Sequence record: PQ287644.1 | Reading direction: 5' to 3' (one strand) | DNA: 64,000 nt | Part shown: in pieces, positions 1 through 64,000 of the stretch | Layout: each line of letters begins with the position of its first letter | Position numbering within the stretch: position 1 is the first letter of the stretch | Made by a program: the position numbers and the translations under genes | The notes under the pieces: generated by a model | The model's input: the letters and a program-made list of their open reading frames with translations, nothing else | What the model was told of the DNA's origin: nothing | Database searches by the model: none

Positions 1-568
1 GAACCTCGACGGCGTCAACGCCTCCCAGTTCAAGACTGCGTACAACAGCCTGGTCGCTGACGTCAAAGCCGTTGTGAAAGAAACCGGCGGAAATGCCACT
101 GAGAAAGGTTCCGGTGACAAGCGTCAAGTCCTGGCTGCACGTGCCGGCTTCGGCATCTATCTCACCTTCGAAGAGAAGGTCGATACCGATGAAGAAGTCC
201 TGGCTGCCGCGCGTTCCATCAAGCTGTCCTTCGGCAAGAACAAGGACGCCTCCGAGTTCGCCAAAGGTGAAGCGGCTGTCAAGGCAACCAAAGCACAACT
301 GGAAAGCCTGCTGAAAACTGTGAGCAGTACCGTATCCGTTCTGAAAGACAGCAAGATCAGCCAGAAGTTCTCCAAGGCTGAACGTGACCGTGTCGTCGGC
401 ACCCTGAACGCCAAAGGTGGTGACAAGGACGCCAAGGCCGGCACCGACAAGGCGATCAAACTGGTGCGCGCGCTGTACAGCACCGGTGCGAGCCTGACCC
501 AGTCGGTCAACCGTCTGCTGGCTTACCAAGCCAAGCAATCGCTGGATCTGGTTGCGGCTCACCTGTAA
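1..568 (+). CDS. C-terminal part of a probable internal head protein (starts before window)
   Basis: Frame is open from base 2 to the stop at 568. Ala/Lys-rich, with strong C-ending codon bias like the capsid gene. Lies directly upstream of two internal-head-like genes. Confidence 0.5.
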   Translation, partial: NLDGVNASQFKTAYNSLVADVKAVVKETGGNATEKGSGDKRQVLAARAGFGIYLTFEEKVDTDEEVLAAARSIKLSFGKNKDASEFAKGEAAVKATKAQLESLLKTVSSTVSVLKDSKISQKFSKAERDRVVGTLNAKGGDKDAKAGTDKAIKLVRALYSTGASLTQSVNRLLAYQAKQSLDLVAAHL

Positions 569-599
569 GGTCGAGTGTTAGGATCTATTCCTAGAGGTA

Positions 600-630
600 C
601 TACAGGTAGGGGGATCTCCCCTACCTGTAG
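600..630. terminator. Intergenic hairpin (CCTACC family)
   Basis: Perfect 13-bp inverted repeat ctacaggtagggg/cccctacctgtag after a stop codon. Confidence 0.7.
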
Positions 631-694
631 CCTTTATGTCGCAATACTGTAATTTCGATGCTATGTACTCAACTTGACTATTAGGTTGTTAACG

Positions 695-1741
695 ATGAAT
701 ACGCATCCTGTAGCGCCCCTCCGATACGTGAATTCACCGACGGTGTATGAAGAGTATGAGGAGGATAGGGAGGGTTATAATCTAGTCAACGACGAAACGA
801 CTATGGTTGCACTCTCCAGAGAGAACGACAAGATCAGTGGATTAGAAAGTGTCTACAACTACGTTCTCCACCGACATCAGAATCGGTTGACTGCTTCGAC
901 CGGTACTGAGGGGTTTATTGATTCCGTTAAACACGGTATCAGTAAACTCATTCAAGTGGTTAAGGATTTCTTTAAGTGGATTTGGAGTTTCTTTGGGACC
1001 AAAGGGAAAGCCCTGAAAGACAAAGGAGATGAACTGGAGGTCGCTCTTAAAGCCAATGGTGTACGGGAGGATGACATTCCGTATCCCAAAGCCGCCTTTT
1101 ATATCTTCCCTAAAACGACCAAGTTACCGTCGAATGTGGCGTGGGTGGGTAGCGTCATCGGGGATATTGAGCGTGGGATTAAGACGATTGAACGGTACAG
1201 TGCAAGTGTGGGGAACTTCTGTAAGGAATTAGGTCGTCTGATTGACCATTCGAAATACGCAGAATTCACCACCAAACAGAAGGCCTTCTACCAAGAGGTT
1301 AAGGGTCTGTTAGGAGTGAACGCGAACCAGGAAGCCACCCTGGTGGTTAAAGATGACCTGGTCGTGGGTAAGAACACCGTGGAAGTGACGATTAACCTGA
1401 CGCGGGGGCTGGGTGTCCTGTCGGCTGATCGAGTGAAGAACGCGACCTTTAAGACTAATGTTTCGCAGGTGCGCGAACTCCTGGCCAAGCACAATCGTCT
1501 AACAGAATCCCTCAAGGACATGAACACTAAAGTCCATTCGTTGGAGAATGACTTTGTAACGGCGCTAATGGCAAGTTTGGACGTTAAAGAGGCGTCTCCT
1601 GAAGCTCAGGCTGCCATTAAGGAGATGAAAGCCGTGATTCGTAAAGCCATGGCGAGTCTTAAAGTCATGGAGACGGAAGTGTATCGGAGTGCTAACGCTG
1701 TTTACGCGGTGTTGGAAGCCGCTGTGAAGAGAAGGAGCTAA
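695..1741 (+). CDS. phiKZ-like internal head protein with cleavable propeptide
   Basis: Acidic N-terminus, then GLE and GTE|GFIDSVKHGISKLIQVVKDFFKWIWSFF: an (S/A/G)-x-E protease site followed by the amphipathic helix typical of this family. ATG at 695. Confidence 0.65.
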   Translation: MNTHPVAPLRYVNSPTVYEEYEEDREGYNLVNDETTMVALSRENDKISGLESVYNYVLHRHQNRLTASTGTEGFIDSVKHGISKLIQVVKDFFKWIWSFFGTKGKALKDKGDELEVALKANGVREDDIPYPKAAFYIFPKTTKLPSNVAWVGSVIGDIERGIKTIERYSASVGNFCKELGRLIDHSKYAEFTTKQKAFYQEVKGLLGVNANQEATLVVKDDLVVGKNTVEVTINLTRGLGVLSADRVKNATFKTNVSQVRELLAKHNRLTESLKDMNTKVHSLENDFVTALMASLDVKEASPEAQAAIKEMKAVIRKAMASLKVMETEVYRSANAVYAVLEAAVKRRS

Positions 1742-1746
1742 AGGTC

Positions 1747-2232
1747 ATGCAGCTTAGCTTATTGAATCAATCTGTTGTGGTGAAAGCCGCGCTGGGTGAT
1801 TACACGGACATTAACCCTCGGTTTGGGATTACCACGAGGATTAACGATACTGTGTTCAAATACGCCCCTCATGGAGAACTGCGTCAGAGTGTTCTGATTG
1901 AGCGCTTGGATCTTGGAGAATTCCTGAAGGGGATTCCCCAGGACATTAGCCAGGTGACGTATAAGGAGACCCCTGAGATCGTTGTGAGTCTTCTCCAGGA
2001 AAAGCTGGGGGTGTTCCCAGAGGAACAGGAACCAATTGTTCAACCCAGCACCCCCCTCGTCCTCAAGGAGGATGATCCTCATACCACGTACTTTGAACTC
2101 TGGCGGAGTTTTGTAGGGTTACCCGGTCTCTACCGTCACGAAGTCGACTTGGGCCTGGTTAACGACACTCTCATAATTGACGCACGTTACTCGACGATTT
2201 ACAAGGGTAATGTCACCGTTAAGGTTAAGTAA
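1747..2232 (+). CDS. Hypothetical, probable virion protein
   Basis: 161-aa ORF tightly packed in the structural operon. Confidence 0.55.
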   Translation: MQLSLLNQSVVVKAALGDYTDINPRFGITTRINDTVFKYAPHGELRQSVLIERLDLGEFLKGIPQDISQVTYKETPEIVVSLLQEKLGVFPEEQEPIVQPSTPLVLKEDDPHTTYFELWRSFVGLPGLYRHEVDLGLVNDTLIIDARYSTIYKGNVTVKVK

Positions 2233-2239
2233 GGGGACG

Positions 2240-3649
2240 ATGATGAACGCAGCCTATCGTTTAGGTTTGCTGGGGATGATCCTGGGGGAAGTGGGTAAGG
2301 ACGTTCTCTCCGAGGAGAAGACCCCCGAATTGGTTAACTACCTGGAAAAACATGGGGTTAGTCAATTAACTGAAGAACACATCATGGGTCAGATTGTCAA
2401 CACACTGAATATTATCAGTCGTGAGTTTGACTATTACGACGCCAGTGAGTTGAAAGTGAATGCTGTCCTGGACCGTTACCTGAAGGAAACCCTGAGCAGT
2501 ATTGAGAATGGAATCTATCAATTCCCTCGGGATATTTCCATGCTGATTTGTTCGTTGGGGAATAAGGGTGGGGCGTTTACGGAGACGGAAGGAGTAGGTG
2601 AACTGATCAGCACGGGTAAAGGGTTGGTCAATTACCTGCTGGAACAGGATGAGGATAGTCTGAAGCGTACTCCTGCTGAAGTGTATTCCGCTACCGCGCG
2701 TAAACTGGAATACATTGACAAGATTCTGAGTCTGGTGGACATCTTTGTAACCTCTCGTCAGGGGCTGTTGGCGGGCTTGGAAGAATATGCGCCGATGGAC
2801 TACACCTACCTCCATCCGATTGAGGTCAATCATTGGGGGGTTCCTGGGTTGGAGTGTGCGGGGGGTGAGACCTGTGAATGCGGGTGTGTGCTCGATCATC
2901 CATTGCATGTTCTCCAGGGCCTGGAAGATTACCTGGATGGTATTCAAAGTACCGACCGTGATTATTTCCTGACTGTTGCTGAAATGAATGGGGTTAAACT
3001 CCGCTCCATTGAAGGGAGTGAGGGTCAAGTCTTTGACTCCATTAAAGCGGTTGCTCGGAATGCGTACCAAGCGGCTTTGAGTGGATGGGAACAACTGAAA
3101 GCCTGGTACGAGTCGTCTGAGAAAGAGAAAGCTGACAACGACGCGGTAGCAAAGACTGGGGAGGACAATAAGAAAGCAGTCCAAACCATGCCCACTAAGA
3201 ATGTCACTATCAATGACAAGGCGCGTGAGGGGATTAAGACCCTGGCGGAGAAGGTGGATGTCTCTGGGGCAATGTCTCAGGTTGTGAATCGGCTTCGGAC
3301 ACCCACGGACGTAGGGGGAGTGATCGATGGGCTGTTGGGTCTTCTTAGGAAAGAAGAAGTCAACGGTGAGAAACTCCGGGCTGATAAGAAAGCGGTTGAT
3401 GCCACCCTGGCTGAATTGAGGAAAGCTTCTCAGCAGACCAGTGGGAATGATGAAGACAAAGAAGCGGTTAGTGCGGCTAAGGCAGCGGTGCAGGAAACGG
3501 TTAAAGCTGCTAAAGAAGCTGTCGCGGAGGCCAAGAAGAAGATTGGTGAACACGATAAGTTGGTTAAAGGTCTTCGTAAAGCCATTAAAGGTATTACACC
3601 CCACATCTTTATTAAAGAGGGTGGGAACACTGAGGGTACGAACACATGA
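2240..3649 (+). CDS. Probable internal head protein, multiply processed
   Basis: RBS aagggg and ATG at 2240. Several GLE/SIE/GSE motifs precede GQVFDSIKAVARNAY...WEQLKAWY and an Ala/Lys-rich helical C-half. Confidence 0.6.
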   Translation: MMNAAYRLGLLGMILGEVGKDVLSEEKTPELVNYLEKHGVSQLTEEHIMGQIVNTLNIISREFDYYDASELKVNAVLDRYLKETLSSIENGIYQFPRDISMLICSLGNKGGAFTETEGVGELISTGKGLVNYLLEQDEDSLKRTPAEVYSATARKLEYIDKILSLVDIFVTSRQGLLAGLEEYAPMDYTYLHPIEVNHWGVPGLECAGGETCECGCVLDHPLHVLQGLEDYLDGIQSTDRDYFLTVAEMNGVKLRSIEGSEGQVFDSIKAVARNAYQAALSGWEQLKAWYESSEKEKADNDAVAKTGEDNKKAVQTMPTKNVTINDKAREGIKTLAEKVDVSGAMSQVVNRLRTPTDVGGVIDGLLGLLRKEEVNGEKLRADKKAVDATLAELRKASQQTSGNDEDKEAVSAAKAAVQETVKAAKEAVAEAKKKIGEHDKLVKGLRKAIKGITPHIFIKEGGNTEGTNT

Positions 3650-4401
3650 AGACACTTCATCCACGTGTCTTGGAACAGATTCAAGCACAATTGCCCAAAG
3701 ACAGCGTTATCCTGGGTACTCAGCCTGGTGATGAAGACGTCGGGTATGTGGTGGTTCAGTTGAATAACGACGAAACCATGCTCCCTATCCCGAAGAAGGA
3801 TATTGGAGATTACATGGGGGTCAGTATTCCTGAACTCCCGGTGGGTGACCAAGAGCCGTTGGCTCAGGTGTTTAAACGGCTCAGTAACGCGTTTAAACTC
3901 TTCCTCGTGGAAGGGGTGGACTATACGGCTCCAGAAGGGAAGGTAGAACTGCCCAAGAACGCACCCTCTCCTTTCCAGATGGTCACCCTGGAGATCGCTC
4001 CGACCAGTATCCTGTGGAAAGGACGCCTGGTCCTTAAACTGCTCAATAAAGCCCGCTTAGGACCTTCAGGGATTCTTAAAGCCACCGACTTGGATACCCC
4101 TCGTCTCCAGATGGCGTTAAGTTCTAAAATCTTCCAGGGGAATGGGAACCTCTTTACGGAGAACCGGTCTCGGTTGTCTGACACCTTCTGTCAGCAGGTG
4201 GTGGATTACCTGAACGCCGTTAAGATCCAGTCGGTTACGGTGGATCGGTTGAAAGAGGGTGAATTGATCGATAACGTTTCGGATTGTTTCTCAGGGTTGG
4301 TGATCATTAAGCTTGAGGAGGGTCCTCATCTGTTTATTCGGTACCGTTCCGAAGGGGAAGAAGATCCCCAACCATCGCCCGGTGACGTAGACCCGGAATA
4401 A
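3646..4401 (+). CDS. Hypothetical virion protein
   Basis: 251-aa ORF with ATGA overlap to the upstream gene. Confidence 0.55.
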   Translation: MKTLHPRVLEQIQAQLPKDSVILGTQPGDEDVGYVVVQLNNDETMLPIPKKDIGDYMGVSIPELPVGDQEPLAQVFKRLSNAFKLFLVEGVDYTAPEGKVELPKNAPSPFQMVTLEIAPTSILWKGRLVLKLLNKARLGPSGILKATDLDTPRLQMALSSKIFQGNGNLFTENRSRLSDTFCQQVVDYLNAVKIQSVTVDRLKEGELIDNVSDCFSGLVIIKLEEGPHLFIRYRSEGEEDPQPSPGDVDPE

Positions 4402-4418
4402 CCAACGTCTGGTACTGG

Positions 4419-4449
4419 GGAGGGAGAAGGGGGGAACCCCTCTCCCTCC
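4419..4449. terminator. Intergenic hairpin
   Basis: ggagggaga...tctccctcc inverted repeat. Confidence 0.6.
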
Positions 4450-4475
4450 TAGACCACATCGTGCAGGCAGTGAAT

Positions 4476-5969
4476 ATGCTTAAAACTTTTGTTGAATGCG
4501 AAGAAAACTACGACGCTTATTTGCGTCCTGCGATTTATGATTCCATTAAGGCTGTATTGAACTTCTACGGGCTAGACTCCGCCACCGCTATTTACTACAA
4601 CGGTGAGAATGAGATTGCGAAGACCGTAGGGAGCAATATGAGTGACGGTCCTCACGCGGATCGGTATACCGATGGGATTTTCAGGAACAAGATCTTTATT
4701 GTTCCTGAGGTGAACCGTAGTGAGGCTTGGACGAACCGTCGTCAGATGGTAGAGCGGCCCGTACTGTACAACAAGGAACTGGGTATCCTGTTGTCCCCTA
4801 CGTTTGAGAACAAACGGATTGATGTCAAAGTCGTCTCGATGTTCAACTCGGAGAACACTGCTCGGCAGATGAAAGACCGTATGAACCGGCTCAAGGAGAA
4901 CCAAGTCGTTGACTTCACCTTCTCCCCAACGACTCATATGGTCATTAATCCTCCTATTCTGGAATTCCTGGAGGTGATTTACGACCTCTTGAAGAAGAAC
5001 AACCCGTCGGTACCTGACCCGTCTGAATGGTTGGGTAAGATGTGGCAGTTCCCAGTGCGTGTGATCAGTAACGTAGCGGGTAACCACAAACGGGTAGTTA
5101 TCCCGCTTAAACAGAACCGGGTTGGCATTCAGTTCTCCGAACCCTTTGTAGCGAAGACGAATAAGAGCGCGACCTATGGTCGGTGGGAAGTGGAGTTTAC
5201 GTACAGCTTCTTCTTCAATGATTTCATTGGGTGGGAGTTTGAGTATCCCCTGAACATTTATCAGGATGAAATACCCAGTCAGTATATTCCGAGAGTCCAA
5301 CCTCAACATGAATTACCGGAGTTCATTAAAGCCGCTCCTGAAGTAGAAGCCGGTCGGGAAATTATGTTCCCGGAAGGGTTCAGACACACCCCCTTCTATT
5401 TGAAGCTGCCTAAGCACGATCCTTGGGCGTGGCCTAACTTCGATTGGATGCAACCGGTGATCCAAGCACGACTCAAAGTCGAGGATGAACCCACTCAGGT
5501 ACTTTGTAACCTATTTGATATTCCTGACTTTGTTTGGTACGACAATGCTAAGGCGTATTTACTTCGTCGTCATGCGATTGCCTTCCAGCATTTTGAAACC
5601 CCTTTTCTGATTCAAGTCTTTGAAAATGACCAGTTAATTGCCCCTGAACACCTGACCCTGGATGAGAAGGGGTCTATAACGCTTCACAGCAGGCCTGTTT
5701 TAAACAAAACATATCGAGTAGTGGTAACCCTCGACTATGCGATAAGAGACTATTCTGACGCATTCTGGAGCGATTTAATCGATCATCCTGAAGACTGGGG
5801 TATTTTGCCTCAAATCTTTGATTGGTTCGATTTCAGTGAAGTGCCTGAACCGTGGTACTTACACATCAACTACCTCCGGAAACACATCCATAAGGGATGG
5901 GGTCGTTGGACCGAGCGCTTTAACCGATATGAGATGGGCTTTGGTTTGTGGGCCTACCGGAACGATTAA
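4476..5969 (+). CDS. Virion structural protein (phiKZ-like conserved block)
   Basis: ~497-aa ORF. Position between the internal-head genes and DnaB matches recalled phiKZ-like synteny. Confidence 0.55.
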   Translation: MLKTFVECEENYDAYLRPAIYDSIKAVLNFYGLDSATAIYYNGENEIAKTVGSNMSDGPHADRYTDGIFRNKIFIVPEVNRSEAWTNRRQMVERPVLYNKELGILLSPTFENKRIDVKVVSMFNSENTARQMKDRMNRLKENQVVDFTFSPTTHMVINPPILEFLEVIYDLLKKNNPSVPDPSEWLGKMWQFPVRVISNVAGNHKRVVIPLKQNRVGIQFSEPFVAKTNKSATYGRWEVEFTYSFFFNDFIGWEFEYPLNIYQDEIPSQYIPRVQPQHELPEFIKAAPEVEAGREIMFPEGFRHTPFYLKLPKHDPWAWPNFDWMQPVIQARLKVEDEPTQVLCNLFDIPDFVWYDNAKAYLLRRHAIAFQHFETPFLIQVFENDQLIAPEHLTLDEKGSITLHSRPVLNKTYRVVVTLDYAIRDYSDAFWSDLIDHPEDWGILPQIFDWFDFSEVPEPWYLHINYLRKHIHKGWGRWTERFNRYEMGFGLWAYRND

Positions 5970-5984
5970 GAAGGAAATGAAACC

Positions 5985-7280
5985 ATGTCTCTGGATATTA
6001 ACCCTATCGGAAGGGATATTCCGATTGAACCTGAAACGCCCCGGATCTACAGTGAGACGTATCGACATTCCATTGTGGATTCCGTTTGGCAACCCGAACA
6101 GAGCCTGCTCTCTGAAGTTGAAGGCCGTCCTCGTCTCTGTCAGTACTTCCGTCAATTCCTGAATCCAGGTGAAGAACCTAAACCCTTCTACCCTGGAAAC
6201 ACCGGAACGTATCAGAGTTACGTACGTATTGACCGGTTACCCCTCAAGATCGATGGGGATGAAACGTTTAACTTTGATCCTCAGACCGGTGAATCCACCA
6301 AGATCTTTAACTTCTGGTTTACCACCGATGCCAACCCTATTCGTCATGATGTGTTTATTGTGGATATTGGGGATGGTCGAGCAGGGCTCTTTGCGTGTAC
6401 GGAACAACCGGAAATTCGTAATTTCACCGCAAATAAGGTGTACTTCGTTACCGCGGTATTGAGGGGTATCCTGGACCAGGAGACAGATACCATTCTCCAA
6501 GGACGGGTGGTCCAGCACCGGGTGTATTCCAAAGATTCTGTACTCCACGGAGGAGCTTCCCTGATTACTAAAGGGGAAGAGGAAGTTGGACAGAAACTCT
6601 TCCAGTGGAATCAAACCATCGCCAGTCATATCCTGAAACGGTTCTACTGGAACCCTGAACGGACCATTGTGTTCGATAAAAAGGGGACCAATGAGAAGGA
6701 TAAGGTGTATGACCCTTATCTGGTGAACTTCCTGACTGCGTTTATTACCCCGGACATGCGGCAGAACTACCCGCCCATTAACCAGTTCTCGGTTCAGTAC
6801 GGGGGATTGGAGTACAGTCGGTGGGGAACGAACAACATTTGGGAAGTGTTGTTGAGGGGGGATTTGAATCTCTTGAAGGTGTGCGACAACAAAGCCGCCT
6901 TGGTGGAAGTAACCCGCTTAATGAACAGTCGGTTGTACGGTAACCTGTCGTCGAGTAAGATCCGGTGGTTCGTGACCACCAACCCTAAGGACTTCATTGC
7001 GTATCGGGTTCATTTCAATATGGATGGGTATCCCATTGTTATTCCCGGGAAACAAGAGGACATTACATACCTCTTTAGCCAAGGTTTCTACCATGGGAAA
7101 CCCGAAGGCACCTTTGAGAGCCTCCTGTACCGAACCCTTACCACGAAAGTCACGGATCATAAAGAACTCTTAGCCTATTGCGAAGGGTACTTTGATAAGG
7201 AACCGGTAGAACAACTGTACGAAGGGGCTATTCTGCTGATGCTGCTGAAGTACGCGCGTAAATTTGGAGGTCCGCTATGA
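5985..7280 (+). CDS. Virion structural protein
   Basis: 431-aa ORF with RBS aagga in the same operon. Confidence 0.55.
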   Translation: MSLDINPIGRDIPIEPETPRIYSETYRHSIVDSVWQPEQSLLSEVEGRPRLCQYFRQFLNPGEEPKPFYPGNTGTYQSYVRIDRLPLKIDGDETFNFDPQTGESTKIFNFWFTTDANPIRHDVFIVDIGDGRAGLFACTEQPEIRNFTANKVYFVTAVLRGILDQETDTILQGRVVQHRVYSKDSVLHGGASLITKGEEEVGQKLFQWNQTIASHILKRFYWNPERTIVFDKKGTNEKDKVYDPYLVNFLTAFITPDMRQNYPPINQFSVQYGGLEYSRWGTNNIWEVLLRGDLNLLKVCDNKAALVEVTRLMNSRLYGNLSSSKIRWFVTTNPKDFIAYRVHFNMDGYPIVIPGKQEDITYLFSQGFYHGKPEGTFESLLYRTLTTKVTDHKELLAYCEGYFDKEPVEQLYEGAILLMLLKYARKFGGPL

Positions 7281-8011
7281 GCATGCCCTTAAGTCGGTAT
7301 AACACCATACGCACCCGACTAATCGAACTCTACAACATTCTGAATAACCGGTCCTTCGATGTGTGGGTAACGCCCGCAATGCTCATGAGTTTGGAAGAAC
7401 TCCGGGATCGGGAAGAATACTCCCAGGAGGGGTTCGTTGGAGATCCGAATTACTACAACGAATACCAAGTTCGACGGATGAGTGTTCCCAGGATCATCGA
7501 TATCCTGCCTAACTTGTCCAGTGAGAAGGATTTGGGATTCAGGGAACCTCAGATTGTGATTCCGTTGATCTACGAATCCATTCAGGAGTACATTTGCCTC
7601 TGGTGTGAACTCTTTAAGAAAGCACCGGAGTTTCCAACACCCTCCATTGATGAACTCCGTAAGCTGGAACTCCTGGCGTATACCCTCTTTAACTTCTACA
7701 AACGGATTAAACCGTACTTGGATAAGAAGAAACTACGGGAACTGGGGGGTGATGTTCAGGAGACCGATAAACGGAACCTAATGCAATTGTCTGCGCTGTT
7801 TAGTATCAACGCCATGGGAACCCCCAAAGCTGAGATCAGTTTCGTCAGTCATTTGGATGAACTCTTCGGGGACGATACGTTGAACCCGGGTCTCTCACTC
7901 AGTGAACAGCCGTATATCACGAACAAAGCTGTAGCGGATAGTTTAGCCACGCATGATACACCTGAGGATCTCGGTCCTTGGTTGTTCAATAAACCAACAG
8001 GATTACTGTGA
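7277..8011 (+). CDS. Conserved hypothetical protein
   Basis: 244-aa ORF with 4-nt overlaps on both sides. Confidence 0.55.
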   Translation: MSMPLSRYNTIRTRLIELYNILNNRSFDVWVTPAMLMSLEELRDREEYSQEGFVGDPNYYNEYQVRRMSVPRIIDILPNLSSEKDLGFREPQIVIPLIYESIQEYICLWCELFKKAPEFPTPSIDELRKLELLAYTLFNFYKRIKPYLDKKKLRELGGDVQETDKRNLMQLSALFSINAMGTPKAEISFVSHLDELFGDDTLNPGLSLSEQPYITNKAVADSLATHDTPEDLGPWLFNKPTGLL

Positions 8012-9351
8012 GTATGGAATTACCACGTCCATTAGCTAACTTAATCGCCTTAGCGAACTCGGTGAATGCACAACGGTCGGATAAGAAGATCCGACTGTTT
8101 GCAACGATCATTACCCCGGTGGAACAGATTGAACTGATTATCCCCACGGGGATGGCTCGATTGTCGATGTATTCAGCGAACTGTTCCGATGACTGGCGTA
8201 TTCAGGGCAACTTGCAACCCGGGGTTTACCTGAACCGAATCTTGCCCTATAAGGACAATCTCTTTATCGAAGTGGTCGAACGCCAAGGTCTTCATCAAAC
8301 CATGAGTCGGTTCCGGTGTATCCCCTTGAGTGACTCGAACCCTGAGATGGCCGGTAACAGTGTCCATTTGGCTCACCTGGAAGGTAAGGACAGTATTAAC
8401 CTGATAACGGTTAAGTTCCAGATGATTGAACTGGGGTACGCTTTGCTGAAGAATGAGATGGTGTCTGACAAGCACTTAATGACCACCTTGGATGACGCGC
8501 TTCACTACCAACTCACCAAATACGGTAAGCAACTTCAGTTGACGGGTAAGGATGCCTTTAGAGGGGTGGACATTGAGCGTCCTATCGATAACCCTCGGGT
8601 CTTTAAGTTGATTGATATACCGTCTGCGGTGCCTTTACCCCAGTTAGGGATGTGGATGCAGACCCATGAGGAGTTTGGGATCTATACCAAAGGCTTTGGG
8701 ATGTATTACCAGAAAGGCCTTTGGATGATTTACCCGCTCTTCAAAATCGGTCGGTATGAGAACGGTAAACGGGTACTGAGTATTTATCGACTACCCCCTG
8801 ATGCAGTCCCTACCCTCCACGCCACGTACTTCACCCAAGACCGGGTCACAACGATCCTGGCAACCGGTACAGGACGCCATGTGGATGGGGCTGACATTGA
8901 CCGTCAGAATGAGGGTACGGGTAAACGGCTGATCAATTCGGACGCTGTCATGGGTGAAGTGGGTAACTACTACGCTAAGGGTCAGTCCGCGTCTACCCGT
9001 CCTGATTCCCTCTCCGAATACCAAACCGCTAAGCGGAGCAGTGGGGAGGAGATTATACCCTTTGAACCGACTCCTACCAATAACCTCTGTAAGCACTTAT
9101 CCGTGAATGCTTACAACGATGGATCATTGGAAACGATTCAGTGGAATAACTCGAACAGGGACTTACTAGAACCGGGTATGCCCGTACGGTTCTTCTTTAT
9201 GAGTGGGGATGATCGCTTGAAGTACAAGGAGGGTACTCTGATTGGTGCTCGTACTGAACTCATGAAGGATACGGAAAGTCCAGATATTATCTTTAGGGAA
9301 CATTCTGCTTTAACCCTCTTCTTGAATGATAAGGTGTTTGATGCTCCTTAG
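8008..9351 (+). CDS. Virion structural protein
   Basis: 447-aa ORF ending the operon. Confidence 0.55.
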   Translation: MSMELPRPLANLIALANSVNAQRSDKKIRLFATIITPVEQIELIIPTGMARLSMYSANCSDDWRIQGNLQPGVYLNRILPYKDNLFIEVVERQGLHQTMSRFRCIPLSDSNPEMAGNSVHLAHLEGKDSINLITVKFQMIELGYALLKNEMVSDKHLMTTLDDALHYQLTKYGKQLQLTGKDAFRGVDIERPIDNPRVFKLIDIPSAVPLPQLGMWMQTHEEFGIYTKGFGMYYQKGLWMIYPLFKIGRYENGKRVLSIYRLPPDAVPTLHATYFTQDRVTTILATGTGRHVDGADIDRQNEGTGKRLINSDAVMGEVGNYYAKGQSASTRPDSLSEYQTAKRSSGEEIIPFEPTPTNNLCKHLSVNAYNDGSLETIQWNNSNRDLLEPGMPVRFFFMSGDDRLKYKEGTLIGARTELMKDTESPDIIFREHSALTLFLNDKVFDAP

Positions 9352-9438
9352 GTAATTTATCACTTAATGTATTTATTGTATTGTAAACTGGCTGACAAGC
9401 GGGTGGGGAAAGGGGTTTATTTCCTAATAAAGAGTGGA

Positions 9439-9600
9439 GTAGTTACGGAGTAACTACGACTTCCTTGTTCTATCTTTTGATCTTTCTCTATTCTCTTTAG
9501 ATCTTTCTTTTGATTTATACGGAATACAGAGAAAGGGAAGAGAGGGAATACCCCTTATACCCCCGAAAGGGGGATGAGGAATAAGGAAAGAGAACCGTAG
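9439..9600. other. Structured intergenic element (pyrimidine tract then purine tract)
   Basis: gtagttac-gga-gtaactac hairpin; ttccttgttc pairs with gaataaggaa; ctttctct pairs with agagaaag; cccc-gaaa-gggg GNRA hairpin. Confidence 0.4.
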
Positions 9601-9697
9601 GTTAATCAGTATTCCAACACTTTCTGATTAATACATTCAGCAAGCAGAGCTGAGAAGATTGCTCTGCCATTATCGATTCACTACCGGAGTAAATACC

Positions 9698-9943
9698 ATG
9701 ACTGGGGATTTCGACCATCTCAGTAACCGTCAACTGGCAGACTTGCTGGCGGGTTACCATTCGTACGGCACTACACGGACGAGCGAGATTCCCGGGCCTG
9801 TAATGCTCAAACTCATCCGTAAACGTCTCCGGGCAACTGAACCTCTGCCTGATATCATTCCCTGTCTCGACGACGGCAAAGACGAACGTGTGCTCGGTCT
9901 GTTTGGTGAACGCATCACGGTTAAAGGAAAAGAAAAACAATGA
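9698..9943 (+). CDS. Small hypothetical protein
   Basis: RBS ggag and ATG at 9698; 81 aa. Confidence 0.55.
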   Translation: MTGDFDHLSNRQLADLLAGYHSYGTTRTSEIPGPVMLKLIRKRLRATEPLPDIIPCLDDGKDERVLGLFGERITVKGKEKQ

Positions 9944-10380
9944 CACCTCGTGGGATTAATGAAATTAAGAATACGTTCGATCTCTTACACGTGAGTGTAG
10001 AGGATCAAACGAATGCGGGGATATTGATACGGTTATTGGAAAGGGAGGCGAAGATTACCTTTGCTAAGGCGGATACGTTGTTTGTGATGCTGGTAAGGCG
10101 TCTAGCAGCGCTTAGGCGAGGCGATCAGGTAGAAAGGAGTACGGTAGAGGCGGGTAAGGACAATCGACTCTATTGGAAGCTTACAGAAGCGTACAGAGTA
10201 CTTCAAGATAAACCCCCTACCGATCCTCCGTTGTGTAAAGTCCCTGACGGGTTGGAAGATGTCTTCTTAGCCTTTACGAAGACAGAACCGTTGTATCAAG
10301 AAGGCCCCGGGTATTACGGGGCGGTGTATGCAGGTGACCGCTTACTGACCGCACCTCCGCCTGTAGACTTTGAGTCATGA
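9940..10380 (+). CDS. Hypothetical protein
   Basis: 146 aa, ATGA overlap. Confidence 0.55.
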   Translation: MTPRGINEIKNTFDLLHVSVEDQTNAGILIRLLEREAKITFAKADTLFVMLVRRLAALRRGDQVERSTVEAGKDNRLYWKLTEAYRVLQDKPPTDPPLCKVPDGLEDVFLAFTKTEPLYQEGPGYYGAVYAGDRLLTAPPPVDFES

Positions 10381-10426
10381 AAACAGTAAATGTTTACGGG
10401 CATACCCACTTACTACCCCATTACTG

Positions 10427-10460
10427 ACCTCCCTACCTAAGCTGAGCTTAGGTAGGGGGT
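10427..10460. terminator. Intergenic hairpin (CCTACC family)
   Basis: ccctacctaagc-tga-gcttaggtaggg. Confidence 0.7.
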
Positions 10461-10491
10461 GTTATACCGCATTTAAGCTAAAGGGGAAATC

Positions 10492-10504
10492 AAACCTATA
10501 TTAC
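10492..10504 (+). promoter_or_regulatory. Putative early (virion RNAP) promoter
   Basis: aaacctatattac contains the phiKZ early-promoter core TATATTAC. The motif recurs at 16236, 29245 and 58408. Confidence 0.6.
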
Positions 10505-10546
10505 CGGCGTGATTATACCCAATGGATCATTTAGGAGATTCGGTTT

Positions 10547-11254
10547 ATGCATTACCAAGTGGTGTTTGAACAAGACCTATTGGGTAAAACCCATACGCAT
10601 GACACCGGTCTGTTCATTAACGGTGAATCCAAACGGTTTTTTACCACGTTGTTGGATCATAACGAGTCGGTGTTGTATGACGTGTACGACGGACACCTGG
10701 TGATTATCCGTGAAACCAGCGAGGGGGAAGTGGAGGAATACCTAAGCGATCGGTCGTATGATTACCAGGCGTTACCGTTACTGGTGGTGATTGCGTGCTA
10801 TAAGCACAGTAAGCGGGTGGTGAAGATGGGACGGAGTACCCATACCCTGATGTTCCACGACAACAAGGACGGACGGTTTGAAGCCGTATTAGAAGCTGGT
10901 AAAGTCACCCTCCACGATAAGGAAGGGTTGGTCTTTACCCAAGACGGGGATTATTACCTGTCTCTACCGGAAGAACACGTGGCGAATATCATGCTGGAAC
11001 GGTTGAATCACAGCTTGAAGTTCTTTGACGAGAAATACAAGGTTCGGTTTAAAATAGGACGGAACTATGCGTATTTCCCGTTAACGGAAGTCTTCGCAGA
11101 CCCTGAGGTTCGGAATATCCGACTGAAGTTGGATAACCTAACAATTACTCAACCGAGCTGGGATCGTCTCAGGGAGCAGCTCATGGGCCTGTTGGAAGAC
11201 TACACCCAACCGACTCGAACTGTTCGCATGGATCTACCTATCAAGGGGGCGTAA
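10547..11254 (+). CDS. Hypothetical protein
   Basis: RBS aggag; 235 aa. Confidence 0.6.
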   Translation: MHYQVVFEQDLLGKTHTHDTGLFINGESKRFFTTLLDHNESVLYDVYDGHLVIIRETSEGEVEEYLSDRSYDYQALPLLVVIACYKHSKRVVKMGRSTHTLMFHDNKDGRFEAVLEAGKVTLHDKEGLVFTQDGDYYLSLPEEHVANIMLERLNHSLKFFDEKYKVRFKIGRNYAYFPLTEVFADPEVRNIRLKLDNLTITQPSWDRLREQLMGLLEDYTQPTRTVRMDLPIKGA

Positions 11255-11613
11255 TGGCGTATCAGGAATATGGATCTACGTTCGTTCACGACGGTAAAGT
11301 CTACCACCTCAATGACTTCCTCCGTCGAAGTGAAACACTCCCCGTTCAAACGGTTCCCTTAACGGACTTTGAATGGCTCCTGGCGTATGCCGTTGAAGAG
11401 GACAAGGACCGGATTAAGCGAGCGGACTATTCCTTTCCGTTGCTGATTACGGAATGGGAAGGGGAGTGGGTGATCATTGATGGCTGGCACCGGTTCCTTA
11501 AAGCCCATTGGGACGGACAACCCACCTTGAACGTTAAGGTCATTCCAACAGACTGGTTTAAAGGTAAAGGAAGGCCCTTTAAACTAAAGGGTTACCATAA
11601 TCGCGTTACATAG
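11254..11613 (+). CDS. Stand-alone ParB/Sulfiredoxin-like domain protein
   Basis: PLLIT...WVIIDGWHRFLKA matches the ParB-N DGxHR signature; 119 aa. Confidence 0.65.
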   Translation: MAYQEYGSTFVHDGKVYHLNDFLRRSETLPVQTVPLTDFEWLLAYAVEEDKDRIKRADYSFPLLITEWEGEWVIIDGWHRFLKAHWDGQPTLNVKVIPTDWFKGKGRPFKLKGYHNRVT

Positions 11614-11621
11614 CGTGACAT

Positions 11622-11659
11622 ACCCCTACCCCTAGCGCTCAGGCTAGGGGGTAGGGGGT
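11622..11659. terminator. Hairpin between convergent genes (CCTACC family)
   Basis: acccctacccctagc...gctagggggtaggggg between the ParB-like and DnaB stop codons. Confidence 0.7.
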
Positions 11660-11677
11660 CTATTATTCATTTTGTCT

Positions 11678-13210
11678 TTACATGGCGTCCCAATCTTTCA
11701 CGACATCACCATTCTCATTAAAGCGTTGTTGCAAAGACCGTCTAAAGGCGGGTTTACCATTAATGTCATGTACAAGCCCTAACACGGGATCAAGATCATA
11801 AATAAAGAACCGCTTCTCAGGTGAACACCCTTCACCCCGTTGTTTACCAATGGAACAGGTAAAGTAATTCTTCATGGACGTCTTCGCCACATGAATGGTA
11901 ATAACACCATCCACTTCGTTGGTAATCTTCGTAGACGTTTCTGTCATTGACTTACCAGAGACTTCCCGAGCGAAGTAGACCTCAGACTCATCATCCAGTT
12001 CTTTTAGTAGTTTCTTAGCTTCAGGACTCAACTGGTGAGGTGTCAAGAAACAAATACCCCGTGCAATCATAAATGACCGGACGGTGCGGAACAGTAATTG
12101 AAGTTTATCGGACTTATTCTCACCAGGGAGTTTATCGAAATTCTGCAGCGCCAAGTAATCATACCCGTACAGGATGATCTCATGACCTTTGAGTTCCAAT
12201 TGCCGTACACGAGCGAACATCTTGTCCCGGTTGTCTTTATGGGCTTCAATCTGGTTAATCACCAGGTACCACCCATTCTTCCGGAAGCAATCCGCAATAG
12301 CGGTTACAATGTCTACGCTTTCAGTCACCTGAAAGTCCCGGTCTTCTTTGTACTTGGTGGTTACCGCCAGCTTGTAGATCCGACGAATCACCAGTTCCAT
12401 GGCATCCTCAGCCGATTCATACAGGATCGTTGGAATCTTGGCCTTATTCCGCAGCATGGGTTTGTTGTACATCCCCGCTGAGGCAATCAGGTGAGCCATA
12501 CCGAAAGACTTACCTCGGTTCGTCATGGCTTCTAGGAGGTACATCTTACTTCGACGTAATCCTCCATCCGGTTCCAATCCTTGATTAAGACCTTGAATAC
12601 CGGTTTTAATGATCCCTTCTACACTGTTCTCCGTCTTCGCCATCTCGATGATATCGAGCATACTTTCCGGCGTGCCCGTATTGACGGAACTCACCACTTC
12701 GGATTGACGTTCCCCATACGCGTTATTCACCCGCTCTTGGATCAAATCAATCAGTTTAGCAAAGTCTTCGGGTTTGGTATCAACGAGGTCCTTGTACAGG
12801 ACTTCTTTCATAGCCTTCTTGAACTGCTTCTCGAAGACCTCATCTTCCATACTGGAACGAATCTCTGTGATCTGTTTATACACCAGACGACGAGACAGTT
12901 CTTCTGTTTCCAGGTCTTCCAACCCAACATTCACCGCATCCCTGAGACTGTCATCATTCTTACAGAAGATCGCTACCCGCTGCATCAGCAACGATTTTAT
13001 AAGTGGATCGTCATTGGACTGGTCTAGCAGCCAGCTAATTGAAGACCGGATACTGTCCCTGACGCGTCGGTCTTGCGACATCACATCGGGATTTGGGGCT
13101 GGGAGTTCTTCCAGTAAGTCTGTCAGTTCTTCGATCAGGTTCGTGTCTTTTAGTTTTTTGGCCTGATAAATTGCTGATAACAGTTTTACTAACACCAGCA
13201 AATCGTTCAT
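11678..13210 (-). CDS. dnaB: DnaB-like replicative helicase
   Basis: Walker A AMTNRGKS, ILYESAED, DYL motif, TPHQLS, GKQRG. Sits upstream of the capsid gene as in phiKZ-like phages. ATG at 13210 with RBS aggggt. Confidence 0.85.
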   Translation of the reverse strand: MNDLLVLVKLLSAIYQAKKLKDTNLIEELTDLLEELPAPNPDVMSQDRRVRDSIRSSISWLLDQSNDDPLIKSLLMQRVAIFCKNDDSLRDAVNVGLEDLETEELSRRLVYKQITEIRSSMEDEVFEKQFKKAMKEVLYKDLVDTKPEDFAKLIDLIQERVNNAYGERQSEVVSSVNTGTPESMLDIIEMAKTENSVEGIIKTGIQGLNQGLEPDGGLRRSKMYLLEAMTNRGKSFGMAHLIASAGMYNKPMLRNKAKIPTILYESAEDAMELVIRRIYKLAVTTKYKEDRDFQVTESVDIVTAIADCFRKNGWYLVINQIEAHKDNRDKMFARVRQLELKGHEIILYGYDYLALQNFDKLPGENKSDKLQLLFRTVRSFMIARGICFLTPHQLSPEAKKLLKELDDESEVYFAREVSGKSMTETSTKITNEVDGVITIHVAKTSMKNYFTCSIGKQRGEGCSPEKRFFIYDLDPVLGLVHDINGKPAFRRSLQQRFNENGDVVKDWDAM

Positions 13211-13235
13211 GCTAACCCCTGAGAGTGTAAAGTAG

Positions 13236-13781
13236 ATGATTTTTAAATACCCTAACGGTTTACCGTTCGAGTTGTATGTGGTAACCGGGGAGTTGGTTGA
13301 CACCCTGGTGGCTCAATCCATCCCGCTCTGTGGATTGAAAGAAATTTCTGCATACCATGACAAGATCACCTTTGGTGAAATGGCTAACTTTGTAGCTTTG
13401 CAGTATGCGGCAGCCAAAGTCTTTGGTGTAGAAATGCCTGACCCTACGGCGTACTTTGGTCATGGGTATAACGCGGGGATGGTAGCCGAAGCATTTAATG
13501 GGGTGGACAGTGATGCAATAGCCACCCTCCTTCGTACCGCCAATCATTTCCGATCGACGGTTAATGGTCAAGTGATTCTCATTGGAGTCGAGGTAGGGGA
13601 CCATAAAGCCACCGCTAGCTGGGAGAAACTTCAAGCCAAAACAATCTCAACCGCCGTATTGGAAACACTTTATGCAAGGGTCGGTTATTTGGAAAGTCAT
13701 TTCGGTCCCGTACCGAAAGCAGGTTTAGGGGAATTGACTCTGGCTGAAGTGTTCAAGCTGATCCACCTTCAAAACCCCTGA
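13236..13781 (+). CDS. Conserved hypothetical protein between DnaB and the capsid gene
   Basis: 181-aa ORF divergent from dnaB. Confidence 0.55.
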   Translation: MIFKYPNGLPFELYVVTGELVDTLVAQSIPLCGLKEISAYHDKITFGEMANFVALQYAAAKVFGVEMPDPTAYFGHGYNAGMVAEAFNGVDSDAIATLLRTANHFRSTVNGQVILIGVEVGDHKATASWEKLQAKTISTAVLETLYARVGYLESHFGPVPKAGLGELTLAEVFKLIHLQNP

Positions 13782-13799
13782 TTAAAAGGCTGCATGCAT

Positions 13800-13806
13800 T
13801 TTATGT
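13800..13806 (+). promoter_or_regulatory. Possible late promoter (TATG)
   Basis: ttttatgtg about 60 nt upstream of the capsid ATG. phiKZ late promoters carry TATG at the start site, but the motif is too short to be firm. Confidence 0.3.
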
Positions 13807-13863
13807 GCAGTTCTATTGCGCAACAAACATGTTTGTTACTCATCTCGAACAGGATTTATATCC

Positions 13864-16089
13864 ATGGCAAAGCAACTACGAACCTCCATTAATGGAGACA
13901 ACAATCTTTTCAGCGATGTCTGCAAGTCTCTGGTAGCTGGTAGTCTTTCCAACATCACTGGTAACGAGAGCTTCGCGGACTTCCGTAGCACTCTTCAGAG
14001 CGCGGGCGGTCAGGAAGGTTTTCTGGTCAACCGTCTGATCGGTCGTTCGCTTCCGAACGTCAGTGGTACCGAGGGCCTGGACCTGCACACGGGCTTCAAC
14101 TCGGCTACCTACGACATCGTCCAAGGTATCCTGGAACGCAAGAGCCGTGACCTGATCCCCATGGACTGCGTTCGTATCTTCCAAGAAGCCGGTGATAACT
14201 TCGCCAAGGTGGAAGGTGCTGAAGGCTTCTCGATGCAGAACTTCGAGGGTCGTGAACAAGAGATTCGTGCCGCCAACCTGACCCTGAACGCCCAGAGCCA
14301 CCTTCAAACCGAAGGCGCTGAAGCCCTGTTCGCCACCGTCGGTGTGCGTTATCAAGACGAAGGTGCCGAGCTGATCGTTCGTGCAGCGGGTCTGGGTACC
14401 TACGCGTACGGCAACACCCCGTGGCAATCGGCTTCGGAACTGCGTCCGATCTTCGGCCTGCTCCGCAGCGGCGATATGTTCAAAGACGAAGCCCTGGCCG
14501 TCTATCCGGTGTACCCGGACGATAACGCGAGCGAAGACCGTGCCTTCTTCGTGGCCAGCAGTGTCATCGCCCCGCGTCCTGTGAAATACGCGCAAGGTGA
14601 TGCCTACGGTCGTGGCGAGCACGAAACCCAAATGCTGGCGGTTCCGGTATCGATTCCGAACCTGCTCGCCCTGACCCAAGCGCCAGGTCAACGTCCGTGG
14701 AATTCCACCGACGAACTCGAATCCAACTCCATCTCCGTGTCTCTCATCGCCGCAAGCGGTAAGCTGGACGGTACTGATATTTCGTTCTTCATCAAAACCG
14801 GTGCGATGTCGAACAACACCTTCGCACCAGCCAACAACGCCCAGACGAGCGATGAGCGCCAACTGAACCTGCAAGTCAAGCAACTGCCGGGCTTCTCGGT
14901 GAGCGACAAAGACGGCAAAGTGGTGGGTGAAACCATTTTCGCCAGCTTCAAGTCCGCAGGTTACGAACCGCTGCTGGCCTTCCGCCTGACTGGTAGCTAC
15001 CAACGCCAGACCAACGAGTTCAACCTGCAACCGGGTACTGTGACCATCACCGCTGTTCGCAACATCACTACCGGTGTGGTCACCAAGATCGGCTTCGCTG
15101 ACAGCACGGTTAAAGCCCTGATGCGCTCCTTCACCGAAGGTAAACTGATCGGTGCTATTACCACCCAGAACGTATCGAACACCAACCGCGGTAACTTCGG
15201 TTATCGGATTGAAGTGTACGATGCCAAGAAACACCTGTCGGTGAAACGTCGTTCTCCGATCTCGGTGAAATACCCGATCTCGGCTGATGACGTCAACCAG
15301 GCCAGCCTGGACTTCGCACTGAGCCAGATGTCGGTGGTGATTAACAACCAATGCTCCGCTCACGCTTTCCAAGCGGCTGAGAAGCACATCGAGTATGTCA
15401 CCTCGATTACCGGTCAACCGGTGGTGGCCAACGACCAAGGTTCGGAAGTGCTCGCGGGTCAGCACTTTGTAAGTCCGATCGCCATCAACCGTAGCTTCAA
15501 GCTGGCTGATGTGATCTCGGCCAACAGTTCTTCGGATGTGTTCGTGTCGGTGGCATCGGCCATTACCAACGAGATCGCTGATATCGTTGCGGCCCTGAAC
15601 ACCAAGTCCGGCCTGGCATCCATTGCGGAATACAGCACTGGCAATACCAAGAACGCCTGGACGGTGGTCGTCCATCAGAACTTGAGCCGTTTCATCTTCC
15701 GTACGGGTGATGCGCGGACCATTGGTCCGATCAACAACCTGAAAGTGGTTGAAACCAACTTCGACAGCATGATCGGTAAGATGTACATCGTTCCGACCAA
15801 CGATTCCAACAACGAAACCATTAACCCGCTGGCGGGTATTGGTGTTCTGGTATCGAAGGAGAACGTGGTCGTACAGGGTAACATCACACGTGACAACAGC
15901 GACTTCGGTGTCGTGATGACCCTGCCGAGCTACAAACACTGGCCGCTCAACGTGGTCATTGGTTCTCTGGTCATCGAAGATGCTGAAGACCTGCTGAGCG
16001 ACAAAGGTCTCATCAACCAACTGGCCGTCAAACGTGTCAAGGTTGAGAACATCAAGGATGCGAAACCCGACCCAAACGCCGGTCCGTGA
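13864..16089 (+). CDS. Major capsid protein (phiKZ gp120-like)
   Basis: ~741 aa with the strongest codon bias in the window. Propeptide carries GNE/GQE/GTE/GAE sites ending in GAE|GFSMQNF. Synteny is dnaB - capsid - RNAP beta-N. Confidence 0.85.
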   Translation: MAKQLRTSINGDNNLFSDVCKSLVAGSLSNITGNESFADFRSTLQSAGGQEGFLVNRLIGRSLPNVSGTEGLDLHTGFNSATYDIVQGILERKSRDLIPMDCVRIFQEAGDNFAKVEGAEGFSMQNFEGREQEIRAANLTLNAQSHLQTEGAEALFATVGVRYQDEGAELIVRAAGLGTYAYGNTPWQSASELRPIFGLLRSGDMFKDEALAVYPVYPDDNASEDRAFFVASSVIAPRPVKYAQGDAYGRGEHETQMLAVPVSIPNLLALTQAPGQRPWNSTDELESNSISVSLIAASGKLDGTDISFFIKTGAMSNNTFAPANNAQTSDERQLNLQVKQLPGFSVSDKDGKVVGETIFASFKSAGYEPLLAFRLTGSYQRQTNEFNLQPGTVTITAVRNITTGVVTKIGFADSTVKALMRSFTEGKLIGAITTQNVSNTNRGNFGYRIEVYDAKKHLSVKRRSPISVKYPISADDVNQASLDFALSQMSVVINNQCSAHAFQAAEKHIEYVTSITGQPVVANDQGSEVLAGQHFVSPIAINRSFKLADVISANSSSDVFVSVASAITNEIADIVAALNTKSGLASIAEYSTGNTKNAWTVVVHQNLSRFIFRTGDARTIGPINNLKVVETNFDSMIGKMYIVPTNDSNNETINPLAGIGVLVSKENVVVQGNITRDNSDFGVVMTLPSYKHWPLNVVIGSLVIEDAEDLLSDKGLINQLAVKRVKVENIKDAKPDPNAGP

Positions 16090-16163
16090 GTCCTGCGAAT
16101 TACGGGCGGCTTGAGTATCCCGAGTTGCCCTAGTAGGTACCTCACGGAAATTGTGTGTGCCGT

Positions 16164-16202
16164 TAGCCCTACCCACCCCCGGTTAGGGGGTGGGTAGGGC
16201 TA
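16164..16202. terminator. Capsid gene terminator hairpin
   Basis: 14-bp stem gccctacccacccc/ggggtgggtagggc. Confidence 0.75.
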
Positions 16203-16235
16203 TATTTGCAGTTATACCGTTTATTGGAATATTTT

Positions 16236-16248
16236 AAACCTACATTAT
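16236..16248 (+). promoter_or_regulatory. Putative early promoter
   Basis: ttttaaacctacattat, upstream of the operon containing the nvRNAP subunit. Confidence 0.6.
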
Positions 16249-16320
16249 CCTTGGGTACAAGACAATAGGTTATCTGACCGCGCACCAGATGATCTTGACA
16301 CTAACTTGAGGATCCTCACC

Positions 16321-17457
16321 ATGAATGATGTTTCACCCTACCGGCATTTCCGGCTGACTTATGATATCACTAATATGAGCAGCAAACAGATTATCGTCAA
16401 GGCGAAAGGAGGGCTGAGTTACCTTATTCGCAAACCGCTAGAGGCTTCGTGGTATCCCGGGGCTGTAATCGATATCAAATTCGATCGTCTGTATGTCGGT
16501 GATTTCAGTTTTGATAAGTCAGCGGCGCGGAGTAAATTCGACCGTCTGCTGATTGATAAGATCCAAGCTCACCTGAGCTTTGTGTCGAGTAAAGAGTCGC
16601 ACGTGGACATTCGGCAGTATCATGACTTCGGCGTCACGATCAAACTGAACAGGGATGTGGTTGAAGACCTGGAAGGTGAACCGATCCACAGTGATATTCT
16701 CGGCATCACGTTGTATAACCGGGAAGAGAATACCAGCGATCTTTATCCCCTGAATACGCCAGACTACACCCTCAATGACCTGATGAAGTGGGGAATCGGT
16801 GAGAGTGATGAGCCGGGAGGTCTTCATTACTACGTGTATCTGAACGATCCCCTGAGTGTTCAAAACCCGTTGTACACCAATGTCATGGGTAAAGCGGTAA
16901 TGGTCCCTACGGTCAGGGAGATGAATAAAGATCATGGGTTGTATGTGGGATTGGTCTGCGGTAATTCACTACCGAAGAAGCTATTCTACACCTTTGACCA
17001 TCTCTGCGATGAAACCCTGGGTTTCCTGGGTATCTTTAAGACCAAAGCAGAATGTGAGATGGGAGGGAACACGGAACGGGCAATGACTGCCGAGAAGAAA
17101 GTGGTTGAACTGAATAAACAACTGAGTTCAGCCAACAACGAGATTTCCAAACTGAAGGACTTGGTAGACGAGAATGTCCGTAAGAGTGTTGAGTTGGGTA
17201 TCGAGCTGACCCACCTCAAAAGTGCTCATCGGTTGGAACTCATGCAAGCGAGAAATGAACGTCAACTGGAGGTGAATCGGCTGCAAATCAACAATGATGC
17301 GACCAAAGTACGGAGTGAAATGGACAAGACCTTGAGTAAGGCGAATCTGGAGTTCACCCGCCAGCGGGCCAGCGCTAACAACTGGGGAGAAGTGGCTAAG
17401 GCGGTTGGGGCTATTGCAACCGTGTTTGCTGCGGGGTATAAACTATGTACTTCCTGA
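16321..17457 (+). CDS. Conserved hypothetical protein with C-terminal coiled coil
   Basis: 378 aa. Heptad-rich C-third ending in hydrophobic WGEVAKAVGAIATVFAAGY. Confidence 0.65.
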   Translation: MNDVSPYRHFRLTYDITNMSSKQIIVKAKGGLSYLIRKPLEASWYPGAVIDIKFDRLYVGDFSFDKSAARSKFDRLLIDKIQAHLSFVSSKESHVDIRQYHDFGVTIKLNRDVVEDLEGEPIHSDILGITLYNREENTSDLYPLNTPDYTLNDLMKWGIGESDEPGGLHYYVYLNDPLSVQNPLYTNVMGKAVMVPTVREMNKDHGLYVGLVCGNSLPKKLFYTFDHLCDETLGFLGIFKTKAECEMGGNTERAMTAEKKVVELNKQLSSANNEISKLKDLVDENVRKSVELGIELTHLKSAHRLELMQARNERQLEVNRLQINNDATKVRSEMDKTLSKANLEFTRQRASANNWGEVAKAVGAIATVFAAGYKLCTS

Positions 17458-17474
17458 TATGGTAGGTAGGTAGG

Positions 17475-19187
17475 ATGGACCGGCAACTCATTAAACACAT
17501 TGAAAATTCCATGCCGAAGTTCAATAAGTTACTGGTGGATGGATTTCATCAGAAGGAGTTTAGTAATGCGTTAGGAGTGTTCGATCATTCCATGAGGGCC
17601 ATTCTGAAAAGTGTTGAGAAACGGGGTGTCTTTTACAAGAAAACCACACGGGCTTCACCCCGGGAGTTCATTGACTACTTGATCAACAGCAGTCGTAAAG
17701 TCTTCGATGTCCATAAGGAAAGCCTGTATCCGGTTAAGATCTGGATCCAGTATAAGGACCGAGGGGGTAAGTTAACGGACTTTTACACCTACACCATGCT
17801 CCCGTATACGGATAAGTACGGGGATCTGTGGTTGAGGGGATCGTTGTATAACCCTCAGATCGTACTCGCTGAACAGGGTCTACCCGTAACGAAAGAGAAC
17901 GCCTTGTTTGTGAAAGTGCTGGGTTTCAAGTTTAAGATTGGAATCGAGCATTTCAATTTCTGTCAAGTCTTTACTGACACAGGAATTGAGACCCATCGTC
18001 ACACGGATATCAACCTGGCGGCTAACCGGTTCTACAGTCCAACCGAATCCCGGAAGATCAAGGACAGTAAGACCCCTGTTCCGTTGTTGGCGTGGTATAT
18101 CTTTGCGGACATGGGCTTCAGTACGGCCATGGAGGAATATGCGGAGTGTGACTTCCGCATAGGCTCTCTGGATGCGCTGCTTAACGAATGCAAGGCAGAA
18201 GACCGGTGGGAAGTCTTTACCGGTCCTAAGCGTGCTTCGGATAATAAACCTTCGTTAGGTGATTATGTCAGTTTGGACATCGGTATTGCGGTACGGAACA
18301 AGTCTAGCAGTCGTAAGGAACTGAGCGCAGTCGGGTTACAGTACAGCTGTGCTTTATTGTTCATTGCGAACTGTTGTTCGTCGTACTTTGATATTGAACG
18401 GTTGGATGATCCGGACTATTGGAAGCTGATCATAGGGCGGTGTTCCGTTAAGGCGGGTGACAGTGACGAGTACATCATGCGTTTGATGTATGAGCACTTC
18501 GATTCCATTCGGGAGTACCTGGATGAAGATTCGATTAAGAAGTTCGCTGCTAAATCGATCGTAGTGACTAATATGTTCGATCTGTTCAACTACATCATTG
18601 CGAACCGCAGTGAGATTGTCCAGACCACCGACCGTGCGTCAGCGTTCAATAAAGACTTGGCCAGTTTGGAATTCACGCTGGACAGTCTGCTGACGTCTGC
18701 CAATAACTTCAAGCACGATATCAAGAACAACTCGGAAATCAACCAGAAAAAGGTGGCGAGGTTCTTGACTCACAATTTCCCTATTAAGGAGATCGACAAT
18801 GCACAATACGCCAACCTTATCCTGGAACCCACCCCTACGGATAATCCGTTCGTAGACTACGGGTTGGGCTGCATGCCCCAACACAAGGTCTATACCGGTG
18901 GTGGTAAGCGTAAACGGGGTGACTTCGACACGTCAGACAGTTCAACCTTTACCCACGCGTCGCTTCCCTTTGTTCATAGTTTTTTACGGGTTACGAATCC
19001 TAATCCTGATGCACGGGGATTCCTTAATCCAAGCATTTATCTGATCAATAATCGTACAACGGGCTTAGACCCTCAATTTAAAGAACTCTACGAACGAACA
19101 GATAAACGCCTCAAGAAAAGAGAACCATGGCCATGGCAAACATCCTCCGTCCATCCGGACAAGTCAACCGAGGAACCGTCTCAATAG
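17475..19187 (+). CDS. Non-virion RNA polymerase beta subunit, N-terminal part (phiKZ gp123-like)
   Basis: 570 aa. MLPY...GDLWLRGSLYNPQIVL resembles the N-terminal beta region, and the C-terminal HASLPFVHSFLRVT..NP..RG.LNP resembles beta core motifs. Located two genes downstream of the capsid gene. Confidence 0.75.
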   Translation: MDRQLIKHIENSMPKFNKLLVDGFHQKEFSNALGVFDHSMRAILKSVEKRGVFYKKTTRASPREFIDYLINSSRKVFDVHKESLYPVKIWIQYKDRGGKLTDFYTYTMLPYTDKYGDLWLRGSLYNPQIVLAEQGLPVTKENALFVKVLGFKFKIGIEHFNFCQVFTDTGIETHRHTDINLAANRFYSPTESRKIKDSKTPVPLLAWYIFADMGFSTAMEEYAECDFRIGSLDALLNECKAEDRWEVFTGPKRASDNKPSLGDYVSLDIGIAVRNKSSSRKELSAVGLQYSCALLFIANCCSSYFDIERLDDPDYWKLIIGRCSVKAGDSDEYIMRLMYEHFDSIREYLDEDSIKKFAAKSIVVTNMFDLFNYIIANRSEIVQTTDRASAFNKDLASLEFTLDSLLTSANNFKHDIKNNSEINQKKVARFLTHNFPIKEIDNAQYANLILEPTPTDNPFVDYGLGCMPQHKVYTGGGKRKRGDFDTSDSSTFTHASLPFVHSFLRVTNPNPDARGFLNPSIYLINNRTTGLDPQFKELYERTDKRLKKREPWPWQTSSVHPDKSTEEPSQ

Positions 19188-21472
19188 ATCCTAATGCACC
19201 CATCCCCGGGGCTTCTGGTACGGCGATGGGCCTTGGCGCCCGTCAAGGTATGTACAACCAGATGTCACCGTCCATGCAACTCCGTGGTGTTCTCGAACAC
19301 GGTCTGCAAGGGAATAGTCAGGGTGGGGGTGGAGGTTCCATCCATTGGGAACGCTACGGTAACTCCCTGTATGAAGACGCTGCGCTCCGGGAGATCCGGG
19401 AGAATGCGAATTCTGAAATTGACAGTAACCAACTCTTCTTGGAGAAGTTTTCCCGTGCTGGGGTGGAATTGATTCAGCAGCTAGGAAGACGGCAAGGGGC
19501 GTTCTATAACGAATACCGGGAGACCTTAGAAAACTTTCGTTTTGTTCCCAAAACCCCGGTTAAATGTCCCATTCGGGATGAATTCGTTAACAACCTGAAC
19601 AAGTACCCTGAAACCCTCCGCTTTATCTCAACGGCCTCTGTGCCGATGTTTGTCCAGCGACTGATTGTCCTGGGTAAACAAGGGTCTTCGGAGTTGACGA
19701 CGTCGGACTATATGGGATCCGCAGTCTTTGCCTATCGGTCGGTCTTAACCATGGAGATGATCTCCTGGTTGTGCAAGAGTCCGGCAGGTCGACAGTTCAC
19801 GTATAGACTGACCCCTGAAATCCAGAAAATGATCGCTAACCTGGAGCATTTCAAGGATACGTTTAGCCTCGCCTGTAACACGTTAGGGTGTACGAATCCT
19901 TATGCGTCCCTGGTGTACGAGGTGAAGACGCCAACCACGACGGAGAGCCATCTGATCCACGAAGCACAAACCGCCTTCCTTCATTCTAACTTTGGAGCGA
20001 ACAACGGCGTGGAATCCCAGAACGATCCAACCACTGAAGACATCTTTGAAATGGTGAGGAAACGGGCTGAGCTGGCCAGACGGGACAACCAGGGGTATAC
20101 TCGCCCTGAAGATCCTCGGTTCCAACCCCCGGAAGTCCAACGCTGGAATAAGGTCCGGAATGATCTTGAAAACCTGACCGTTAAGAACAAGGATGAGTTT
20201 GATCTCACCAGTTATTTCCATTACATCGGTAAACCCAAGCATTATCTGATTCCGGAAACTGATTGGAAGCGGATAAAGAAGGTTTATAAACGCCACCCTG
20301 AACAGTCTGCTCAAGAAGAGAGTATCCTCCCGGGTTGTTTCCGTATTGTGATTATTGACCTGGAAAAGGATAACGGCTGGTTCAGCACTGTTGTAAGGAG
20401 TCGTACACTCGATATGGTCACTGCTCTGTCTAGCCCTGAAAAGCTGTTGCCGTTGCTGGAAGCGACGGAAGACGGTAATGACGTGGTGGTCCTGCCGGTG
20501 GAGAAGGTGGTAGAGGATACCAAGTCCCTGGAGATCACGCTGGAGACCTGTGAAGAATTGGAAGGGATCCCGGTGGTTACGGTGTCTGAAGGCATTGTCA
20601 GCGCGACGTCTAAGAAGCTGATGGCGGCTGTGGTGACGACCAACACCGCCCTGAGTAAGAACATGCCAGGGACCAACGCCACGTCGTTCTCCGCTACGAT
20701 CTGGGATACCTTCACCTGTTCCGACGCTCGGGATAAAATCCGACTCAAGAACGATCTCCCGTTCCTGTTTAAAGACTTTAAGGAGGGCGATCACCCCCTG
20801 TCGTATTACCACCGGATGAAAGCGGTTAAGGAGTACTTGGATGAAGGGATTCTGGATGAGGAGTTGGGTGAGTTCATTCGGACTCGTCTGACCGCAACGG
20901 TGAATGCGTGGTTCGTCAGTTCCCTGGGGTATGAACGCTTACCCAGCTCACGGAACCATCTGTCGGTAACCGACATCGTCGAGGACTTCGACGAGCTGGA
21001 TAAGATCCTGGAAGAAGATCATCCTGAAGGGTACCGACGGTTCAATGAACCGGGAGGGTCGGGCAACTACCTGACGGAACAAATGAAACTGTTCGTTCCC
21101 GATGGGAAATACGATGGTGTGGAAAGTGAAGAGGGTGGGCTAATCCAAGAAGCTCAGAAGAAGTTGGAACTACCGTTGGAACGCCGCTTCCACATCACGG
21201 TGATCAATAAGCGCAATGGGCCGTTGCCGGATCCATCGGGAGAACCCTTGATCATTAAGCGCAGTCGATTCCCGGAGTACTTCGATCTCATAGAGAAAGG
21301 ATTCAAGGGAACGATGAAAGAGACGGATAACCTGGACGTTATTGATAAACTGATTCAATTCTCCGGAGGTGATCAACTCTGGTTATTCAGTTACTCAGCC
21401 GTCGATAAGAATGTCGCCACTCTTCGGGTGGTCAGTCGAAGAAGTCCCTTGGTCCTGTTGGATCTCTTCTGA
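19127..21472 (+). CDS. Large conserved hypothetical protein
   Basis: 781-aa ORF overlapping the end of the RNAP gene. Confidence 0.65.
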   Translation: MAMANILRPSGQVNRGTVSIDPNAPIPGASGTAMGLGARQGMYNQMSPSMQLRGVLEHGLQGNSQGGGGGSIHWERYGNSLYEDAALREIRENANSEIDSNQLFLEKFSRAGVELIQQLGRRQGAFYNEYRETLENFRFVPKTPVKCPIRDEFVNNLNKYPETLRFISTASVPMFVQRLIVLGKQGSSELTTSDYMGSAVFAYRSVLTMEMISWLCKSPAGRQFTYRLTPEIQKMIANLEHFKDTFSLACNTLGCTNPYASLVYEVKTPTTTESHLIHEAQTAFLHSNFGANNGVESQNDPTTEDIFEMVRKRAELARRDNQGYTRPEDPRFQPPEVQRWNKVRNDLENLTVKNKDEFDLTSYFHYIGKPKHYLIPETDWKRIKKVYKRHPEQSAQEESILPGCFRIVIIDLEKDNGWFSTVVRSRTLDMVTALSSPEKLLPLLEATEDGNDVVVLPVEKVVEDTKSLEITLETCEELEGIPVVTVSEGIVSATSKKLMAAVVTTNTALSKNMPGTNATSFSATIWDTFTCSDARDKIRLKNDLPFLFKDFKEGDHPLSYYHRMKAVKEYLDEGILDEELGEFIRTRLTATVNAWFVSSLGYERLPSSRNHLSVTDIVEDFDELDKILEEDHPEGYRRFNEPGGSGNYLTEQMKLFVPDGKYDGVESEEGGLIQEAQKKLELPLERRFHITVINKRNGPLPDPSGEPLIIKRSRFPEYFDLIEKGFKGTMKETDNLDVIDKLIQFSGGDQLWLFSYSAVDKNVATLRVVSRRSPLVLLDLF

Positions 21473-21508
21473 ATACTTGATTTAATCGCGATTGAATTAA
21501 AACTATTA

Positions 21509-21540
21509 ACCTACCCTAGTGGATCTCCACTAGGGTAGGT
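21509..21540. terminator. Intergenic hairpin (CCTACC family)
   Basis: acctaccctagtgga-tc-tccactagggtaggt. Confidence 0.75.
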
Positions 21541-21670
21541 ATTCCTTATTGGTTTATTTATTTAACTTACAGTTATTTTCAGATCTAAATAATCAGGGTG
21601 AATAGCAACAATCCTATTAGTTGTTAACTGTTTTACTCCCCATTTCCTACACACGAACGAGGATTCACAC

Positions 21671-22027
21671 ATGACCACTTCCAATGACAAAGCCAAAACC
21701 ACCAACAAGTCCTTCACCGGTGAGCGCAAGGAAGGTTTCGCAGCCACAACTGTCGCCGGGATCGTCGGAGGCGTCCTGGGTGCCGCCGCCCATTTCAATG
21801 GCACCAAAAACATCGGTTCGTCCCTGATCGCCGGTGCGGCCGGTGTGACCGTCGGTTGGGCGGCGGGTCGGCTGGTGGCTCCTGTTCAACACCTCGGTAC
21901 GCCGGCTACCATTCTGGGTAGTGCCTGGTCGGGACTGCTCGGTGCGTCGATCGCCATCACCGCGGGTGAACTGGCTGGTTCGGTAATGGGTGCTGCCCAA
22001 GAAGCCCTACCAAGCGCCAGCGAGTAA
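21671..22027 (+). CDS. Glycine-zipper membrane protein
   Basis: 118 aa with three GxxxG/AxxxG-rich hydrophobic segments and capsid-like codon bias. RBS gagga; followed by the ggagaagg/ccttctcc hairpin and a U-tract. Confidence 0.65.
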   Translation: MTTSNDKAKTTNKSFTGERKEGFAATTVAGIVGGVLGAAAHFNGTKNIGSSLIAGAAGVTVGWAAGRLVAPVQHLGTPATILGSAWSGLLGASIAITAGELAGSVMGAAQEALPSASE

Positions 22028-22102
22028 CGTCTGTTCCAAGGAGAAGGTTATCCCTTCTCCTCTTCTTTTTTGGTAACCCACTCAGCCAGGAAGGTGTTTA
22101 TT

Positions 22103-22267
22103 ATGAAATCCAGCGGCCTGCTTCTTCTGTGCGTTGGTGTTATGTTCGGCTTCTTGTTCGTGAACGCGAACTACGGCCAAGAGACTCAGGAAGATGAATC
22201 CCAAGAAGTGATCTTGGGACATCGTATTGCTCCTAACGGACAAGAAATCCTGGTCTACCAACACTGA
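22103..22267 (+). CDS. Small exported or membrane protein
   Basis: 54 aa. MKSSGLLLLCVGVMFGFLFVNA is signal-like or TM-like. Confidence 0.5.
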   Translation: MKSSGLLLLCVGVMFGFLFVNANYGQETQEDESQEVILGHRIAPNGQEILVYQH

Positions 22268-22357
22268 AGAACCCACCCCCCGCCTCCTTGTCCTGTTTAA
22301 GAGGGATGAGGAGGCGGGTTCTTTACGTCTCTTTCATTTTTCACATAGGGAAATACC

Positions 22358-22789
22358 ATGCTTACGCCAGATGAAGCGAAGAAACGTCGAGTAAGAGTGG
22401 CTGAAATCTTTAGTCTGATTTCGGAAGCTAATCAGCTTCTGGTTAAGGTCTCAGCCACCGCGAATGCTAACAGGAGTGAGGAGATGTTTGCGTTATCCAT
22501 GTCTCTCCTGGAAGAGGCGGATACCAAGCTGAACGCGTACAAAAAGGAATTCCCCCATTGTCTCTCCTTGAAGTACAACCGTTGGATGCAAGTCGGGGTG
22601 AATTCTGAGGGTGGGGTGAGGAATAAACAAGGGCTTCCTCAACCCCCTCTCTTGACTGAAGACAATCAGCTCTCCCCTGAGTGGGTGACTTGGTACAGTC
22701 AGGTTATGGGGTATTCCCATTCCCATGCCTTGGAGGTGGGTGAACTTCTGTTGAATGCGTATCAGAACCTTCCTCCCTCCGAAGTGTAA
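22358..22789 (+). CDS. Hypothetical protein
   Basis: 143 aa; RBS aggga. Confidence 0.55.
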   Translation: MLTPDEAKKRRVRVAEIFSLISEANQLLVKVSATANANRSEEMFALSMSLLEEADTKLNAYKKEFPHCLSLKYNRWMQVGVNSEGGVRNKQGLPQPPLLTEDNQLSPEWVTWYSQVMGYSHSHALEVGELLLNAYQNLPPSEV

Positions 22790-22845
22790 AGGATTAACGG
22801 CAAACAGTCTCCCCTCCTTAGGGGAGACTTTCTTGAGGAAGACGT

Positions 22846-23097
22846 ATGTTTAGAATGAATAAGGGTTGTTACCCTACCGGAATAAATCCTAATGGAAAGT
22901 TTCTGAGTCAAGAGGAATTGCGGAAACTCCCCAATGGGACTTATGTAACCTCCCCTTCGCACCATCATCACGTCTATCAACATGCCCGTCGTGTTGAAGT
23001 TCGGGATGGTCAATGCTGGCTGGTCACTGATCCCAGGTACATTTATTCCCTTGAAGACTTCTTTAAATACAACTTGTTCTACAGGAGAACTGTATGA
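22846..23097 (+). CDS. Small hypothetical protein
   Basis: 83 aa; RBS gagga. Confidence 0.5.
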   Translation: MFRMNKGCYPTGINPNGKFLSQEELRKLPNGTYVTSPSHHHHVYQHARRVEVRDGQCWLVTDPRYIYSLEDFFKYNLFYRRTV

Positions 23098-23228
23098 AAA
23101 AGACCTGGATGTTGACGCCTCATAGGAGGTATTCGCCAAGCAGTATGGGATTGACCTAGGGAGTAAACTGGGTCCATCCATCGTTGATTAAAAACCTTTT
23201 GTCATTAATCCATTCATAGGACACCGTT

Positions 23229-23696
23229 ATGTCGAAGAAAATGCCGCCGGACTTCCGTAAACTGCACCTGGAAGCCTTGTACACCTACCTGAATGAAACC
23301 ACGGGTGCGTGTGTCATCCTGGTTAACACTGACGCCGGCCCTGAAGTGAAAGAAATCGGTCAAGGGAACCCCAGCGTCTTCTTCAACATCGGAGGGTTCG
23401 CGGTGAAGTACCTTCATTTCCATGAGGAGTACGTTCATTTCGAATGCCGTTGCCAGGGGAAGGTATACGAGCTCTTCATCAAGTATGAAGATATCTTGGG
23501 TGTACGGTATAACAGAGACTTGATTTACCTGGGTGGGGTGTGTCGAATAGTAGGTCAGGATGAAGACGGTCGGTTGATGCTCGCCCCTGGTGAAATCACT
23601 CCTCCAGGTCAGGACGATAAGAAAGAATCCTCCGCCCCTAAACCTCAGAATGGACACACCTCTCCGTTCAAGGTCATTGAAGGCGGTAAAGACTGA
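23229..23696 (+). CDS. sspB: SspB-like ClpXP adaptor
   Basis: ALYTYL..VILVNT..VFFNIGGFAVKYLHF.EEYVHFECRCQG...LFIKYEDILGV aligns by eye with the SspB core (ALYEW..HLLVNA..IVLNISPSAVRHL....VSFEARFGG...LYVP..AV.AI). An acidic/Pro linker and the tail FKVIEGGKD follow. Confidence 0.7.
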   Translation: MSKKMPPDFRKLHLEALYTYLNETTGACVILVNTDAGPEVKEIGQGNPSVFFNIGGFAVKYLHFHEEYVHFECRCQGKVYELFIKYEDILGVRYNRDLIYLGGVCRIVGQDEDGRLMLAPGEITPPGQDDKKESSAPKPQNGHTSPFKVIEGGKD

Positions 23697-23821
23697 CCCC
23701 TCACTATCAATACCTCCGGTAGGTTATCCCTACCGGTGGTTAAATTATTCTGTTGAGTGTATCTAATACGTACATTGACCAGAATCATTTAGAATTTCAC
23801 AAACACCTGAGGTAATCCAAA

Positions 23822-24304
23822 ATGCTACCGATTAAATCACGGCTACAAGAAATGATCATCAATGCCCAACCCCTCCCCGGCGTTGTGGATGACATTTACA
23901 AAGGGTACGAGGAAGTTGGGGTGTTCCTCTCCAACTTCGATCGGGTAATCACTCAACTCCCTTTCGATAAGGATATTCTCAATCACCTACCCCGGGGTGA
24001 AGCCAAGACGGAGGACTTCTTCTTTCTCCACACCATCTACCAGGAGCGGAACAAAGGCGCCATCCATGGCTTCGGAGAAGGGTATTCAGGGAACATTCGT
24101 TTCCGGATTAAGATCGTAAGGAACACTAAAGGGGTCATTGCAGGGTTGACCGTAGGGACTCTGGGTTGGGGAATGAAAGATCTGGAACGGGATTTCAAGA
24201 ACAAACACCTGTTGCATGGGGGTGTGGATTACAAAGACGAACTCCTGGGTAAAGTGGTTCGTCATATTGAATTGGTCAAACTCTTCTACGTCGAAGACTT
24301 TTAA
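23822..24304 (+). CDS. Hypothetical protein
   Basis: 160 aa; RBS gaggt. Confidence 0.55.
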   Translation: MLPIKSRLQEMIINAQPLPGVVDDIYKGYEEVGVFLSNFDRVITQLPFDKDILNHLPRGEAKTEDFFFLHTIYQERNKGAIHGFGEGYSGNIRFRIKIVRNTKGVIAGLTVGTLGWGMKDLERDFKNKHLLHGGVDYKDELLGKVVRHIELVKLFYVEDF

Positions 24305-24328
24305 CATCTTTCAGAAGGAGTAACCCCC

Positions 24329-24652
24329 ATGGGAACAGTTCGTAAAGAAGGGAAAGAACGGACCCCTCTGTCGAGTCCCATCGTAGGTGAACTGGATTCC
24401 GTTGAATTCCATAACACCAAAGAAAACCTGGAGAATGGGACGTACCGAATTACCGAGTACGACGGGGAAATCAATTATTGTGTGTTAGACTATCTCGTTG
24501 AATCTTGGTACAGCGAGGAAGAACACACGGAATTCCTCGATAATCTACACATGGATCATCTGGCCGAGAGAATAGGTGACCCATGCTGTGAAGACTTGGG
24601 AGAGCCGTTCACCCAAATCCTACATGACAATTTCAGTGACCTTTTGACTTAA
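24329..24652 (+). CDS. Acidic hypothetical protein
   Basis: 107 aa; RBS aaggag. Confidence 0.55.
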   Translation: MGTVRKEGKERTPLSSPIVGELDSVEFHNTKENLENGTYRITEYDGEINYCVLDYLVESWYSEEEHTEFLDNLHMDHLAERIGDPCCEDLGEPFTQILHDNFSDLLT

Positions 24653-24669
24653 CAAGACGAGGGGGTGGT

Positions 24670-25455
24670 ATGAACACGTTTTACATCATTCAAGTCGACC
24701 AACGTTCCACTTCCCACCCGGGAACCATCACTCAGTATTATGCCGAGGATCCCTCTTCTCGTGGTTATCCCGATTTCAGCAAGTCCTGGATGGACTGTAG
24801 TACCTTCCACAGCCTCGAAAGTGCTACTGAAGTCATTAACCGGATGCTCACTGATAAGAACACTCGCTTCGGTGATGGTTCGGTCGATCTTCCCCTCACA
24901 TTCCGGATACTGCGTCGTGATTACAACGCACCTGTTCCCGGTACGAAATACGAGTTCGATCTCTCCATTGTCGAGTTCTCCTACACCGATCCCTCCGACT
25001 TGAAAGTCAAAACAGTTGATCGCTGGGGAGTCGACTTCATATGGGGTGGAGGAGATAAACTCGCCAGGACTTTCTACCGCGTCGAAACGAATCCCGATCA
25101 ACCCAACATGCCCTACTTGCCGGGTAAGAATGAACCAAGTCTCTTCTACCCCAAGGCATTGGAGGGCGCTCACCCGTGGGTGTACTGGTATATCCGCAGT
25201 CATGAACTTGAGTTCACTTCCGCTTCAGTTAAAACTGCTTTGGAAGAGAAAGACAAGGTCATCGGTAAAATCAGTAACCAAAGTTCCAACGTGGAGCTTT
25301 ACGACGAGATGTTTCCTAAGGCAGGGGATCAGGTTGCAGTGGGGGATCTAGTACTCCTGGGGGATGTTCTAGCTCTTCGTAACAAGAATCCCGATCTTAC
25401 CCTCGAAGAAATCCACCAGCAAAAATTGTCTCGTCGTGTTTCAGATAAACAATAA
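24670..25455 (+). CDS. Hypothetical protein, paralog A of the GAHPW-HELEFT family
   Basis: 261 aa; aligns end to end with 26484..27290. Confidence 0.65.
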   Translation: MNTFYIIQVDQRSTSHPGTITQYYAEDPSSRGYPDFSKSWMDCSTFHSLESATEVINRMLTDKNTRFGDGSVDLPLTFRILRRDYNAPVPGTKYEFDLSIVEFSYTDPSDLKVKTVDRWGVDFIWGGGDKLARTFYRVETNPDQPNMPYLPGKNEPSLFYPKALEGAHPWVYWYIRSHELEFTSASVKTALEEKDKVIGKISNQSSNVELYDEMFPKAGDQVAVGDLVLLGDVLALRNKNPDLTLEEIHQQKLSRRVSDKQ

Positions 25456-25524
25456 AGACAATCGGTCAACAGAGGCCCTGTGAGGCCTCTGTTGGTATTT
25501 ATTTCAGTAGTCAAGGAATTTGTA

Positions 25525-25989
25525 ATGGCTAGAAAAACCCTGTGTATGTTGATTCGTCATCACCAGTACGCACTGGTAACCAATGACATCCAAAAGAGCG
25601 ACTTCTTTTACACCTGCCCGTTTGAATCGACCATTGAAGGCCAACCGATTCTCTGTGCGGTGTTCTACAAGAAACCCAACCCCGAACGCATGAAAGCGGT
25701 GTATTCGCTGACGACCCTCCCCTGCCATTTGACCCTTGAAGGATGGCAAAGCCTGATTGCGGATGCGGAACAACGCGCTATCCTCGTTACTCCCAGGCGG
25801 ATCTATGATTTCCGTGGGGAGGAAATCAACGTGTGTAATGGAGAGAATAAGGGGTTTACCTTTGGAGAGGATGAATTCGTTCACCTTTTTGCTAAATACC
25901 TCGACGTTAACGTTCCGTTGGGAGCCCTCTACGGCGACAAGCGTATTGGTGAAGCATTTGAAGTTATCGCTGTAAAACCCCGTAACTAG
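25525..25989 (+). CDS. Hypothetical protein
   Basis: RBS aagga and ATG at 25525; 154 aa. Confidence 0.55.
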   Translation: MARKTLCMLIRHHQYALVTNDIQKSDFFYTCPFESTIEGQPILCAVFYKKPNPERMKAVYSLTTLPCHLTLEGWQSLIADAEQRAILVTPRRIYDFRGEEINVCNGENKGFTFGEDEFVHLFAKYLDVNVPLGALYGDKRIGEAFEVIAVKPRN

Positions 25990-26063
25990 GAGGGGTTTAT
26001 GGGTACCCAAACGATCAGTTCGGCGATTAACCTACAACCTTCCATTTCGTATTTGGGTGATTT

Positions 26064-26429
26064 ATGGAAAGAACGATTAAAGAAGTATTTGAATCGATGT
26101 CGAAGAATCTTCAAGATATCCAGCGCCTGAAGGGTCCTAACGCAAGGGTGTGTATTACCTTAGAGATTGACGGGGAAATAGTCGATTTCATCCTGCATCA
26201 GGGATATAAATATCAACCCACCCTCTTAACTGCGATTATTATCTCAATCCGTATTCAAAATGTCGAAGGTATCCATCCCCAGGGAGTCATCATGATGTAC
26301 AGTGATGGCGAATTGTCGATGGGAATCTACAAAGATGCTAAGTACGGCGGCGAAACGTTGGAAGGTGTGCTTCGTGTCGCCGAAGAATGCATGAGTGAAG
26401 TCGAAGAAATTCCACACACCCTCCATTGA
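26064..26429 (+). CDS. Hypothetical protein
   Basis: 121 aa. Confidence 0.5.
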   Translation: MERTIKEVFESMSKNLQDIQRLKGPNARVCITLEIDGEIVDFILHQGYKYQPTLLTAIIISIRIQNVEGIHPQGVIMMYSDGELSMGIYKDAKYGGETLEGVLRVAEECMSEVEEIPHTLH

Positions 26430-26483
26430 TGGAATACTCTTCCCCACGTCCTACAACCCTACCCCCCTTAAAAGGAAATCATC

Positions 26484-27290
26484 ATGTCCATTTCCTACAT
26501 CATCCGGATTGATTCCCGTCTCAATAACCAAGGAGATGCCGTTACACGCTTCTATAACGCTTATGGTGAGGCGTTTGACCATCCCCGCTATATGACCCAC
26601 TGGTACGACGCAAAAGCCTTCACAACGTTCCCTGAAGCCGTTAAAGTGGTTAAACGGATCATTGATGAGGAACAGGGGTTGTATTCCAAGGATCCTTATC
26701 GGGCGTTGTACGACCTCTGCTCCGCAGGGTTGGATCGCCCTATAGACCCGGATGGGTCCTACACCTTCGTGATTTACATTATCCGTTGCAATTCGGAGGA
26801 TCCTTCGGACCCTCGAATGGAAGTGGTGGATCGTTGGGATGTGGAGTTCTATCGGAATAAAACCCTACCCGACGGTCAGTTCACCCCTATTATACACCAC
26901 TCAGGGGATAATTTTGAAGAGAGTGACCCCGGACGCTTCTACGTCCCAGGGGACAACGAACCCAGTGTCTTCTACTGCGACCGCTTGGGCGGTGCGCATC
27001 CTTGGATTCATTGGTACATCATTACCCATGAGCTCGAATTCACCCACGAGAACATCGAATTCGCTAAGGATGAGAAAACCCGGGTAATCGAACAACTGCT
27101 GAAACAACAGAGCTGGGTGCCGTACTACAGTGAGAAATTCCCTCTCACTTCCCGGGAAATCGTTATCCACCAACCCCTGCTGTTGGGGTATGTGTTGAGT
27201 AAGCGTAATGACAATCCTTCCCTGTCGTTGGAGGAGGTCCATTACCAAGAAATCACCCGGCGTAACACCAAACCGTCTGCTCATCACTGA
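26484..27290 (+). CDS. Hypothetical protein, paralog B of the GAHPW-HELEFT family
   Basis: 268 aa; RBS aagga. PGDNEPSVFY..LGGAHPWIHWYIITHELEFT matches paralog A. Confidence 0.65.
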   Translation: MSISYIIRIDSRLNNQGDAVTRFYNAYGEAFDHPRYMTHWYDAKAFTTFPEAVKVVKRIIDEEQGLYSKDPYRALYDLCSAGLDRPIDPDGSYTFVIYIIRCNSEDPSDPRMEVVDRWDVEFYRNKTLPDGQFTPIIHHSGDNFEESDPGRFYVPGDNEPSVFYCDRLGGAHPWIHWYIITHELEFTHENIEFAKDEKTRVIEQLLKQQSWVPYYSEKFPLTSREIVIHQPLLLGYVLSKRNDNPSLSLEEVHYQEITRRNTKPSAHH

Positions 27291-27323
27291 GCATTCCGTT
27301 AATCCTTATTCCACCGAGGGAGA

Positions 27324-27671
27324 ATGAACATGAGAATGGTCCATTGGGCTCGATTGGTTAAAGAGTACCTCCAACTTCAAGCCGTCAGCGATGACCGCTA
27401 CCTGGGGGTCTGCTCAGGGTTGAGTTTGCTGTACCACAAGTACTTCCTGGCCAACGATCTCCCCCTCGAAGCCAACTACCCGGTGGTTACAGCCGCCTTT
27501 AAGGAACGGGTAGACCTGGGGCCACCGGCTAAGGAATCGGTTATGAGCGCTGAACACGCCCAAGAACTGGTTGAAACGGTGGAGGAGACCCTTCGTTACT
27601 ACGTCAAGTTCTATGCGTGGGGTTGTAACCTGAAGGCTTCCTTCTGGGCGGAGGTAAAGGGTCAGCATTAA
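27324..27671 (+). CDS. Hypothetical protein
   Basis: 115 aa; RBS gaggga. Confidence 0.55.
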   Translation: MNMRMVHWARLVKEYLQLQAVSDDRYLGVCSGLSLLYHKYFLANDLPLEANYPVVTAAFKERVDLGPPAKESVMSAEHAQELVETVEETLRYYVKFYAWGCNLKASFWAEVKGQH

Positions 27672-27728
27672 TCTTCCACATCCATTCCAATCTATGTCGG
27701 GCGCTCTTTTTCTAGAAGAGGTAACCCT

Positions 27729-27920
27729 ATGCCAAGTGTATCACGTAAACAAGCCAACCTTATGCGAGACGCCGCCCACAGCGCTGAGTTCGCTAAGAAG
27801 GTAGGTATCGATCACGAGGTGGCTAAGCATTGGTACGAGGAAGACAAGAAGGCGGGGTGGTTCGACCCCAGTTCCAATAAAGCGGAATCTTCGAAAAAGA
27901 CCCCTTCCAAGTCCAGTTAG
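27729..27920 (+). CDS. Small conserved phage protein (MPSxSxKQxxLMxxAAH type)
   Basis: MPSVSRKQANLMRDAAHSAEFAKKVGI resembles a small protein family I recall from diverse phages. RBS gaggt. Confidence 0.6.
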   Translation: MPSVSRKQANLMRDAAHSAEFAKKVGIDHEVAKHWYEEDKKAGWFDPSSNKAESSKKTPSKSS

Positions 27921-27944
27921 TCGTTTCCGTAATCTTTCCCTTGT

Positions 27945-28076
27945 AAGGGGTGCTCTCGTAACGGTAACCCTTAGCGGTTACTCGCAGTCGTCCGTGGCCA
28001 AGAGCATAAAACAGTACAGGTCTATCTATTCCTTGTGATGGGGTGAATAGGTATGACAATGGCGAACGGACCCCTT
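27945..28076 (+). ncRNA. Candidate structured RNA or leader
   Basis: Nested helices aaggggt/acccctt, tgctct/agagca, gtaacc/ggttac and ctattc/gaatag in an ORF-free gap. Confidence 0.4.
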
Positions 28077-28110
28077 TCGATTCAAGTGTAACACTGGAAG
28101 AAAAAACACA

Positions 28111-28572
28111 ATGAATAAATACTGCGATCTTTATGACGTATTGGAACGGTTTGTTGGGCTGGTTAAGCCTGTTGAATTTGGACTCCAACTGGGTTTTAAG
28201 GATCATCAGATCATCGGGGAGTTGAGATCTGTTGGTCTACACTTGCCGCGTCAATCGGGTAAAACGACCCTGTTGTCCAAGTGGTGTTCGAAACACCCTG
28301 ACGAAGTGTTCATCGTACACGGGTCTTCTCCATGGTTGGAAGCTTTCAAAAGACTCTCAAACCTTCCCGAACTCCCCCCTTGGGTTTCGATCTCCAAAAT
28401 ACGAGACAACCAACCCTTGCTTACGGATCCCTCGACCCTGAAGAAGATTAAATACGTGGTCGTCTATGGTTCGTCGGTTATTTTCTCCTACTGTGGACTC
28501 AAGCGTAAAGACTTCAACCAATGGGTGGCTGACACCTTTGGAACTGAAATCGTGGTGATCCATTTAGGTTAA
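28111..28572 (+). CDS. Small P-loop protein
   Basis: LHLPRQSGKTT is a terminase/helicase-like Walker A; 153 aa. Confidence 0.55.
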   Translation: MNKYCDLYDVLERFVGLVKPVEFGLQLGFKDHQIIGELRSVGLHLPRQSGKTTLLSKWCSKHPDEVFIVHGSSPWLEAFKRLSNLPELPPWVSISKIRDNQPLLTDPSTLKKIKYVVVYGSSVIFSYCGLKRKDFNQWVADTFGTEIVVIHLG

Positions 28573-28578
28573 GTTTAC

Positions 28579-28654
28579 TCCGTGATAGCTCAGTAGGTAG
28601 AGCAACTGTTTCGTAAACAGTAGGTCCCGGGTTCGAACCCTGGTCACGGAACCA
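28579..28654 (+). tRNA. tRNA-Thr(CGU)
   Basis: 76-nt cloverleaf: acceptor TCCGTGA/TCACGGA, D stem GCTC/GAGC, anticodon stem ACTGT/ACAGT with loop TTCGTAA, TTCGAAC T-loop, encoded CCA. Confidence 0.97.
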
Positions 28655-28656
28655 AA

Positions 28657-28795
28657 CATCGTTACCCCAAAGACTGGGACACACAGGCTCGGCACTACCC
28701 TCCCCCAGATGCCCTGCACTGTCCCGCTCCGCCAGCCATCCTGTTCTCTTCTCTCTTCCAGGGTGGACCGCGGCTTCTTGACAGGGGTGACGGTG
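28657..28795 (+). ncRNA. Candidate ncRNA co-transcribed with tRNA-Thr
   Basis: 12-bp closing helix with two G-U pairs and two inner hairpins with 15-nt pyrimidine-rich loops. Lies between the tRNA CCA and a terminator. Confidence 0.5.
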
Positions 28796-28797
28796 TA

Positions 28798-28834
28798 CCT
28801 GTTCCCTACCCCTCTGAGAAAGGTAGGGAACAGG
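28798..28834 (+). terminator. Terminator hairpin (CCTACC family)
   Basis: 13-bp stem cctgttccctacc/ggtagggaacagg followed by cctttcttt. Confidence 0.75.
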
Positions 28835-28870
28835 ACCTTTCTTTATCCGCTATGTGCAGAGGATACCGTC

Positions 28871-29167
28871 ATGTCGTTCATTATAAAGATCATGCGAGAG
28901 GACTGTGGGAATGGCACCTCCCGTGACTATGAAGGCATTATTGTGGGTCAGGGGGATCGGTTTGCTATATCTTGGGACCCACATAAGGAACGGCGGGAGC
29001 TCACGGTTGAGTTTGCCGATGGGAGAACCTTGCTCCGGGTGATTGATGGGGATCTGTACGTGGTGAACGCGGACGGTAAGACCATTTCCGGTACCCTCAA
29101 GAATAAGCCCTTGTTCCCCGGTACTTCCCACTCGAACCCCCGAGACAAACTCTCTTCTAAGCTCTAA
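28871..29167 (+). CDS. Small hypothetical protein
   Basis: RBS gagga and ATG at 28871; 98 aa. Confidence 0.55.
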   Translation: MSFIIKIMREDCGNGTSRDYEGIIVGQGDRFAISWDPHKERRELTVEFADGRTLLRVIDGDLYVVNADGKTISGTLKNKPLFPGTSHSNPRDKLSSKL

Positions 29168-29187
29168 CCCGTAAACACCGTGTAAAC

Positions 29188-29222
29188 ACCCTCCTACCTC
29201 CTTTACAGGGAGGTAGGAGGGT
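29188..29222. terminator. Intergenic hairpin (CCTACC family)
   Basis: accctcctacctcc/ggaggtaggagggt. Confidence 0.75.
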
Positions 29223-29244
29223 TTATTACGGTATAGCGTATTTT

Positions 29245-29257
29245 AAACCTAGATTAT
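29245..29257 (+). promoter_or_regulatory. Putative early promoter
   Basis: ttttaaacctagattat, 30 nt before an ATG. Confidence 0.55.
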
Positions 29258-29286
29258 TGATGCGTTAAGCCACGAGGAATAAATCA

Positions 29287-29823
29287 ATGTTTACTGAAAA
29301 ACAAATGGAAGAACTTACCAGTGCTCGTAGAGAGGATGTGTGGAGTTATGACATATTTGAAATGACACTATTCCTGATGGAAACAGAGTGTGATGGTGGC
29401 GTCCCCTTCTTGAAACATATCATCATGTACAGTTTCAAGAAGATGCTCTCTGGAGAATCACTAGATCGTTATGCGATTGGACTGATGAATAAAATGATCT
29501 ACGATACTGAAGGCCGTGATGCCAAGGGAATCGTAGAAAGGAGTGTATTACAACGATTGACTGAGAGTGATATCCTGGAAGCCCACGCCTACCTTAATGT
29601 TTACATCACCAAAGCTAAGGAATTCCTGGAAGACCTCAGTAAACGTTTCCCTGATCACTCCCAGAGTGTCAGCCGAGAAGAAACACCCAAAAAGTTCTGC
29701 TTTGCGAATAAACCGGCTCAGGAAGGGACGGTCAGGGAACTCGCCGCTAAATACGGTAAGTCGATCAGTGAAATCCGTAAACTCAAAGCGACCGGTCGTC
29801 TTCATGAACTAGCACAGGGGTAA
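29287..29823 (+). CDS. Hypothetical protein with C-terminal HTH-like motif
   Basis: GTVRELAAKYGKSISEIRKLK at the C-terminus. Confidence 0.55.
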   Translation: MFTEKQMEELTSARREDVWSYDIFEMTLFLMETECDGGVPFLKHIIMYSFKKMLSGESLDRYAIGLMNKMIYDTEGRDAKGIVERSVLQRLTESDILEAHAYLNVYITKAKEFLEDLSKRFPDHSQSVSREETPKKFCFANKPAQEGTVRELAAKYGKSISEIRKLKATGRLHELAQG

Positions 29824-29829
29824 TTGGTC

Positions 29830-29970
29830 ATGTTTTGGAAATTCACGTGTTACAACAAGGACACTTGGGAAGCCCCCCACCAAATGACCTTGATAGAAGC
29901 GGTTGAACTCTTTTTGCGAGAAACCCAATACACCCAGTGGGATATTCACTTCGTTGAGAATCTCCACTAA
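29830..29970 (+). CDS. Small hypothetical protein (46 aa, absent from the ORF track)
   Basis: MFWKFTCYNKDTWEAP...ENLH fills the gap; RBS aggggt. Confidence 0.45.
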   Translation: MFWKFTCYNKDTWEAPHQMTLIEAVELFLRETQYTQWDIHFVENLH

Positions 29971-30009
29971 ACCGTTGTTAAACAATCTGTTAAACAGAAG
30001 GGTAGCATT

Positions 30010-30777
30010 ATGAAACCTTTTCGTGTACCTGCTGGACGTCTCAGTAAAGAACGACTGGAATGGGTCATCCAGAATCGTAAAGAAAAGAAACGCGAATGTC
30101 CCTTTGGCGCGGCTCACTTCCCCAAAGGAACGATCGCGGTGTTCGAGTCCCCAACCCAGCGTTTTTTGAAAGAGGACGAACGTGAGTTTCCTGGTCAGCG
30201 GTACGCAACGTTCGAAGCGGAAGTGGAGGGTGTAGTCCCCAATGGGCCGAACAGTTGGGTGGCTGTTCTAAAGGACCGTGCGGCGATTAACGTCGACTGG
30301 GCGCGCAAGATCATTAAACGGGGGGATGGTCCTCTCCGCGCTGAGGAGAATGACGTGGAGGACAGTCTGTGGAAAACCAGAGCCACCCACCCCCTGGATC
30401 CTGACACCCACCTTCCCATCAACAAACACCCCAACTACTACTACATCGACTCGATCTATCATTTCATCTACGGAAAATTGGAAGAGGTTAATAAAAATAA
30501 CTTCGCCACTCATCTGATCGATGTGGATAAGTTGATTTCGCTGATGTGCGGCGATATCATTCGTCAGGCAACCTCCTGTGGTGATGGTGTTTACTGCCAT
30601 TATCTCATCAGTAAGAAGAAGTTTCGCAAGATCTTCAACCGTTGTCTGCCGCGTGCGCGCACCAGCAGGCGTAAGGAAGCTGAACGTCAGGCCAGGATCG
30701 AAGCATTCGAATACAACAGGTCGTTTGATGACCGTTATGAAGACGATTATGACGACCCGGGAGTGGAAAATGACTGA
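30010..30777 (+). CDS. Hypothetical protein
   Basis: 255 aa. Confidence 0.6.
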   Translation: MKPFRVPAGRLSKERLEWVIQNRKEKKRECPFGAAHFPKGTIAVFESPTQRFLKEDEREFPGQRYATFEAEVEGVVPNGPNSWVAVLKDRAAINVDWARKIIKRGDGPLRAEENDVEDSLWKTRATHPLDPDTHLPINKHPNYYYIDSIYHFIYGKLEEVNKNNFATHLIDVDKLISLMCGDIIRQATSCGDGVYCHYLISKKKFRKIFNRCLPRARTSRRKEAERQARIEAFEYNRSFDDRYEDDYDDPGVEND

Positions 30778-31267
30778 TCGAATAATTCAAAATGAAACAC
30801 TTCCCCCTTCTCCTAACGATCACCGTAAGGTTACTGAGGATATGAAACTCAATCTGCGTGAAGAGTTTGAGTTTCATATGAAGAAAAAACATCTTCAGCC
30901 GGTGAAGGGTGCAAACAAAGCGGAGGTCTACCTGGAGAAGGACCAGGAAGGGAAATACAAAGACAAGAGAACCTTCTGGATGTTCAGAGGGTTCAAAATT
31001 TATCACAATAACGTACTGTTCCAAAATAACGTCACTCAAGAACACTATACCAACCCGATTGGACGTTACGTTATTGGGAGGGTAGGTGAAAATGGTGTCG
31101 TGTATATGTCACCTCGACCTTACAGACATTCCTCCAGAGCGCGCGCTCTTACGGAAGCTAAAAGGTTAAGGGCGGAGAATAACGCTACATTCGCGGTCTT
31201 TCGTTGCATTGAAGTACTACACGCCCCTGAACCTGAAGACCACTCCACTCTGTCTTTAAAGGAATAA
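30770..31267 (+). CDS. Hypothetical protein
   Basis: ATG at 30770 with RBS ggag; 165 aa. Confidence 0.55.
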   Translation: MTDRIIQNETLPPSPNDHRKVTEDMKLNLREEFEFHMKKKHLQPVKGANKAEVYLEKDQEGKYKDKRTFWMFRGFKIYHNNVLFQNNVTQEHYTNPIGRYVIGRVGENGVVYMSPRPYRHSSRARALTEAKRLRAENNATFAVFRCIEVLHAPEPEDHSTLSLKE

Positions 31268-31276
31268 CCCCTGCGT

Positions 31277-31333
31277 GAAGGAGGGGACTCACGTAAATGC
31301 CGTTAAATCACACGTGTAGTCCCCCAACCCTTC
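31277..31333. other. Extended intergenic hairpin
   Basis: gaagg/ccttc, ggggact/agtcccc and cacgt/acgtg stacked stems. Confidence 0.45.
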
Positions 31334-31432
31334 TTTAAACGGGTCTTCGGTAGAACCGGGGTGGTTTACTTAATAGGTCGTTTAGCCTTTAAGCTACCGA
31401 GAGTGACAGATTAGATACCCCATCACTGTATT

Positions 31433-32284
31433 TTGGAGAAGGTTGTGAAACATAAAGAAACACCCTTTCAACGAGCCAGCTGTGGTCATGTCCTTCAGGT
31501 CGGTGACAACGGGTCTTGCCATGTGGGGGATCGCGGGACCGCCATCGCTGGAAAAAATAGCCTCGCCACCGCTGCGAACAATGGACACGCTGTTTCTGGA
31601 GACTATGGGACTGCCACCGCTGGAAAGAAAGGGAAAGCTACCGCTGGAGATTGGGGGACTGCTATCGTTGGACTCGATGACGTCGCGTCTGCTGGAAAGA
31701 ATGGAAAGATCCACATCCAGTACTTCGACAGTGAAGCCAATCGTTACCGCACAGCAGTTGGATATATCGGTGAGGACGGTCTCGAACCTGGCGTTCCTTA
31801 CCAATTGGATGAAAACCACGAGTTCGTAAAGGGAGACATTGCCATGACAAAATTCTCTACAGAGGGCCACGTGACTATACTCTTCCGAGGATTGGGTGTA
31901 GGTCTTATCAACGTCCAGGTCGTAAGGGTCACTAAGGGTATAGGACATCCCAAACCCTTTTTCCATATTGAGGGATCTGAAGACAAGGGTTACCGTTTGC
32001 TTCATAACGGGAGTGAATGGATTGATCAGGTCTTTGAGGCTAAGAAAGCTGTACTCTTCATTGAGTCCCTCTACCCCCCTGTGACACCCGATAAAGAGAC
32101 CGTGAAACTTACGGTGCCTGAGGATCAGCAAATCCTGGTTAAAGTACGTCGTGTGAATAAGCTGGCCTTGGATGCTGTTGTGTTCCACATCGATACCCTG
32201 GGCGGTGCGTATCAGGTATCTTATACCGATCAGCTGACCTCCGATCTCAATCAATTGACTCATGTTGAGTTAGTGGCAATTTAA
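31433..32284 (+). CDS. GDxGTAxA octapeptide-repeat protein fused in frame to a second ORF (ATG 31844)
   Basis: Repeats GDRGTAIA, GDYGTATA, GKKGKATA, GDWGTAIV, then YQLDENHEFV. Internal RBS plus ATG at 31844. Confidence 0.55.
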   Translation: MEKVVKHKETPFQRASCGHVLQVGDNGSCHVGDRGTAIAGKNSLATAANNGHAVSGDYGTATAGKKGKATAGDWGTAIVGLDDVASAGKNGKIHIQYFDSEANRYRTAVGYIGEDGLEPGVPYQLDENHEFVKGDIAMTKFSTEGHVTILFRGLGVGLINVQVVRVTKGIGHPKPFFHIEGSEDKGYRLLHNGSEWIDQVFEAKKAVLFIESLYPPVTPDKETVKLTVPEDQQILVKVRRVNKLALDAVVFHIDTLGGAYQVSYTDQLTSDLNQLTHVELVAI

Positions 32285-32295
32285 GGACGTCAATC

Positions 32296-32541
32296 ATGGC
32301 TAAAAAGAACCTTAAGGTGTTCAAGACCCACGGGGAATTCGATACGGAGGTGATTCGTCGTGCTCGACTTATCCTCGACGCCAGGGGTTACCGGGGGAAG
32401 ATATGTGTGAACGCACTCGGTGAAAGTCCTGTATGGGATAGAGCGGGCCGTACAGTAGACGGTCATCGTCTGATCGACGACGACACCATCGCCGAAGTGG
32501 CTCGGGAGGTGGTTTATGAGAGCCTTGATCGAGGAGAGTAA
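32296..32541 (+). CDS. Small hypothetical protein
   Basis: 81 aa; RBS aagga. Confidence 0.55.
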   Translation: MAKKNLKVFKTHGEFDTEVIRRARLILDARGYRGKICVNALGESPVWDRAGRTVDGHRLIDDDTIAEVAREVVYESLDRGE

Positions 32542-32589
32542 GTTTTAACACGTTGACCGTATTATATACGGACAACATGTCGTTTTAAT

Positions 32590-32900
32590 CCGCGTCTGCG
32601 GGTCCCGCCTGAACTTAAGGGTGATAAGGTGTGGTACTCGTCGAGTATGAGCTTGGCAAAGCTCATACTCCGAACCCTATGGACGGTATAGCCGCTATCG
32701 TCAAGTCACACTGTTCAGCTATTGACCTGGACTTCAGTCTCCTTTTCGGTGCTGTCGGCGGGAAGGTTGTCGGACGGTGGGGCGGCTTGTGAAGGTGCTA
32801 AACTAGCGCTGGTTGAACGCCTAGCAAGTTAAGGGGAGGAGGGACAGTCATCGGCTCTAAGCGGGTGGGTTCCTCCTCCCCTCGCTCCTTTTATTTTTTG
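32590..32900 (+). ncRNA. Candidate ~300-nt structured ncRNA
   Basis: No ORF of 60 aa or more in 32580-32960. Helices ctgaac/gttcag, gtgtg/cacac, a 12-bp perfect hairpin, gacg-atag/ctat-cgtc and cctttt/ggaagg, then a terminal 11-bp stem with U-tract. Confidence 0.55.
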
Positions 32901-32987
32901 TCTTAATGCCGTGTTACTCGACCGGTTTCTAACGGATACAGGCAGTGCGAATATTATGTCTTATCCCTGACTTACCAAGAGGTTATA

Positions 32988-33467
32988 GTGATGTCGAAAA
33001 ACAACGATCAGAAGAACCCCTCCACTCCTGAGGACGAGAAGGCTAAAGCGGTAACCACCCCTCCGGTGACTCCTCCCGCCCAGGCAGCCAGCACTGCCCC
33101 TCAGACGCATCCCAAGGTCTCGGAAGACGAGAGTGAAGAGGATAACCAGGACTTCGACAACATTCTGATCAATGTACTGTCGCTCTATGACAACGGGGAG
33201 TTCAATAAAGAACTCCTTATTGATATGGTTGAAGAAGTCCGGAAGGTTACCCGTCCGGGTCTTATCCCGGAAGAATACTACATCGACGTCGCCGTACAGC
33301 GTTATGTGGAATTCGCTAAACGCAAGAAGATCGATCTGAAAAACCTGTCGATCCTGGTGGGTAATCCTGAAACCTCGGTAGAACTGCGTTCGCTGAACTT
33401 CTACCGTGCAATGGAAGGCCTGGCCCCGACCTTCTTTATGCCGTACATCATTGAAAGTAAAGAGTAA
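32988..33467 (+). CDS. Hypothetical protein, probably highly expressed
   Basis: 159 aa; disordered acidic N-half; C-ending codon bias. Confidence 0.65.
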   Translation: MMSKNNDQKNPSTPEDEKAKAVTTPPVTPPAQAASTAPQTHPKVSEDESEEDNQDFDNILINVLSLYDNGEFNKELLIDMVEEVRKVTRPGLIPEEYYIDVAVQRYVEFAKRKKIDLKNLSILVGNPETSVELRSLNFYRAMEGLAPTFFMPYIIESKE

Positions 33468-33480
33468 CACCGAATAAACT

Positions 33481-33518
33481 CCTAACCCCTAGCCCCTTTA
33501 ACAGGGCTAGGGGTTAGG
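33481..33518. terminator. Hairpin between convergent genes
   Basis: 15-bp stem cctaacccctagccc/gggctaggggttagg. Confidence 0.75.
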
Positions 33519-33539
33519 GGGTATAACGTTTATTTTTGA

Positions 33540-36512
33540 TTAAGCAAAGGGATTGGTATCAGGACTGTTCTCTTCAGGATTGGTCCCATCCTCATTGCCT
33601 TCTTCACCCTCAGAAGAGGTTTCTTCTTCCTCCTCTCCTTCAGTACCTGCTTCAGAACCTTCCTCTTCCTCTATACCCTCCGGTTGTTCCTCTTCCCCGG
33701 GAGGGGTATTCTCTAAGGCGTTCTGATCCCCTTCAGGGAGATTTGCCTTATCCCTGGCTTCTTGAAGGTCTTTATCAGCCTTATCGATCTTCTTGGCGTG
33801 TGCCTTAATGACCTTAGCATCCGCATCACGAGTCCCTGCAATCAAGGCTGCCAGGAACTCCCCGACATTCTGACGCTGACTCACAACGGCGTTCACCAAG
33901 GAAGCAAGACCACCACCCTTACCATCGTTGAGGATGTCATCAAATGGCATCGGGAGGTTATAACGCCTGAAGGCTTCAACCGTGAGGACTGACTTCACTT
34001 GCTCGTTAATTGCTGTCAGGTTCTTGTTATTACCTTCTCCATCATCGGATTCAGGAATACCCAAGAGCTCAGCAATCTGTTTCAAGTTACCCGAATGACC
34101 CGCCATAGCGACCCACGATTCCACCAGCTGACTCACCGTATCCAAACTGTCCTTGAGTTTAGCGGTTGTTTCAACAGAACTGGGGATGGGGAAGTGGGCT
34201 TTAAGGTTAGTCAAGAAGTCGACGAGAATGACCTTAATGATCTCTTCGTCAGACCCTTCCAGTTTCTCCTTACTGTCCGGTGACCAGAGTTTCTTATTCT
34301 CCGAGATCTTGGTCACCAACTTCTTCATTAAAGGCCCGTTCACGTGAGCATGCTTACGTTCGAAGTCAATAATGAAGTCTGCGAGGCGTTCTTGCCAGTT
34401 AACGATTTGGTTCAGGAGCATCTGGTGTTCAGCCAGGGCCTCAATCTGGAAGTTGTTCTGATCGTCACTGACATCCAACCAACTCCGAGACAGGTGGAAG
34501 TAGTTGGCGATCTTGTTCAACAGCTCCGTACGACTATTCTGATCGACCGGGCGGAAGATGTTCTTTTCCAATTGATCGAGCTGAATATCCGAGGCGGGGA
34601 AGTAAGGGTTCTCACCTGCGTTGACTTTAACCGTTAAGGAGTTCTCCCTCAAGGTATCCACAATCATGGGGACTGACAGTTGAGATGTTGAGAGAATACT
34701 GTGCAACCGTGGGTTAGCTTCAAAGAACGCTGCCCTAGTCGCCGCAATACCCGCAAAAGGCTCTGCGTCGTTCTCCTGGAGGTTAATCGTCATTTGGGTG
34801 TGGGGTGTAGCCGCCTCCAGGTTCGCCAACGCGTCAGCGAGGTCTAAGGCCGCTAAACGAGCAATGTGCATTTTAGCCATTTGAGTCAACGACTGACCAA
34901 TCCCTAAACGGTTATAGTTCAGGGCCATATAGGTCATTGCTTCCCCCGGGACATACAAACACCGAATCCCCTGTCTCCGGAAAATGCGTTGCAGGAAGAT
35001 CTTGTTGGCTTCCTCATCGATCTCAATGCTGATGTTCTCCCCACGACCACTGAGGACTGACTGCATGTACCGTCGAATGATATTCGATTTCGAGATCTCA
35101 ATGAACTCGGTCATATCGAAATCACATTCTTTCCCTTCTTGGATTTGACGAAGCTGTTGAACCAGGTTGTTCGTACTACCGTTTTTAGGGCGGTTAGCAA
35201 TCATACTGGCATTGCTTCGGTTACTCTGGTAGTACTCGAAGTCATTCGTATTCTTCAGGAAACTCCCATCCCGAGGATCCGTGAGTAGGATAAAATCCGT
35301 TTGAGTTCCATTACTCCCGTTAATGTGAATCGGAATCACCGCTTCACTGGGAACCTTGTAGGTAATCCCCCGTCCATAGGGTGCGATCTTCAAGGCATCG
35401 ACGGGTTTACTGAATTGAATGATCTGACTCACCGGATTCCGTTGAGGGAACAAACGGTTACTCAACTCGTTCAATTCACCTTCCGTTAAGTTAACGGTAG
35501 TGGCTTGAGGATCAGCAGGCTTCTTACGTTTGCGTTTCTTACCATCCGCATCCGTATAGTGCTGTTGATCATCTCCAGGGTTCGTACGAGCCACCAGAGC
35601 GGTTTGGATAATAAGGTCCAACCCTTCCGCTCCCGTTACCGCGGCAACATTCGACCGACGTTTACTTTCCTCGAACTTCTGGAGGTACAAGACCGCTGGG
35701 TTATCGGTCAGGGTAATATCAATCAGCTGAGCCAATTCCTTCGAGACAGAGTCTTTATCGTCTTCAAAGATATTGAATTCCACTCCAGCATTCTGAGAAG
35801 AAGGGTTCAGGAAAAGGGATTCTAGACCACTGACGGTGTTATTTGTATTATGACTGGTTCTATTACCGACAAAGACACCTTTGTTCTTCACCCGGACTTT
35901 ACCGTTGACGACTACGAACTCATGACTTAGCATTTCTTTAGCCTGGGTCATGAACTGTTCGTTACCGGCAACATCCCCGGATTGCTCCGCACCATTAATC
36001 AAATAATCGAGACCTGGTCGACTCAAGTTAAACAGCACATAACTCCCGGTATTGAAGAGAATATCCGCGATCATTTCCCTCAAATCTTTCTCGATCTTAT
36101 AGTCATTGGTATAGTAGCCATCCCAGATGGTGAGGAGTTCATCATGCAATTTTGCATTTTTAATAGGGGACGGTTGGGTGTCGTAGGTGAGGATTTTGTC
36201 TTGCTTCCCATTGGGGTAGAGTAGACACGTCTGCCAGATCAAGGTGGCTTTGTCGATATACGGCGTGATTAACCGCAAATCAGTAGCCGCGTTAATGTTG
36301 TTGCTGATGATATTACTCAGCTTTTCCAGTTTGTAAGGGTTAACCGTCCGATAACCGTTGATCTCATCCTTTTCAGGGGATGAACCGTTACGAGGCGTAG
36401 CATTACGCAGGGTCGCTGCAACCACTGGGTTTTGAGTCGTCAACGATTTACGCAAAGCAGCAAAATCCACCTGCGTGTTACCCTTGGACTGTCTACGAGA
36501 TGTATCGACCAT
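33540..36512 (-). CDS. Probable portal protein (phiKZ gp129-like)
   Basis: ~990 aa, ATG at 36512 with RBS gaggt. Divergent from a baseplate-like gene as in recalled phiKZ-like synteny. Several G/S/A-x-E sites and an acidic tail. Confidence 0.55.
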   Translation of the reverse strand: MVDTSRRQSKGNTQVDFAALRKSLTTQNPVVAATLRNATPRNGSSPEKDEINGYRTVNPYKLEKLSNIISNNINAATDLRLITPYIDKATLIWQTCLLYPNGKQDKILTYDTQPSPIKNAKLHDELLTIWDGYYTNDYKIEKDLREMIADILFNTGSYVLFNLSRPGLDYLINGAEQSGDVAGNEQFMTQAKEMLSHEFVVVNGKVRVKNKGVFVGNRTSHNTNNTVSGLESLFLNPSSQNAGVEFNIFEDDKDSVSKELAQLIDITLTDNPAVLYLQKFEESKRRSNVAAVTGAEGLDLIIQTALVARTNPGDDQQHYTDADGKKRKRKKPADPQATTVNLTEGELNELSNRLFPQRNPVSQIIQFSKPVDALKIAPYGRGITYKVPSEAVIPIHINGSNGTQTDFILLTDPRDGSFLKNTNDFEYYQSNRSNASMIANRPKNGSTNNLVQQLRQIQEGKECDFDMTEFIEISKSNIIRRYMQSVLSGRGENISIEIDEEANKIFLQRIFRRQGIRCLYVPGEAMTYMALNYNRLGIGQSLTQMAKMHIARLAALDLADALANLEAATPHTQMTINLQENDAEPFAGIAATRAAFFEANPRLHSILSTSQLSVPMIVDTLRENSLTVKVNAGENPYFPASDIQLDQLEKNIFRPVDQNSRTELLNKIANYFHLSRSWLDVSDDQNNFQIEALAEHQMLLNQIVNWQERLADFIIDFERKHAHVNGPLMKKLVTKISENKKLWSPDSKEKLEGSDEEIIKVILVDFLTNLKAHFPIPSSVETTAKLKDSLDTVSQLVESWVAMAGHSGNLKQIAELLGIPESDDGEGNNKNLTAINEQVKSVLTVEAFRRYNLPMPFDDILNDGKGGGLASLVNAVVSQRQNVGEFLAALIAGTRDADAKVIKAHAKKIDKADKDLQEARDKANLPEGDQNALENTPPGEEEQPEGIEEEEGSEAGTEGEEEEETSSEGEEGNEDGTNPEENSPDTNPFA

Positions 36513-36534
36513 TCTTAACCTCTTCGAGCGAACT

Positions 36535-38860
36535 ATGGACAATATTGAATTTAATGCTTATCTGACTGACGTGTTTCGTCTAGTCAGAACCATGGTCATC
36601 AAAATAGAAGCCATTGCCTTACGGGATAACAAAGTCCTGGAGGAAGCGGGTTATCCTGTCGGGTTGGATAAAAGGACCTGGCGGTACTACATGAACCTGA
36701 ATGGGGACTACCACCCCAATGATCAGATCATGACCATTACGTCGATTGATACCGGTGACGAAATTGTCTTCAATAAAGACAACTTGGTGACCCATTTAGC
36801 GACGGCCAGGGAGTATGCTACCGGGGGCTATTGGTTCAATCGCTTGGTTGAACGGTACCCGGGACAAGCCGAATTGATTCGCGGCATTATTGCACCGATC
36901 CCCTACGAGGAGACCATAGAAGCCGAGGACTATAAGATCCTCAAATACAATAAGGCTTTGGTGCAATGGAATGAGGACCAATTGATCCCTCAACTCCAAG
37001 CTTGGATCTACAGTGAAGTGGAACAAGTCTTCCGCCACGAATACCGGTTAACAGATGACTTGATGCTCCCTTTCGGGATTATGTTGCTGTATGCTGATCT
37101 GTTCAAAGCCATTTGTACCATTCGGCATGAAGCCATTGGGACGCGGTATGCTCACGATTTCTATATTTGGAGTCACATTGATTCCTACGGAGCGTTCTCC
37201 AAGTACAAGGAAAGTTTAGACCGGTATCAAACCATGTGGTTGTACCGCAACATTGCGTGGATTGTTAACAACCCCGGTCAGCAGTATACCTTTACGAAGT
37301 TGATGGACAACCTCCTGACCCACGCTCGTATTCCCTGGCCAAGTTCGATATGGTGGAGAATACAGCGAATCAGTTGGAAGAATTGGTTCCCAATCCCTGT
37401 ACCGTAGGCTCCAGCTTAACTTGCAGGAAGACTACGGTCGAGAAGCCACGTTTATCGATACCCAACACATGATCGATAAACAACAACCCTTGGCAAAAGA
37501 GAACCCTAATCAAGCGTCCATGTACTATCACGACGCGTTGCAGAAAGGGAAACACAGTAACCATTCTGAACTGCCCACGAAGACGTTGGAATCCAAAATG
37601 ATGGATTACACCAACCGTCACATCGATACCAAGATGTCGGTGGTCTTTAATGAATGGATTTACTTAACCGCTAAGGGGTACTTTAAAGGACGTATTCTGG
37701 TTACCGATCCTAAATCCGGTAAACAGGTCAGACTCCCGGTTGGGGATGCCTACTACGTGTGGCGGTACTTGGTTGACTTCGCTAGGGATCAGACACCGGT
37801 TAACATCTGTCCAGCGTATTACCACAACGTATTGAAAGCGGTTCCTCCCACCCTGGAAGCCTTGATTGATATTGGGGGTCCTTCGTTCATTACGCCGATT
37901 ATGGCGTATGACGTCCGTAACGTGTGGATTCCGGTGAACACCTTTATTGCACCGGAATACCTCATGGCGTATTCTGAAGAAGTCTACGCACTCATGTGGA
38001 AACACAAGAAGATGTCAAGTCAGTTCTACGACTTGAACATGCGCGCGCGGATGGAGAACACCACGAAGTTCATGTACGAGTCTGGAATCGCTACGATCAC
38101 GGACTTGACTACCTACCAACAACTCCTGAACCGGTATGAGTTCGACTTTACGGAATACACCCCGGAAGAAGCCCGTAACTTTGCCTGGGAGATCTTCAAA
38201 CGCATCACCGGCTGGGACAGCAACAATAACCCGTCCTTGAGGATTAAACAGTCAAACCTCATTGATATCATGATGCAGCTGTCGTCTTACACCATCCAAG
38301 TCATTAAGGAAATCGATGACGGTACGGACTTAACGGAGCTCCCCAGCGAGATCTTTATTGGGGATCCCCGGTGGATTGGGAAGGGGAATGGTGCCTTCGG
38401 GGATTACACCCATGTTCAGATGGATGTTCCCACCCATTTCGATGGTGTTCGTACCGTTGAAGAGGTCCACCCCCTGGTCGAACCTATGGTCCCTGAGGTG
38501 GCAGCGATTGCAGAAGGGTATGGGGAGGCGCGTAGTGATGATATCTTTGAACGGGTGGATCTCAGTACCAACCTGTTGGACTATGCAGTTCGGATAATTG
38601 ATGACTCCTATTTCAGGCTGTTACCAGCAGATCGTATGGGCCTCCCTGAAACTAATTATGGACGTCTGGTATTTAAAGAGCTGCATAAGGAAACCTCCGT
38701 AGGTCCAGCGGACTATGGTCGCCTGGTGTTTAAGGCGCTGAGTCCCCCGACGGTGATTGACCCAGCCAACTACGGTAGGCTGGTCTTAAGAGGGCCGGTT
38801 AAGGCGATCACTCCTACTCGCCGCGGAAGACTTCTATTTAAAGACGTTAATAAGGACTAA
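36535..38860 (+). CDS. Virion/baseplate protein (phiKZ gp128-like), split by frameshifts in this sequence
   Basis: ORFs 36535..37407 and 37421..38860 join into ~775 aa if one C is restored at 37333-35 and at 37395-97. Confidence 0.6.
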
Positions 38861-38874
38861 AGGAGAAGAGTCTA

Positions 38875-39273
38875 ATGACCAAAGAGTTGAGACTCATTAA
38901 GGAGTCTTTTTGTCGTCTTCACGGGTTAGATAAGGCAACGGCCTTGAACATTGAGTATCAAGGCCGTAATCCCGCCACCCTCAATGCGATGTTTATCCTT
39001 CACGGGGACGACATCCCTTGCATGCGGTATGAACACGAACGCATCAGTTTGACACCACACACCCTGAATCGTTCCCTGGACCTTGACAGCAGTCTTAAAC
39101 TCCACCGTTCTGATATTAACGCTGAGATGATCAGCGCTTGGTTTAATACCCATACGAACGAATCCCTGCTGCCCCAGGACGTGGGTAAACTCATTATTGG
39201 AGACCGCGTAACAGTGATCTGTTCCACGGATTCTATGCGCTTTAAGCACTCCTTTTCGATGGCTTTTAAATAG
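38875..39273 (+). CDS. Hypothetical virion protein
   Basis: 132 aa; RBS aaggag. Confidence 0.55.
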   Translation: MTKELRLIKESFCRLHGLDKATALNIEYQGRNPATLNAMFILHGDDIPCMRYEHERISLTPHTLNRSLDLDSSLKLHRSDINAEMISAWFNTHTNESLLPQDVGKLIIGDRVTVICSTDSMRFKHSFSMAFK

Positions 39274-39281
39274 GAATCACC

Positions 39282-40229
39282 ATGGCACTTTCTGCTAACG
39301 AACTCCAGGATCAGAATCGGTCTGAAGTTCCCGCTCAGACGACCACGAATACCTCCCTGGGTAATCTGATTGCGAAATGTATCGTCACCGGTCAACCGAT
39401 TACCATTCCCAAGTACACCACGCTCAATGAGCATTATGGTATCCTGGCTGAAGAATCCCTGGGAAGTAAGAATTCCCGAGATTTCTACTTGAAGTATTTC
39501 GGGATTGGTGTACGGGGATCCAACTGTGATGGTAAAGACAGTCGGGGTGTCAGTCGATTGAAGGTGAACCAACACCAACCGATCGACATGAACCTGTTTA
39601 CACCCGTTCCCTTTATTGCACGTCCTTTGGATGCCCCTTTGGACAACCTTAACCGCGAGAAGTTTCGTATGAGGACCGTAGAGGCTAGAAACGGTATTCC
39701 TTACGAGTTCTATTGGTTGAAGTTGATCAATTTCGATAACTATAATCCAACTGAGAACAAGATCACTCGTGATCCTGTAACCGGTCTGGAGGATGTTAAA
39801 CCTTACATTCACCGTAAAGACGACCTGGATAACCCACAACCGGCTGACTTTACCAGTGAGGGTAACATTCCTGTCAGCAATGAGTACATTAACAGTTCGG
39901 CTATTTTGGACTGTTCGTTGACTCAATCTGATTTGCGTGAGATTTCGCAAGCCTGCAAAATCTACTACGGGGATGCGGGATACGCATCCATCAATGAAGT
40001 GGGTGTTGCTTATGGGATTGATACTCAATTCCGTGGGGAGATTGCTGGAGGCGCGACTATCCAGTATACCGAAGTCATGAGTGCGGTCTTTGCACACTAC
40101 ATGACCGAACGTGATGGTCGCAATGCGCTCTCTAACATCAAGATCCAGCTTGCGTTTGACCACGGTGCAAGCGCGCCTATGCTCTTGCATACCAACTCAA
40201 CTCAACCCCCAACTGGACAAGGAAACTGA
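39282..40229 (+). CDS. Virion structural protein
   Basis: 315 aa in the baseplate operon. Confidence 0.6.
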   Translation: MALSANELQDQNRSEVPAQTTTNTSLGNLIAKCIVTGQPITIPKYTTLNEHYGILAEESLGSKNSRDFYLKYFGIGVRGSNCDGKDSRGVSRLKVNQHQPIDMNLFTPVPFIARPLDAPLDNLNREKFRMRTVEARNGIPYEFYWLKLINFDNYNPTENKITRDPVTGLEDVKPYIHRKDDLDNPQPADFTSEGNIPVSNEYINSSAILDCSLTQSDLREISQACKIYYGDAGYASINEVGVAYGIDTQFRGEIAGGATIQYTEVMSAVFAHYMTERDGRNALSNIKIQLAFDHGASAPMLLHTNSTQPPTGQGN

Positions 40230-40232
40230 CCC

Positions 40233-40865
40233 ATGGAAATCCCAGCTATACTAAAAGGAGAAGTCCACCTTCCACTGGTTGAGAATATGACAGCGGGTCA
40301 GGCAATTGAGATAGCCAATGCCTTCTATCAGACCACCCTGAAACCGGAAGACTTCAAGGAAGCCCAAGCCATCGTTGATGGTGATAAAGTCATTCTGGAC
40401 CTGCTCGACCCTGTAACGGGTGATGTTCTGGTGCATTTCGTCAACAAAGCGGGTGTTGCGCGTAAGCCGCTGGACAATACCACCCTGGTCAATCCCATGG
40501 CTGCGGTCGTGAATGCCGATGAGAACATCATCTGGGCGGGTCCACCGGAGTTTGTGGGGAGCGTCACGGAGCTGGATTGGCTGCGGTATATTACCGACGC
40601 GCCGCCGCCCATGACGCCTGATCCGATGGACTATGCCAAACGGATGGCCACTCTGTTGAATCAGTACAATATTGCAGGTGGTCGGTGGACCAATAACTGG
40701 AGTGCGGACCTCCCGCGCTCTGTAACGGCCTTCCACGTGGCATATCGTGGTGACGCCCAATGGGCTCCGTCCAAGTTCATGTTGAATGATCTTGTGTCTG
40801 AGTTCATCGTGGTGATTTACCTACCCTACGCCCACCCTGCCTGTTACGTGTGCTTTGCGTCCTAA
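40233..40865 (+). CDS. Hypothetical virion protein
   Basis: 210 aa. Confidence 0.55.
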   Translation: MEIPAILKGEVHLPLVENMTAGQAIEIANAFYQTTLKPEDFKEAQAIVDGDKVILDLLDPVTGDVLVHFVNKAGVARKPLDNTTLVNPMAAVVNADENIIWAGPPEFVGSVTELDWLRYITDAPPPMTPDPMDYAKRMATLLNQYNIAGGRWTNNWSADLPRSVTAFHVAYRGDAQWAPSKFMLNDLVSEFIVVIYLPYAHPACYVCFAS

Positions 40866-41440
40866 AGCCCTCTGATAGTGTACGGGTCTTAGCTATAGAC
40901 CCGTCCACTACCTGTATGGGGGTGAGTGTCTTCGACATCAATATTGCTAAAGCTGAACCGTTTAAGTTGATTTACGCGAACACGATCTTTGGTAATAAGT
41001 TGTTGTTTGACATTCCGGCACAATTTGATGATCGCGCGGACACTGGTATTGCGGCAAGAAGTTACGGTATGGCGCGCAGTTTAAGTCAACTGTTAGCTAT
41101 CTTCGAACCCGACAGTGGGATCTGTGAGGATAACTTCCTCGGTATGTCTCCGCTTACATTTAAGCAGTTGATTCAAGTGGTCTCCTTGTTACGTGAAACC
41201 TTCGTTACCCACGGTATTCATTTGTCGTATCTCCTCCCTCGTTTAGCTAAAGCCGTGGTGGGTGCAGATTTCAGTGGGAGTAAGAAGGAGGATGTTCATA
41301 AAGGGGTGATGGACTATCCGTGGTTAGACGCTGGTGAGATTGATTTGACGGTTCTGGATGAGCACTCCGCTGACAGTGTGGCCATTGGCCTTTATCGGTG
41401 TGAGCAGATCGCCCGGCATTACGGTGTCTCAGAGAGGTGA
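40850..41440 (+). CDS. ruvC: RuvC-like Holliday junction resolvase
   Basis: VLAIDPSTTCMG, ICEDNF, K..V.G...KKEDV and EHSADSVAIG match the RuvC catalytic pattern. Confidence 0.8.
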   Translation: MLCVLKPSDSVRVLAIDPSTTCMGVSVFDINIAKAEPFKLIYANTIFGNKLLFDIPAQFDDRADTGIAARSYGMARSLSQLLAIFEPDSGICEDNFLGMSPLTFKQLIQVVSLLRETFVTHGIHLSYLLPRLAKAVVGADFSGSKKEDVHKGVMDYPWLDAGEIDLTVLDEHSADSVAIGLYRCEQIARHYGVSER

Positions 41441-41444
41441 ACGT

Positions 41445-41816
41445 ATGTCTGAAACAACTCAAGACGATGACCCAGAGCTACCCGCCAATTCTCCTCCTGT
41501 TGAAGGAGGAGTGGAACGGGAGATCTTTGGTAAATGGAAAGTATTGTTGATTAACCTCGGTGGTATCCTTTCCGTGTTGGTGGTGTGTTTAACGGCACTG
41601 ATTAACTCGTTTACTATTTACCTGTCAGTAACCACCAATGGTAAATGGCCCAGTGAGATGAGTATGTTCATCATGATGGTAGGGCCGGTGATCTGTGCGT
41701 GGGGATGGATGAACGTTAACGGTACCTTAAAGACTATTATGTCTCAATCGGGGTTTAGTAACAAAATGAGAACCAAGGTGGCTGAGATCATTGCGCCTAA
41801 GCCCAAGACAGAATAA
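41445..41816 (+). CDS. Two-TM membrane protein, holin candidate
   Basis: RBS gaggtg and ATG at 41445. Acidic N-terminus, two hydrophobic helices, basic C-tail; next to the spanins. Confidence 0.45.
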   Translation: MSETTQDDDPELPANSPPVEGGVEREIFGKWKVLLINLGGILSVLVVCLTALINSFTIYLSVTTNGKWPSEMSMFIMMVGPVICAWGWMNVNGTLKTIMSQSGFSNKMRTKVAEIIAPKPKTE

Positions 41817-41827
41817 ACCCAATAGGA

Positions 41828-41863
41828 ATCCTACCTGTAGCCCGCAAAGGCTACAGGTAGGAT
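41828..41863. terminator. Hairpin between convergent genes (CCTACC family)
   Basis: atcctacctgtagcc-cgcaaa-ggctacaggtaggat. Confidence 0.8.
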
Positions 41864-41877
41864 TTATCACGCGTCTG

Positions 41878-42306
41878 TCATTCAGGTAGAGCTAAACTCT
41901 CAATTAACACATTGATGTTATCAATCAACTGTGAAATGGTACGCTGGCTGGCGTATAACTTCATGTTGCTGTCATCCAACGCCCGGGTCGTATTGATCAG
42001 CAGTACCCGGGTAACTCGATAACAGAGCTCTCGTGCCTCCCGAGAGGGTTTCTCCAAGCAGTCATACTCCAGCAGAAAGGTCGTTAAACTACTTAACTGA
42101 CTAGGAGGCATCTCCGCGGGTGGGTTCTTGAGTTGAGGGAGCACTTGGGTCAGCCTTTCCTGAGCTGCCAGGACTTGCTTCCGGTACGTGTTGATCCTTA
42201 CTTGCTCCGCTTGAACCTGGAGGATTGAGTTGGTCTCGGACAGTTTGGGATTGCCGCTGCACCCCACTAGGATCAGGGATACTAGACAGATTAACATCCA
42301 CCCCAT
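41878..42306 (-). CDS. o-spanin (outer-membrane lipoprotein)
   Basis: MGWMLICLVSLILVGC|SG lipobox. The start is embedded in the i-spanin gene in another frame. Confidence 0.7.
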   Translation of the reverse strand: MGWMLICLVSLILVGCSGNPKLSETNSILQVQAEQVRINTYRKQVLAAQERLTQVLPQLKNPPAEMPPSQLSSLTTFLLEYDCLEKPSREARELCYRVTRVLLINTTRALDDSNMKLYASQRTISQLIDNINVLIESLALPE

Positions 42307-42562
42307 ATTTTTCAAGTAGTTTTGCATAGCCTGAGTTGTCCTCTTCAGTTCGCTGTTCCAACTGACGGGCGAGGGTTTGAGTTAAGGCGGCTGTGGCATT
42401 GGAATTGTTTTCCATGTTGTCAGCCACCCGTTGCAACTGGTTGGTAACGCGTTGAATCCCATTAACCGCTTCTACACTGATAGTGGGGTTACGTGGCACA
42501 ATAGCCTGCCACGCGACAACCGCCAGAATCAATATCAGAATCACGTCTCTAATCCATGTCAT
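42101..42562 (-). CDS. i-spanin
   Basis: N-terminal TM VILILILAVVAWQAIV, coiled-coil periplasmic part; RBS aggagg. Overlaps the lipoprotein gene by 206 nt. Confidence 0.7.
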   Translation of the reverse strand: MTWIRDVILILILAVVAWQAIVPRNPTISVEAVNGIQRVTNQLQRVADNMENNSNATAALTQTLARQLEQRTEEDNSGYAKLLEKYGVDVNLSSIPDPSGVQRQSQTVRDQLNPPGSSGASKDQHVPEASPGSSGKADPSAPSTQEPTRGDAS

Positions 42563-42598
42563 AATGGATCCTCCTAACGGTATTGGGTTCATAACAGG

Positions 42599-43840
42599 TC
42601 AATCCTCTTGAATAACACTTCGAATGTAAAGGTGGTAACCGTTGTACAACGAACTGGGTTCGAAGCGATTGGTATACCCGTGATAAAGGTTTCCACCGTT
42701 GGTAATACCGGTGGTCTTGTTGAGGAATTTACGTTGAATGCCTAGGTCGATATCTAAAAGTCTCCTGTTGATGATTTTGCGAGTGAAGTACTTAGGAATG
42801 AGGCCGTTACTGACCATTAAGGGAATAGGACGGGTTTCATGGGTGTGGTAAGTGAAAGGGTACTGGTACGTGGTGATAGGTTCTACAGACACATACAGGT
42901 TGGGATTATCCAGTACGATGAGGAAGGTACTGGGATCGGTTAACAGAGTCTTCCAGAAGCTCTCTGTACTGAAGAACCGTTTATCCACGACTTCACGTTC
43001 TGGATCAATGATCCGACTGAGGTCGATCATCGATTTCGAAATAAAGAGGGCGGAAAACCAATCCACCTTCTCCGTACGCAGCGTTAAGGTACGGTCACTC
43101 ATTACCTGTACCACGTCATTCAGGTACAACCGACCTCCAATACTCATCCAGACTGTCTTATTCCTTAGACTGACCGGAGACCGTACGTGCAGGAAGTTGT
43201 AACTGTCGTGATCCTCAAAGTCGATATCCGTCTCTTGGAAGGTGTAGGTCTTGAGTTTAGAGAGGGTATTGAAGTTGAGGTAGTTCACATGAATGTTGTC
43301 ATTCACATTGAAGTGCTTTCCACCGTTCAACAGGTACACCGCCTGGTCATCCGCCACCGCTCGTACCAAATGCCCTCCATTGATCGTCCACAACCCCCGT
43401 TCAACCAAGGCGTTATAATCCACCGCCGTTCGATCGGTCTTGATGACCCGAATATCCGGTGCACTCGCGACGTCCAGGTGCTCCTGGCGATCATTGGCGA
43501 TCTTAGCGTCCCCAGGATACAGGGTAAACCATTTGTATTGGATGTCTTGAGCCGTTACGTAACGGTACTCATTGCCGGGGAGGGTATTGCTGGTCTTAAG
43601 GGGGACATTGATCTGGGTGTCTAACCACTGTTGGATCACCCCATCGAACAACAGGAACTGGTTATGATAGTCCGCCAGGTCAATGGTCACATCCCGGCCA
43701 TACAACCCATCTTTCACCACAATCTTTAATTCACAAAACGTAGCCACCAGTTCCTTGGTGGTCATCTCACTGATATCCACCAATTCCTCTCCTCGGGGGA
43801 AGATTTGGTTGATCCCAACCGCCCTTTTATAGATGTACAT
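42599..43840 (-). CDS. Virion structural protein
   Basis: 413 aa; RBS aggag. Confidence 0.55.
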   Translation of the reverse strand: MYIYKRAVGINQIFPRGEELVDISEMTTKELVATFCELKIVVKDGLYGRDVTIDLADYHNQFLLFDGVIQQWLDTQINVPLKTSNTLPGNEYRYVTAQDIQYKWFTLYPGDAKIANDRQEHLDVASAPDIRVIKTDRTAVDYNALVERGLWTINGGHLVRAVADDQAVYLLNGGKHFNVNDNIHVNYLNFNTLSKLKTYTFQETDIDFEDHDSYNFLHVRSPVSLRNKTVWMSIGGRLYLNDVVQVMSDRTLTLRTEKVDWFSALFISKSMIDLSRIIDPEREVVDKRFFSTESFWKTLLTDPSTFLIVLDNPNLYVSVEPITTYQYPFTYHTHETRPIPLMVSNGLIPKYFTRKIINRRLLDIDLGIQRKFLNKTTGITNGGNLYHGYTNRFEPSSLYNGYHLYIRSVIQED

Positions 43841-43955
43841 AGGGGTTCAACTCCTTAACGATTCTATGAAATCTACCCTACAGGCCCTATGGGTACTATA
43901 CTCTCTAGGGGATTAATCATAAAATGCCTTATTCATTGACTTTGGAGAAATTCTA

Positions 43956-44699
43956 ATGGCAAACATCGTCTATGGTTGGAACCCCTTCCAGGAACGCGTC
44001 GATTGCAGAGTAACGAACGAAACCATTAAAACCTCCGGTAATCTCAACCGCGTCGAGTTCGTTCCCCGTGCGGCTCCTTTCTTCGCCCACAACTTCAAAC
44101 TGTACCGTCAAGGGAGTAACCAACCACTCCTTCCGGGACAAGACTTCATCTTTGGTCATCCTTTCCAACGGTTTATTAAGACCTATCAGAAGAACGTGTA
44201 CAGTTCCGTGATTCTGCTGAAACCGGTTGAAGTGGTCCTGATGGGGGAATATGACACCATTGGTGGACCGTTCGTGTTGGATGATGTGGCGTACGCCACC
44301 CTGGTAGCCAACATCATTAACAGCCCCCGGGAAGCCCTCTGGGAGAACTTGGTCAATGTCCCGACCGAGTTCCCTTCGGATCCTCATGAACATCCGGCTG
44401 CCCAGGTCTATGATTTTGCTCAGATGATGGATTACCTGCGTGACCTGATCTTGGCGGTTACCCAAACCACCTCCGATTCCCCAACGACCTTGAAGACCCT
44501 GTTGGAACAACACCTGGCGGCTGACTTGGCGCAAGCCCACAGGGCGGATAAGGGAATGCTGGGTCTCGACAATGTAGAGAACTTGGGCAAAGCCACGGTC
44601 AATGATATCACGGGCAATTCAGATAACCTCGTCGTCACCGTAGCCGTTATGAAGGAAGCCCTCCGTCGACTGGCTGCGGGTACGCTGAACCTTAATTAA
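43956..44699 (+). CDS. Short tail-fibre-family protein (N-terminal module only)
   Basis: Shares PxxxPFF, DYxxxG, WENxxxxPxxFPxxxHxH and GLxNVEN motifs with the next genes. Confidence 0.6.
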   Translation: MANIVYGWNPFQERVDCRVTNETIKTSGNLNRVEFVPRAAPFFAHNFKLYRQGSNQPLLPGQDFIFGHPFQRFIKTYQKNVYSSVILLKPVEVVLMGEYDTIGGPFVLDDVAYATLVANIINSPREALWENLVNVPTEFPSDPHEHPAAQVYDFAQMMDYLRDLILAVTQTTSDSPTTLKTLLEQHLAADLAQAHRADKGMLGLDNVENLGKATVNDITGNSDNLVVTVAVMKEALRRLAAGTLNLN

Positions 44700-44709
44700 G
44701 GAGCCGGTT

Positions 44710-47700
44710 ATGCATTTTCCAATCGTCCGGGAATACAAAACCGATATTGTTCACAATAACCTGGAGAACCAAATTCGAGGTGAACCGTTTAAAGTCGATC
44801 CAGGGATCTGGTCCCGGATTATTGTGCCTATCCACAGTCCGTTCTTTGTCGACAGCCTGAAGGTGACGTTCCCGAACGGTCAACCCATGGACGAGTCCCA
44901 GTACCGTATTTATCGGTTGATGCCTCGGTTGACGGAACTCACCGCTCAGAAAGTTGCGTGTATGATCGAACTGCTGGACCCTACGATTACCGAAGGGAAG
45001 TTGGATTACGATGTCGTAGGGGAATTCAGCCTGTTTGATACCACTCTGCTTCACATGGTGATTGCTGCCTCTGAAGATGACCGTCCGGTCTGGTGGGAGA
45101 ACATCAAGAACAAACCCGTGGTCTTCCCACCGGAGTGGCATACTCACAGCCTACTCTACGACATCATGGCCTTTGGTGACTTTGTTGAAGTCTTGGGGAT
45201 GATCTCTGACGCGGTTGAAACGCATGGGAAACCGTACCTTCAGATTAAGATTGACCATGCGTTTGAACTGTTCAATCATTACCTGGGGATTTACAAGAAG
45301 TCACTGGCTGATTTCTTGGCTCGTCATAAAGCGAGTTATAACAGCCACGGACTGACGGCCTTGCAAGTGGGGTTGGAGAAAGTAGACAACTTCCCCACCG
45401 CTACCGCGTCCGGTGCCTTGGAAGGTAGACGTGACCGTCATCTCACGGTATCGGGACTTCAAGCCATTATTGACCACTATGGCTTTAATCCCAAGGACTT
45501 CATTGAGAACGGTAAACTTCCCATTGCTCAATTCGGTAACACGAACTTCATTCCCCCGTCTATTGATGGATCCTTTGAAGGCTTGGGGGGTAAGAGTGAA
45601 TGTGCAGCCATTACCATGGAAGCAGATGGCAGCATCGTCTTTCTGTCTAACCGAATGGATGGTCGTATTGACGGACTGTATTACTCGGTTCTGGAAGATC
45701 CCTATACCAACCCCCGGTTAGTCTATACCAGTTACCGCTATTCCCACCCTCTGCTCTTAGCGGAGAATGCGGAATGTGATCGGATTGTCCAAGGGAGTGG
45801 ACGTGAAGTCATTATGCTGGGGAATATTCGTAAGAACTTGTTTTACATTGGATTGACCAATGGTACTCTGGATCCCACTAAACACATTCTCACACCCATT
45901 AACCTGGATGCGCTAAAGGCTCCCTGGAATGGCAATCCGAACTTCTCCTGGAATACTTGGTTCAGAAGTTTGAGCGTGGCGTATCTGGGGAACTGGATCT
46001 ACATCTTCCACGCCCACAACTTGGAGAATGGAGAACAAGCTGATGGTGTGACAGATTACCGGTATCGGTACCTGTACCGAGTTAGAACCAGTGATGTCAA
46101 CGCTCAGATCCCGGTAACCGCTACGTTGGTGCGCCCCACCTTTAAAGACGGTGACGGTGTTCAATGGAATAACGCACCGTTCTTCCGGTGGTGTACCCCT
46201 CAGGGGTATCGGCAGGTGAATAACAATTATACCTGGGAACGGTATTACTTTACCTTTAAACAAAGCAGTAACCTCGCCTTTACGGGGATTTACCGTTCTC
46301 AGCCAACGGTGGCGTGCCCTATTCCGAACAAGCCGGGTAAATACCTGGTACGCTTTATGGCGGCCTGGTGGGCGCGGTACGTGGTCCCTGGGGTAATAGG
46401 TACCTGGGATCTCCCGCTAGAGATGGTGTATGAGATGGACCCTGAAACCGGCGTGATGACCCTCCTCCATCAAACACCTCGAAGGGAAATCGATTTCCTG
46501 AACATTCCGTCCTCTGGCGACCCAAAAAACCGCCGCCTTAACCAATTGGTGTTCAACGATTCGGAACAAGGCATGGAAGTGCTGGATGATGGTACGATTG
46601 TGGCTTCCTATGGTGCCTATCAGTCGTTCCCCCGGTCAGCCTTCTACGTAGTACCCAGGTCGTTCAAGTCCCGGTATGATGTCATGAACCGGACGTGGAT
46701 GACAGACTTAGGGGATATTGAAAGCCAACAACTCATTGCGGAGAAAATTACCAGCCCGATTGCTTCCTCGATCAAACCACGTTCCTTCTTGTTGGGTAAT
46801 GGAGGGGATGTGTATACCGCGGGGACCAATACCCTACCGAGTGTTATCACCAACCAACTGTGGTACCGGCAGTCCCCTGGGAAGTTAGCGGAGCGTCCTG
46901 AGGTCTCTAACCTCTTCTTCAACAAGGTTGTTTCTCGTCCTCTGAGTAACGCGGTCTTCCGGGTGGAGGGACCTCCTCAGGTGGGTGGAGCCTATGTGAC
47001 GGTCCCTTCTAACCTGTTGGATCAGTACAACACGGACTTGGGGGAATTCACCTTCTGCATGGGAACACAGAAAGTGAACCTCGACCTGTCGGTAGCGGAA
47101 GGGGAATGGCCCGCTGGTAATCTTCCTCAAGACATCAAAGTTATGTCAGGGCATACCCAGCAGATCAATCCGGATGGTTCGATGACCATGGTACCTACTG
47201 GGACTATTCTCTACCCATCGTCCATTACGGCTCGGTTTGTAAACCATGTCGCCAATCCGACTGCCTGTAGAAACTCCCCCGCGATGTTTATCGGGCTGTG
47301 TGATCCCACTGGTTTCCTGACCGATAAGTTCGGTTGGTTACCGGTGATAATGATCATCAACTACGGAGAACCTGGCACCACGTCTCGTCACTGGACAATC
47401 TTGGTCATCGACCCGGTCTATACCGGACCCGCCAATGCCCGAGTGGTCAGTGATTATACTGTGCTGGATGTGGTACACAATGTCCATCTACAGGGCGCTA
47501 CTGGGTTGACACCTGCGAGTTGGGATGCTTTCCTGGGTGGGGGAGCTAACACATCGGGTGGGGGTGCGATGAGGGTGGGGTATTACCTCAAGAGCGCCAC
47601 CGAGTTGGAAGGCTTTATTGACAGTGGGGTCATTGCAGCAGGTCCAGGAGACTCACTCACCTCGTTTGGGACATTCCGGTATACGAACCGTAGTACGAAA

Positions 47701-48264
47701 CGGTGGACTGAATGTACAGCCAGTATTACCGGTCAAAGTGGAGGTGCTAACCACAAGACCGTTACACCGGATAACGGGGTAGCTAACCAAATGGCGTACA
47801 ACGTTTCCACCGGGGGAGCTGCTACGATCTTTGAAGGGTCGGTGAATAACCCCTTGCTGGGATCGGTTTACCCTGCTACCGGTTGGTACCTGTTCTTCCA
47901 ATCGGAACTCAGAGTGGTTTTCAACGGACAGAACTACACGTTGAAGTCCATCTCCGTGGATTTGTCGGCAATAGTCCCTAATCCCGCTAATAAGACGTTC
48001 TATTTGTACGCAGTTCTTAAGAACGGGAATGCGAGCTACGAAGTGACTTTGGAGAAACGAGCTGAGACACCGTTTATCGTGTGGGTCGGACGAGCGGTTA
48101 CGAATGATCGTCAGATCCTCACCATTGAACGGTTTAATGTCTTTACGATTAACGGGAACCGGATCTCCGAGACGAAACGGGGGAACTGCATCCCGGCGTC
48201 GTCAGGCTTGGTGAATGCTGAAGGTCAACTCCCGTGGTTACGTTCTTCTGAAATGCTTCCGTAA
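44710..48264 (+). CDS. Tail fibre / tail-tip protein, phiKZ gp131-like family
   Basis: 1184 aa. Shared N-module, IDGSFEGLGG, and C-domain GSVYPATGW...NPANKTFYLY...LRSSEMLP. Confidence 0.7.
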   Translation: MHFPIVREYKTDIVHNNLENQIRGEPFKVDPGIWSRIIVPIHSPFFVDSLKVTFPNGQPMDESQYRIYRLMPRLTELTAQKVACMIELLDPTITEGKLDYDVVGEFSLFDTTLLHMVIAASEDDRPVWWENIKNKPVVFPPEWHTHSLLYDIMAFGDFVEVLGMISDAVETHGKPYLQIKIDHAFELFNHYLGIYKKSLADFLARHKASYNSHGLTALQVGLEKVDNFPTATASGALEGRRDRHLTVSGLQAIIDHYGFNPKDFIENGKLPIAQFGNTNFIPPSIDGSFEGLGGKSECAAITMEADGSIVFLSNRMDGRIDGLYYSVLEDPYTNPRLVYTSYRYSHPLLLAENAECDRIVQGSGREVIMLGNIRKNLFYIGLTNGTLDPTKHILTPINLDALKAPWNGNPNFSWNTWFRSLSVAYLGNWIYIFHAHNLENGEQADGVTDYRYRYLYRVRTSDVNAQIPVTATLVRPTFKDGDGVQWNNAPFFRWCTPQGYRQVNNNYTWERYYFTFKQSSNLAFTGIYRSQPTVACPIPNKPGKYLVRFMAAWWARYVVPGVIGTWDLPLEMVYEMDPETGVMTLLHQTPRREIDFLNIPSSGDPKNRRLNQLVFNDSEQGMEVLDDGTIVASYGAYQSFPRSAFYVVPRSFKSRYDVMNRTWMTDLGDIESQQLIAEKITSPIASSIKPRSFLLGNGGDVYTAGTNTLPSVITNQLWYRQSPGKLAERPEVSNLFFNKVVSRPLSNAVFRVEGPPQVGGAYVTVPSNLLDQYNTDLGEFTFCMGTQKVNLDLSVAEGEWPAGNLPQDIKVMSGHTQQINPDGSMTMVPTGTILYPSSITARFVNHVANPTACRNSPAMFIGLCDPTGFLTDKFGWLPVIMIINYGEPGTTSRHWTILVIDPVYTGPANARVVSDYTVLDVVHNVHLQGATGLTPASWDAFLGGGANTSGGGAMRVGYYLKSATELEGFIDSGVIAAGPGDSLTSFGTFRYTNRSTKRWTECTASITGQSGGANHKTVTPDNGVANQMAYNVSTGGAATIFEGSVNNPLLGSVYPATGWYLFFQSELRVVFNGQNYTLKSISVDLSAIVPNPANKTFYLYAVLKNGNASYEVTLEKRAETPFIVWVGRAVTNDRQILTIERFNVFTINGNRISETKRGNCIPASSGLVNAEGQLPWLRSSEMLP

Positions 48265-48269
48265 ACCCA

Positions 48270-48300
48270 AGGAGGGAGAGGGTTAACCCCCCTCCCTCCT
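48270..48300. terminator. Intergenic hairpin
   Basis: aggagggag...gttaac...ctccctcct. Confidence 0.65.
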
Positions 48301-48319
48301 TCTTTTCAAGGTTTAGTCC

Positions 48320-51300
48320 ATGGATCCGTTTAAAATCGTTCAATTTGATATTCGTGGAACGCGCCCGGAGAATAAGATCATCGGGGAGAAAATGCTGATC
48401 AAGGATAAGACCTGTCCTTGGTTGATCCCGAATGGGTCCCCGTTCTTTGCTGAACCTGGCCTGTTCACGTTGTATGACGAACGGGGTGCTGAGATGACCC
48501 TCAACCGGGATTACTGGTTGGAGGAAGCCTTTATCCCGTTCTGTGAGATCAGCGGTCGGAATGTTTGTTGTTTCATTCGGTTAAGTGAGAGTATTCGTCA
48601 GAACAACGCATTCGTTACCGGAGACTACCAAACCATTGGGGCGTGGTTCGTACCGCGTAATAACCTGGATGAATGGCTGGAAAAAATGCGGGAAGGGAAG
48701 ATTCCCATTGAGTGGGAGAAGGTCTTCGGTGTTCCACCCACCCTACCGCCCGAATACCATTTGCATAAAGCTGATACCGAAATTGGTGATTGGTATGAGC
48801 TGACGTTCTTCCTGGATACCATGGCGAACATTTACCGGAGCCGAGATCCAGAGTTGGAGGATCAATCGGAAGTTGTGATCAATGAGGCGTTCACAAGGCT
48901 CAGGAGCTTCCGGGACGCCCAAATGCGTCGTCTCGTCGAACACGACAAGAATTACAACGCCCCTCACCTCCAAACGAAGACCAACCTTAACCTGGGCAAT
49001 CTGGATAACTTTGCTACCGCTACTCCTGAACAGGATAAGGCTGGTACGGCTGATAACCTCTTTAGTACCACACTGGGGGTTAAGGAACTGGTCAGGGGGT
49101 ATACGCCGGATACGTCGGCTTCCATGCGTTCAGGAATTATTGCCATTAGTCGGTTTGGGGGAACGGATTATATCCCTCCGGGTATTAGTGGTTCGTTTGA
49201 AGGTCTGGGGGGTGTTACCCCGGACTGTGCAGCGGTATTGGAACTGAATGATAACCTGGTCTTTATTCGGGCTCATTACGACGGACGGACGGAAGGGCTG
49301 TATTACACTGTGGTTCGGAATCACTTGAGCCTGAATCCCGACGTTTCCTTCACCGGGTATAAATACCAACCCCCGTCGTTAACGGCCATTGGCTTCGTAC
49401 CTAACCGGGTCTTTACAGGGAGTGGTCGGACTATCATCATGGTAACCCGGGATGGGACGAACCAGGTGTACGCCGCGCTGACCAATGGTACATTGGATCC
49501 TTCCGCGCATGTGTTTGTCAAATGCAACATTGATTTGGCTATCCAAGATCTGGGGACGTCAGTTCGTCTAACGGAGTGGAGTCAAATACACACGTTGGGT
49601 AATTGGGTCTATTTGTTTGTGACAGCTATAACTGAAGGTCAATGGGGTGGTTGGGGACATAGTCGTACACGGGCCTACAGGGCACCTCTCAGCGCGATTA
49701 AGAATGGCCAGCCTCTTACCTTCAGTCGTGTTAAAGTCTCACTGACGAACGTCCCAGGGGCCTTACAGAGCAATGTTGACTACATTGAGTTCACCCCCGC
49801 TCCTCCAGACGGTGAATTCAGTACCTACGGCCCCATTACCTTTGCGCCTTATAAGGCTAAGAAAGGGGTTAAGGGATCCCAACGACGTCCCCTGATGTTC
49901 TTCTCTGAATCCAGTGACATAGGACCTCAATATTGTTCCATGCATTACTTCGGGATGATGTTCTTTACGGGGAACATCAATGGAGTGGATCGTGTGACCG
50001 GGATGTACATCGATTGCAGTTACGATTTCAACCCTGAAACAGCGACCTTCGTGGTGGTTAAACAACCCCCCGCACAAACCGTTGACCTGAGCAAGATCAT
50101 TAGTGTAAACTCAACGGCCTCTGTGCATTATGCAGGTATCAGTGACGTCTTCTTCAACATCTCTGACCACTCCAGTCATCTCCTGTTGGAGAATAAGGTG
50201 ATTGTCGGGATGTCACGTCTAGGGTTGAGGGTCTCCTTCCCGGGGTTGTTTAGTCGCTTGCAGTTCAACAAAGACCCGAGTGTAACTGCCAGTGGGATGT
50301 TGCGGGATTACATGCACGCGGACAATGCGAACTTCTCGGGGATGGGGGTGTGGGAAACGCCCAGTTACCCTATTAAGAACGGAGGGCGAATCAGTGCAGT
50401 GGGGTATGAACTTACCGGTGAATATTTCTGGGCAGACAGCACTGTGGATCATAACCGGTCGTTCTTCTACCGGAAGGTCAGCGGTGAATACGCTGCGCGT
50501 CCTGGGATTACCAACAGTAACTACCCCACCTTATTGACTCGACCGATCAGTGCGGAGGTGTACGAGAACCGGTTGGACCGTAATACTTCCCTGATCAGTG
50601 TGACCGGGAGTGCAGCGTTCCTGACCGCTGAAGGGATTGAAATGGGGAACAGTTGTTTCTCTGTAATGGGAATGAACCATTTCGACGACCTGGCCTCAGG
50701 GGTTGAATCCGATACCACATGCCCCAGAGAGTTTACCTTTAAAGCCCCTAAAGGAAATGGGATCGTGTTATCCTGCCCTAGGACCTTCAGTCGGGTAATG
50801 GACAGTGGGGATCAAACCTTTACTCTGAAGGGTGAAAGCCATTGGGGTGTTAAGCGTAACGTCATGGATAAACTGATCCAGTTGATCCCCGCTACCCTCA
50901 GGGAGAAATGGGCGGTCGAGCTGATAGTGATCAATCCTGTCAGTGGTAAAGGGTTCAGTCGGATGAACTACGTGCTGGCGTTGGTTCATACCCGGGACAT
51001 CGAAGGGGGTCAGTATGTGGTCAGGAGTAAACTGTTGGCCTGTACACCGGTGATTGGTAATCCAGTCTCGGGGGTCTACCCGATTGATGACCTTACGATT
51101 CTTGATCAAACCGCGTTTATCACCACGGTGAACAACAGTGGGGCTGGGAATGAGTGGAGTGACACGGAAGCGGATGTTGTGGCGTGTCCTCAGGTGTCGC
51201 TTTATGTGGATGAGGCAACGAATACCCTCTCCGGGCGTATTTCGTCGTTGTACAACGTCCGAAGCGAAGCCTTGGGGTTCAACAAAGCCGTCCTGACCTT

Positions 51301-51901
51301 CAGTCTCAATAAATCTACCCACAAATTCTCCAGCTTTACACCCTTTAACAACGGGGAAGGAATGTCCGCGGCGTGGTGTGTGCAGAACCACGCCATTCCT
51401 AACGCCGGGTTAATTACCCAACAGCAAGGCTACGTCTTTGAGGACACTGGCGGTGCGGGGTATGTAGGGAAGATCGGAACGAACACGTATTTGATTGGTT
51501 CCTGTTACCCGGAAGTGGGTTGGACGATTTTCTTCCAAGAAGAAGTCGAGATGATGATCAACGGTACCGTGTACAAAATGCCCGGTGGGTCTATCGACTT
51601 GAGGAATGTGTCCTCGAATCCTCGTAACAAAACGTTCTACATCTATGCGACGGTTGAAGAGTCGGAAGGGCGGTATATTGTCTCCGATGTTAAACTACGG
51701 CGTTCCAGTGAGTTGCTGCATGTCGCAACCGCCGTGACGAACACCAACCAGATCGCCAGTATTACCCGGCAGAAAGTCTTTACCATCGGTGAGTTCCTAT
51801 TAAGTTACACACGGACGGGAGGGATTATTCCGGTGAGTTCTGGTTTACCGCAGGATGAAGGTACGTTTAGCTTCTTGAAAGCCTCGGAACTTTTACCTTA
51901 A
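48320..51901 (+). CDS. Tail fibre / tail-tip protein paralog
   Basis: 1193 aa. ISGSFEGLGG and GSCYPEVGW...NPRNKTFYIY...LKASELLP. Confidence 0.7.
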   Translation: MDPFKIVQFDIRGTRPENKIIGEKMLIKDKTCPWLIPNGSPFFAEPGLFTLYDERGAEMTLNRDYWLEEAFIPFCEISGRNVCCFIRLSESIRQNNAFVTGDYQTIGAWFVPRNNLDEWLEKMREGKIPIEWEKVFGVPPTLPPEYHLHKADTEIGDWYELTFFLDTMANIYRSRDPELEDQSEVVINEAFTRLRSFRDAQMRRLVEHDKNYNAPHLQTKTNLNLGNLDNFATATPEQDKAGTADNLFSTTLGVKELVRGYTPDTSASMRSGIIAISRFGGTDYIPPGISGSFEGLGGVTPDCAAVLELNDNLVFIRAHYDGRTEGLYYTVVRNHLSLNPDVSFTGYKYQPPSLTAIGFVPNRVFTGSGRTIIMVTRDGTNQVYAALTNGTLDPSAHVFVKCNIDLAIQDLGTSVRLTEWSQIHTLGNWVYLFVTAITEGQWGGWGHSRTRAYRAPLSAIKNGQPLTFSRVKVSLTNVPGALQSNVDYIEFTPAPPDGEFSTYGPITFAPYKAKKGVKGSQRRPLMFFSESSDIGPQYCSMHYFGMMFFTGNINGVDRVTGMYIDCSYDFNPETATFVVVKQPPAQTVDLSKIISVNSTASVHYAGISDVFFNISDHSSHLLLENKVIVGMSRLGLRVSFPGLFSRLQFNKDPSVTASGMLRDYMHADNANFSGMGVWETPSYPIKNGGRISAVGYELTGEYFWADSTVDHNRSFFYRKVSGEYAARPGITNSNYPTLLTRPISAEVYENRLDRNTSLISVTGSAAFLTAEGIEMGNSCFSVMGMNHFDDLASGVESDTTCPREFTFKAPKGNGIVLSCPRTFSRVMDSGDQTFTLKGESHWGVKRNVMDKLIQLIPATLREKWAVELIVINPVSGKGFSRMNYVLALVHTRDIEGGQYVVRSKLLACTPVIGNPVSGVYPIDDLTILDQTAFITTVNNSGAGNEWSDTEADVVACPQVSLYVDEATNTLSGRISSLYNVRSEALGFNKAVLTFSLNKSTHKFSSFTPFNNGEGMSAAWCVQNHAIPNAGLITQQQGYVFEDTGGAGYVGKIGTNTYLIGSCYPEVGWTIFFQEEVEMMINGTVYKMPGGSIDLRNVSSNPRNKTFYIYATVEESEGRYIVSDVKLRRSSELLHVATAVTNTNQIASITRQKVFTIGEFLLSYTRTGGIIPVSSGLPQDEGTFSFLKASELLP

Positions 51902-51904
51902 GGT

Positions 51905-51930
51905 AAAGGGGGAGTTAACCTCCCCCTGAT
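51905..51930. terminator. Intergenic hairpin
   Basis: gggggag-ttaa-cctccccc followed by a T-rich tract. Confidence 0.6.
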
Positions 51931-51950
51931 CTTTTAAATGGAGTAGCTTT

Positions 51951-54821
51951 ATGATTATCCTTGGCGGGGAACCCCCTTTCATCGAAAACCCTGAACCCAG
52001 GTTCGGTGGAGTGATCTCCAAGCTCAATGAGATGACCTACAAACTGGAAGCGTGTGTTCACAGCTACAATGAGGGGACTAAAGAAAAGATCCGGTTGTTC
52101 AACGCAAACCTGAATGATTTCATTAACCAAGCCATTGTCCCCATTGACGCCCACATCAATTCCCGTGGGGCGGTCCACGGTGAAACCAAACGGACGATTG
52201 GATTGGGTCTTAAGGACAACTACCGGACGGCTACCCTGGCGGAACAACAGTCGCTAACGCCTGTGTTGGCGTATGTGACCCCTCACGGTGCTCGTGCCGC
52301 GGTTGTAGCCAACAACGTCGGTTATAACGGTGCGGATTATCAACCCAATGACGTGTTCCAATTCTCGTCGTTCTACAACCCGGATGAATACCCGGTGGTT
52401 GCTCCAACAGTGATTCAACCCATTCGTTATTTTGGGTACTCTCTGAATGTCGGGATGATGATCAACAATGACCGTCTGGTGTTGTCTCCGGTTACCGATC
52501 CGTCTCGTTACCAACGGTACACCGCCTTCCTGTCCGGTTCTCTGGCGAACGCAGGGGGAACACAGTTCTCGGAGATTCAGAACCTCAACGCGTATTACAC
52601 CGGACGGAATTGGAATGCGGTAGGAGGGTTTACCAGTTCGGGCAAAGTGGCCTTCTTTAAACCCCTGGCTGAAAAGAAGATCTACGAGTTCAAGAACACC
52701 CTCCCATTAACCCCCAGTAATGCGAACTTCCTGCTGTATCAAGGGTATAGCACGGCGGTGTATAAAGGACTGGGGATTAGTTGGGACCGAGTCGGTACGG
52801 TTCTGACCCTAAAGCACTATTTCTTCAACGTGAACTTCCTGGAAACCGATCCCACGTTGGTGGAGCAGGTGACTGCGTCGTACACCGCCCGGTTTACTCA
52901 AATCAATAAGACGCCGTATACCGGACCGGCTAACGGGAGTCATTCGTACGACATTAATGACTTTGTGACCCTGAGTGCAGGTCAGACCCTGGAAATGAAC
53001 GGAGGACTGCAACCCACTACCGCCCTCTTCTGGAACATTCAAGACCGGGAAATCTACCTCTTTGTCGTTATTCCGGTGAATGTGGTCCAGGGGGGTATTC
53101 GTCGGCCGTATAACCTCTCCTTCGTGGAATCCATTGTCCCGGGGACTTTGGAGAATGGAGGGACAGCAACCTTTACCCAACTGGGTAATTTAGCCAAGGA
53201 CATTATTCAACCGAATATGCTACCCACTGCCGACGCTAAATGGTTGCGGTACGCGAACACCTGGGATTTCAATAATCCGACCTGGTATCCCGGAGTCGTT
53301 CTGAAATCAGGGGAAGTGGTTAAAGCGGTCGCCACGAAGAATGGTCTACGGGTTAAGCGATTTACCACCCCCCATAAAGGCTTGAGGGAATGGGTGTTGG
53401 GAGAACGGGCTGAAGTGGGGATGGATGAAGTTCGTACAGAGTTTTATCCTCCGTCACGCCATAGCCCGTTTGGGCCGGTTCCTGATCGCTTATTCCCCAT
53501 TGAACACACCGCTGGCACCACACGGTATCTGGCGTATTCCGTTGACAGTGAAACTGGGTTGTATGAGTGGAGTGAGTTGACCTGGTCGAATACTTCCATT
53601 GTGGGTGTAACCACTGGGAATAAGTTCGGAATGGTTCCACCGGATGTTGGGATTATTAATCGGGAGTTGACCCGTATCCCTAGGGCCATGGCATCGTTCG
53701 CTAGCCTGCTGGTGGATGGAGTCAGTATCAACGCCCTGTGTTTCACACCGGATAACCAGTATACCGGGTATGCGTCAATCGCCCTGGCGAATGGACGAGT
53801 CCAGTTGGGCGCTGAGGTCAAACTCTCCCCGACCAGTTTGATTACCCTGCAAGCGGCCAGTGGGGGTATTCTGGGTCGCGCAGCCATCGCGAACCCTCAA
53901 GTCAACAACACCCTCAGGGAAAGTGTGATCAACGTCTTTGCCGTCGCAGATAACTTCGCGTTGGTGGTGATTACTGATGGGATGTGTTACGCAGAGGCCG
54001 CTGTGGTTCCGTATACGGTGAGTGGTGGGGTCTTTAGGCTGAACTTCCCCTCTGCCACGGGCTTCGTTACTAAACCGGTTACCCCAGCCGGTATGGTCGT
54101 ACCGGGCACGTACCGTTATTCCCATTCCGGTGATAACCCATGGATGACCTACGTGGATATCCAAGTGATTGAAACCCAACGGTATGAATGGGCGGTTGTG
54201 GTCAGTCGACCCTTTGGGGACCTCTACGGGGATATCAGTTTCAAAATCACGGATTACCCGTTTACACCCACCTACACCGTAGGACGGGTCAATCCAGCGA
54301 AACTGTATACGGCGTCATCGCCCTTTGATACGGTGAACGAAGTTCACCCACCTGTCTTGATCCCTCGGAAGGGAATCTACCAGTACGACCCTGCTAACAC
54401 CGGCTACTCCACGAATCTGTTGGAAGTCGGCGGAGCGGGTGTGGTGGATCCATACGACGTAAATGAAAGCGGATGGGTGAGCATCCCTGCTCGATCCAGG
54501 GTGGTTATAAGGGGTCGTGCGTATATTCTGGATAAGGAATACCCCATTAAAGTCAATCCTACCGGAACGACGTACTGTTATTTGGTACGCCAAGGGGATG
54601 CGTTGGTAGGGTTGGGGTCTCCCGTACGTCGAGAGGTCAATAACTCGGAAGTCCTCTTTGGGATTGCAACGAACGGGATTCTTACCATCGACCATTCGTA
54701 CATCGTGATGGGTGGTCATGTGGTGAGTTCTACCCGTCGGGGTACAGCTATTCCCACCTTTGTGGATGACGGGAACTTGGGGGCTAACACCTTCTTTACC
54801 CGACGTGACATCATTGATTAA
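51951..54821 (+). CDS. Tail fibre paralog (divergent)
   Basis: 956 aa. VHGETKRTIGLGLKDNYRTAT module; C-terminal RRGTAIP is similar to the paralogs. Confidence 0.6.
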   Translation: MIILGGEPPFIENPEPRFGGVISKLNEMTYKLEACVHSYNEGTKEKIRLFNANLNDFINQAIVPIDAHINSRGAVHGETKRTIGLGLKDNYRTATLAEQQSLTPVLAYVTPHGARAAVVANNVGYNGADYQPNDVFQFSSFYNPDEYPVVAPTVIQPIRYFGYSLNVGMMINNDRLVLSPVTDPSRYQRYTAFLSGSLANAGGTQFSEIQNLNAYYTGRNWNAVGGFTSSGKVAFFKPLAEKKIYEFKNTLPLTPSNANFLLYQGYSTAVYKGLGISWDRVGTVLTLKHYFFNVNFLETDPTLVEQVTASYTARFTQINKTPYTGPANGSHSYDINDFVTLSAGQTLEMNGGLQPTTALFWNIQDREIYLFVVIPVNVVQGGIRRPYNLSFVESIVPGTLENGGTATFTQLGNLAKDIIQPNMLPTADAKWLRYANTWDFNNPTWYPGVVLKSGEVVKAVATKNGLRVKRFTTPHKGLREWVLGERAEVGMDEVRTEFYPPSRHSPFGPVPDRLFPIEHTAGTTRYLAYSVDSETGLYEWSELTWSNTSIVGVTTGNKFGMVPPDVGIINRELTRIPRAMASFASLLVDGVSINALCFTPDNQYTGYASIALANGRVQLGAEVKLSPTSLITLQAASGGILGRAAIANPQVNNTLRESVINVFAVADNFALVVITDGMCYAEAAVVPYTVSGGVFRLNFPSATGFVTKPVTPAGMVVPGTYRYSHSGDNPWMTYVDIQVIETQRYEWAVVVSRPFGDLYGDISFKITDYPFTPTYTVGRVNPAKLYTASSPFDTVNEVHPPVLIPRKGIYQYDPANTGYSTNLLEVGGAGVVDPYDVNESGWVSIPARSRVVIRGRAYILDKEYPIKVNPTGTTYCYLVRQGDALVGLGSPVRREVNNSEVLFGIATNGILTIDHSYIVMGGHVVSSTRRGTAIPTFVDDGNLGANTFFTRRDIID

Positions 54822-54831
54822 CCCTTAACGA

Positions 54832-54866
54832 CTCCCCCTACCTCCCCGTTAAGGGAGGTAGGGGAG
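54832..54866. terminator. Hairpin between convergent genes (CCTACC family)
   Basis: ccctacctccc-cgttaa-gggaggtaggg. Confidence 0.75.
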
Positions 54867-54876
54867 GTCAGGTGGA

Positions 54877-55884
54877 TTACGCCACGGGTGGCGAGGTGGT
54901 TCCATTGCCTGGGTCTACACCTCCGTGAATATGGAGGTTCAGGGACACTCTCACGGTTCTCACATCGGTTTGTCCAATAACAAGACCCGTACTCACACTG
55001 TTACCGGTACGGGTGGTATTCCCGTTTTGGGTATAATTACCCTCTTGAGTATAATTCCCTTCTTGTTCAGTATTGCCCGTATGGGTAATGTTCCCTTCCC
55101 AGTTCGTCTGACCAATGGCGATGTTCGCCAAATTGGCTTTCATGTTAATGGTGTCGGACTGAAGGTTAAAGGTCTTCGTTAAGACATTGATTTCCTTCTC
55201 CGCATGAAGGCTAATGCTGTCTTTGGTGTAAAAAGCCATCTTTTCCTTATTGACAGCAATGGTGGACCCTTCCTTGTTGGTATAGGTGAACTGATGTTTG
55301 TAATCATCGAAACTGAAGATACTTCCATCGGTTCCTCGAATATCGATACGGCCTTCTTTGGCATTGACTTGGATATCAAAGCCCGACCGTTCCCCATTGG
55401 ACTGAGAGGTCCGCAGTCCCACTAACCCGTCGTGGGTACTGACCCTGGCTGTGTAGAAGTTATCCGGATTAAAGGGCACGTCCTGAGCCAACCCAGGGTT
55501 AGCTCCCCAGCCCCACAAAACCGTCTCTAAGCGGAAACGATCCGTATTGTCCCCAAAGATGTCCCAGTAATACTGGTTCTGACCTGTGATTTGAAACACC
55601 CACACCTTAGCCCCTTCCCGGACATCCGGTGAGGTAAGTCGGTTCCCATTCCCAATGGATCGCCAGACCGCTGGTACGGTGTTTGACACCAGGGTTTTAC
55701 TGGTAATCATCTCCCCTTCTTTATTCTGGCTGGTTTCTTCCTTCTGTTCTGTTTTAGCCAGGGTTCTCCCATCGGCGGTAGGAGAATGCAATGGAAGGTG
55801 GATCATTGCTTCGTGGGTATTGGTGTCCTTCGTGGCGGCAACCGTCCCTACACCCAACCATTTAACCACGTTCACTAAACTCAT
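54877..55884 (-). CDS. Baseplate central spike (gpV/gp138-like)
   Basis: OB-fold-like N-terminus, hexapeptide beta-helix repeats (GNTEQE GNYTQE GNYTQN GNTTRT), terminal LHIHGG HxH motif. Confidence 0.75.
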   Translation of the reverse strand: MSLVNVVKWLGVGTVAATKDTNTHEAMIHLPLHSPTADGRTLAKTEQKEETSQNKEGEMITSKTLVSNTVPAVWRSIGNGNRLTSPDVREGAKVWVFQITGQNQYYWDIFGDNTDRFRLETVLWGWGANPGLAQDVPFNPDNFYTARVSTHDGLVGLRTSQSNGERSGFDIQVNAKEGRIDIRGTDGSIFSFDDYKHQFTYTNKEGSTIAVNKEKMAFYTKDSISLHAEKEINVLTKTFNLQSDTINMKANLANIAIGQTNWEGNITHTGNTEQEGNYTQEGNYTQNGNTTRTGNSVSTGLVIGQTDVRTVRVSLNLHIHGGVDPGNGTTSPPVA

Positions 55885-55934
55885 ACTCGCGTCCTCATTA
55901 TCTAGAGACTCACTTCACTTAAAGAATTCATACC

Positions 55935-58403
55935 ATGTTTATATTAACTAAATTGATCCTAGAGAATTACATTCCTCTGTTAAGCAGCGGAATCAAACGG
56001 GTAGAATTGGATCTGAATCATTTGGTTAACCTGTTGATCGCTCAGAACGGTGTCGGGAAAACCAGTATCCTTCGAGAAGCCAATCCCCTGGCTCCTGAGA
56101 ATGCCAACTACCGCGGTATTGGACGTAAGTACGTGGAGATTAAACGGGGATTGGACCATTTCGTTTTGGATTCTAAAACAGACTTAGGCAATGGTCACAG
56201 TTTCAAGTTTAACGGGAAAGAGTTAAACAAGAATGGAACCTTTACGGAACAGAAGGACTTGGTATGGATCCATTTCCGGTTAGACAGTACTATCAGCCGT
56301 ATTCTGTCCGGACTTAAACCCAACAGTCTGTTTTCAGCGATGCCAGTGGCTCAACGTAAAGACTTCTTTATGTTCATCTACCCGAATGACACGAGTTACG
56401 CCTTAGGGGTCTTTAACAAGCTTAAGACGGAACGTCGTGAACTGGCGGCTGCAATTAAGAACCAAGTCATGCGGTATACAGAAGAGAGTGCTAAACTCAA
56501 GCAGATCACTGAATGTGGTCCGGAAGAGCTGGAACGTCGAGTTAAGACGATTGAGACTGAACTGAGGGAGTCCCTGTTGGTACGAGGGGGGTTGGAGCAG
56601 GTGAAAGTAGACCCTGAGCTCCAAAGTAAGATTGATACCTTCAAACGCTTGGCTGAGCAGATGACATTGAACCGAGTCAGTGGGTTCTTTGAGACCGAGG
56701 CTGAACTCAGACAGGGAATCGAAACGGTTCAAGCTATCTTGAGTGTTCACGAAGGCCAAGCCACTGCCATTCAAATGGTCATCAGTGAGCATGTAGGGGT
56801 TTTGGAAGGAATGGAAGAGATCAAAGAAGATCCCTTTGTCTTCCATCATCAAGCGGAACAACTCAAGGTAGAACTCACCGCTCTCCGGGAAGAATACAAA
56901 CAGCATGGGGTGCTATTGGGTAATTACCCTTTGTTCAACGATGATGCCTATGACTTTACCGGTTTGGAATTGGTGTACGAGGCCTTGGTGGCTCAATTGC
57001 GTCGGGTGGTGAATGCCAGTACGCCTGAGTTAACCGGAGGGCGGTATAAAGAGTATACCGTCAAACTGGAGCAAACCCGTAATCAACTGAGGGCCTCTAA
57101 GAATGAACTGGACACTCTCACCCACCAGTTGAAACATTATGATGCCATGGAACTGGTGACTTGCCCGGAATGTTCCCATGAATTCAAGGTCGGGATTACC
57201 GCGAATGAACTGCGTGCAGCACGGGTTAAATCGGAAGCCCTTAAGTTGAGTGTGACTAAACTGGAGCAGGATGTTGAAACCCTGGAAAGATTAGTCGAAC
57301 AAGACAGTGAGTGGTACCACAGCATGTTGGCCTTGCATCAGTTCTGCCGGATGAATGGTGATGTTAAATGCCTACCTGAACTGATTAAAGCATACGACAT
57401 GGGTAAGTCGGACACTAATATCCTTTTAAACGCCCTCAGGGCCTTCATGGGGCGTTTTAACTGTAAGAGACGTATCGACGCCCTACTAGAAGAAGAAAAG
57501 CTCTTAAACACGCGTATAGGGCTGTTACAGAAGGATTCGGTATTAGACATCGCCACCTACTTAAAGAGTCTGGAACACGACCTGGAAGTGGAGAACAGCC
57601 GCATTGGTTTCTACCGTCGGCGTATTGAACAGCTTATAAGGAACCTAAAGACCATCCACACCTACACCCGAGACCTGGAAACCCTCCGCTGTCTTAAAGA
57701 CGAGATCTTCAAAGGGTTGGAACAGCAAGGGTTGGTGGAACTGCGTAAACGGGTTGATGAACGGATTCATTTGCTAACGGATGAGAAGGATGAATACCTC
57801 GCCTCCATTATCAAAAGCCGTTCGTTGAGTGCAGTTGTCACGTCTATTTCGGAAGACATTGATCGTTTAAAACGCCGTCTGAAGATTGTGGATGGGTTAA
57901 TGAACGGCCTGTGTCCGAATAAGGGGTTGATCGGTAAGCTGATGACGGATTTCATCAAGACCTATTGTGCCAATATGAATGCGGTGATTCAATCAGTGTG
58001 GAACACCACCCTGTTTGTTAAACCCTGCCATAAGGACAATGGGGATCTGAACTGGAAGTTCCCGGTGGTCACCGGTGATGATGAACCCACGCCAGATGTC
58101 AGTGATTGCAGTTTGGGTGAAGCGGGTATCATTGACTTTGCGTTCCGGTATGTGGCCATTCGTTACCACGGTAACTTCCCTCTGATGCTGGATGAGGTGG
58201 GTACCACCTTCGATGAAATCAAACGCGGTCGTTTCTTCAATTTCATTCACGAGTTAACCACCCAGAAGGACGCTAAACAACTCTTCATGATTAGCCATTA
58301 CATTACTCAATACGGAATGTTCACCAACCCGAATGTAATTGCGATGTGTTATGAAGGGTTGAGTTTACCGGGTGAAGTCAATCAACACAGTGTTATCAAT
58401 TAA
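55935..58403 (+). CDS. sbcC: SbcC/Rad50-like SMC ATPase
   Basis: Walker A QNGVGKTS, long coiled coils, CPEC zinc hook, degenerate signature CSLGE, Walker B LMLDE, H-loop ISH. Confidence 0.88.
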   Translation: MFILTKLILENYIPLLSSGIKRVELDLNHLVNLLIAQNGVGKTSILREANPLAPENANYRGIGRKYVEIKRGLDHFVLDSKTDLGNGHSFKFNGKELNKNGTFTEQKDLVWIHFRLDSTISRILSGLKPNSLFSAMPVAQRKDFFMFIYPNDTSYALGVFNKLKTERRELAAAIKNQVMRYTEESAKLKQITECGPEELERRVKTIETELRESLLVRGGLEQVKVDPELQSKIDTFKRLAEQMTLNRVSGFFETEAELRQGIETVQAILSVHEGQATAIQMVISEHVGVLEGMEEIKEDPFVFHHQAEQLKVELTALREEYKQHGVLLGNYPLFNDDAYDFTGLELVYEALVAQLRRVVNASTPELTGGRYKEYTVKLEQTRNQLRASKNELDTLTHQLKHYDAMELVTCPECSHEFKVGITANELRAARVKSEALKLSVTKLEQDVETLERLVEQDSEWYHSMLALHQFCRMNGDVKCLPELIKAYDMGKSDTNILLNALRAFMGRFNCKRRIDALLEEEKLLNTRIGLLQKDSVLDIATYLKSLEHDLEVENSRIGFYRRRIEQLIRNLKTIHTYTRDLETLRCLKDEIFKGLEQQGLVELRKRVDERIHLLTDEKDEYLASIIKSRSLSAVVTSISEDIDRLKRRLKIVDGLMNGLCPNKGLIGKLMTDFIKTYCANMNAVIQSVWNTTLFVKPCHKDNGDLNWKFPVVTGDDEPTPDVSDCSLGEAGIIDFAFRYVAIRYHGNFPLMLDEVGTTFDEIKRGRFFNFIHELTTQKDAKQLFMISHYITQYGMFTNPNVIAMCYEGLSLPGEVNQHSVIN

Positions 58404-58407
58404 TTTT

Positions 58408-58420
58408 AAACCTACATTAT
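58408..58420 (+). promoter_or_regulatory. Putative early promoter
   Basis: ttttaaacctacattat, identical core to 16236. Confidence 0.6.
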
Positions 58421-58442
58421 TCATTTGCAAGGAATACTTCTG

Positions 58443-58736
58443 ATGAACGTTCAACTCCCACGATCGGTTACTCTGGACGCCTATATTCAGCCGGACGGTA
58501 CACTTATGCTGGGGCCGGGTCAGGCTAAAGTGACCATTAATTACCATTCGGATCCTCAAGAATCCATTAATGCGTGCATTGTCTTTGGAGGGGCGATGCA
58601 AGCGATTGTGACCTTTGATGAAACCGGTCAGACCCCTGTGAGTTATACGCTGTTGAATCCAGGGGGGGATTACACCGTTGAGCAGTCGGTTCTTAACATC
58701 TTGTCCTATTTCGGAGTCAGTGCTCCGATGAACTAG
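58443..58736 (+). CDS. Small hypothetical protein
   Basis: 97 aa; RBS aagga; beta-rich. Confidence 0.55.
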   Translation: MNVQLPRSVTLDAYIQPDGTLMLGPGQAKVTINYHSDPQESINACIVFGGAMQAIVTFDETGQTPVSYTLLNPGGDYTVEQSVLNILSYFGVSAPMN

Positions 58737-58748
58737 GAGTCATGAGTC

Positions 58749-59189
58749 ATGAACAAAGCTGAAGTGATAGAACGGTACCGCGAACTGGTCGAAGACCTCG
58801 CCCTCCCGCCGCATCAGGTGATCCTGTCGGCGGGTGCCGCCTTGGTGGTAATGGGCATCCGAGAGGAAACAAGCGACCTCGATGTGGATGTCCCTACCAG
58901 TGTGTTCAACTGGGCGAGTAAAAAGTTCGGGGTTATCGAGAACGAAACCGTGAATAAACGGGTTCAATACACTCCCCTGGTCGATCTCCATGAATACGAC
59001 GAGAACACGGGAGTGGTGTGTATTGAGGGGGTGTGGTTGTACAGCCCTACGGAGTTACTGAAACAGAAACACTGGCTCACGAAACTGGCTGATCGAACGG
59101 ACGTTAAGACCCAACAGGATCACCGTGATATCCGCCAACTGGAAACGCTCACTCAGTCTCAACCATTCACTGCACGCGCATTGTTGTAA
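58749..59189 (+). CDS. Minimal nucleotidyltransferase (Pol-beta superfamily, AbiEii/MenT-like)
   Basis: ILSAGAALVVMGIREETSDLDVDV (G-rich loop, R-x-T-x-DxD) and C-terminal K...R...KTQQDHRDI. Confidence 0.7.
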   Translation: MNKAEVIERYRELVEDLALPPHQVILSAGAALVVMGIREETSDLDVDVPTSVFNWASKKFGVIENETVNKRVQYTPLVDLHEYDENTGVVCIEGVWLYSPTELLKQKHWLTKLADRTDVKTQQDHRDIRQLETLTQSQPFTARALL

Positions 59190-59203
59190 GGTTAGGTTAC
59201 GGT

Positions 59204-59698
59204 ATGTTTTACAGTCAATTGGAAGTGGTAGAAGCCGTTCAACGGTTCTCTGAGGCTCATAACACCCCTTTGGATAAGATCGCTATTGGCGGGGGTGGAG
59301 CTATCATGCTCATGGGGGGTCGTGAAACCACCTATGATTTGAACATTTGGGTGGAGAGTCCGTTCTTTGAACGCATTGCTGAAACCCAGAACGCTCTCCT
59401 CAGTCCTATGAGAGACAATGTGTTCCACATTGAAACGGTTATTGATTCCATGGATCAAACCGATCACGTCACCACACGTCGCCATTACTGGGTGCGTAAA
59501 CGTAACCTCTATTTCCCCACTGTTCCTGTTAAGCTGGATCAATGTCCTGAAGTCTACATCTTCGATGCGATGTCACTGTTGATTCAGAAACGTGGGAGCT
59601 ACAGTCGCCCTGAACGAGGACTCCGTCGTAAACAGGATTACAGCGACATCTGTTTCTTGAATGCGTTGTTAAAGGAAGAACACAAAGTCAGGGCTTAA
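59204..59698 (+). CDS. Second nucleotidyltransferase paralog with DxN motif
   Basis: IAIGGGGAIMLMGGRETTYDLNIWV and QK...R...RRKQDYSDI. Confidence 0.65.
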   Translation: MFYSQLEVVEAVQRFSEAHNTPLDKIAIGGGGAIMLMGGRETTYDLNIWVESPFFERIAETQNALLSPMRDNVFHIETVIDSMDQTDHVTTRRHYWVRKRNLYFPTVPVKLDQCPEVYIFDAMSLLIQKRGSYSRPERGLRRKQDYSDICFLNALLKEEHKVRA

Positions 59699-59708
59699 CC
59701 TTAGGACA

Positions 59709-59734
59709 GTACCAGGGGATCACTCCCCTGGTAC
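59709..59734. terminator. Intergenic hairpin
   Basis: gtaccagggga-tcac-tcccctggtac. Confidence 0.65.
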
Positions 59735-59766
59735 GTCTTCCTCCTTATACGGTTTAGGAGATTACA

Positions 59767-61752
59767 ATGGGTAAACACTCACCTGTTGAACGGATTAAAT
59801 ACCTCCATGAACAACTGACGTATCACGCTCATCTCTATTTCGTCGAGAACCGGAACGAGATCTCTGATGAAGCGTATGACACGTTGGAGCAAGAACTCAA
59901 TGAGTTGTACGACCGATACCCTGAAATAGCGGCTAAGTTCGATTTCTATAATCGTCCCGTTCCTATTCATGAACCCTCCGGGGAAACCATTCAACCCGTA
60001 CGGTTCGAGGAACCTATGCTCAGCTTGAAGAAAGCCTTGAGTGTGGAGGAAGCGGACACGTTCCTGTTAAAGTTCCCGGATGGTACAAACTTCTTTTACG
60101 AAGAGAAACTGGATGGGTTGGCCCTGGAGCTGGTGTATGAACAGGGACAACTGGTCAGTATGAGTACCCGGGGATCTGGATTAGTCGGGGAAGATGTGAC
60201 GCATTCCATAGTTCTCTTCGATGAAGTCACCCTTCCTCGTACCTTAAGGACGCTTCCTGACCGTCATAAACCCCAGGGGGATCGATTGGTTATTCGGGGT
60301 GAAGGGTATATCAGTCTGGAACGCTTTAATTCTCTTAATGAAACAGGGGGTAAACGGTCCAATCCCCGTAATGCCGTGAGTGGGTGGGTGCGGTCCCTCC
60401 CTCAGAACCAACGGGAGGATATCCGAGGAACGCTGTACTTCGCGGCGTATTACGCCAGTGATCGATTGGGGACGAAAGCCTATTCTGAATTGAGACAGGT
60501 TCTCTTAGGCTTAGGGTTTGGTGTTCCTGAATCCAGGGATTGGATTGCGGTCTCAGAGAACCGGAGGGGGAACATTCGTCCGGTGGATGGGATTGTGATT
60601 AAAGTCGACAAGTTCAAGGAACAAGACGCCAGTGGAAATGGGAGTAAATTCCCTCACTGGGCTATTGCTTACAAGTTCCCTGCGGAAGAAGCGTTAACCC
60701 AGGTTGAAGGCTGTATCTGGAAAACCTCTCGGTTTGGTCGGGTAGTTCCGGTGGTCCAGTATACCCCTGTAACGATCCAAGGGGTTATCTGTCAGTGTGC
60801 GTCGTTGGATAACTACGGTTCGTTTATGGACTTAGGGTTATCAATCGGGGATCGGATTGTTATTACCCGGAACAACGATGTGATCCCTCGGTTGAACCGG
60901 GTGGAGGAGTGTGGGGAAGGAGACCTCCTAGAAGCGCCTACGAACTGCCCTAGCTGCGATTCTCTCCTATGCGATTCTCTCCTAGAGGTAGTGGTAGGTA
61001 GGGACAGTTCCGAACTCGTCTGTAATAACGTCGCAGAGTGCCCTGCGCAGATTGTTATGCGGTGCGTAACGACGTTTGATAAGTTTGGACTGGATGTAGA
61101 CGGTTTAGGGCCCGTTAAGGTCAGTGAATTGGTTGAGAAAGGATGGGTTAAACAACCGGCTGATATACTTGCCCTTCCGGAAGACATTAAGGATCAATGT
61201 CTTACCCCGACGACTCGAAGAGGTTTGGAGCGTGTTCTTCAGGAACCCGTTCCTTTACACCGCTTCTTAAAGGCGTTGGGTATCCCGGATATTGGGATCA
61301 CCTTGGCTAAACGCCTGGCAAACGCCATCCCTGAAGGGAAGATCGAAGAATCCCTTACCAATCCTAAGTTCCTACAAAGTGTACGAGGGGTTTCAGTGGG
61401 GATTGCCTACAGGGTCGTGAGGGCATTTGACTCTTCGGTCTTTAAGGACAACTTCCACGCCCTAAAAGGTTTGTTAACTCTCCAGTACACCGGAACGCAG
61501 GACGACTACATTAAAGTCTGTATTACCGGCAACATTGGACCTTCCCGAGGAGAACTCTGTAACCTGTTCGCTAAGGAAGGGATTGAACTCAGTGATCGGC
61601 TTACCCAGGACTGTGCCTTTGTCATTGTGGGTGACCGCCCTGGTAAATCGAAACTGTTAATTGCAACCGAATCGGGTATACCTATGCTAATTGCAAAGGA
61701 TTATTCGAGCATTGACTCCCTCATTCAGTTCATTAAAGGACACCGAGAATGA
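59767..61752 (+). CDS. ligA: NAD-dependent DNA ligase
   Basis: ISDEAYD, MLSLKK, EEKLDG (KxDG), TRG.G..GEDVT, RGE, NPRNA, DGIVIK, WAIAYKF, OB fold, Zn finger, HhH motifs and C-terminal BRCT. Confidence 0.95.
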   Translation: MGKHSPVERIKYLHEQLTYHAHLYFVENRNEISDEAYDTLEQELNELYDRYPEIAAKFDFYNRPVPIHEPSGETIQPVRFEEPMLSLKKALSVEEADTFLLKFPDGTNFFYEEKLDGLALELVYEQGQLVSMSTRGSGLVGEDVTHSIVLFDEVTLPRTLRTLPDRHKPQGDRLVIRGEGYISLERFNSLNETGGKRSNPRNAVSGWVRSLPQNQREDIRGTLYFAAYYASDRLGTKAYSELRQVLLGLGFGVPESRDWIAVSENRRGNIRPVDGIVIKVDKFKEQDASGNGSKFPHWAIAYKFPAEEALTQVEGCIWKTSRFGRVVPVVQYTPVTIQGVICQCASLDNYGSFMDLGLSIGDRIVITRNNDVIPRLNRVEECGEGDLLEAPTNCPSCDSLLCDSLLEVVVGRDSSELVCNNVAECPAQIVMRCVTTFDKFGLDVDGLGPVKVSELVEKGWVKQPADILALPEDIKDQCLTPTTRRGLERVLQEPVPLHRFLKALGIPDIGITLAKRLANAIPEGKIEESLTNPKFLQSVRGVSVGIAYRVVRAFDSSVFKDNFHALKGLLTLQYTGTQDDYIKVCITGNIGPSRGELCNLFAKEGIELSDRLTQDCAFVIVGDRPGKSKLLIATESGIPMLIAKDYSSIDSLIQFIKGHRE

Positions 61753-63056
61753 CTGTTAAAACCGACACCAACGACCAACAACACACTGCCACTGACCCGG
61801 TAGTAGCAATGAAACTCAAGAAGGCCGAGAAGGCTCTGAAACACTCCAAGGAACTGGGTAAGAAGATGAAACACGACAAGGAACAGTTGGATAAGAAATC
61901 CATTACCCAACCCACTGAGAATAAAGAACACCGTTCCGCTCCTGAACCTTCTAAGCCCAAGGTGGTGGTTGACGGTAAGGAACTGGTGGCTCTCGATACC
62001 AAGCCGTACGGCGAATGGATCCGTTCCAAAGAAGGACGTGAAATTCTTGGGAATAAATACTGGTCAGTAGGTGTAACCGCGGAAATCGACCTCTTCTCTC
62101 ATTTCAAGACGACTCTTTACGGTGTTGAACTTGATCTCTTGGTCGACTCCTATTCTGAAGTTACGCTGGAAACCCCTGCTGACGTTCCTTTCCTTAACGT
62201 CAGTAAGCGTAAGGGGAGTGCTGTGGTAGTCAACTCGGTGGTTAATCGTTGTGAGTTTGAAGGGGAGAATTGTCTTCTGAATGTCGAGGTTAACGACTGC
62301 GCAGTTAACAACAGCAGCGTCGCTCGTACACGATCGATGGTGTTGCGACCAATCGACGAACTGATCGACTTCCCAAAAAGAGCGGATGTATTTAGACGAG
62401 GGGTTGATCAACGCGCCCGGTACAACGACTGCCGTTTCATCGAATCCGAGATTAAAGATTCTCCCATCAATGGCAAGGGCTTAGTGAAAGAGTCGTATGT
62501 GGATCGTACCCACATTACCGCTGGGAAGTTTGCCATCGTTAAATCGCATCTTACCACCACCACCCTCACCGCATCCATGCTGTCTCTCTCGAAAGCTTAC
62601 CTTCATGGTTGTTACTTGAGCGTTTCTGAAACGCTGATCCTTCGCAACTTCACCCTCCGGAATAAGACGCTTTACATGAGGTCACTCTACGCGCCTAATA
62701 AACTGGGTCTTACGGAGATCGAACTTCCGTTCCATCCTCAAAATCTTATTCTGCACCGCACCTCAAAAACACAGTATGTAATCTCCATCCGCTCGGGTGG
62801 TTCGTCCGGCCTTGAACTGGGGAGCGACGTAACTTGGGAAGAACTCAGTGAAAAACTGGGTGAACTCTTGATAAAAACCCCGATGGTCAATAACGAGATC
62901 TCTGAAGACGGACTCCTCTTCAAAAGCATCTTGAATTATGTCCTGAAGTCGGTGATTTCTCGGATGAAGATCATCAAGTTGATGGACGATGTGATGGCTG
63001 TTAACCGTAGTATCACATCAGATTTCGAGGATCCTGAGTCCGTCCCGTATTGTTAG
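61749..63056 (+). CDS. Hypothetical protein with beta-solenoid-like repeats
   Basis: Lys-rich N-tail and ~5-residue periodic segments (e.g. FIESE IKDSP). Confidence 0.55.
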   Translation: MTVKTDTNDQQHTATDPVVAMKLKKAEKALKHSKELGKKMKHDKEQLDKKSITQPTENKEHRSAPEPSKPKVVVDGKELVALDTKPYGEWIRSKEGREILGNKYWSVGVTAEIDLFSHFKTTLYGVELDLLVDSYSEVTLETPADVPFLNVSKRKGSAVVVNSVVNRCEFEGENCLLNVEVNDCAVNNSSVARTRSMVLRPIDELIDFPKRADVFRRGVDQRARYNDCRFIESEIKDSPINGKGLVKESYVDRTHITAGKFAIVKSHLTTTTLTASMLSLSKAYLHGCYLSVSETLILRNFTLRNKTLYMRSLYAPNKLGLTEIELPFHPQNLILHRTSKTQYVISIRSGGSSGLELGSDVTWEELSEKLGELLIKTPMVNNEISEDGLLFKSILNYVLKSVISRMKIIKLMDDVMAVNRSITSDFEDPESVPYC

Positions 63057-63069
63057 TACACAACACCTT

Positions 63070-63093
63070 ACTCCCCAGGTAATCCTGGGGAGT
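63070..63093. terminator. Intergenic hairpin
   Basis: actccccagg-taat-cctggggagt. Confidence 0.65.
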
Positions 63094-63136
63094 GAGGGTT
63101 TAATTGCCTACTTACCTGTAAAAGGGAGGTTAACGA

Positions 63137-63628
63137 ATGTCCAAAACAAAGAGGAATGACCGATATGTCATTTATACCGATGGGAGTGCGTTAGGGAATC
63201 CAGGTCCGGGCGGTTACGGTGTTTACGCTAAATACAAAGGGGAAGAATTCTCCCTGAGTAAAGGGTATTACAAAACCACTAACAACCGCCAAGAACTCAT
63301 GAGTGTGATTGCAGCGCTGGAAGAGTTCGGTCCTAATATCAAAGTGGACATCTTCACGGACTCCCAATACGTCATTAAGTGTGCTACTAAATGGATGAGA
63401 GGATGGATACGGAACAACTGGATGGGGTATAACTCTGGGCAACCGGTTAAGAACCGGGATCTGTTGGAAGTCCTCAATGAACTCTTGAAGAAGAATAAGG
63501 TAAAGTTCCATTGGGTTAAAGGTCACTCTGGGGATGAAGGGAATGAAAAGGCAGACCAATTAGCAAAGGATGCTGCCAATAATCCGGAAGCCCACGATAT
63601 GGAATACATGAAAGTCTTAGGGTTCTAA
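63137..63628 (+). CDS. rnhA: Ribonuclease HI
   Basis: YTDGS..GNPGPGG, TTNNRQEL, TDSQYV, VKN.DL, WVKGHSG..GNEKADQLA. Confidence 0.95.
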   Translation: MSKTKRNDRYVIYTDGSALGNPGPGGYGVYAKYKGEEFSLSKGYYKTTNNRQELMSVIAALEEFGPNIKVDIFTDSQYVIKCATKWMRGWIRNNWMGYNSGQPVKNRDLLEVLNELLKKNKVKFHWVKGHSGDEGNEKADQLAKDAANNPEAHDMEYMKVLGF

Positions 63629-63653
63629 TCAATCAACCGTGGAGATTAACACT

Positions 63654-64000
63654 ATGAAAAGCTTTATTGATGTATCGGTAGTAGAAGATGGGGGCAAACA
63701 ATTCCTCTTCGGTATTACTGCGAATCAAAAGACGGGACGACCCGAAGTCGTAGGACATACCGATTCTGATTATTTCAGAGAGGGTGTTGGTCGTGTGTTT
63801 GAACAGCTTATCCGGGAAGAACAACGAAAGGAAGCTGATATTAAACTCCAGTTGGCCTTTATTAAGGCGGTCAAGGAACATCCCGGTAAACAACTGCAAC
63901 TCACGCTTTGCTACAGCGCAAATGGACCGTCAGCTGGAGAATTTTATTGGGTGGAGGATCGGCGTTATACGGCTGACGGGGTGTCCTTCCTATCGAATGC
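63654..64000 (+). CDS. Hypothetical protein, runs off the window
   Basis: RBS ggag and ATG at 63654; no stop before 64000. Confidence 0.5.
   Translation, partial: MKSFIDVSVVEDGGKQFLFGITANQKTGRPEVVGHTDSDYFREGVGRVFEQLIREEQRKEADIKLQLAFIKAVKEHPGKQLQLTLCYSANGPSAGEFYWVEDRRYTADGVSFLSN

Follow-up and report, generated by a model that had tools for sequence, protein, structure and literature searches.

Among the main cytoplasmic proteases of Pseudomonas aeruginosa is ClpXP, for which SspB serves as the textbook tethering adaptor. The well-conserved positions of SspB are those of its dimer interface and its ssrA-binding groove only, and ClpX is bound mainly via the tail (PMC9963277). The ClpX-binding (XB) peptide on its own inhibits SspB-stimulated degradation, and it does the same to lambda O and FtsZ, two substrates whose degradation depends on the N domain (PMC3983244). 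SspB-like proteins are also encoded by phages: pf16 gp18 has been modelled in silico, and a possible role in modulating host proteolysis has been considered for it (PMC5587285); RAY gp039 has been described as a putative, cytoplasmic 'SspB-like ClpXP adaptor' (10.1101/2023.02.24.529968). A literature search found no functional study of any phage SspB. The gene analyzed here had been treated as a discovery in an earlier note on the same DNA, which goes too far, given that its orthologue in phage EL is already annotated and that phage SspB-like proteins are already known from PHROGs and from the discussions of pf16 and RAY.

The DNA under study (the window) is a 64-kb stretch of sequence record PQ287644.1, and its source is an EL-type jumbo phage of P. 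aeruginosa (Elvirus, Chimalliviridae). The gene and its immediate signals are as follows.

23218..23221, plus strand: Shine-Dalgarno-like AGGA, 7 nt 5' of the ATG, by direct reading of the sequence.
23229..23696, plus strand: coding sequence of the SspB-like protein, 155 aa, ATG start, stop codon included; orthologue of phage EL gp86.
23716..23736, plus strand: perfect 8-bp hairpin followed by a U-rich stretch, 20 nt 3' of the stop.

The segment 23694-23765 folds with -22.1 kcal/mol (z -3.3; equally stable shuffles, 0 of 200), and the hairpin at 23716-23736, which a strict terminator scan did not call, is likely a terminator or 3' stabilizer. Together with a sigma-70-like element (TTCACA-16-CAAAAT, 23796-23823) just 5' of the next gene, it suggests that the block's small genes may each be transcribed separately. 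The neighboring genes belong to no family of known function and give no hint of a cargo. An antisense ORF of 147 aa (23214-23657, minus strand) covers almost the entire SspB-like gene. Where EL-type records give two 'hypothetical proteins' for this region, as some do, one of the two is probably this spurious antisense call. The sole tRNA or tmRNA gene found in the window encodes tRNA-Thr (CGU; 28579-28654), and no tmRNA gene was found there.

Across 10 EL-type phage records the protein is 96-100% identical, with complete identity to the HHBS47_1 and HHBS8_1 proteins and 98% identity to EL gp86 (YP_418119; NC_007623 97597-98064). The latter occupies the same genomic place, 3' of gp80-gp85, and differs by three substitutions, all in the linker (T124A, G127E, A136V). 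It is entered in GenBank and RefSeq as a "putative bacterial stringent starvation protein", the gene is labelled hypothetical in most newer EL-type records, and the literature search found no experimental work on EL gp86. A codon comparison of six EL-type genomes, the window included, revealed more synonymous than non-synonymous changes in every pairing of the window with the other five (7-10 versus 2-6). Twelve residues vary among the well-assembled EL-type genomes, not counting two tail differences of the frameshifted vB_PQ1 record, and within-genus substitutions are over-represented in the disordered region, with 5 of the 12 in the linker (121-144). No EL-type phage departs from the tail SPFKVIEGGKD except vB_PQ1, whose record looks frameshifted at this point. 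Specifically, the orthologue of Pseudomonas phage vB_PQ1 (PQ516283; L070:301-813) reads ...VIEGKKSVKG... and has 15 extra residues, which suggests a single-base insertion or deletion within the GGTAAA run; this record (184 kb, 488 CDS) probably contains many similar sequencing errors. Another record, Pseudomonas phage MIZ-Pa99 (PV472050; L068), is EL-type, with a 97% identical gene and the same neighbors, and the Straboviridae entry in its taxonomy line looks like a misclassification.

This pattern of conservation makes it scarcely credible that what is left here is the non-functional, decaying relic of an sspB once captured from a host. Its extreme divergence from bacterial SspB and a composition unlike the rest of the alignment would fit decay, but the frame is intact in all EL-type genomes save for the frameshifted-looking tail of one record, synonymous changes prevail, the tail is invariant, the AF2 fold is confident, and at least eight other lineages of Pseudomonas chimalliviruses retain a homologue.

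At the level of sequence, the relationship to SspB shows by profile methods only, and no curated family is matched at its cut-off. A Pfam scan of the protein returned no match even at E 10, nor did PF04386 match the EL genome, a null result that reflects the limited reach of the model and not a lack of homology. Six NCBIfam SspB equivalog models match the N-terminal ~90 residues with E 3e-7 to 1e-3; the best score is 30.4 bits against that model's cut-off of 191, and the curated cut-offs of the matching models range from 135 to 319 bits. The HMM search against the SspB family suggested earlier gave sub-threshold NCBIfam matches and no match to Pfam PF04386. The protein also matches the PHROG family phrog_8945, 'SspB-like' (E 2e-4), and in a protein-language-model look-up the nearest protein-atlas clusters are SspB and carry PF04386. 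An exhaustive HMMER search found three true distant relatives, P0003-P0005, all metagenomic and 28-37% identical. A fourth match was discarded as a low-complexity match to the linker. The contig of P0005 (L003, logan:SRR14611563_1229) also encodes a virion structural protein ~50% identical to Noxifer and PhiPA3 proteins and therefore comes from an uncultured chimallivirus-like phage. A four-sequence profile (A1; the window protein plus P0003-P0005) finds E. coli SspB chains in the PDB with E 4e-13 and H. influenzae SspB with ~1e-9, and hhalign against 53 bacterial SspBs gives a probability of 98.7% (E 2e-16, 24% identity, residues 8-97). Single-sequence phmmer against the PDB returned nothing, word-based homologue searches returned the protein's own cluster or already-aligned sequences only, and viral-contig scans returned EL itself only.

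Structure prediction leads to the same family and resolves the protein into two regions ahead of its tail.

23229..23591, plus strand: folded SspB-type domain, residues 1-121, ordered from residue ~6 in the AF2 model.
23592..23666, plus strand: predicted disordered linker, residues 122-146, pLDDT ~52-55, rich in P, K, E and Q.

In the AF2 model an N-terminal helix (7-24), homologous to the dimerization helix of SspB, is followed by a beta core, so that the N-terminal domain has the helix-plus-beta-core arrangement of the SspB-type fold. With AF2 run from the four-sequence alignment, the top 14 Foldseek matches are all SspB or SspB-like. From a 46-sequence alignment (mfe0d5fb2caac), 5 of 5 models converge with pLDDT 77-79.5, and local values reach 92-96 for residues 11-90 and 81 for 91-100. 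VIA-align, an unbiased, Foldseek-independent search of 48,161 chains, placed E. coli SspB (8et3) first with Z 13.2 and 1.9 Å over 96 residues, followed by SspB of H. influenzae (Z 12.3), Caulobacter (9.1) and an Agrobacterium SspB-like protein (8.8); the next unrelated fold scored 5.3. Since profile matches and structure predictions agree, SspB homology and the SspB fold of the protein are established, and the earlier description of it as SspB-like stands on homology, fold and alignment alike. Relative to bacterial SspB, a hairpin of ~15 residues (~97-111) is inserted before EDGRLMLA, which aligns with the bacterial E-N-G-Q-G-M-x-F motif. Residues 122-155 have a pLDDT of ~36-55 and no secondary structure in both AF2 models, in keeping with the flexible linker that the earlier note had described.

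The protein departs from bacterial SspB at most of the positions on which bacterial SspBs agree, including positions in the strand that the earlier note had singled out as diverged.

23439..23459, plus strand: FECRCQG, residues 71-77, aligned with the bacterial F-x-A-R-F-G-G strand.

Conserved columns were defined as those with at least 80% conservation across 53 non-identical bacterial SspBs, which gives 40 such columns in the N domain. The window protein keeps 13 of these and has changed 27, and groove and dimer residues are thus not conserved as a set. Kept columns include A16, N53, I54, A58, V59, F71, R74 and G77. In E. coli numbering, the changes include P11 to K, Y12 to L and R15 to E near the start of the domain, and F76 to C with G77 to Q in the F-x-A-R-F-G-G strand. 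The sequence FEARFGG, given earlier as the bacterial counterpart of FECRCQG, is a true variant but occurs in 1 of the 53; FNARFGG and FSARFGG are commonest, and a Pseudomonas-like genome has FEGRFGG. With these 27 replaced columns and FECRCQG in place of F-x-A-R-F-G-G, the claim of a diverged substrate groove is supported. The changed positions are largely those of the groove and the dimer interface because only those are well conserved in SspB (PMC9963277). What is new, as read from the alignment, is that the groove and dimer positions of the EL type are mostly replaced. Because only 13 of 40 conserved columns are kept, cargo specificity is probably altered, and because the changed columns include dimer-interface positions, dimerization would not be assured.

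These data bear on the proposal that the protein is a working replacement of host SspB which binds the Pseudomonas ssrA tag and boosts the clearance of tmRNA-tagged truncated proteins during infection. Family membership is compatible with it, as are the kept residues N53-I54, A58, F71, R74 and G77 in strands homologous to the ssrA-binding region and a best bacterial match to a Pseudomonas-like SspB (33% over 91 residues). The 27 differing columns fall, however, in a protein whose groove and dimer interface are its highly conserved parts (PMC9963277), the host already has an SspB, and the window lacks a tmRNA gene, which together render such a replacement quite improbable.

The C terminus was compared with that of bacterial SspBs from 58 genomes, mostly Pseudomonadales with some Enterobacterales, Aeromonadales and Rhodocyclales.

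23667..23693, plus strand: tail FKVIEGGKD, an XB-like core F-K-V-I and then E-GGKD, aligned with the bacterial L-x-V-x-K columns.

The protein ends in SPFKVIEGGKD and contains FECRCQG at 71-77, both as the earlier note had read them. All 58 bacterial SspBs end at a five-residue L-[RKT]-x-[VIL]-[KRD], with a final K in 54, and none has residues beyond this motif. The commonest tails are LKVVK (23), LRVVK (15) and LRVIK (7), with LKVIK and LTVIK also present; the SspB of the Pseudomonas-like 6.5-Mb genome ends ...RPSLKVVK. The K-V-I of the phage tail lies within this natural bacterial range. In the alignment with 53 SspBs, the L-x-V-x-K columns correspond to F147, V149 and E151. Compared with the canonical motif, F takes the place of L and E that of the final K in the window tail, and four further residues, GGKD, follow. 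Its positions 1-4 keep the hydrophobic and basic XB pattern (F-K-V-I versus L-[RKT]-[VI]-[VI]), and the terminal K and carboxylate are displaced. Set beside the LRVVK-type tail that the earlier note cited for host SspB, the phage tail has four XB-like opening positions but, with E for the last K and a further GGKD, is no canonical terminal motif. A free terminal carboxylate is not obligatory, as the internal XB-like motif of UmuD illustrates. SspB linkers much shorter than ~25 residues deliver poorly, for which reason the EL-type linker would be near the lower length limit for delivery.

The same kind of ending recurs in other Pseudomonas phages:

EL type (window): FKVIEGGKD.
Phabio gp349: MTVIDGGK.
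RVTF4: LTVIQGGKA.
Psa21 gp299: LTLIQGGKK.
D6: LRVIQGGKA.
phiKZ gp232: LTVIKGGKK.
PhiPA3, 262-aa protein: LTLIKGGKK.
201phi2-1, 373-aa protein: LQVHEGGLK.

All eight combine an SspB-like N domain with the C-terminal pattern hydrophobic-x-[VL]-[IH]-x-G-G-[KL]-x(0,1), and by these two features we propose to define the group. The exception is Noxifer gp300, which ends NVVSLFPKH, and canonical tails on the phage side are found in pEa_SNUABM_54 (KLTIVK), pf16 gp18 (TLRVVK) and the metagenomic P0003-P0005 (KLTLVK in P0005). As a second new point, a GGK-extended, XB-like tail is common to eight of the nine Pseudomonas chimallivirus lineages examined and to none of the 58 bacterial SspBs.

The phiKZ, PhiPA3 and 201phi2-1 proteins were found by a genome search with a profile of the phage SspB-like domain (A2; E 3e-15 to 2e-11), and the other GGK-tail relatives with profile A2 or tblastn. 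On sequence grounds, phiKZ gp232 and its counterparts in PhiPA3, 201phi2-1, Phabio, Psa21 and D6 belong to the same kind, which had not been noted before. The genes lie at NC_004629 229299-230207 for phiKZ (PHIKZ232; L077:1489-2397), L079:1495-2283 for PhiPA3 and L078:1501-2622 for 201phi2-1, and in the reference records of these three model nucleus-forming phages the proteins carry no annotation. The PhiPA3 protein (262 aa) is F8SJA7, 'protein 270'. Identical copies of the phiKZ N domain occur in 47 phiKZ-type records, and a few of these label it SspB. These relatives measure 235-373 aa and have linkers of ~130-270 residues, whereas the EL type has only ~25 linker residues; their domains are 13-28% identical to the EL type, and they carry the same XB-like core with a GGK or GGLK tail. 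Since the tail is conserved despite such low domain identity and despite linkers from ~25 to ~270 residues, it is best read as a functional short linear motif. Other short motifs are conserved in the long linkers as well. One of them, P-L-L-[DE]-F-[GP], lies ~25-35 residues before the C terminus in the otherwise divergent linkers of RVTF4, Psa21, D6 and PhiPA3 (L005, L071, L072, L079); it is absent from the short EL-type linker and may be a further docking site.

The conservation of the tail raises the possibility that it is the essential part of the protein, which would then act as a competitor or decoy that shuts out host SspB and N-domain-dependent substrates and shields phage proteins from ClpXP, with cargo delivery secondary or lost. 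In support of this reading, the XB peptide alone blocks both SspB-stimulated degradation and that of lambda O and FtsZ (PMC3983244), no other element is as well conserved as the tail among the very divergent chimallivirus homologues while most groove and dimer positions are changed, and the GGK extension could add contacts and raise affinity. Yet the groove-lining elements of the beta core (N-I-x-x-x-A, F-x-x-R/x-x-x-G and P/K-Y) remain recognizable across the phage homologues, which argues for a kept peptide-binding function, as a pure decoy needs the tail only. We regard this competitor role as unlikely overall, albeit a serious contender.

As to what the tail binds, the N domain of ClpX would be the most economical putative receptor, since a full canonical LT[VL]IK precedes GGKK in phiKZ and PhiPA3. 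The rival proposal is a peptide-binding module of SspB fold with a tail that attaches to something else than ClpX, for instance another host AAA+ machine or the phage nuclear shell. The absence of the extension from all 58 sampled bacterial SspBs would be in line with this, and phiKZ gp232, which was detected during infection and is absent from virions, was enriched in a shell-enriched fraction by SEC-MS; in the same study, however, most of six tagged phiKZ candidates, including gp232, were diffuse outside the shell (PMC10449902). The fit of tail positions 1-4 to XB and the complete motifs of phiKZ and PhiPA3 also speak against another partner, as does the lack of a host protein with a similar tail in five Pseudomonadales genomes. 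Specifically, a search for the C-terminal pattern [LVF]-I-x-GGK, outside of which the GGLK tail of 201phi2-1 falls, found no other such protein in EL or PhiPA3 and one extra match in phiKZ, about the control level. In the five Pseudomonadales genomes the counts equaled those of the reversed-pattern control, and no real ORF ends in this way. Across four phages and these five genomes, the search thus gave no lead to another receptor or to a mimicked host protein, and a partner other than ClpX is improbable. The 'GG' was also considered as the C terminus of a ubiquitin-like protein or Pup, but this likeness is superficial: the tail sits on an SspB domain, and in phiKZ and PhiPA3 a complete XB motif precedes it.

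With regard to origin, a tree of N domains places bacterial SspBs and pf16 in one clade (99/95) and Phabio, RVTF4, Psa21 and D6 in another (99/91), which the EL type joins weakly (16/61) on a very long branch. A common origin of the EL type with the other GGK-tail phages is compatible with this tree at that weak support (16/61), and with branches this long it does not discriminate between one and several origins of the GGK tail. Recent capture from a host was considered and ruled out, as the EL type lies outside the bacterial clade (99/95), unlike pf16 gp18. Because of this position on a long branch, and because the best bacterial pairwise match, the Pseudomonas-like SspB, reaches just 33% over 91 residues, the EL-type protein represents an old, fast-evolving viral lineage. 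Noxifer gp300 (L082:1075-1506), an SspB-fold protein of 143 aa, is encoded directly upstream of thymidylate synthase, and the Phabio SspB-like gene lies two genes upstream of it, which suggests that synteny with thymidylate synthase is conserved in the Noxifer/Phabio group and not in EL.

Taken together, the reading that we rank first, tentatively and at a little short of an even chance, is that of a ClpX-docking adaptor with altered cargo. The product is a much-diverged SspB family member with an SspB-type, putatively peptide-binding domain (~6-121), a disordered linker of ~25 residues and a short, putative docking motif at its C terminus. According to this model, the phage protein would stay in the host cytoplasm, where its F-K-V-I tail core would bind the N-terminal zinc-binding domain of host ClpX in the manner of a bacterial XB tail. 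In place of the host ssrA tag the diverged groove would hold some other cargo peptide, or it would bind that tag with altered affinity, and the cargo would thereby be tethered to ClpXP and degraded. In addition, the tail would occupy the adaptor site used by host SspB. For the window protein, we infer dimerization, ClpX binding, the identity of any cargo and any effect on infection, and both outcomes proposed earlier, retargeting to defense proteins and competition with host SspB, are likewise matters of inference.

The ClpX-docking adaptor can be extended to nucleus-forming Pseudomonas jumbo phages in general, a conjecture that is on balance unlikely to hold in full. The 'XB + GGK' tail would be a higher-affinity or differently regulated ligand of the ClpX N domain, through which a viral adaptor displaces host SspB and reprograms cytoplasmic ClpXP, directing it at host factors such as defense proteins or steering it clear of the phage's own, with the phage genome meanwhile protected in the nucleus. 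If true, phages would provide a natural case of protease reprogramming, achieved with a conserved viral SspB whose groove has been rebuilt and whose docking tail is non-canonical, and which is encoded in EL, in phiKZ and in six more lineages of Pseudomonas jumbo phages. Its domain of 120 residues and its tail of nine would offer a simple handle on how nucleus-forming phages act on the host cytoplasm, and it could supply a new tethering tag for engineered degradation systems.

The closest known systems include E. coli and H. influenzae SspB (8ET3, 1OX9, 1OU9), which have the same fold and the same layout of domain, disordered linker and short hydrophobic-basic C-terminal motif. The window protein differs from them by an identity of ~20-24%, by the 27 of 40 changed columns, by the insertion of ~15 residues before E-[ND]-G, by a linker of ~25 residues, about half the ~45-50 of E. 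coli SspB, and by F-K-V-I-E-GGKD in place of a terminal L-R-V-V-K. The SspB of the T4-like Pseudomonas phage pf16, gp18, is 55-57% identical to bacterial SspBs, lies inside their clade and represents a recent host capture with a canonical T-L-R-V-V-K tail, in contrast to the EL type on its long branch outside. Others are gp039 of the Erwinia phage RAY and gp157 of the Erwinia phage pEa_SNUABM_54, SspB-like proteins that are also encoded by chimalliviruses; pEa_SNUABM_54 gp157, however, ends in a canonical terminal K-L-T-I-V-K without GGK. More distantly, SPO1 gp53 acts on ClpCP, and T4 PinA and T7 gp4.5 act on Lon. With these the window protein shares the concept of a phage protein that redirects or blocks an ATP-dependent protease of the host, but their folds are unrelated and the proteases are others.

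Follow-up and report, generated by a model that had tools for sequence, protein, structure and literature searches.

A constrained, Elvirus-specific non-coding segment carries two strong hairpins and a terminator at the end of an accessory gene block

Results

The window analysed here (64,000 nucleotides from sequence record PQ287644.1) belongs to a Pseudomonas phage EL-type genome (Elvirus, Chimalliviridae), that of a nucleus-forming jumbo phage. On its plus strand the ORF101 homologue (81 aa, 32296-32541; PHROG 26983, E 6e-7) is followed by a non-coding gap of ~450 nt (32542-32990) and then by the ORF102 homologue (158 aa, 32991-33467, plus strand). The gap holds the element studied here (32575-32900), which the initial annotation had described as a highly structured, undescribed jumbo-phage non-coding RNA with its own terminator. 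Over the 900 bases around the element, the window matches Pseudomonas phage HHBS8_1 at 100% identity and the Elvirus phages EL, phiRU, PaBa1, GXNNE2, MIZ-Pa99 and vB_PQ1 at 93-97%. As had been noted, the gap is free of open reading frames between the end of ORF101 at 32541 and the start of ORF102 at 32991, and it was reproduced by independent gene calls on four metagenomic contigs; ORF101, the last gene before the element, was predicted as a gene in every metagenomic contig checked. ORF102 is the first gene of a conserved module, and in distant relatives also it adjoins ORF103, a 1000-aa virion protein encoded on the minus strand and convergent on ORF102.

The plus-strand genes ORF100 (E 1e-38) and ORF101 (E 6e-7) were backed by PHROG matches, and the minus-strand ORFs annotated in HHBS8_1 had no PHROG support. 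The GenBank records of HHBS8_1, vB_PQ1 and MIZ-Pa99 annotate genes at 31394-32263, 32290-32466, 32562-32666 (minus) and 32722-32832 (plus); the frames of the two small ORFs that fall inside the gap (32562-32666, minus, and 32722-32832, plus) are not conserved. The long ORF102 annotated in EL starts within the terminator described below and depends on its T run and, because T-run length varies between genomes, this longer ORF is not conserved. Several further differences and features were observed outside the gap. About 460-590 nt at window positions 30700-31300 are missing from EL, including most of the ORF at 30578-31267 (PHROG 17352, weak), and in two public runs the contigs lack 30760-31223 or 30760-31350, indicating that both forms circulate. 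EL ORF100 encodes 331 aa compared to 283 aa in the window, with ~144 extra bases in the EL gene (window ~31600-31750; EL record 105371-106354). The convergent genes ORF102 and ORF103 are separated by 72 nt containing a 16-bp hairpin (33481-33518), which probably terminates both. Other long stretches with no convincing ORF lie at 9352-9658 and 10381-10546 (EL annotation gaps of 349 and 444 nt) and had no Rfam match.

Features of the gap

The gap opens with a 46-nt spacer containing the palindrome ccgta-ttata-tacgg at 32557-32571, where the initial annotation had placed it just upstream of the structured region. It is broken by a C>G change in two of the seven aligned published genomes (GXNNE2 and phiRU), and no repeats of it beyond chance were found in the window. 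A 6-bp GC-rich hairpin with a tetraloop follows on the plus strand (32588-32603); it was present in both the single-sequence fold and the consensus fold and is invariant in 11 genomes. The next plus-strand feature is an interrupted hairpin (32634-32689), in which a one-sided internal loop of 11 nt separates an 8-bp lower stem from a perfect 12-bp upper stem (32643-32670) capped by the loop GGCA. The perfect inverted repeat (32643-32654 with 32659-32670, 4-nt loop) was already recognized in the initial annotation, and the aagggt and accct sequences proposed there to form a pseudoknot were likewise found in place. From 32691 to 32831 the plus strand is G+U-rich and conserved, with predicted local stems. 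The terminator (32832-32899, plus strand) ends the element, and a final spacer (32900-32990, plus strand; diversity 0.029) carries the ORF102 ribosome-binding site aagagg and a TATG at 32955-32958.

Two long-range helices had been proposed to enclose the first domain, ctgaac (32609-32614) with gttcag (32713-32718) and gtgtg (32629-32633) with cacac (32707-32711). All four sequences are present, but their pairing is broken by common polymorphisms. Position 32716 is C in 5 of 11 genomes and G in the other 6, which places a G-G mismatch in the closing helix, and position 32630 in the gtgtg/cacac helix is also polymorphic among the 11 genomes.

Folding of the plus strand of the whole 326 nt gave -132 kcal/mol (z -3.9) and the minus strand gave z -3.7, compared to a genome background of mean z -0.9 (sd 1.6) that was drawn from a thin sample of 250-nt windows and is noisy (12 shuffles). 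When parts were folded alone, high stability was seen for 32588-32690 (z -3.8), for the hairpin at 32634-32689 (-23.9 kcal/mol, z -5.2) and for the terminator (z -4.1), and no excess folding energy was seen in the middle part (32691-32783, z -0.7; 32671-32831, z +0.2). Because the excess stability is confined to two modules (32634-32689 and 32832-32882) when the element is folded in parts, the term "highly structured" applies to these modules and not to the whole; the 160 nt between them folded no better than shuffled sequence.

The predicted terminator

The sequence supports a plus-strand terminator hairpin at the end of the element. Its stem, within 32832-32882, is a 14-bp polypurine/polypyrimidine helix (32832-32845 with 32869-32882) with 10 G-C pairs and one G-U, and it is followed by CGCUCC and then by UUUUAUUUUUU, a T-rich run at 32889-32899. 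At -38 kcal/mol this is the strongest hairpin of its type in 50 kb of EL. Two changes in the inner stem preserve pairing on the plus strand only, and the minus strand has no U run after the hairpin. The U run starts 6 nt past the conserved stem; a 3-bp extension would leave 2 nt, but this extension is broken in 3 of 11 genomes. The terminator lies 286 nt past the ORF101 stop codon, compared to only 12 nt past the stop for the other clear EL terminator. GGAGG-rich polypurine/polypyrimidine hairpins are common in EL intergenic gaps, and these GGAGG/CCTCC hairpins are a phage-specific style of terminator or stabiliser. Examples of this style at window 29189-29221 and in EL gaps at L027 positions ~4780-4830, 22400-22470 and 48340-48385 have short T runs after them, and such hairpins often lie only ~20 nt before the next start codon.

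No clean alternative antiterminator pairing was found for the 5' arm, and a riboswitch-like antiterminator was rejected on this ground.

Coding potential and sequence constraint

All six reading frames of the element contain stops. A 53-codon frame (32631-32792) is preceded by a fair ribosome-binding-like sequence, and its codon 29 is changed from TCA to TGA (32715-32717) in 6 of 11 genomes; a 36-codon frame (32722-32832) is frameshifted in phiRU. Changes in these small frames are mostly at codon positions 1 and 2 and mostly non-synonymous. A small protein gene was therefore rejected, as no frame is kept open in relatives, and a decayed gene was rejected since the six-frame translation showed no similarity to the relatives' loci.

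Across an alignment of 11 Elvirus copies, only 13 of the 244 sites in 32588-32831 were variable (5%; diversity 0.015, and 0.011-0.020 in the middle part), compared to 93 of 516 third codon positions in ORF100, ORF101, ORF102 and ORF103 (18%; diversity 0.066; Fisher p 6e-7). Diversity was 3-7 times lower in the element than at neighbouring third codon positions. The comparison with neighbouring spacers (21 of 213 sites variable, diversity 0.039) was marginal (p 0.075), and the least conserved part of the region was the spacer at 32542-32587 (diversity 0.051). Divergence of the element between the window and EL is ~2.7%, near the genome-wide average, so that the constraint, while real when measured against the local neutral rate, is not extreme. 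Local recombination could have contributed to the low diversity.

The initial annotation had looked to covarying helices for confirmation, and these were not borne out. At a divergence of only ~4%, too small for a real test of covariation, the consensus fold showed one compensatory pair among 106, five single changes that a wobble pair accommodates and three that break pairing. As much compensatory support was seen in 48 of 500 shuffles, and searches found no intermediate relatives. The sole compensatory change (A-U>G-C at 32650/32663) is inside the 12-bp stem. The same hairpin (32634-32689) carries a G-C>G-U change at 32668, and its pair 32652-32661 is broken in 5 of 11 genomes. Because the consensus fold was fitted to the sequences, changes were also scored on a fold computed from the window sequence by itself. 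Of 17 changes scored on the plus strand, 6 disrupt pairs (null 8.3, p 0.17), compared to a single break on the minus strand (null 3.6, p 0.035). Within the 3' half, changes at 32819, 32848 and 32865 keep pairing on the plus strand only.

Distribution

The element is present in a single copy per genome, and a search for a second copy in EL returned only palindromes matching themselves. Rfam 15 at gathering thresholds matched nothing in the whole window except the tRNA-Thr at 28579, the element region at E up to 10 gave only miRNA-model noise on the terminator hairpin, and ARAGORN found no tmRNA, in agreement with the earlier failure to recognize tmRNA, 6S, RNase P or SRP RNA. Blastn at E 10 against 50,697 phage records returned Elvirus matches only. 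When the syntenic loci of 10 relatives were searched with nhmmer and blastn, no match was found, and none was returned by a covariance model (R1) run on these loci, on 10 IMG/VR records of relatives (7 near-complete genomes and 3 fragments) and on 14 metagenome loci, or by an exact 24-mer scan of JGI metagenomes (0 matches). A jumbo-phage-wide RNA is contradicted by this distribution, in which the element was found in the genus Elvirus only.

Searches with the flanking genes gave a similarly narrow picture. Word-based protein searches with ORF101 and ORF102 returned near-identical relatives only, and among the 50,697 phage records (E 0.01) ORF102 had relatives only in Elvirus and no phiKZ-type homologue; it also matched no Pfam family. 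The nearest other lineage shares only 66-67% identity in ORF103, and the ten IMG/VR relatives share 51-66%. These ten have no gap upstream of their ORF102 homologue and none downstream of ORF103, and no ORF101 homologue was found in the relatives' loci. Because the homologues of ORF081 (window gene 20009-21472) and ORF102 lie only 0-3 kb apart in relatives, we regard window ~21.5-33.0 kb as an Elvirus-specific accessory block. It comprises small genes, including the tRNA-Thr and an SspB-like gene, and ends, next to the conserved module, with the element.

Several known types of element were considered and set aside. A type III toxin-antitoxin (ToxIN-like) locus was rejected, with no tandem repeats before the terminator and no Pfam match for ORF102. 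A group I intron joining ORF101 and ORF102 is unlikely given the lack of Rfam signal, the absence of ORF101 from the relatives' loci and the internal terminator. The GGA count, judged by eye, was near expectation and gave no sign of an RsmA-type GGA sponge.

Promoters and transcripts

An EL-type putative early promoter motif, ATTTTAAACCTAGATTAT, lies on the plus strand at 29240-29257, 30 nt before ORF098. The 18-nt motif ATTTTAAACCTASATTAT, annotated "putative phage promoter" in the EL record, has three exact plus-strand copies in the window (16231, 29240 and 58403) compared to 0.05 expected, and across the complete EL genome the 11-nt core TTTTAAACCTA is present exactly 4 times, each time on the plus strand. 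Just upstream of the motif at 29240, a polypyrimidine/polypurine hairpin (29189-29221) closes the preceding unit, and no strong plus-strand terminator was found between 29.3 and 32.8 kb. This arrangement suggests that the 29240 motif probably starts a transcription unit, ORF098-ORF101, that is closed by the element.

On the plus strand of 32542-32600 we found no EL promoter motif and no sigma-70 site, and promoter word searches there gave nothing useful. Of two candidate words, TGACCGTA is enriched in EL (24 copies compared to 6.4 expected) but has no common flanking motif and looks like ordinary coding sequence, and TATATTAC showed no enrichment. A minus-strand sigma-70-like site (32588-32561; TTAAAA, 16 nt, TATAAT; 10 of 12 matches) reads leftwards into ORF101 antisense; the number of sigma-70-like sites in this region is at chance level.

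In the only run recorded as transcriptomic (X10, 5.6 Mb of contigs), a single contig was found within 30500-35500. It extends over 32394-32796 and so includes the final 148 nt of ORF101 and 255 nt of the gap. These data are contigs, from which ends, strand and level are not readable, in which separate transcripts may merge and to which DNA carry-over is possible. Because the contig begins 148 nt inside ORF101, a discrete 300-nt transcript is not indicated; the contig is compatible with a stable RNA continuous with ORF101. No published EL transcript map was found in the literature.

Discussion

The non-coding segment described here is real, specific to its genus and under constraint, and it carries two strong hairpins and a terminator. 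We class it as most likely the structured 3' end of a phage operon and possibly a 3'UTR-derived RNA; an elaborately folded new non-coding RNA is not established.

The explanation that we favour, with about even confidence, is that the element forms the extended 3' untranslated region of an early operon that is specific to Elvirus and starts at 29240. Transcription would start at the promoter motif there and run through ORF098-ORF101, and the transcript, judged from sequence, would meet no strong plus-strand terminator before the hairpin and U run at 32832-32899. Synteny places this terminator exactly where the accessory block meets the conserved ORF102/ORF103 module, and at this border it would shield the module from read-through of early transcription. 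Selection appears to maintain the ~290 nt that separate the ORF101 stop codon from the terminator. Both the interrupted 12+8-bp hairpin and the terminator hairpin probably either block host RNases or serve as their processing sites, in which case the 3' end of the message would outlast the coding part and may accumulate as a stable fragment, with the conserved, weakly folded middle part left free to bind protein or another RNA. The promoter, the continuity of the transcript and the role of RNases are all inferred in this scheme. Against it, an untranslated tail would have no obvious need of 290 conserved bases, the EL promoter annotation is putative, the U run is offset from the conserved stem, and the constraint is marginal relative to the neighbouring spacers.

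The element can be compared to several characterized systems. It resembles intrinsic (Rho-independent) terminators of the EL style in its GC-rich 14-bp stem, GGAGG-type 5' arm, long U run and operon orientation, but differs in its 23-nt structured top, in the 6-nt spacer before the U run and in lying 290 nt past the stop codon, where ~10-20 nt is usual. Some bacterial small RNAs, such as CpxQ and SroC, are derived from 3'UTRs and use the terminator of the parent mRNA. The element is similar to these in being a segment between a stop codon and a predicted operon terminator, with a long U tail and conservation beyond the needs of a terminator; it is longer (~300 nt) than is typical. In phage T7, RNase III processing hairpins lie between early genes. 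The two stems and one-sided internal loop of 32634-32689, located behind a gene in an early polycistronic unit, recall these hairpins, although there is no sequence similarity and the likeness is a resemblance only; cleavage of 32634-32689 is hypothetical. Among giant phages, 201phi2-1 sRNA005 and the phiKZ small RNA upstream of gp182 are 5'UTR-derived (PMC11512511). Like the element, they belong to giant Pseudomonas phages and are short untranslated segments that stop at a terminator placed directly before a gene. The element differs in its greater size, in its restriction to Elvirus and in the gene that follows it, which is outside the gp182 family of tail genes.

A separate gene for a non-coding RNA of ~310 nt, with its own phage-RNA-polymerase promoter in 32542-32587 and its own terminator, and with a role in trans such as sponging or scaffolding a factor of the host or the phage, would account for a constrained non-coding sequence that has two very stable hairpins plus a terminator and is represented in an RNA library by a contig that stands alone within 5 kb. 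Small RNAs have been reported in the related giant phages 201phi2-1 and phiKZ (PMC11512511), and a middle or late promoter of EL could have escaped notice. We nevertheless consider a separate gene unlikely. Neither an EL promoter motif nor a plus-strand sigma-70 site was matched, the spacer that would have to hold the promoter is the least conserved part of the gap (diversity 0.051), and the X10 contig begins 148 nt within ORF101; the middle part lacks excess structure, covariation is at chance level and no homologue was found outside Elvirus. The initial proposal of an undescribed non-coding RNA is partly supported, with respect to non-coding character, constraint, the plus-strand terminator hairpin, the lack of an Rfam match and presence in an RNA library. 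It is not supported with respect to elaborate folding throughout, the closing helices, compensatory changes, a promoter of its own or a discrete transcript.

It is also rather improbable that the segment has no RNA-level function beyond its terminator, being either a DNA-level site (such as a palindromic protein-binding site) or a young, undiverged remnant of a lost accessory gene. The near-average divergence from EL (~2.7%) and the location inside a variable accessory block are consistent with this, as are the perfect palindrome and compensatory change, which are symmetric between strands, and the single-sequence fold test, which gave no plus-strand support (6 of 17 breaks, p 0.17) and a slightly better minus strand. 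However, diversity 3-7 times below neighbouring third codon positions speaks against it, the six-frame translation is unlike the relatives' neighbouring genes, and in the 3' half the wobble changes fit only the plus strand.

Finally, it is very doubtful that the element is a 5' leader of ORF102 ending by premature termination, with the terminator setting how much transcription reaches ORF102. The element does lie upstream of ORF102 on the same strand, in the layout of the 5'UTR-derived small RNAs of 201phi2-1 and phiKZ, and 8 of 11 small RNAs in 201phi2-1 arise by termination in a 5'UTR (PMC11512511), but 91 nt with a possible start signal of its own separate the terminator from ORF102, a search for antiterminator pairing by the 5' arm gave nothing clean, relatives have an ORF102 homologue without any such leader, and ~310 nt exceeds the 250-nt limit used in that study. 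ORF102 is also not homologous to the phiKZ gp182 family, the site of the conserved small RNA and, because it has no phiKZ-type homologue, the element is not the published small RNA conserved in EL.

Little of the RNA biology of nucleus-forming jumbo phages has been charted, and here an element probably closes an early accessory operon at the border with a conserved module. If it is not a riboregulator, the results still correct the annotation, which in HHBS8_1 and related records includes three small ORFs called spuriously within the gap and in EL gives ORF102 too great a length, and they revise the boundary of the early unit. A bolder, and in our view unlikely, proposal is that Elvirus phages make an abundant, stable, genus-specific RNA of ~300-500 nt, from the 3' end of the early operon or separately transcribed, whose conserved, weakly folded core would bind and titrate a host or phage factor during infection. 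Should such a stable RNA with a partner exist, it would give nucleus-forming phages a new riboregulator, restricted to one genus and unrelated to any RNA family.

What the first reader, a model, noticed from the sequence alone, without database searches (positions are those of the whole stretch)
58408..59734. Early operon with an active-like (DxD) and a degenerate (DxN) nucleotidyltransferase
Seen: a self-contained unit (early motif at 58408, hairpin at 59709) with a 97-aa ORF and two paralogous minimal NTases. Both keep the G-rich loop, R-x-T-x-D and the C-terminal K..R..(K/Q)D..DI helix; the first has DLD, the second DLN. Known: this motif set typifies AbiEii/MenT-type enzymes, some of which add nucleotides to tRNA 3' ends. 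Inference: an enzyme plus pseudo-enzyme regulator, or a heterodimer, that repairs or blocks tRNA ends, nucleotidylates host proteins, or counters nucleotide-signal defence. It lies next to LigA and RNase H.
Basis: partly seen in the sequence, partly recalled or inferred. Interest (0 to 1): 0.72.

Follow-up and report, generated by a model that had tools for sequence, protein, structure and literature searches.

The report
Phage enzyme paired with dead copy
A giant Pseudomonas phage (EL type) carries a small three-gene unit encoding an apparently active nucleotide-transferring enzyme, a permanently inactivated copy of it and a tiny acidic protein; the trio is kept together in some 25 related giant phages, belongs to no characterised family, and its target is still unknown.

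Summary
The window is an Elvirus genome: 100% identical to phage HHBS8_1 and 98% to EL over this region. The region is EL ORF119–121, all annotated as hypothetical.

**What is established**
- ORF120 (146 aa) and ORF121 (164 aa) are true paralogues (hhalign 98%, E 2e-13).
- Both fold confidently (pLDDT 86 and 92) as minimal Pol-β-type nucleotidyltransferases (NTases).
- ORF120 keeps the whole family signature: G..G-x-R-x2-T-x-D-L-D-x-D, D-L-H, QK, R, K-x3-D-x2-D-I.
- In the ORF121 clade the second acid is always N or S, and the acidic position two residues on is an invariant Trp. The Lys and the C-terminal helix remain, and new invariant residues have appeared.
- The trio lies between a conserved promoter-like motif and a conserved hairpin. 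It sits between the SbcC-like gene and LigA in about 25 EL-like genomes and is under purifying selection.

**What is not established**
- Membership of AbiEii/MenT fails at sequence level. The only recurring Pfam link is weak, to DUF6036. The similarity to MenT1 and JHP933 is fold and motif only.
- The substrate is unknown, and "early" expression is untested.
- Two lineages have lost the D-x-D in the "active" copy as well, so catalysis may not be the conserved role.

**Verdict:** a real, uncharacterised, phage-restricted enzyme plus pseudo-enzyme module. Interest is moderate.

The parts
58403..58420 (+). Promoter-like motif ATTTTAAACCTACATTAT, directly after the stop codon of the SbcC-like gene
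   Evidence: Three near-identical copies occur in the window, at 16233, 29242 and 58405. Eighteen columns are invariant across them. They coincide with the EL record's 'putative phage promoter' features. The core [AT]AAACCTA[CT]AT[TC]A is kept at the orthologous position in L003, L005, L006, L007, L008, L012 and L014. The temporal class is not known.
58443..58736 (+). ORF119: 97-aa very acidic protein (pI 4.05) of unknown function, first gene of the unit
   Evidence: Annotated CDS in EL and HHBS8_1. Hits PHROG 16812 at E 2e-7. pN/pS is 0-0.06 within Elvirus. Orthologues lie upstream of the pair in every EL-like locus long enough to show the gene upstream of the pair. The family comprises 37 clusters, and where contig length is informative they come from about 215-240 kb contigs.
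58749..59189 (+). ORF120: 146-aa minimal Pol-β-fold nucleotidyltransferase with the complete family signature (copy A, active-like)
   Evidence: Hits PHROG 12854 at E 3.8e-47. AF2 pLDDT is 86. All 22 best PDB fold matches are nucleotidyltransferases. It keeps G29, G36, R38, T41, D43, D45, D47, D79, H81, G94, Y98, Q106, K107, R116, K120, D124 and D127, the conserved positions of the wider family. pN/pS is 0.07-0.30.
59204..59698 (+). ORF121: 164-aa catalytically degenerate paralogue (copy B, pseudo-enzyme) with D45-L-N47-I-W49
   Evidence: Hits PHROG 12854 at E 4.7e-47. AF2 pLDDT is 92. Fold matches are NTase-like proteins, Mimivirus poly(A) polymerase, TM1012, ANT(2'') and Pol β/λ. In the clade the second acid is N or S in every sequence examined (about 28). 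G29, G30, W49, F55, R98, N101, Y103, K129 and D148 are invariant in the 12-sequence alignment. pN/pS is 0-0.27.
59703..59739 (+). Strong stem-loop closing the unit, a terminator or RNA-stability element (inner stem 59709-59719 / 59724-59734)
   Evidence: Folds at -26.1 kcal/mol, z = -5.72, and none of 200 shuffles does as well. A hairpin with a different stem sequence sits at the same position in six relatives. There is no Rfam match. The simple terminator scan missed it because the T-run is weak.
55935..58403 (+). Upstream neighbour: SbcC/Rad50-like protein (EL ORF118), a conserved synteny anchor
   Evidence: Annotation, a weak SMC_N match, and synteny in all EL-like loci.
59767..61752 (+). 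Downstream neighbour: NAD-dependent DNA ligase LigA (EL ORF122)
   Evidence: Annotation and Pfam ligase domains in the relatives. It is absent at this position in L006, although the pair is still there.

Best explanation
The region is one transcription unit, running from a conserved promoter-like motif to a conserved hairpin, in an EL-type nucleus-forming jumbo phage.

It encodes a small acidic protein (ORF119) and two tandem paralogues of a family so far seen only in phage contexts. Members of that family are minimal Pol-β-fold nucleotidyltransferases of about 135-165 aa (PHROG 12854, with a distant link to Pfam DUF6036).

**ORF120** keeps every conserved catalytic-type residue. It is most likely a Mg2+-dependent enzyme that transfers an NMP from an NTP to an acceptor hydroxyl.

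**ORF121** belongs to an old sister clade that has lost the metal-binding acids: the second acid is N or S, and the acidic position two residues on is Trp. It keeps the conserved lysine and the C-terminal helix, and it has gained its own invariant residues (W49, R98, N101, Y103). It is therefore a maintained pseudo-enzyme, not a decaying gene.

I infer that the two proteins, possibly together with ORF119, form a complex with a single active site. The dead copy would supply a binding or regulatory surface.

My best guess for the acceptor is the 3' end of a nucleic acid, either an RNA or a DNA/primer end. This rests on the fold neighbours of known function and on the replication/repair and ligase neighbourhood.

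**Likelihoods**
- NTase plus pseudo-NTase paralogue pair: about 0.85 (shown).
- They act as a complex: about 0.6 (inferred).
- The acceptor is a nucleic-acid 3' end: about 0.35 (inferred).

The single confidence figure given for this explanation (0.5) is for the whole layered statement.
For: **Fold.** Both AF2 models are confident. Their significant PDB neighbours are all or mostly nucleotidyltransferases: TM1012, JHP933, MenT1, ANT(2'')-Ia, Mimivirus/Megavirus/vaccinia poly(A) polymerases and Pol β/λ. BFVD neighbours are uncharacterised proteins of other nucleus-forming phages (RP12, 201phi2-1, PhiEaH1, RSF1, Noxifer, Phabio), followed by poly(A) polymerase catalytic subunits of large eukaryotic DNA viruses.

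**Family.** There are 442 clusters at E<=1e-3. D43, D45, R38, G29, G36 and D124 are at least 90% conserved.

**Paralogy.**

**Degeneracy of copy B.** It is fixed in every orthologue, and the clade has its own invariant residues.

**Selection.** All three genes are under purifying selection.

**Coupling.** Intergenic distances between copies A and B are -8 to +14 nt in nine lineages.

**Co-conservation.** The trio is found in 8 of 9 metagenomic or cultured lineages and in 16 of 17 EL-like IMG/VR genomes.

**Unit boundaries.** Both are conserved.

**Motif parallel.** ORF120 T41, D43, K107 and D124 follow the order of MenT1 T39, D41, K137 and D152 (PMC11375011) and of MenT3 S78, D80, K189 and D211 (PMC7450476).

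**Context.** The neighbours are SbcC-like, LigA, RNase H and DHH genes. The single-copy homologue in Ralstonia phage RSF1 also abuts a DNA ligase. Ligase-associated Pol-β NTases that mend nucleic-acid ends are a known theme in jumbo phages (RlaP; PMC7824862).
Against: - No activity, interaction or substrate has been tested.
- All three proteins are acidic (pI 4.05, 5.07 and 6.52), which is unusual for nucleic-acid enzymes.
- ORF120 lacks any extra RNA- or DNA-binding domain.
- The 'active' copy has lost its D-x-D in L007 by clustered point substitutions, and in L012 along with R38, T41, Q106 and R116. In L012 neither copy looks catalytic.
- The presumed third carboxylate, D79, is Asp in only 80 of 138 relatives.
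- Fusions in the wider family are to GNAT acetyltransferase and NUDIX domains, and one relative sits beside Tad2-like genes. These point to small-molecule or counter-defence chemistry rather than end repair.
- Adjacency to ligase in EL and RSF1 may simply be inherited synteny.
Confidence: 0.5

Rival explanations
1. Counter-defence or small-molecule enzyme. The pair nucleotidylates a small, probably cationic or nucleotide-derived, molecule. Candidates are an aminoglycoside-like antibiotic or an immune signal. Alternatively it makes a competitor nucleotide, in the manner of ANT(2'')-Ia or of the phage MNT-like enzymes reported to make decoy cyclic dinucleotides.
For: - ANT(2'')-Ia is a repeated fold neighbour of both proteins, and one relative hits its Pfam model weakly.
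- The proteins are small and acidic like aminoglycoside-modifying enzymes (the comparison is from my own knowledge).
- Three independent fusions to GNAT acetyltransferases exist, one of them also carrying NUDIX.
- One relative lies among two Tad2-like genes and GNATs.
- EL ORF126, 3.5 kb downstream, passes the Pfam Acb1 (anti-CBASS) threshold.
- A precedent exists for phage minimal NTases acting against TIR-STING (bioRxiv 10.1101/2022.06.09.495361).
Against: - Fold similarity to ANT(2'') is no better than to the RNA-end enzymes (TM 0.51-0.53).
- The published phage decoy-signal NTases have a different motif (GS...SDxD), and no NTP_transf_2 or MNT Pfam hit was found.
- There were no PADLOC hits.
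- In EL-like phages the immediate neighbours are replication and repair genes.
Confidence: 0.25
2. Non-catalytic binder or decoy. The conserved job of the pair is binding rather than chemistry. It could sequester a nucleotide, or occupy a host factor or a host NTase-type toxin system. ORF120's intact site would then be ancestral baggage or a secondary function.
For: - The whole B clade is catalytically dead yet strongly conserved, with new invariant residues.
- The A copy lost its D-x-D independently in L007 and L012 while the gene stayed intact and syntenic.
- About 7-9% of the wider family lacks one of the two acids.
Against: - D43 and D45 are kept in more than 90% of the family and in about 23 of 25 EL-like A copies. 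That argues for selection on catalysis.
- L007 and L012 are single metagenomic contigs each.
- The rest of those genomes was not searched for another active copy.
Confidence: 0.15
3. MenT/AbiEii-like toxin module. ORF120 blocks host or competitor translation by extending tRNA 3' ends. ORF121 or the small upstream ORF119 acts as its antitoxin-like restraint. The trio would resemble the MenT1-MenA1-MenT1 heterotrimer, with one small protein bridging two NTase protomers.
For: - MenT1 and JHP933 are fold neighbours.
- The residue order T-x-D ... K ... D is as in MenT1 and MenT3 (PMC11375011, PMC7450476).
- The layout of a small upstream gene plus NTase resembles MenA1-MenT1, and MenA1 binds two MenT1 protomers asymmetrically (PMC10435456, PMC11375011).
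Against: - No sequence-level membership in DUF1814.
- ORF120 is 40-150 aa shorter than MenT toxins.
- The proteins are acidic, whereas MenT3 and MenT4 were described with surface electrostatics suited to tRNA (PMC7450476).
- A general tRNA poison would also stop phage translation.
- The family has so far been seen only in phage contexts; no scan of bacterial genomes succeeded.
Confidence: 0.12
4. The ORFs or their resemblance are chance, or ORF121 is a decaying pseudogene.
For: Neither protein has a Pfam, NCBIfam or PADLOC hit. One GenBank record (vB_PQ1) shows ORF119 and ORF121 split.
Against: - Purifying selection on all three genes.
- Orthologues at 30-50% identity in about 25 genomes.
- Confident folds and clade-specific invariant residues.
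- The vB_PQ1 record has 488 features in 184 kb and also splits neighbouring genes, so its breaks look like assembly errors.
Confidence: 0.01

Closest known systems
DUF1814 / AbiEii / MenT nucleotidyltransferase toxins (MenT1 8AN4/8AN5; JHP933 4O8S)
   Same: Pol-β NTase fold (Foldseek prob 1.0, TM about 0.55). The conserved residues appear in the same order: [ST]-x-D-x-D, a later Lys, then an Asp on a C-terminal helix (PMC11375011, PMC7450476). A small gene lies upstream.
   Different: No PF08843 hit for the proteins or for 136 relatives. ORF120 is 146 aa against about 190-300 aa. It is acidic. Its relatives have been seen only in phage contexts. It is paired with a dead paralogue rather than an AbiEi- or MenA-type antitoxin. 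Toxicity and tRNA activity are untested.
Pfam DUF6036 (PF19502), nucleotidyltransferase of unknown function
   Same: It is the only Pfam family hit repeatedly by relatives (12 of 136, best E 3.8e-7). The domain size is similar.
   Different: ORF120 and ORF121 themselves do not hit it. DUF6036 is itself uncharacterised, and no paper in the library mentions it.
TM1012 putative nucleotidyltransferase (2EWR/2FCL)
   Same: Best PDB fold match for ORF120 and a top match for ORF121, with nearly the same length (156 aa) and TM 0.55-0.60.
   Different: Only 9-11% identity, no sequence-level link, and the function of TM1012 is unknown.
Giant-virus and poxvirus poly(A) polymerases (Mimivirus 4WSE, Megavirus 4P37, vaccinia VP55)
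   Same: Repeated fold neighbours in the PDB and BFVD. From my own memory of the Mimivirus structure paper, which I did not check here, that enzyme also combines an active and an inactive NTase-like domain. This would parallel the active plus dead pair.
   Different: Those are proteins of 450-500 aa with extra domains. Here the two NTase modules are separate 146- and 164-aa proteins. No evidence of RNA tailing exists.
ANT(2'')-Ia aminoglycoside nucleotidyltransferase (4WQK, 5CFS)
   Same: Small (177 aa) single-domain NTase that is a fold neighbour of both proteins. GNAT fusions in the wider family recall bifunctional resistance enzymes.
   Different: TM is only 0.50-0.53. One weak Pfam hit among 136 relatives. 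No evidence for an antibiotic substrate.
RlaP, RNA-ligase-associated Pol-β NTases of jumbo phages
   Same: A phage Pol-β NTase encoded next to a ligase and proposed to restore lost end nucleotides before sealing (PMC7824862). Here the pair abuts LigA, and the RSF1 homologue abuts a ligase.
   Different: No RlaP family match appeared in any Pfam scan. The neighbouring ligase here is an NAD-dependent DNA ligase, not an RNA ligase.

Membership tests
Pol-β-like nucleotidyltransferase superfamily | Minimal α/β NTase fold | tested here: met
   AF2 models have pLDDT 86 and 92. The top 22 PDB hits for ORF120 are all NTases, and ORF121 hits NTase-like proteins, poly(A) polymerase, TM1012, ANT(2'') and Pol β/λ.
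Pol-β-like nucleotidyltransferase superfamily | Gly-rich loop followed by the D-x-[DE] metal-binding pair on the next strand | tested here: met
   ORF120 has G29...G36...D43-L-D45 on predicted strand 44-48. The feature is not met by ORF121 (D45-L-N47) or by any copy-B orthologue.
Pol-β-like nucleotidyltransferase superfamily | Third carboxylate on a neighbouring strand | tested here: inconclusive
   ORF120 has D79 on strand 78-82, next to the highly conserved H81. Position 79 is Asp in only 80 of 138 relatives and Ser in 33. Model coordinates could not be inspected.
DUF1814 / AbiEii / MenT | Match to the family's sequence model (Pfam PF08843) | tested here: not met
   No hit at E<=10 for ORF120 or ORF121, and none among 136 relatives at E<=10.
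DUF1814 / AbiEii / MenT | Four motifs, including the toxin-specific C-terminal Lys (III) and Asp (IV) | tested here: inconclusive
   ORF120 T41, D43, K107 and D124 follow the order of MenT1 T39, D41, K137 and D152 and of MenT3 S78, D80, K189 and D211 (PMC11375011, PMC7450476). This is a pattern comparison only. No profile-profile alignment to DUF1814 was possible.
DUF1814 / AbiEii / MenT | Structural similarity to solved members | tested here: met
   MenT1 8AN4/8AN5 and JHP933 4O8S/4OK0 match at prob 0.97-1.0 and TMq 0.51-0.56. They rank no better than non-members.
DUF1814 / AbiEii / MenT | Growth-inhibiting tRNA 3'-end extension neutralised by a cognate antitoxin | not testable with these tools
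   This needs toxicity assays and tRNA 3'-end sequencing.
Pfam DUF6036 (PF19502) | Match above the gathering score (23.6 bits) | tested here: not met
   No hit for ORF120 or ORF121. Only 12 of 136 relatives hit at E<=10, and 4 at E<=0.01.
PHROG 12854 (phage protein family of unknown function) | Full-length match to the PHROG profile | tested here: met
   ORF120 scores E 3.8e-47 over profile positions 1-136 of 137, and ORF121 scores E 4.7e-47 over 1-136 of 137.
MNT of HEPN-MNT systems, and the phage MNT-like decoy-signal NTases | GS-x(n)-SDxD signature / NTP_transf_2-type model | tested here: not met
   The signature here is G[GA]A-x4-G-x-R-x2-T-x-D-L-D. No such Pfam hit was found. The motif of the phage decoy NTases is taken from bioRxiv 10.1101/2022.06.09.495361.
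RlaP ligase-associated NTase | Match to the family model and adjacency to an RNA ligase | tested here: not met
   No RlaP-type Pfam hit. The neighbour is the NAD-dependent DNA ligase LigA.
Known anti-phage defence proteins (PADLOC) | Match to any defence-system model | tested here: not met
   No hit at E<=10 for any of the three proteins.

The most novel reading that the evidence does not exclude
The trio forms a split, heteromeric nucleic-acid tailing enzyme: an active NTase, a dead NTase and a small acidic adaptor. In this reading it is a phage counterpart of the poly(A) polymerases of giant eukaryotic viruses. It would add untemplated nucleotides to phage or host RNA 3' ends, or to DNA ends handed to the neighbouring ligase, in a phage that separates transcription from translation behind a protein nucleus.
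Probability: 0.1. Interest if true: 0.8.

Novelty: new variant of a known kind. Interest (0 to 1): 0.5.

Why it matters
The wider family has at least 442 sequence clusters. Every genomic context examined was a large phage. It has no name, no solved structure and no known function.

EL-type phages have kept an active-looking copy, a permanently inactivated copy and a small acidic partner as one tightly coupled unit through deep divergence. Over that divergence protein identity has fallen to 30-50%. That conservation makes this a clean natural system for asking what a viral pseudo-enzyme partner does.

If the substrate is a nucleic-acid end, this would add a new end-modifying activity to the replication and repair toolkit of nucleus-forming phages. 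If it is a signal molecule or a host protein, it would be a new counter-defence enzyme.

Either way the genes are short and separable, and they can be assayed with standard methods.

Tried and rejected
- **Sequence searches of the PDB.** Three profiles (A1, A2, A3) gave only chance-level hits.
- **Family libraries.** Pfam, NCBIfam and PADLOC scans of the three proteins gave nothing usable.
- **Pfam on relatives.** Across 136 relatives, at strict and at lax thresholds, only DUF6036 recurred.
- **Locus scans.** The search for related loci with the broad alignment A3 failed on both the genome and viral collections, and with A1 it failed on genome contigs, because no stretch was conserved enough. 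Absence from cellular genomes was therefore not tested directly. It is inferred only from the phage character of every context seen.
- **Homologues in phiKZ-type phages.** tblastn of ORF121, and of the RP12 homologue, against cultured phages found no phiKZ or 201phi2-1 homologue by sequence. Only Foldseek links those phages.
- **Literature.** Nothing on DUF6036, nothing on these EL genes, and no EL transcriptome. 'Early' therefore could not be checked.
- **RNA families.** The Rfam scan of the region was empty.
- **Tandem fusions.** I tested whether the long relatives (220-430 aa) are fused A+B tandems. Each has a single NTase domain.
- **The small genes after the pair in L005 and L006.** I tested whether these 96-aa genes are displaced ORF119 copies. 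They are unrelated; the real ORF119 orthologues lie upstream.
- **Split genes in vB_PQ1.** I rejected these as evidence that the genes are dispensable, because that record looks badly assembled.
Full report
**Identity of the window and of the region**

The 1361 bases around the finding are 100% identical to Pseudomonas phages HHBS8_1 and HHBS47_1 and 98.2% identical to phage EL. EL belongs to the genus Elvirus in the Chimalliviridae, the nucleus-forming jumbo phages.

They are annotated 'hypothetical protein' in every record.
- Upstream lies the SbcC/Rad50-like ORF118.
- Downstream lie the NAD-dependent ligase LigA, an unknown 435-aa protein, RNase H and a DHH phosphoesterase.

Within Elvirus all three evolve under purifying selection, with pN/pS between 0 and 0.30 in every pairwise comparison of five strains. 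They are therefore real genes, the degenerate one included.

The two larger proteins are paralogues:
- BLASTP gives E 3e-7 over the N-terminal 52 residues.
- Both match PHROG 12854 end to end at about 4e-47.
- Profiles built from orthologues of one gene only find the other gene at 1e-9 to 1e-12, and hhalign aligns 135 columns at 98% probability, E 1.8e-13.

The motifs are as described, except that the spacing is R-x-x-T-x-D rather than R-x-T-x-D.
- ORF120 has G29, G36, R38, T41, D43-L-D45-V-D47, Q106-K107, R116, K120, D124 and D127-I.
- ORF121 has R40, T43, D45-L-N47-I-W49, Q128-K129 and the same C-terminal K-Q-D-x2-D-I helix.

**Unit boundaries**

The motif after the ORF118 stop has the core TTTAAACCTACATTA at 58405-58419. 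It has two more near-exact copies in the window, at 16233 and 29242, with 18 invariant columns. These are exactly the three 'putative phage promoter' features of the EL record.

The core is kept at the orthologous position in seven relatives whose proteins are only 30-50% identical, while the flanks have diverged. That is a phylogenetic footprint.

The copy at 16233 precedes an unknown gene and a polymerase gene, just after the major head gene.

The hairpin at 59703-59739 folds at -26.1 kcal/mol, z = -5.7. A strong hairpin with a different stem sequence follows the second paralogue in all six relatives examined. No Rfam family matches the region.

**Fold and family**

AlphaFold2 models are confident: ORF120 has pLDDT 86 and ORF121 has pLDDT 92.

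Foldseek against the PDB returns only nucleotidyltransferases among the 22 best hits for ORF120:
- TM1012
- JHP933
- MenT1
- ANT(2'')-Ia
- the poly(A) polymerases of Mimivirus, Megavirus and vaccinia

ORF121 matches an NTase-like fungal protein, Mimivirus poly(A) polymerase, TM1012, ANT(2'')-Ia and Pol β/λ.

Against predicted viral structures, the best matches are uncharacterised proteins of other nucleus-forming phages (RP12, EL gp121 itself, 201phi2-1, PhiEaH1, RSF1, Noxifer, Phabio). Poly(A) polymerase catalytic subunits of large eukaryotic DNA viruses come next.

A profile search of 1.84 billion representative proteins finds 442 clusters at E<=1e-3 and 199 at E<=1e-10. Nearly all are single-domain proteins of 130-170 aa. 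Their conserved positions are exactly those kept by ORF120: G29, A31, G36, R38, T41, D43, L44, D45, H81, G94, K107, L110, D124 and L131 at 80% or more, with D47, Y98, Q106, R116, K120 and D127 also common.

Every genomic context I could read is a large phage:
- a contig with a phiKZ-type internal head protein;
- a contig with two Tad2-like genes, GNATs, thioredoxin and ribonucleotide reductase;
- unannotated contigs, the longest carrying the protein reaching about 220 kb.

Cultured homologues are all in jumbo phages of Ralstonia, Pseudomonas and Burkholderia.

**Relation to named families**

At sequence level the family is an orphan.
- Pfam, NCBIfam and PADLOC find nothing for the two proteins.
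- PDB profile searches give noise.
- Among 136 relatives the only recurring Pfam family is DUF6036, itself of unknown function: 4 hits at E<=0.01, 12 at E<=10, best 3.8e-7.
- AbiEii (PF08843) is never hit.

- Fold resemblance: TM about 0.55, no better than to TM1012, ANT(2'') or the viral poly(A) polymerases.
- The order of conserved residues. That order does parallel the conserved MenT1 residues T39, D41, K137 and D152 and the MenT3 residues S78, D80, K189 and D211 (PMC11375011, PMC7450476).

I treat this as 'works perhaps like', not 'is a member of'.

**The degenerate copy is an old, maintained clade**

The ORF121 type (copy B) is represented by at least seven 50%-identity clusters.

It occurs immediately downstream of an ORF120-type gene (copy A) in all nine lineages first examined: the window, L003, L005-L008 and L012-L014. 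The gaps between the two genes are -8 to +14 nt. It also occurs in 16 of 17 EL-like genomes from IMG/VR.

In every copy B:
- the second acidic position is N or S;
- the residue two positions further on is Trp;
- the D/S-L-H strand motif is gone;
- the Lys of the Q-K motif and the C-terminal D-I helix remain;
- new invariant residues appear (W49, F55, R98, N101, Y103).

Copy B also carries a longer β-hairpin, at residues 73-99 of the model.

Other cultured jumbo phages (RP12, FLC1-1B, RSF1) have a single copy, so the duplication is specific to the EL-like lineage. One sub-lineage has a still more degenerate third type. It is an extra gene in L025 and replaces copy B in L027.

**The small first gene**

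ORF119 is 97 aa with pI 4.05. It has orthologues upstream of the pair in every EL-like locus long enough to show the gene upstream of the pair, including L005 and L006, where I first mistook other small genes for it. A profile search finds 37 clusters. Where contig length is informative, they come from genomes of about 215-240 kb. The unit is therefore a conserved trio.

**A complication**

The 'active' copy is not always active-looking.
- In L007 nine substitutions are packed into the 20-residue catalytic loop (G29E, D43N, D45V and others). These are point changes, not a frameshift. The rest of the protein is largely conserved with L008, at 83% identity overall.
- In L012 the A copy has lost R38, T41, D43, D45, D47, Q106 and R116, so neither copy there has a D-x-D.

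Each of these is a single metagenomic contig, and I could not search the rest of those genomes. Even so, catalysis may not be the only conserved role, or it may be dispensable on some hosts.

**Mechanism**

What is shown:
- an NTase-fold enzyme candidate with a complete catalytic-type signature;
- a fixed dead paralogue;
- a small acidic partner;
- tight coupling, co-conservation and purifying selection.

What is inferred: the proteins form a complex with a single active site in which the dead copy supplies a binding or regulatory surface. The tools could not model complexes.

The acceptor is unknown. I favour a nucleic-acid 3' end at about 0.35, for three reasons.
- Half of the functionally characterised fold neighbours act on RNA 3' ends (MenT1 and the viral poly(A) polymerases), and others act on DNA 3' ends.
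- The unit sits in a replication and repair block beside LigA, and the RSF1 homologue also abuts a ligase.
- Ligase-associated Pol-β NTases that mend ends are an established theme in jumbo phages (PMC7824862).

Four points count against this.
- The proteins are acidic.
- They lack nucleic-acid-binding add-ons.
- Relatives are fused to GNAT and NUDIX domains.
- One relative lies among Tad2-like genes, and EL ORF126 nearby is Acb1-like.

These points favour a small-molecule, signal or protein target in counter-defence (about 0.25). A purely non-catalytic role (about 0.15) and a MenT-like toxin module (about 0.12) remain open.

**Novelty and score**

The fold and the enzyme plus pseudo-enzyme theme are known kinds. 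This family, its apparent restriction to large phages and the conserved trio are uncharacterised: the PHROG is listed as 'unknown function', the genes are 'hypothetical protein' in all records, and I found no literature.

I class it as a new variant of a known kind. A specialist would find it a good, tractable lead rather than a surprise, so I score interest at 0.5.

Noticed in passing
L002:12741-13166 (EL ORF126; about 3.5 kb past the finding, just outside the window's end): A 141-aa protein annotated 'RNA ligase' or 'hypothetical' passes the Pfam gathering score for Acb1, the anti-CBASS 2H phosphodiesterase (43.5 bits against 27). An anti-signalling gene therefore probably sits in the same gene block.
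   Followed up: partly
L007:4001-4450 and L012:3564-3992: The normally active-looking paralogue has lost its D-x-D. In L007 this happened by nine clustered point substitutions in the catalytic loop. In L012 most other signature residues are lost as well, so L012 has no catalytic-looking copy in the locus.
   Followed up: partly
L025:3836-4330 and L027:3422-3874: A third, still more degenerate paralogue type ('VV-DKTCMDVL...KLSM') exists. It is an extra gene after copy B in L025 and takes the place of copy B in L027.
   Followed up: no
window 16233-16247 and 29242-29256: Two more copies of the promoter-like motif. One lies after the major head gene, before an unknown gene and a polymerase gene. 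The other lies before an unknown 178-aa gene. Both are annotated as putative promoters in EL.
   Followed up: partly
window 28579-28654: A tRNA-Thr (anticodon CGT) gene, the only tRNA in the window.
   Followed up: no
P0078, P0144, P0132 (relatives from metagenomes): Members of the wider family are fused to GNAT acetyltransferase domains in three separate clusters, one of which also carries a NUDIX domain. Other long relatives carry unrecognised extensions of 80-200 aa.
   Followed up: partly
L016:1066-2197: A single-copy family member lies about 3 kb from two tandem Tad2-like (anti-Thoeris sponge) genes and two GNAT genes on a 66-kb phage contig.
   Followed up: no
L042 (PQ516283.1, phage vB_PQ1): ORF119 and ORF121 are split into several small CDSs. 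The record has 488 features in 184 kb and also shortens neighbouring genes, so this looks like assembly or sequencing error rather than gene loss.
   Followed up: partly
L006 (ENA contig k141_3423053): This EL-like relative keeps the trio but has no LigA gene at the usual position after it. The pair therefore does not strictly need the ligase as a neighbour.
   Followed up: no
window 61749-63056: EL ORF123 (435 aa), between LigA and RNase H and overlapping the LigA stop codon, has no Pfam or PHROG match at the thresholds used. It is nevertheless syntenic in the EL-like relatives.
   Followed up: no
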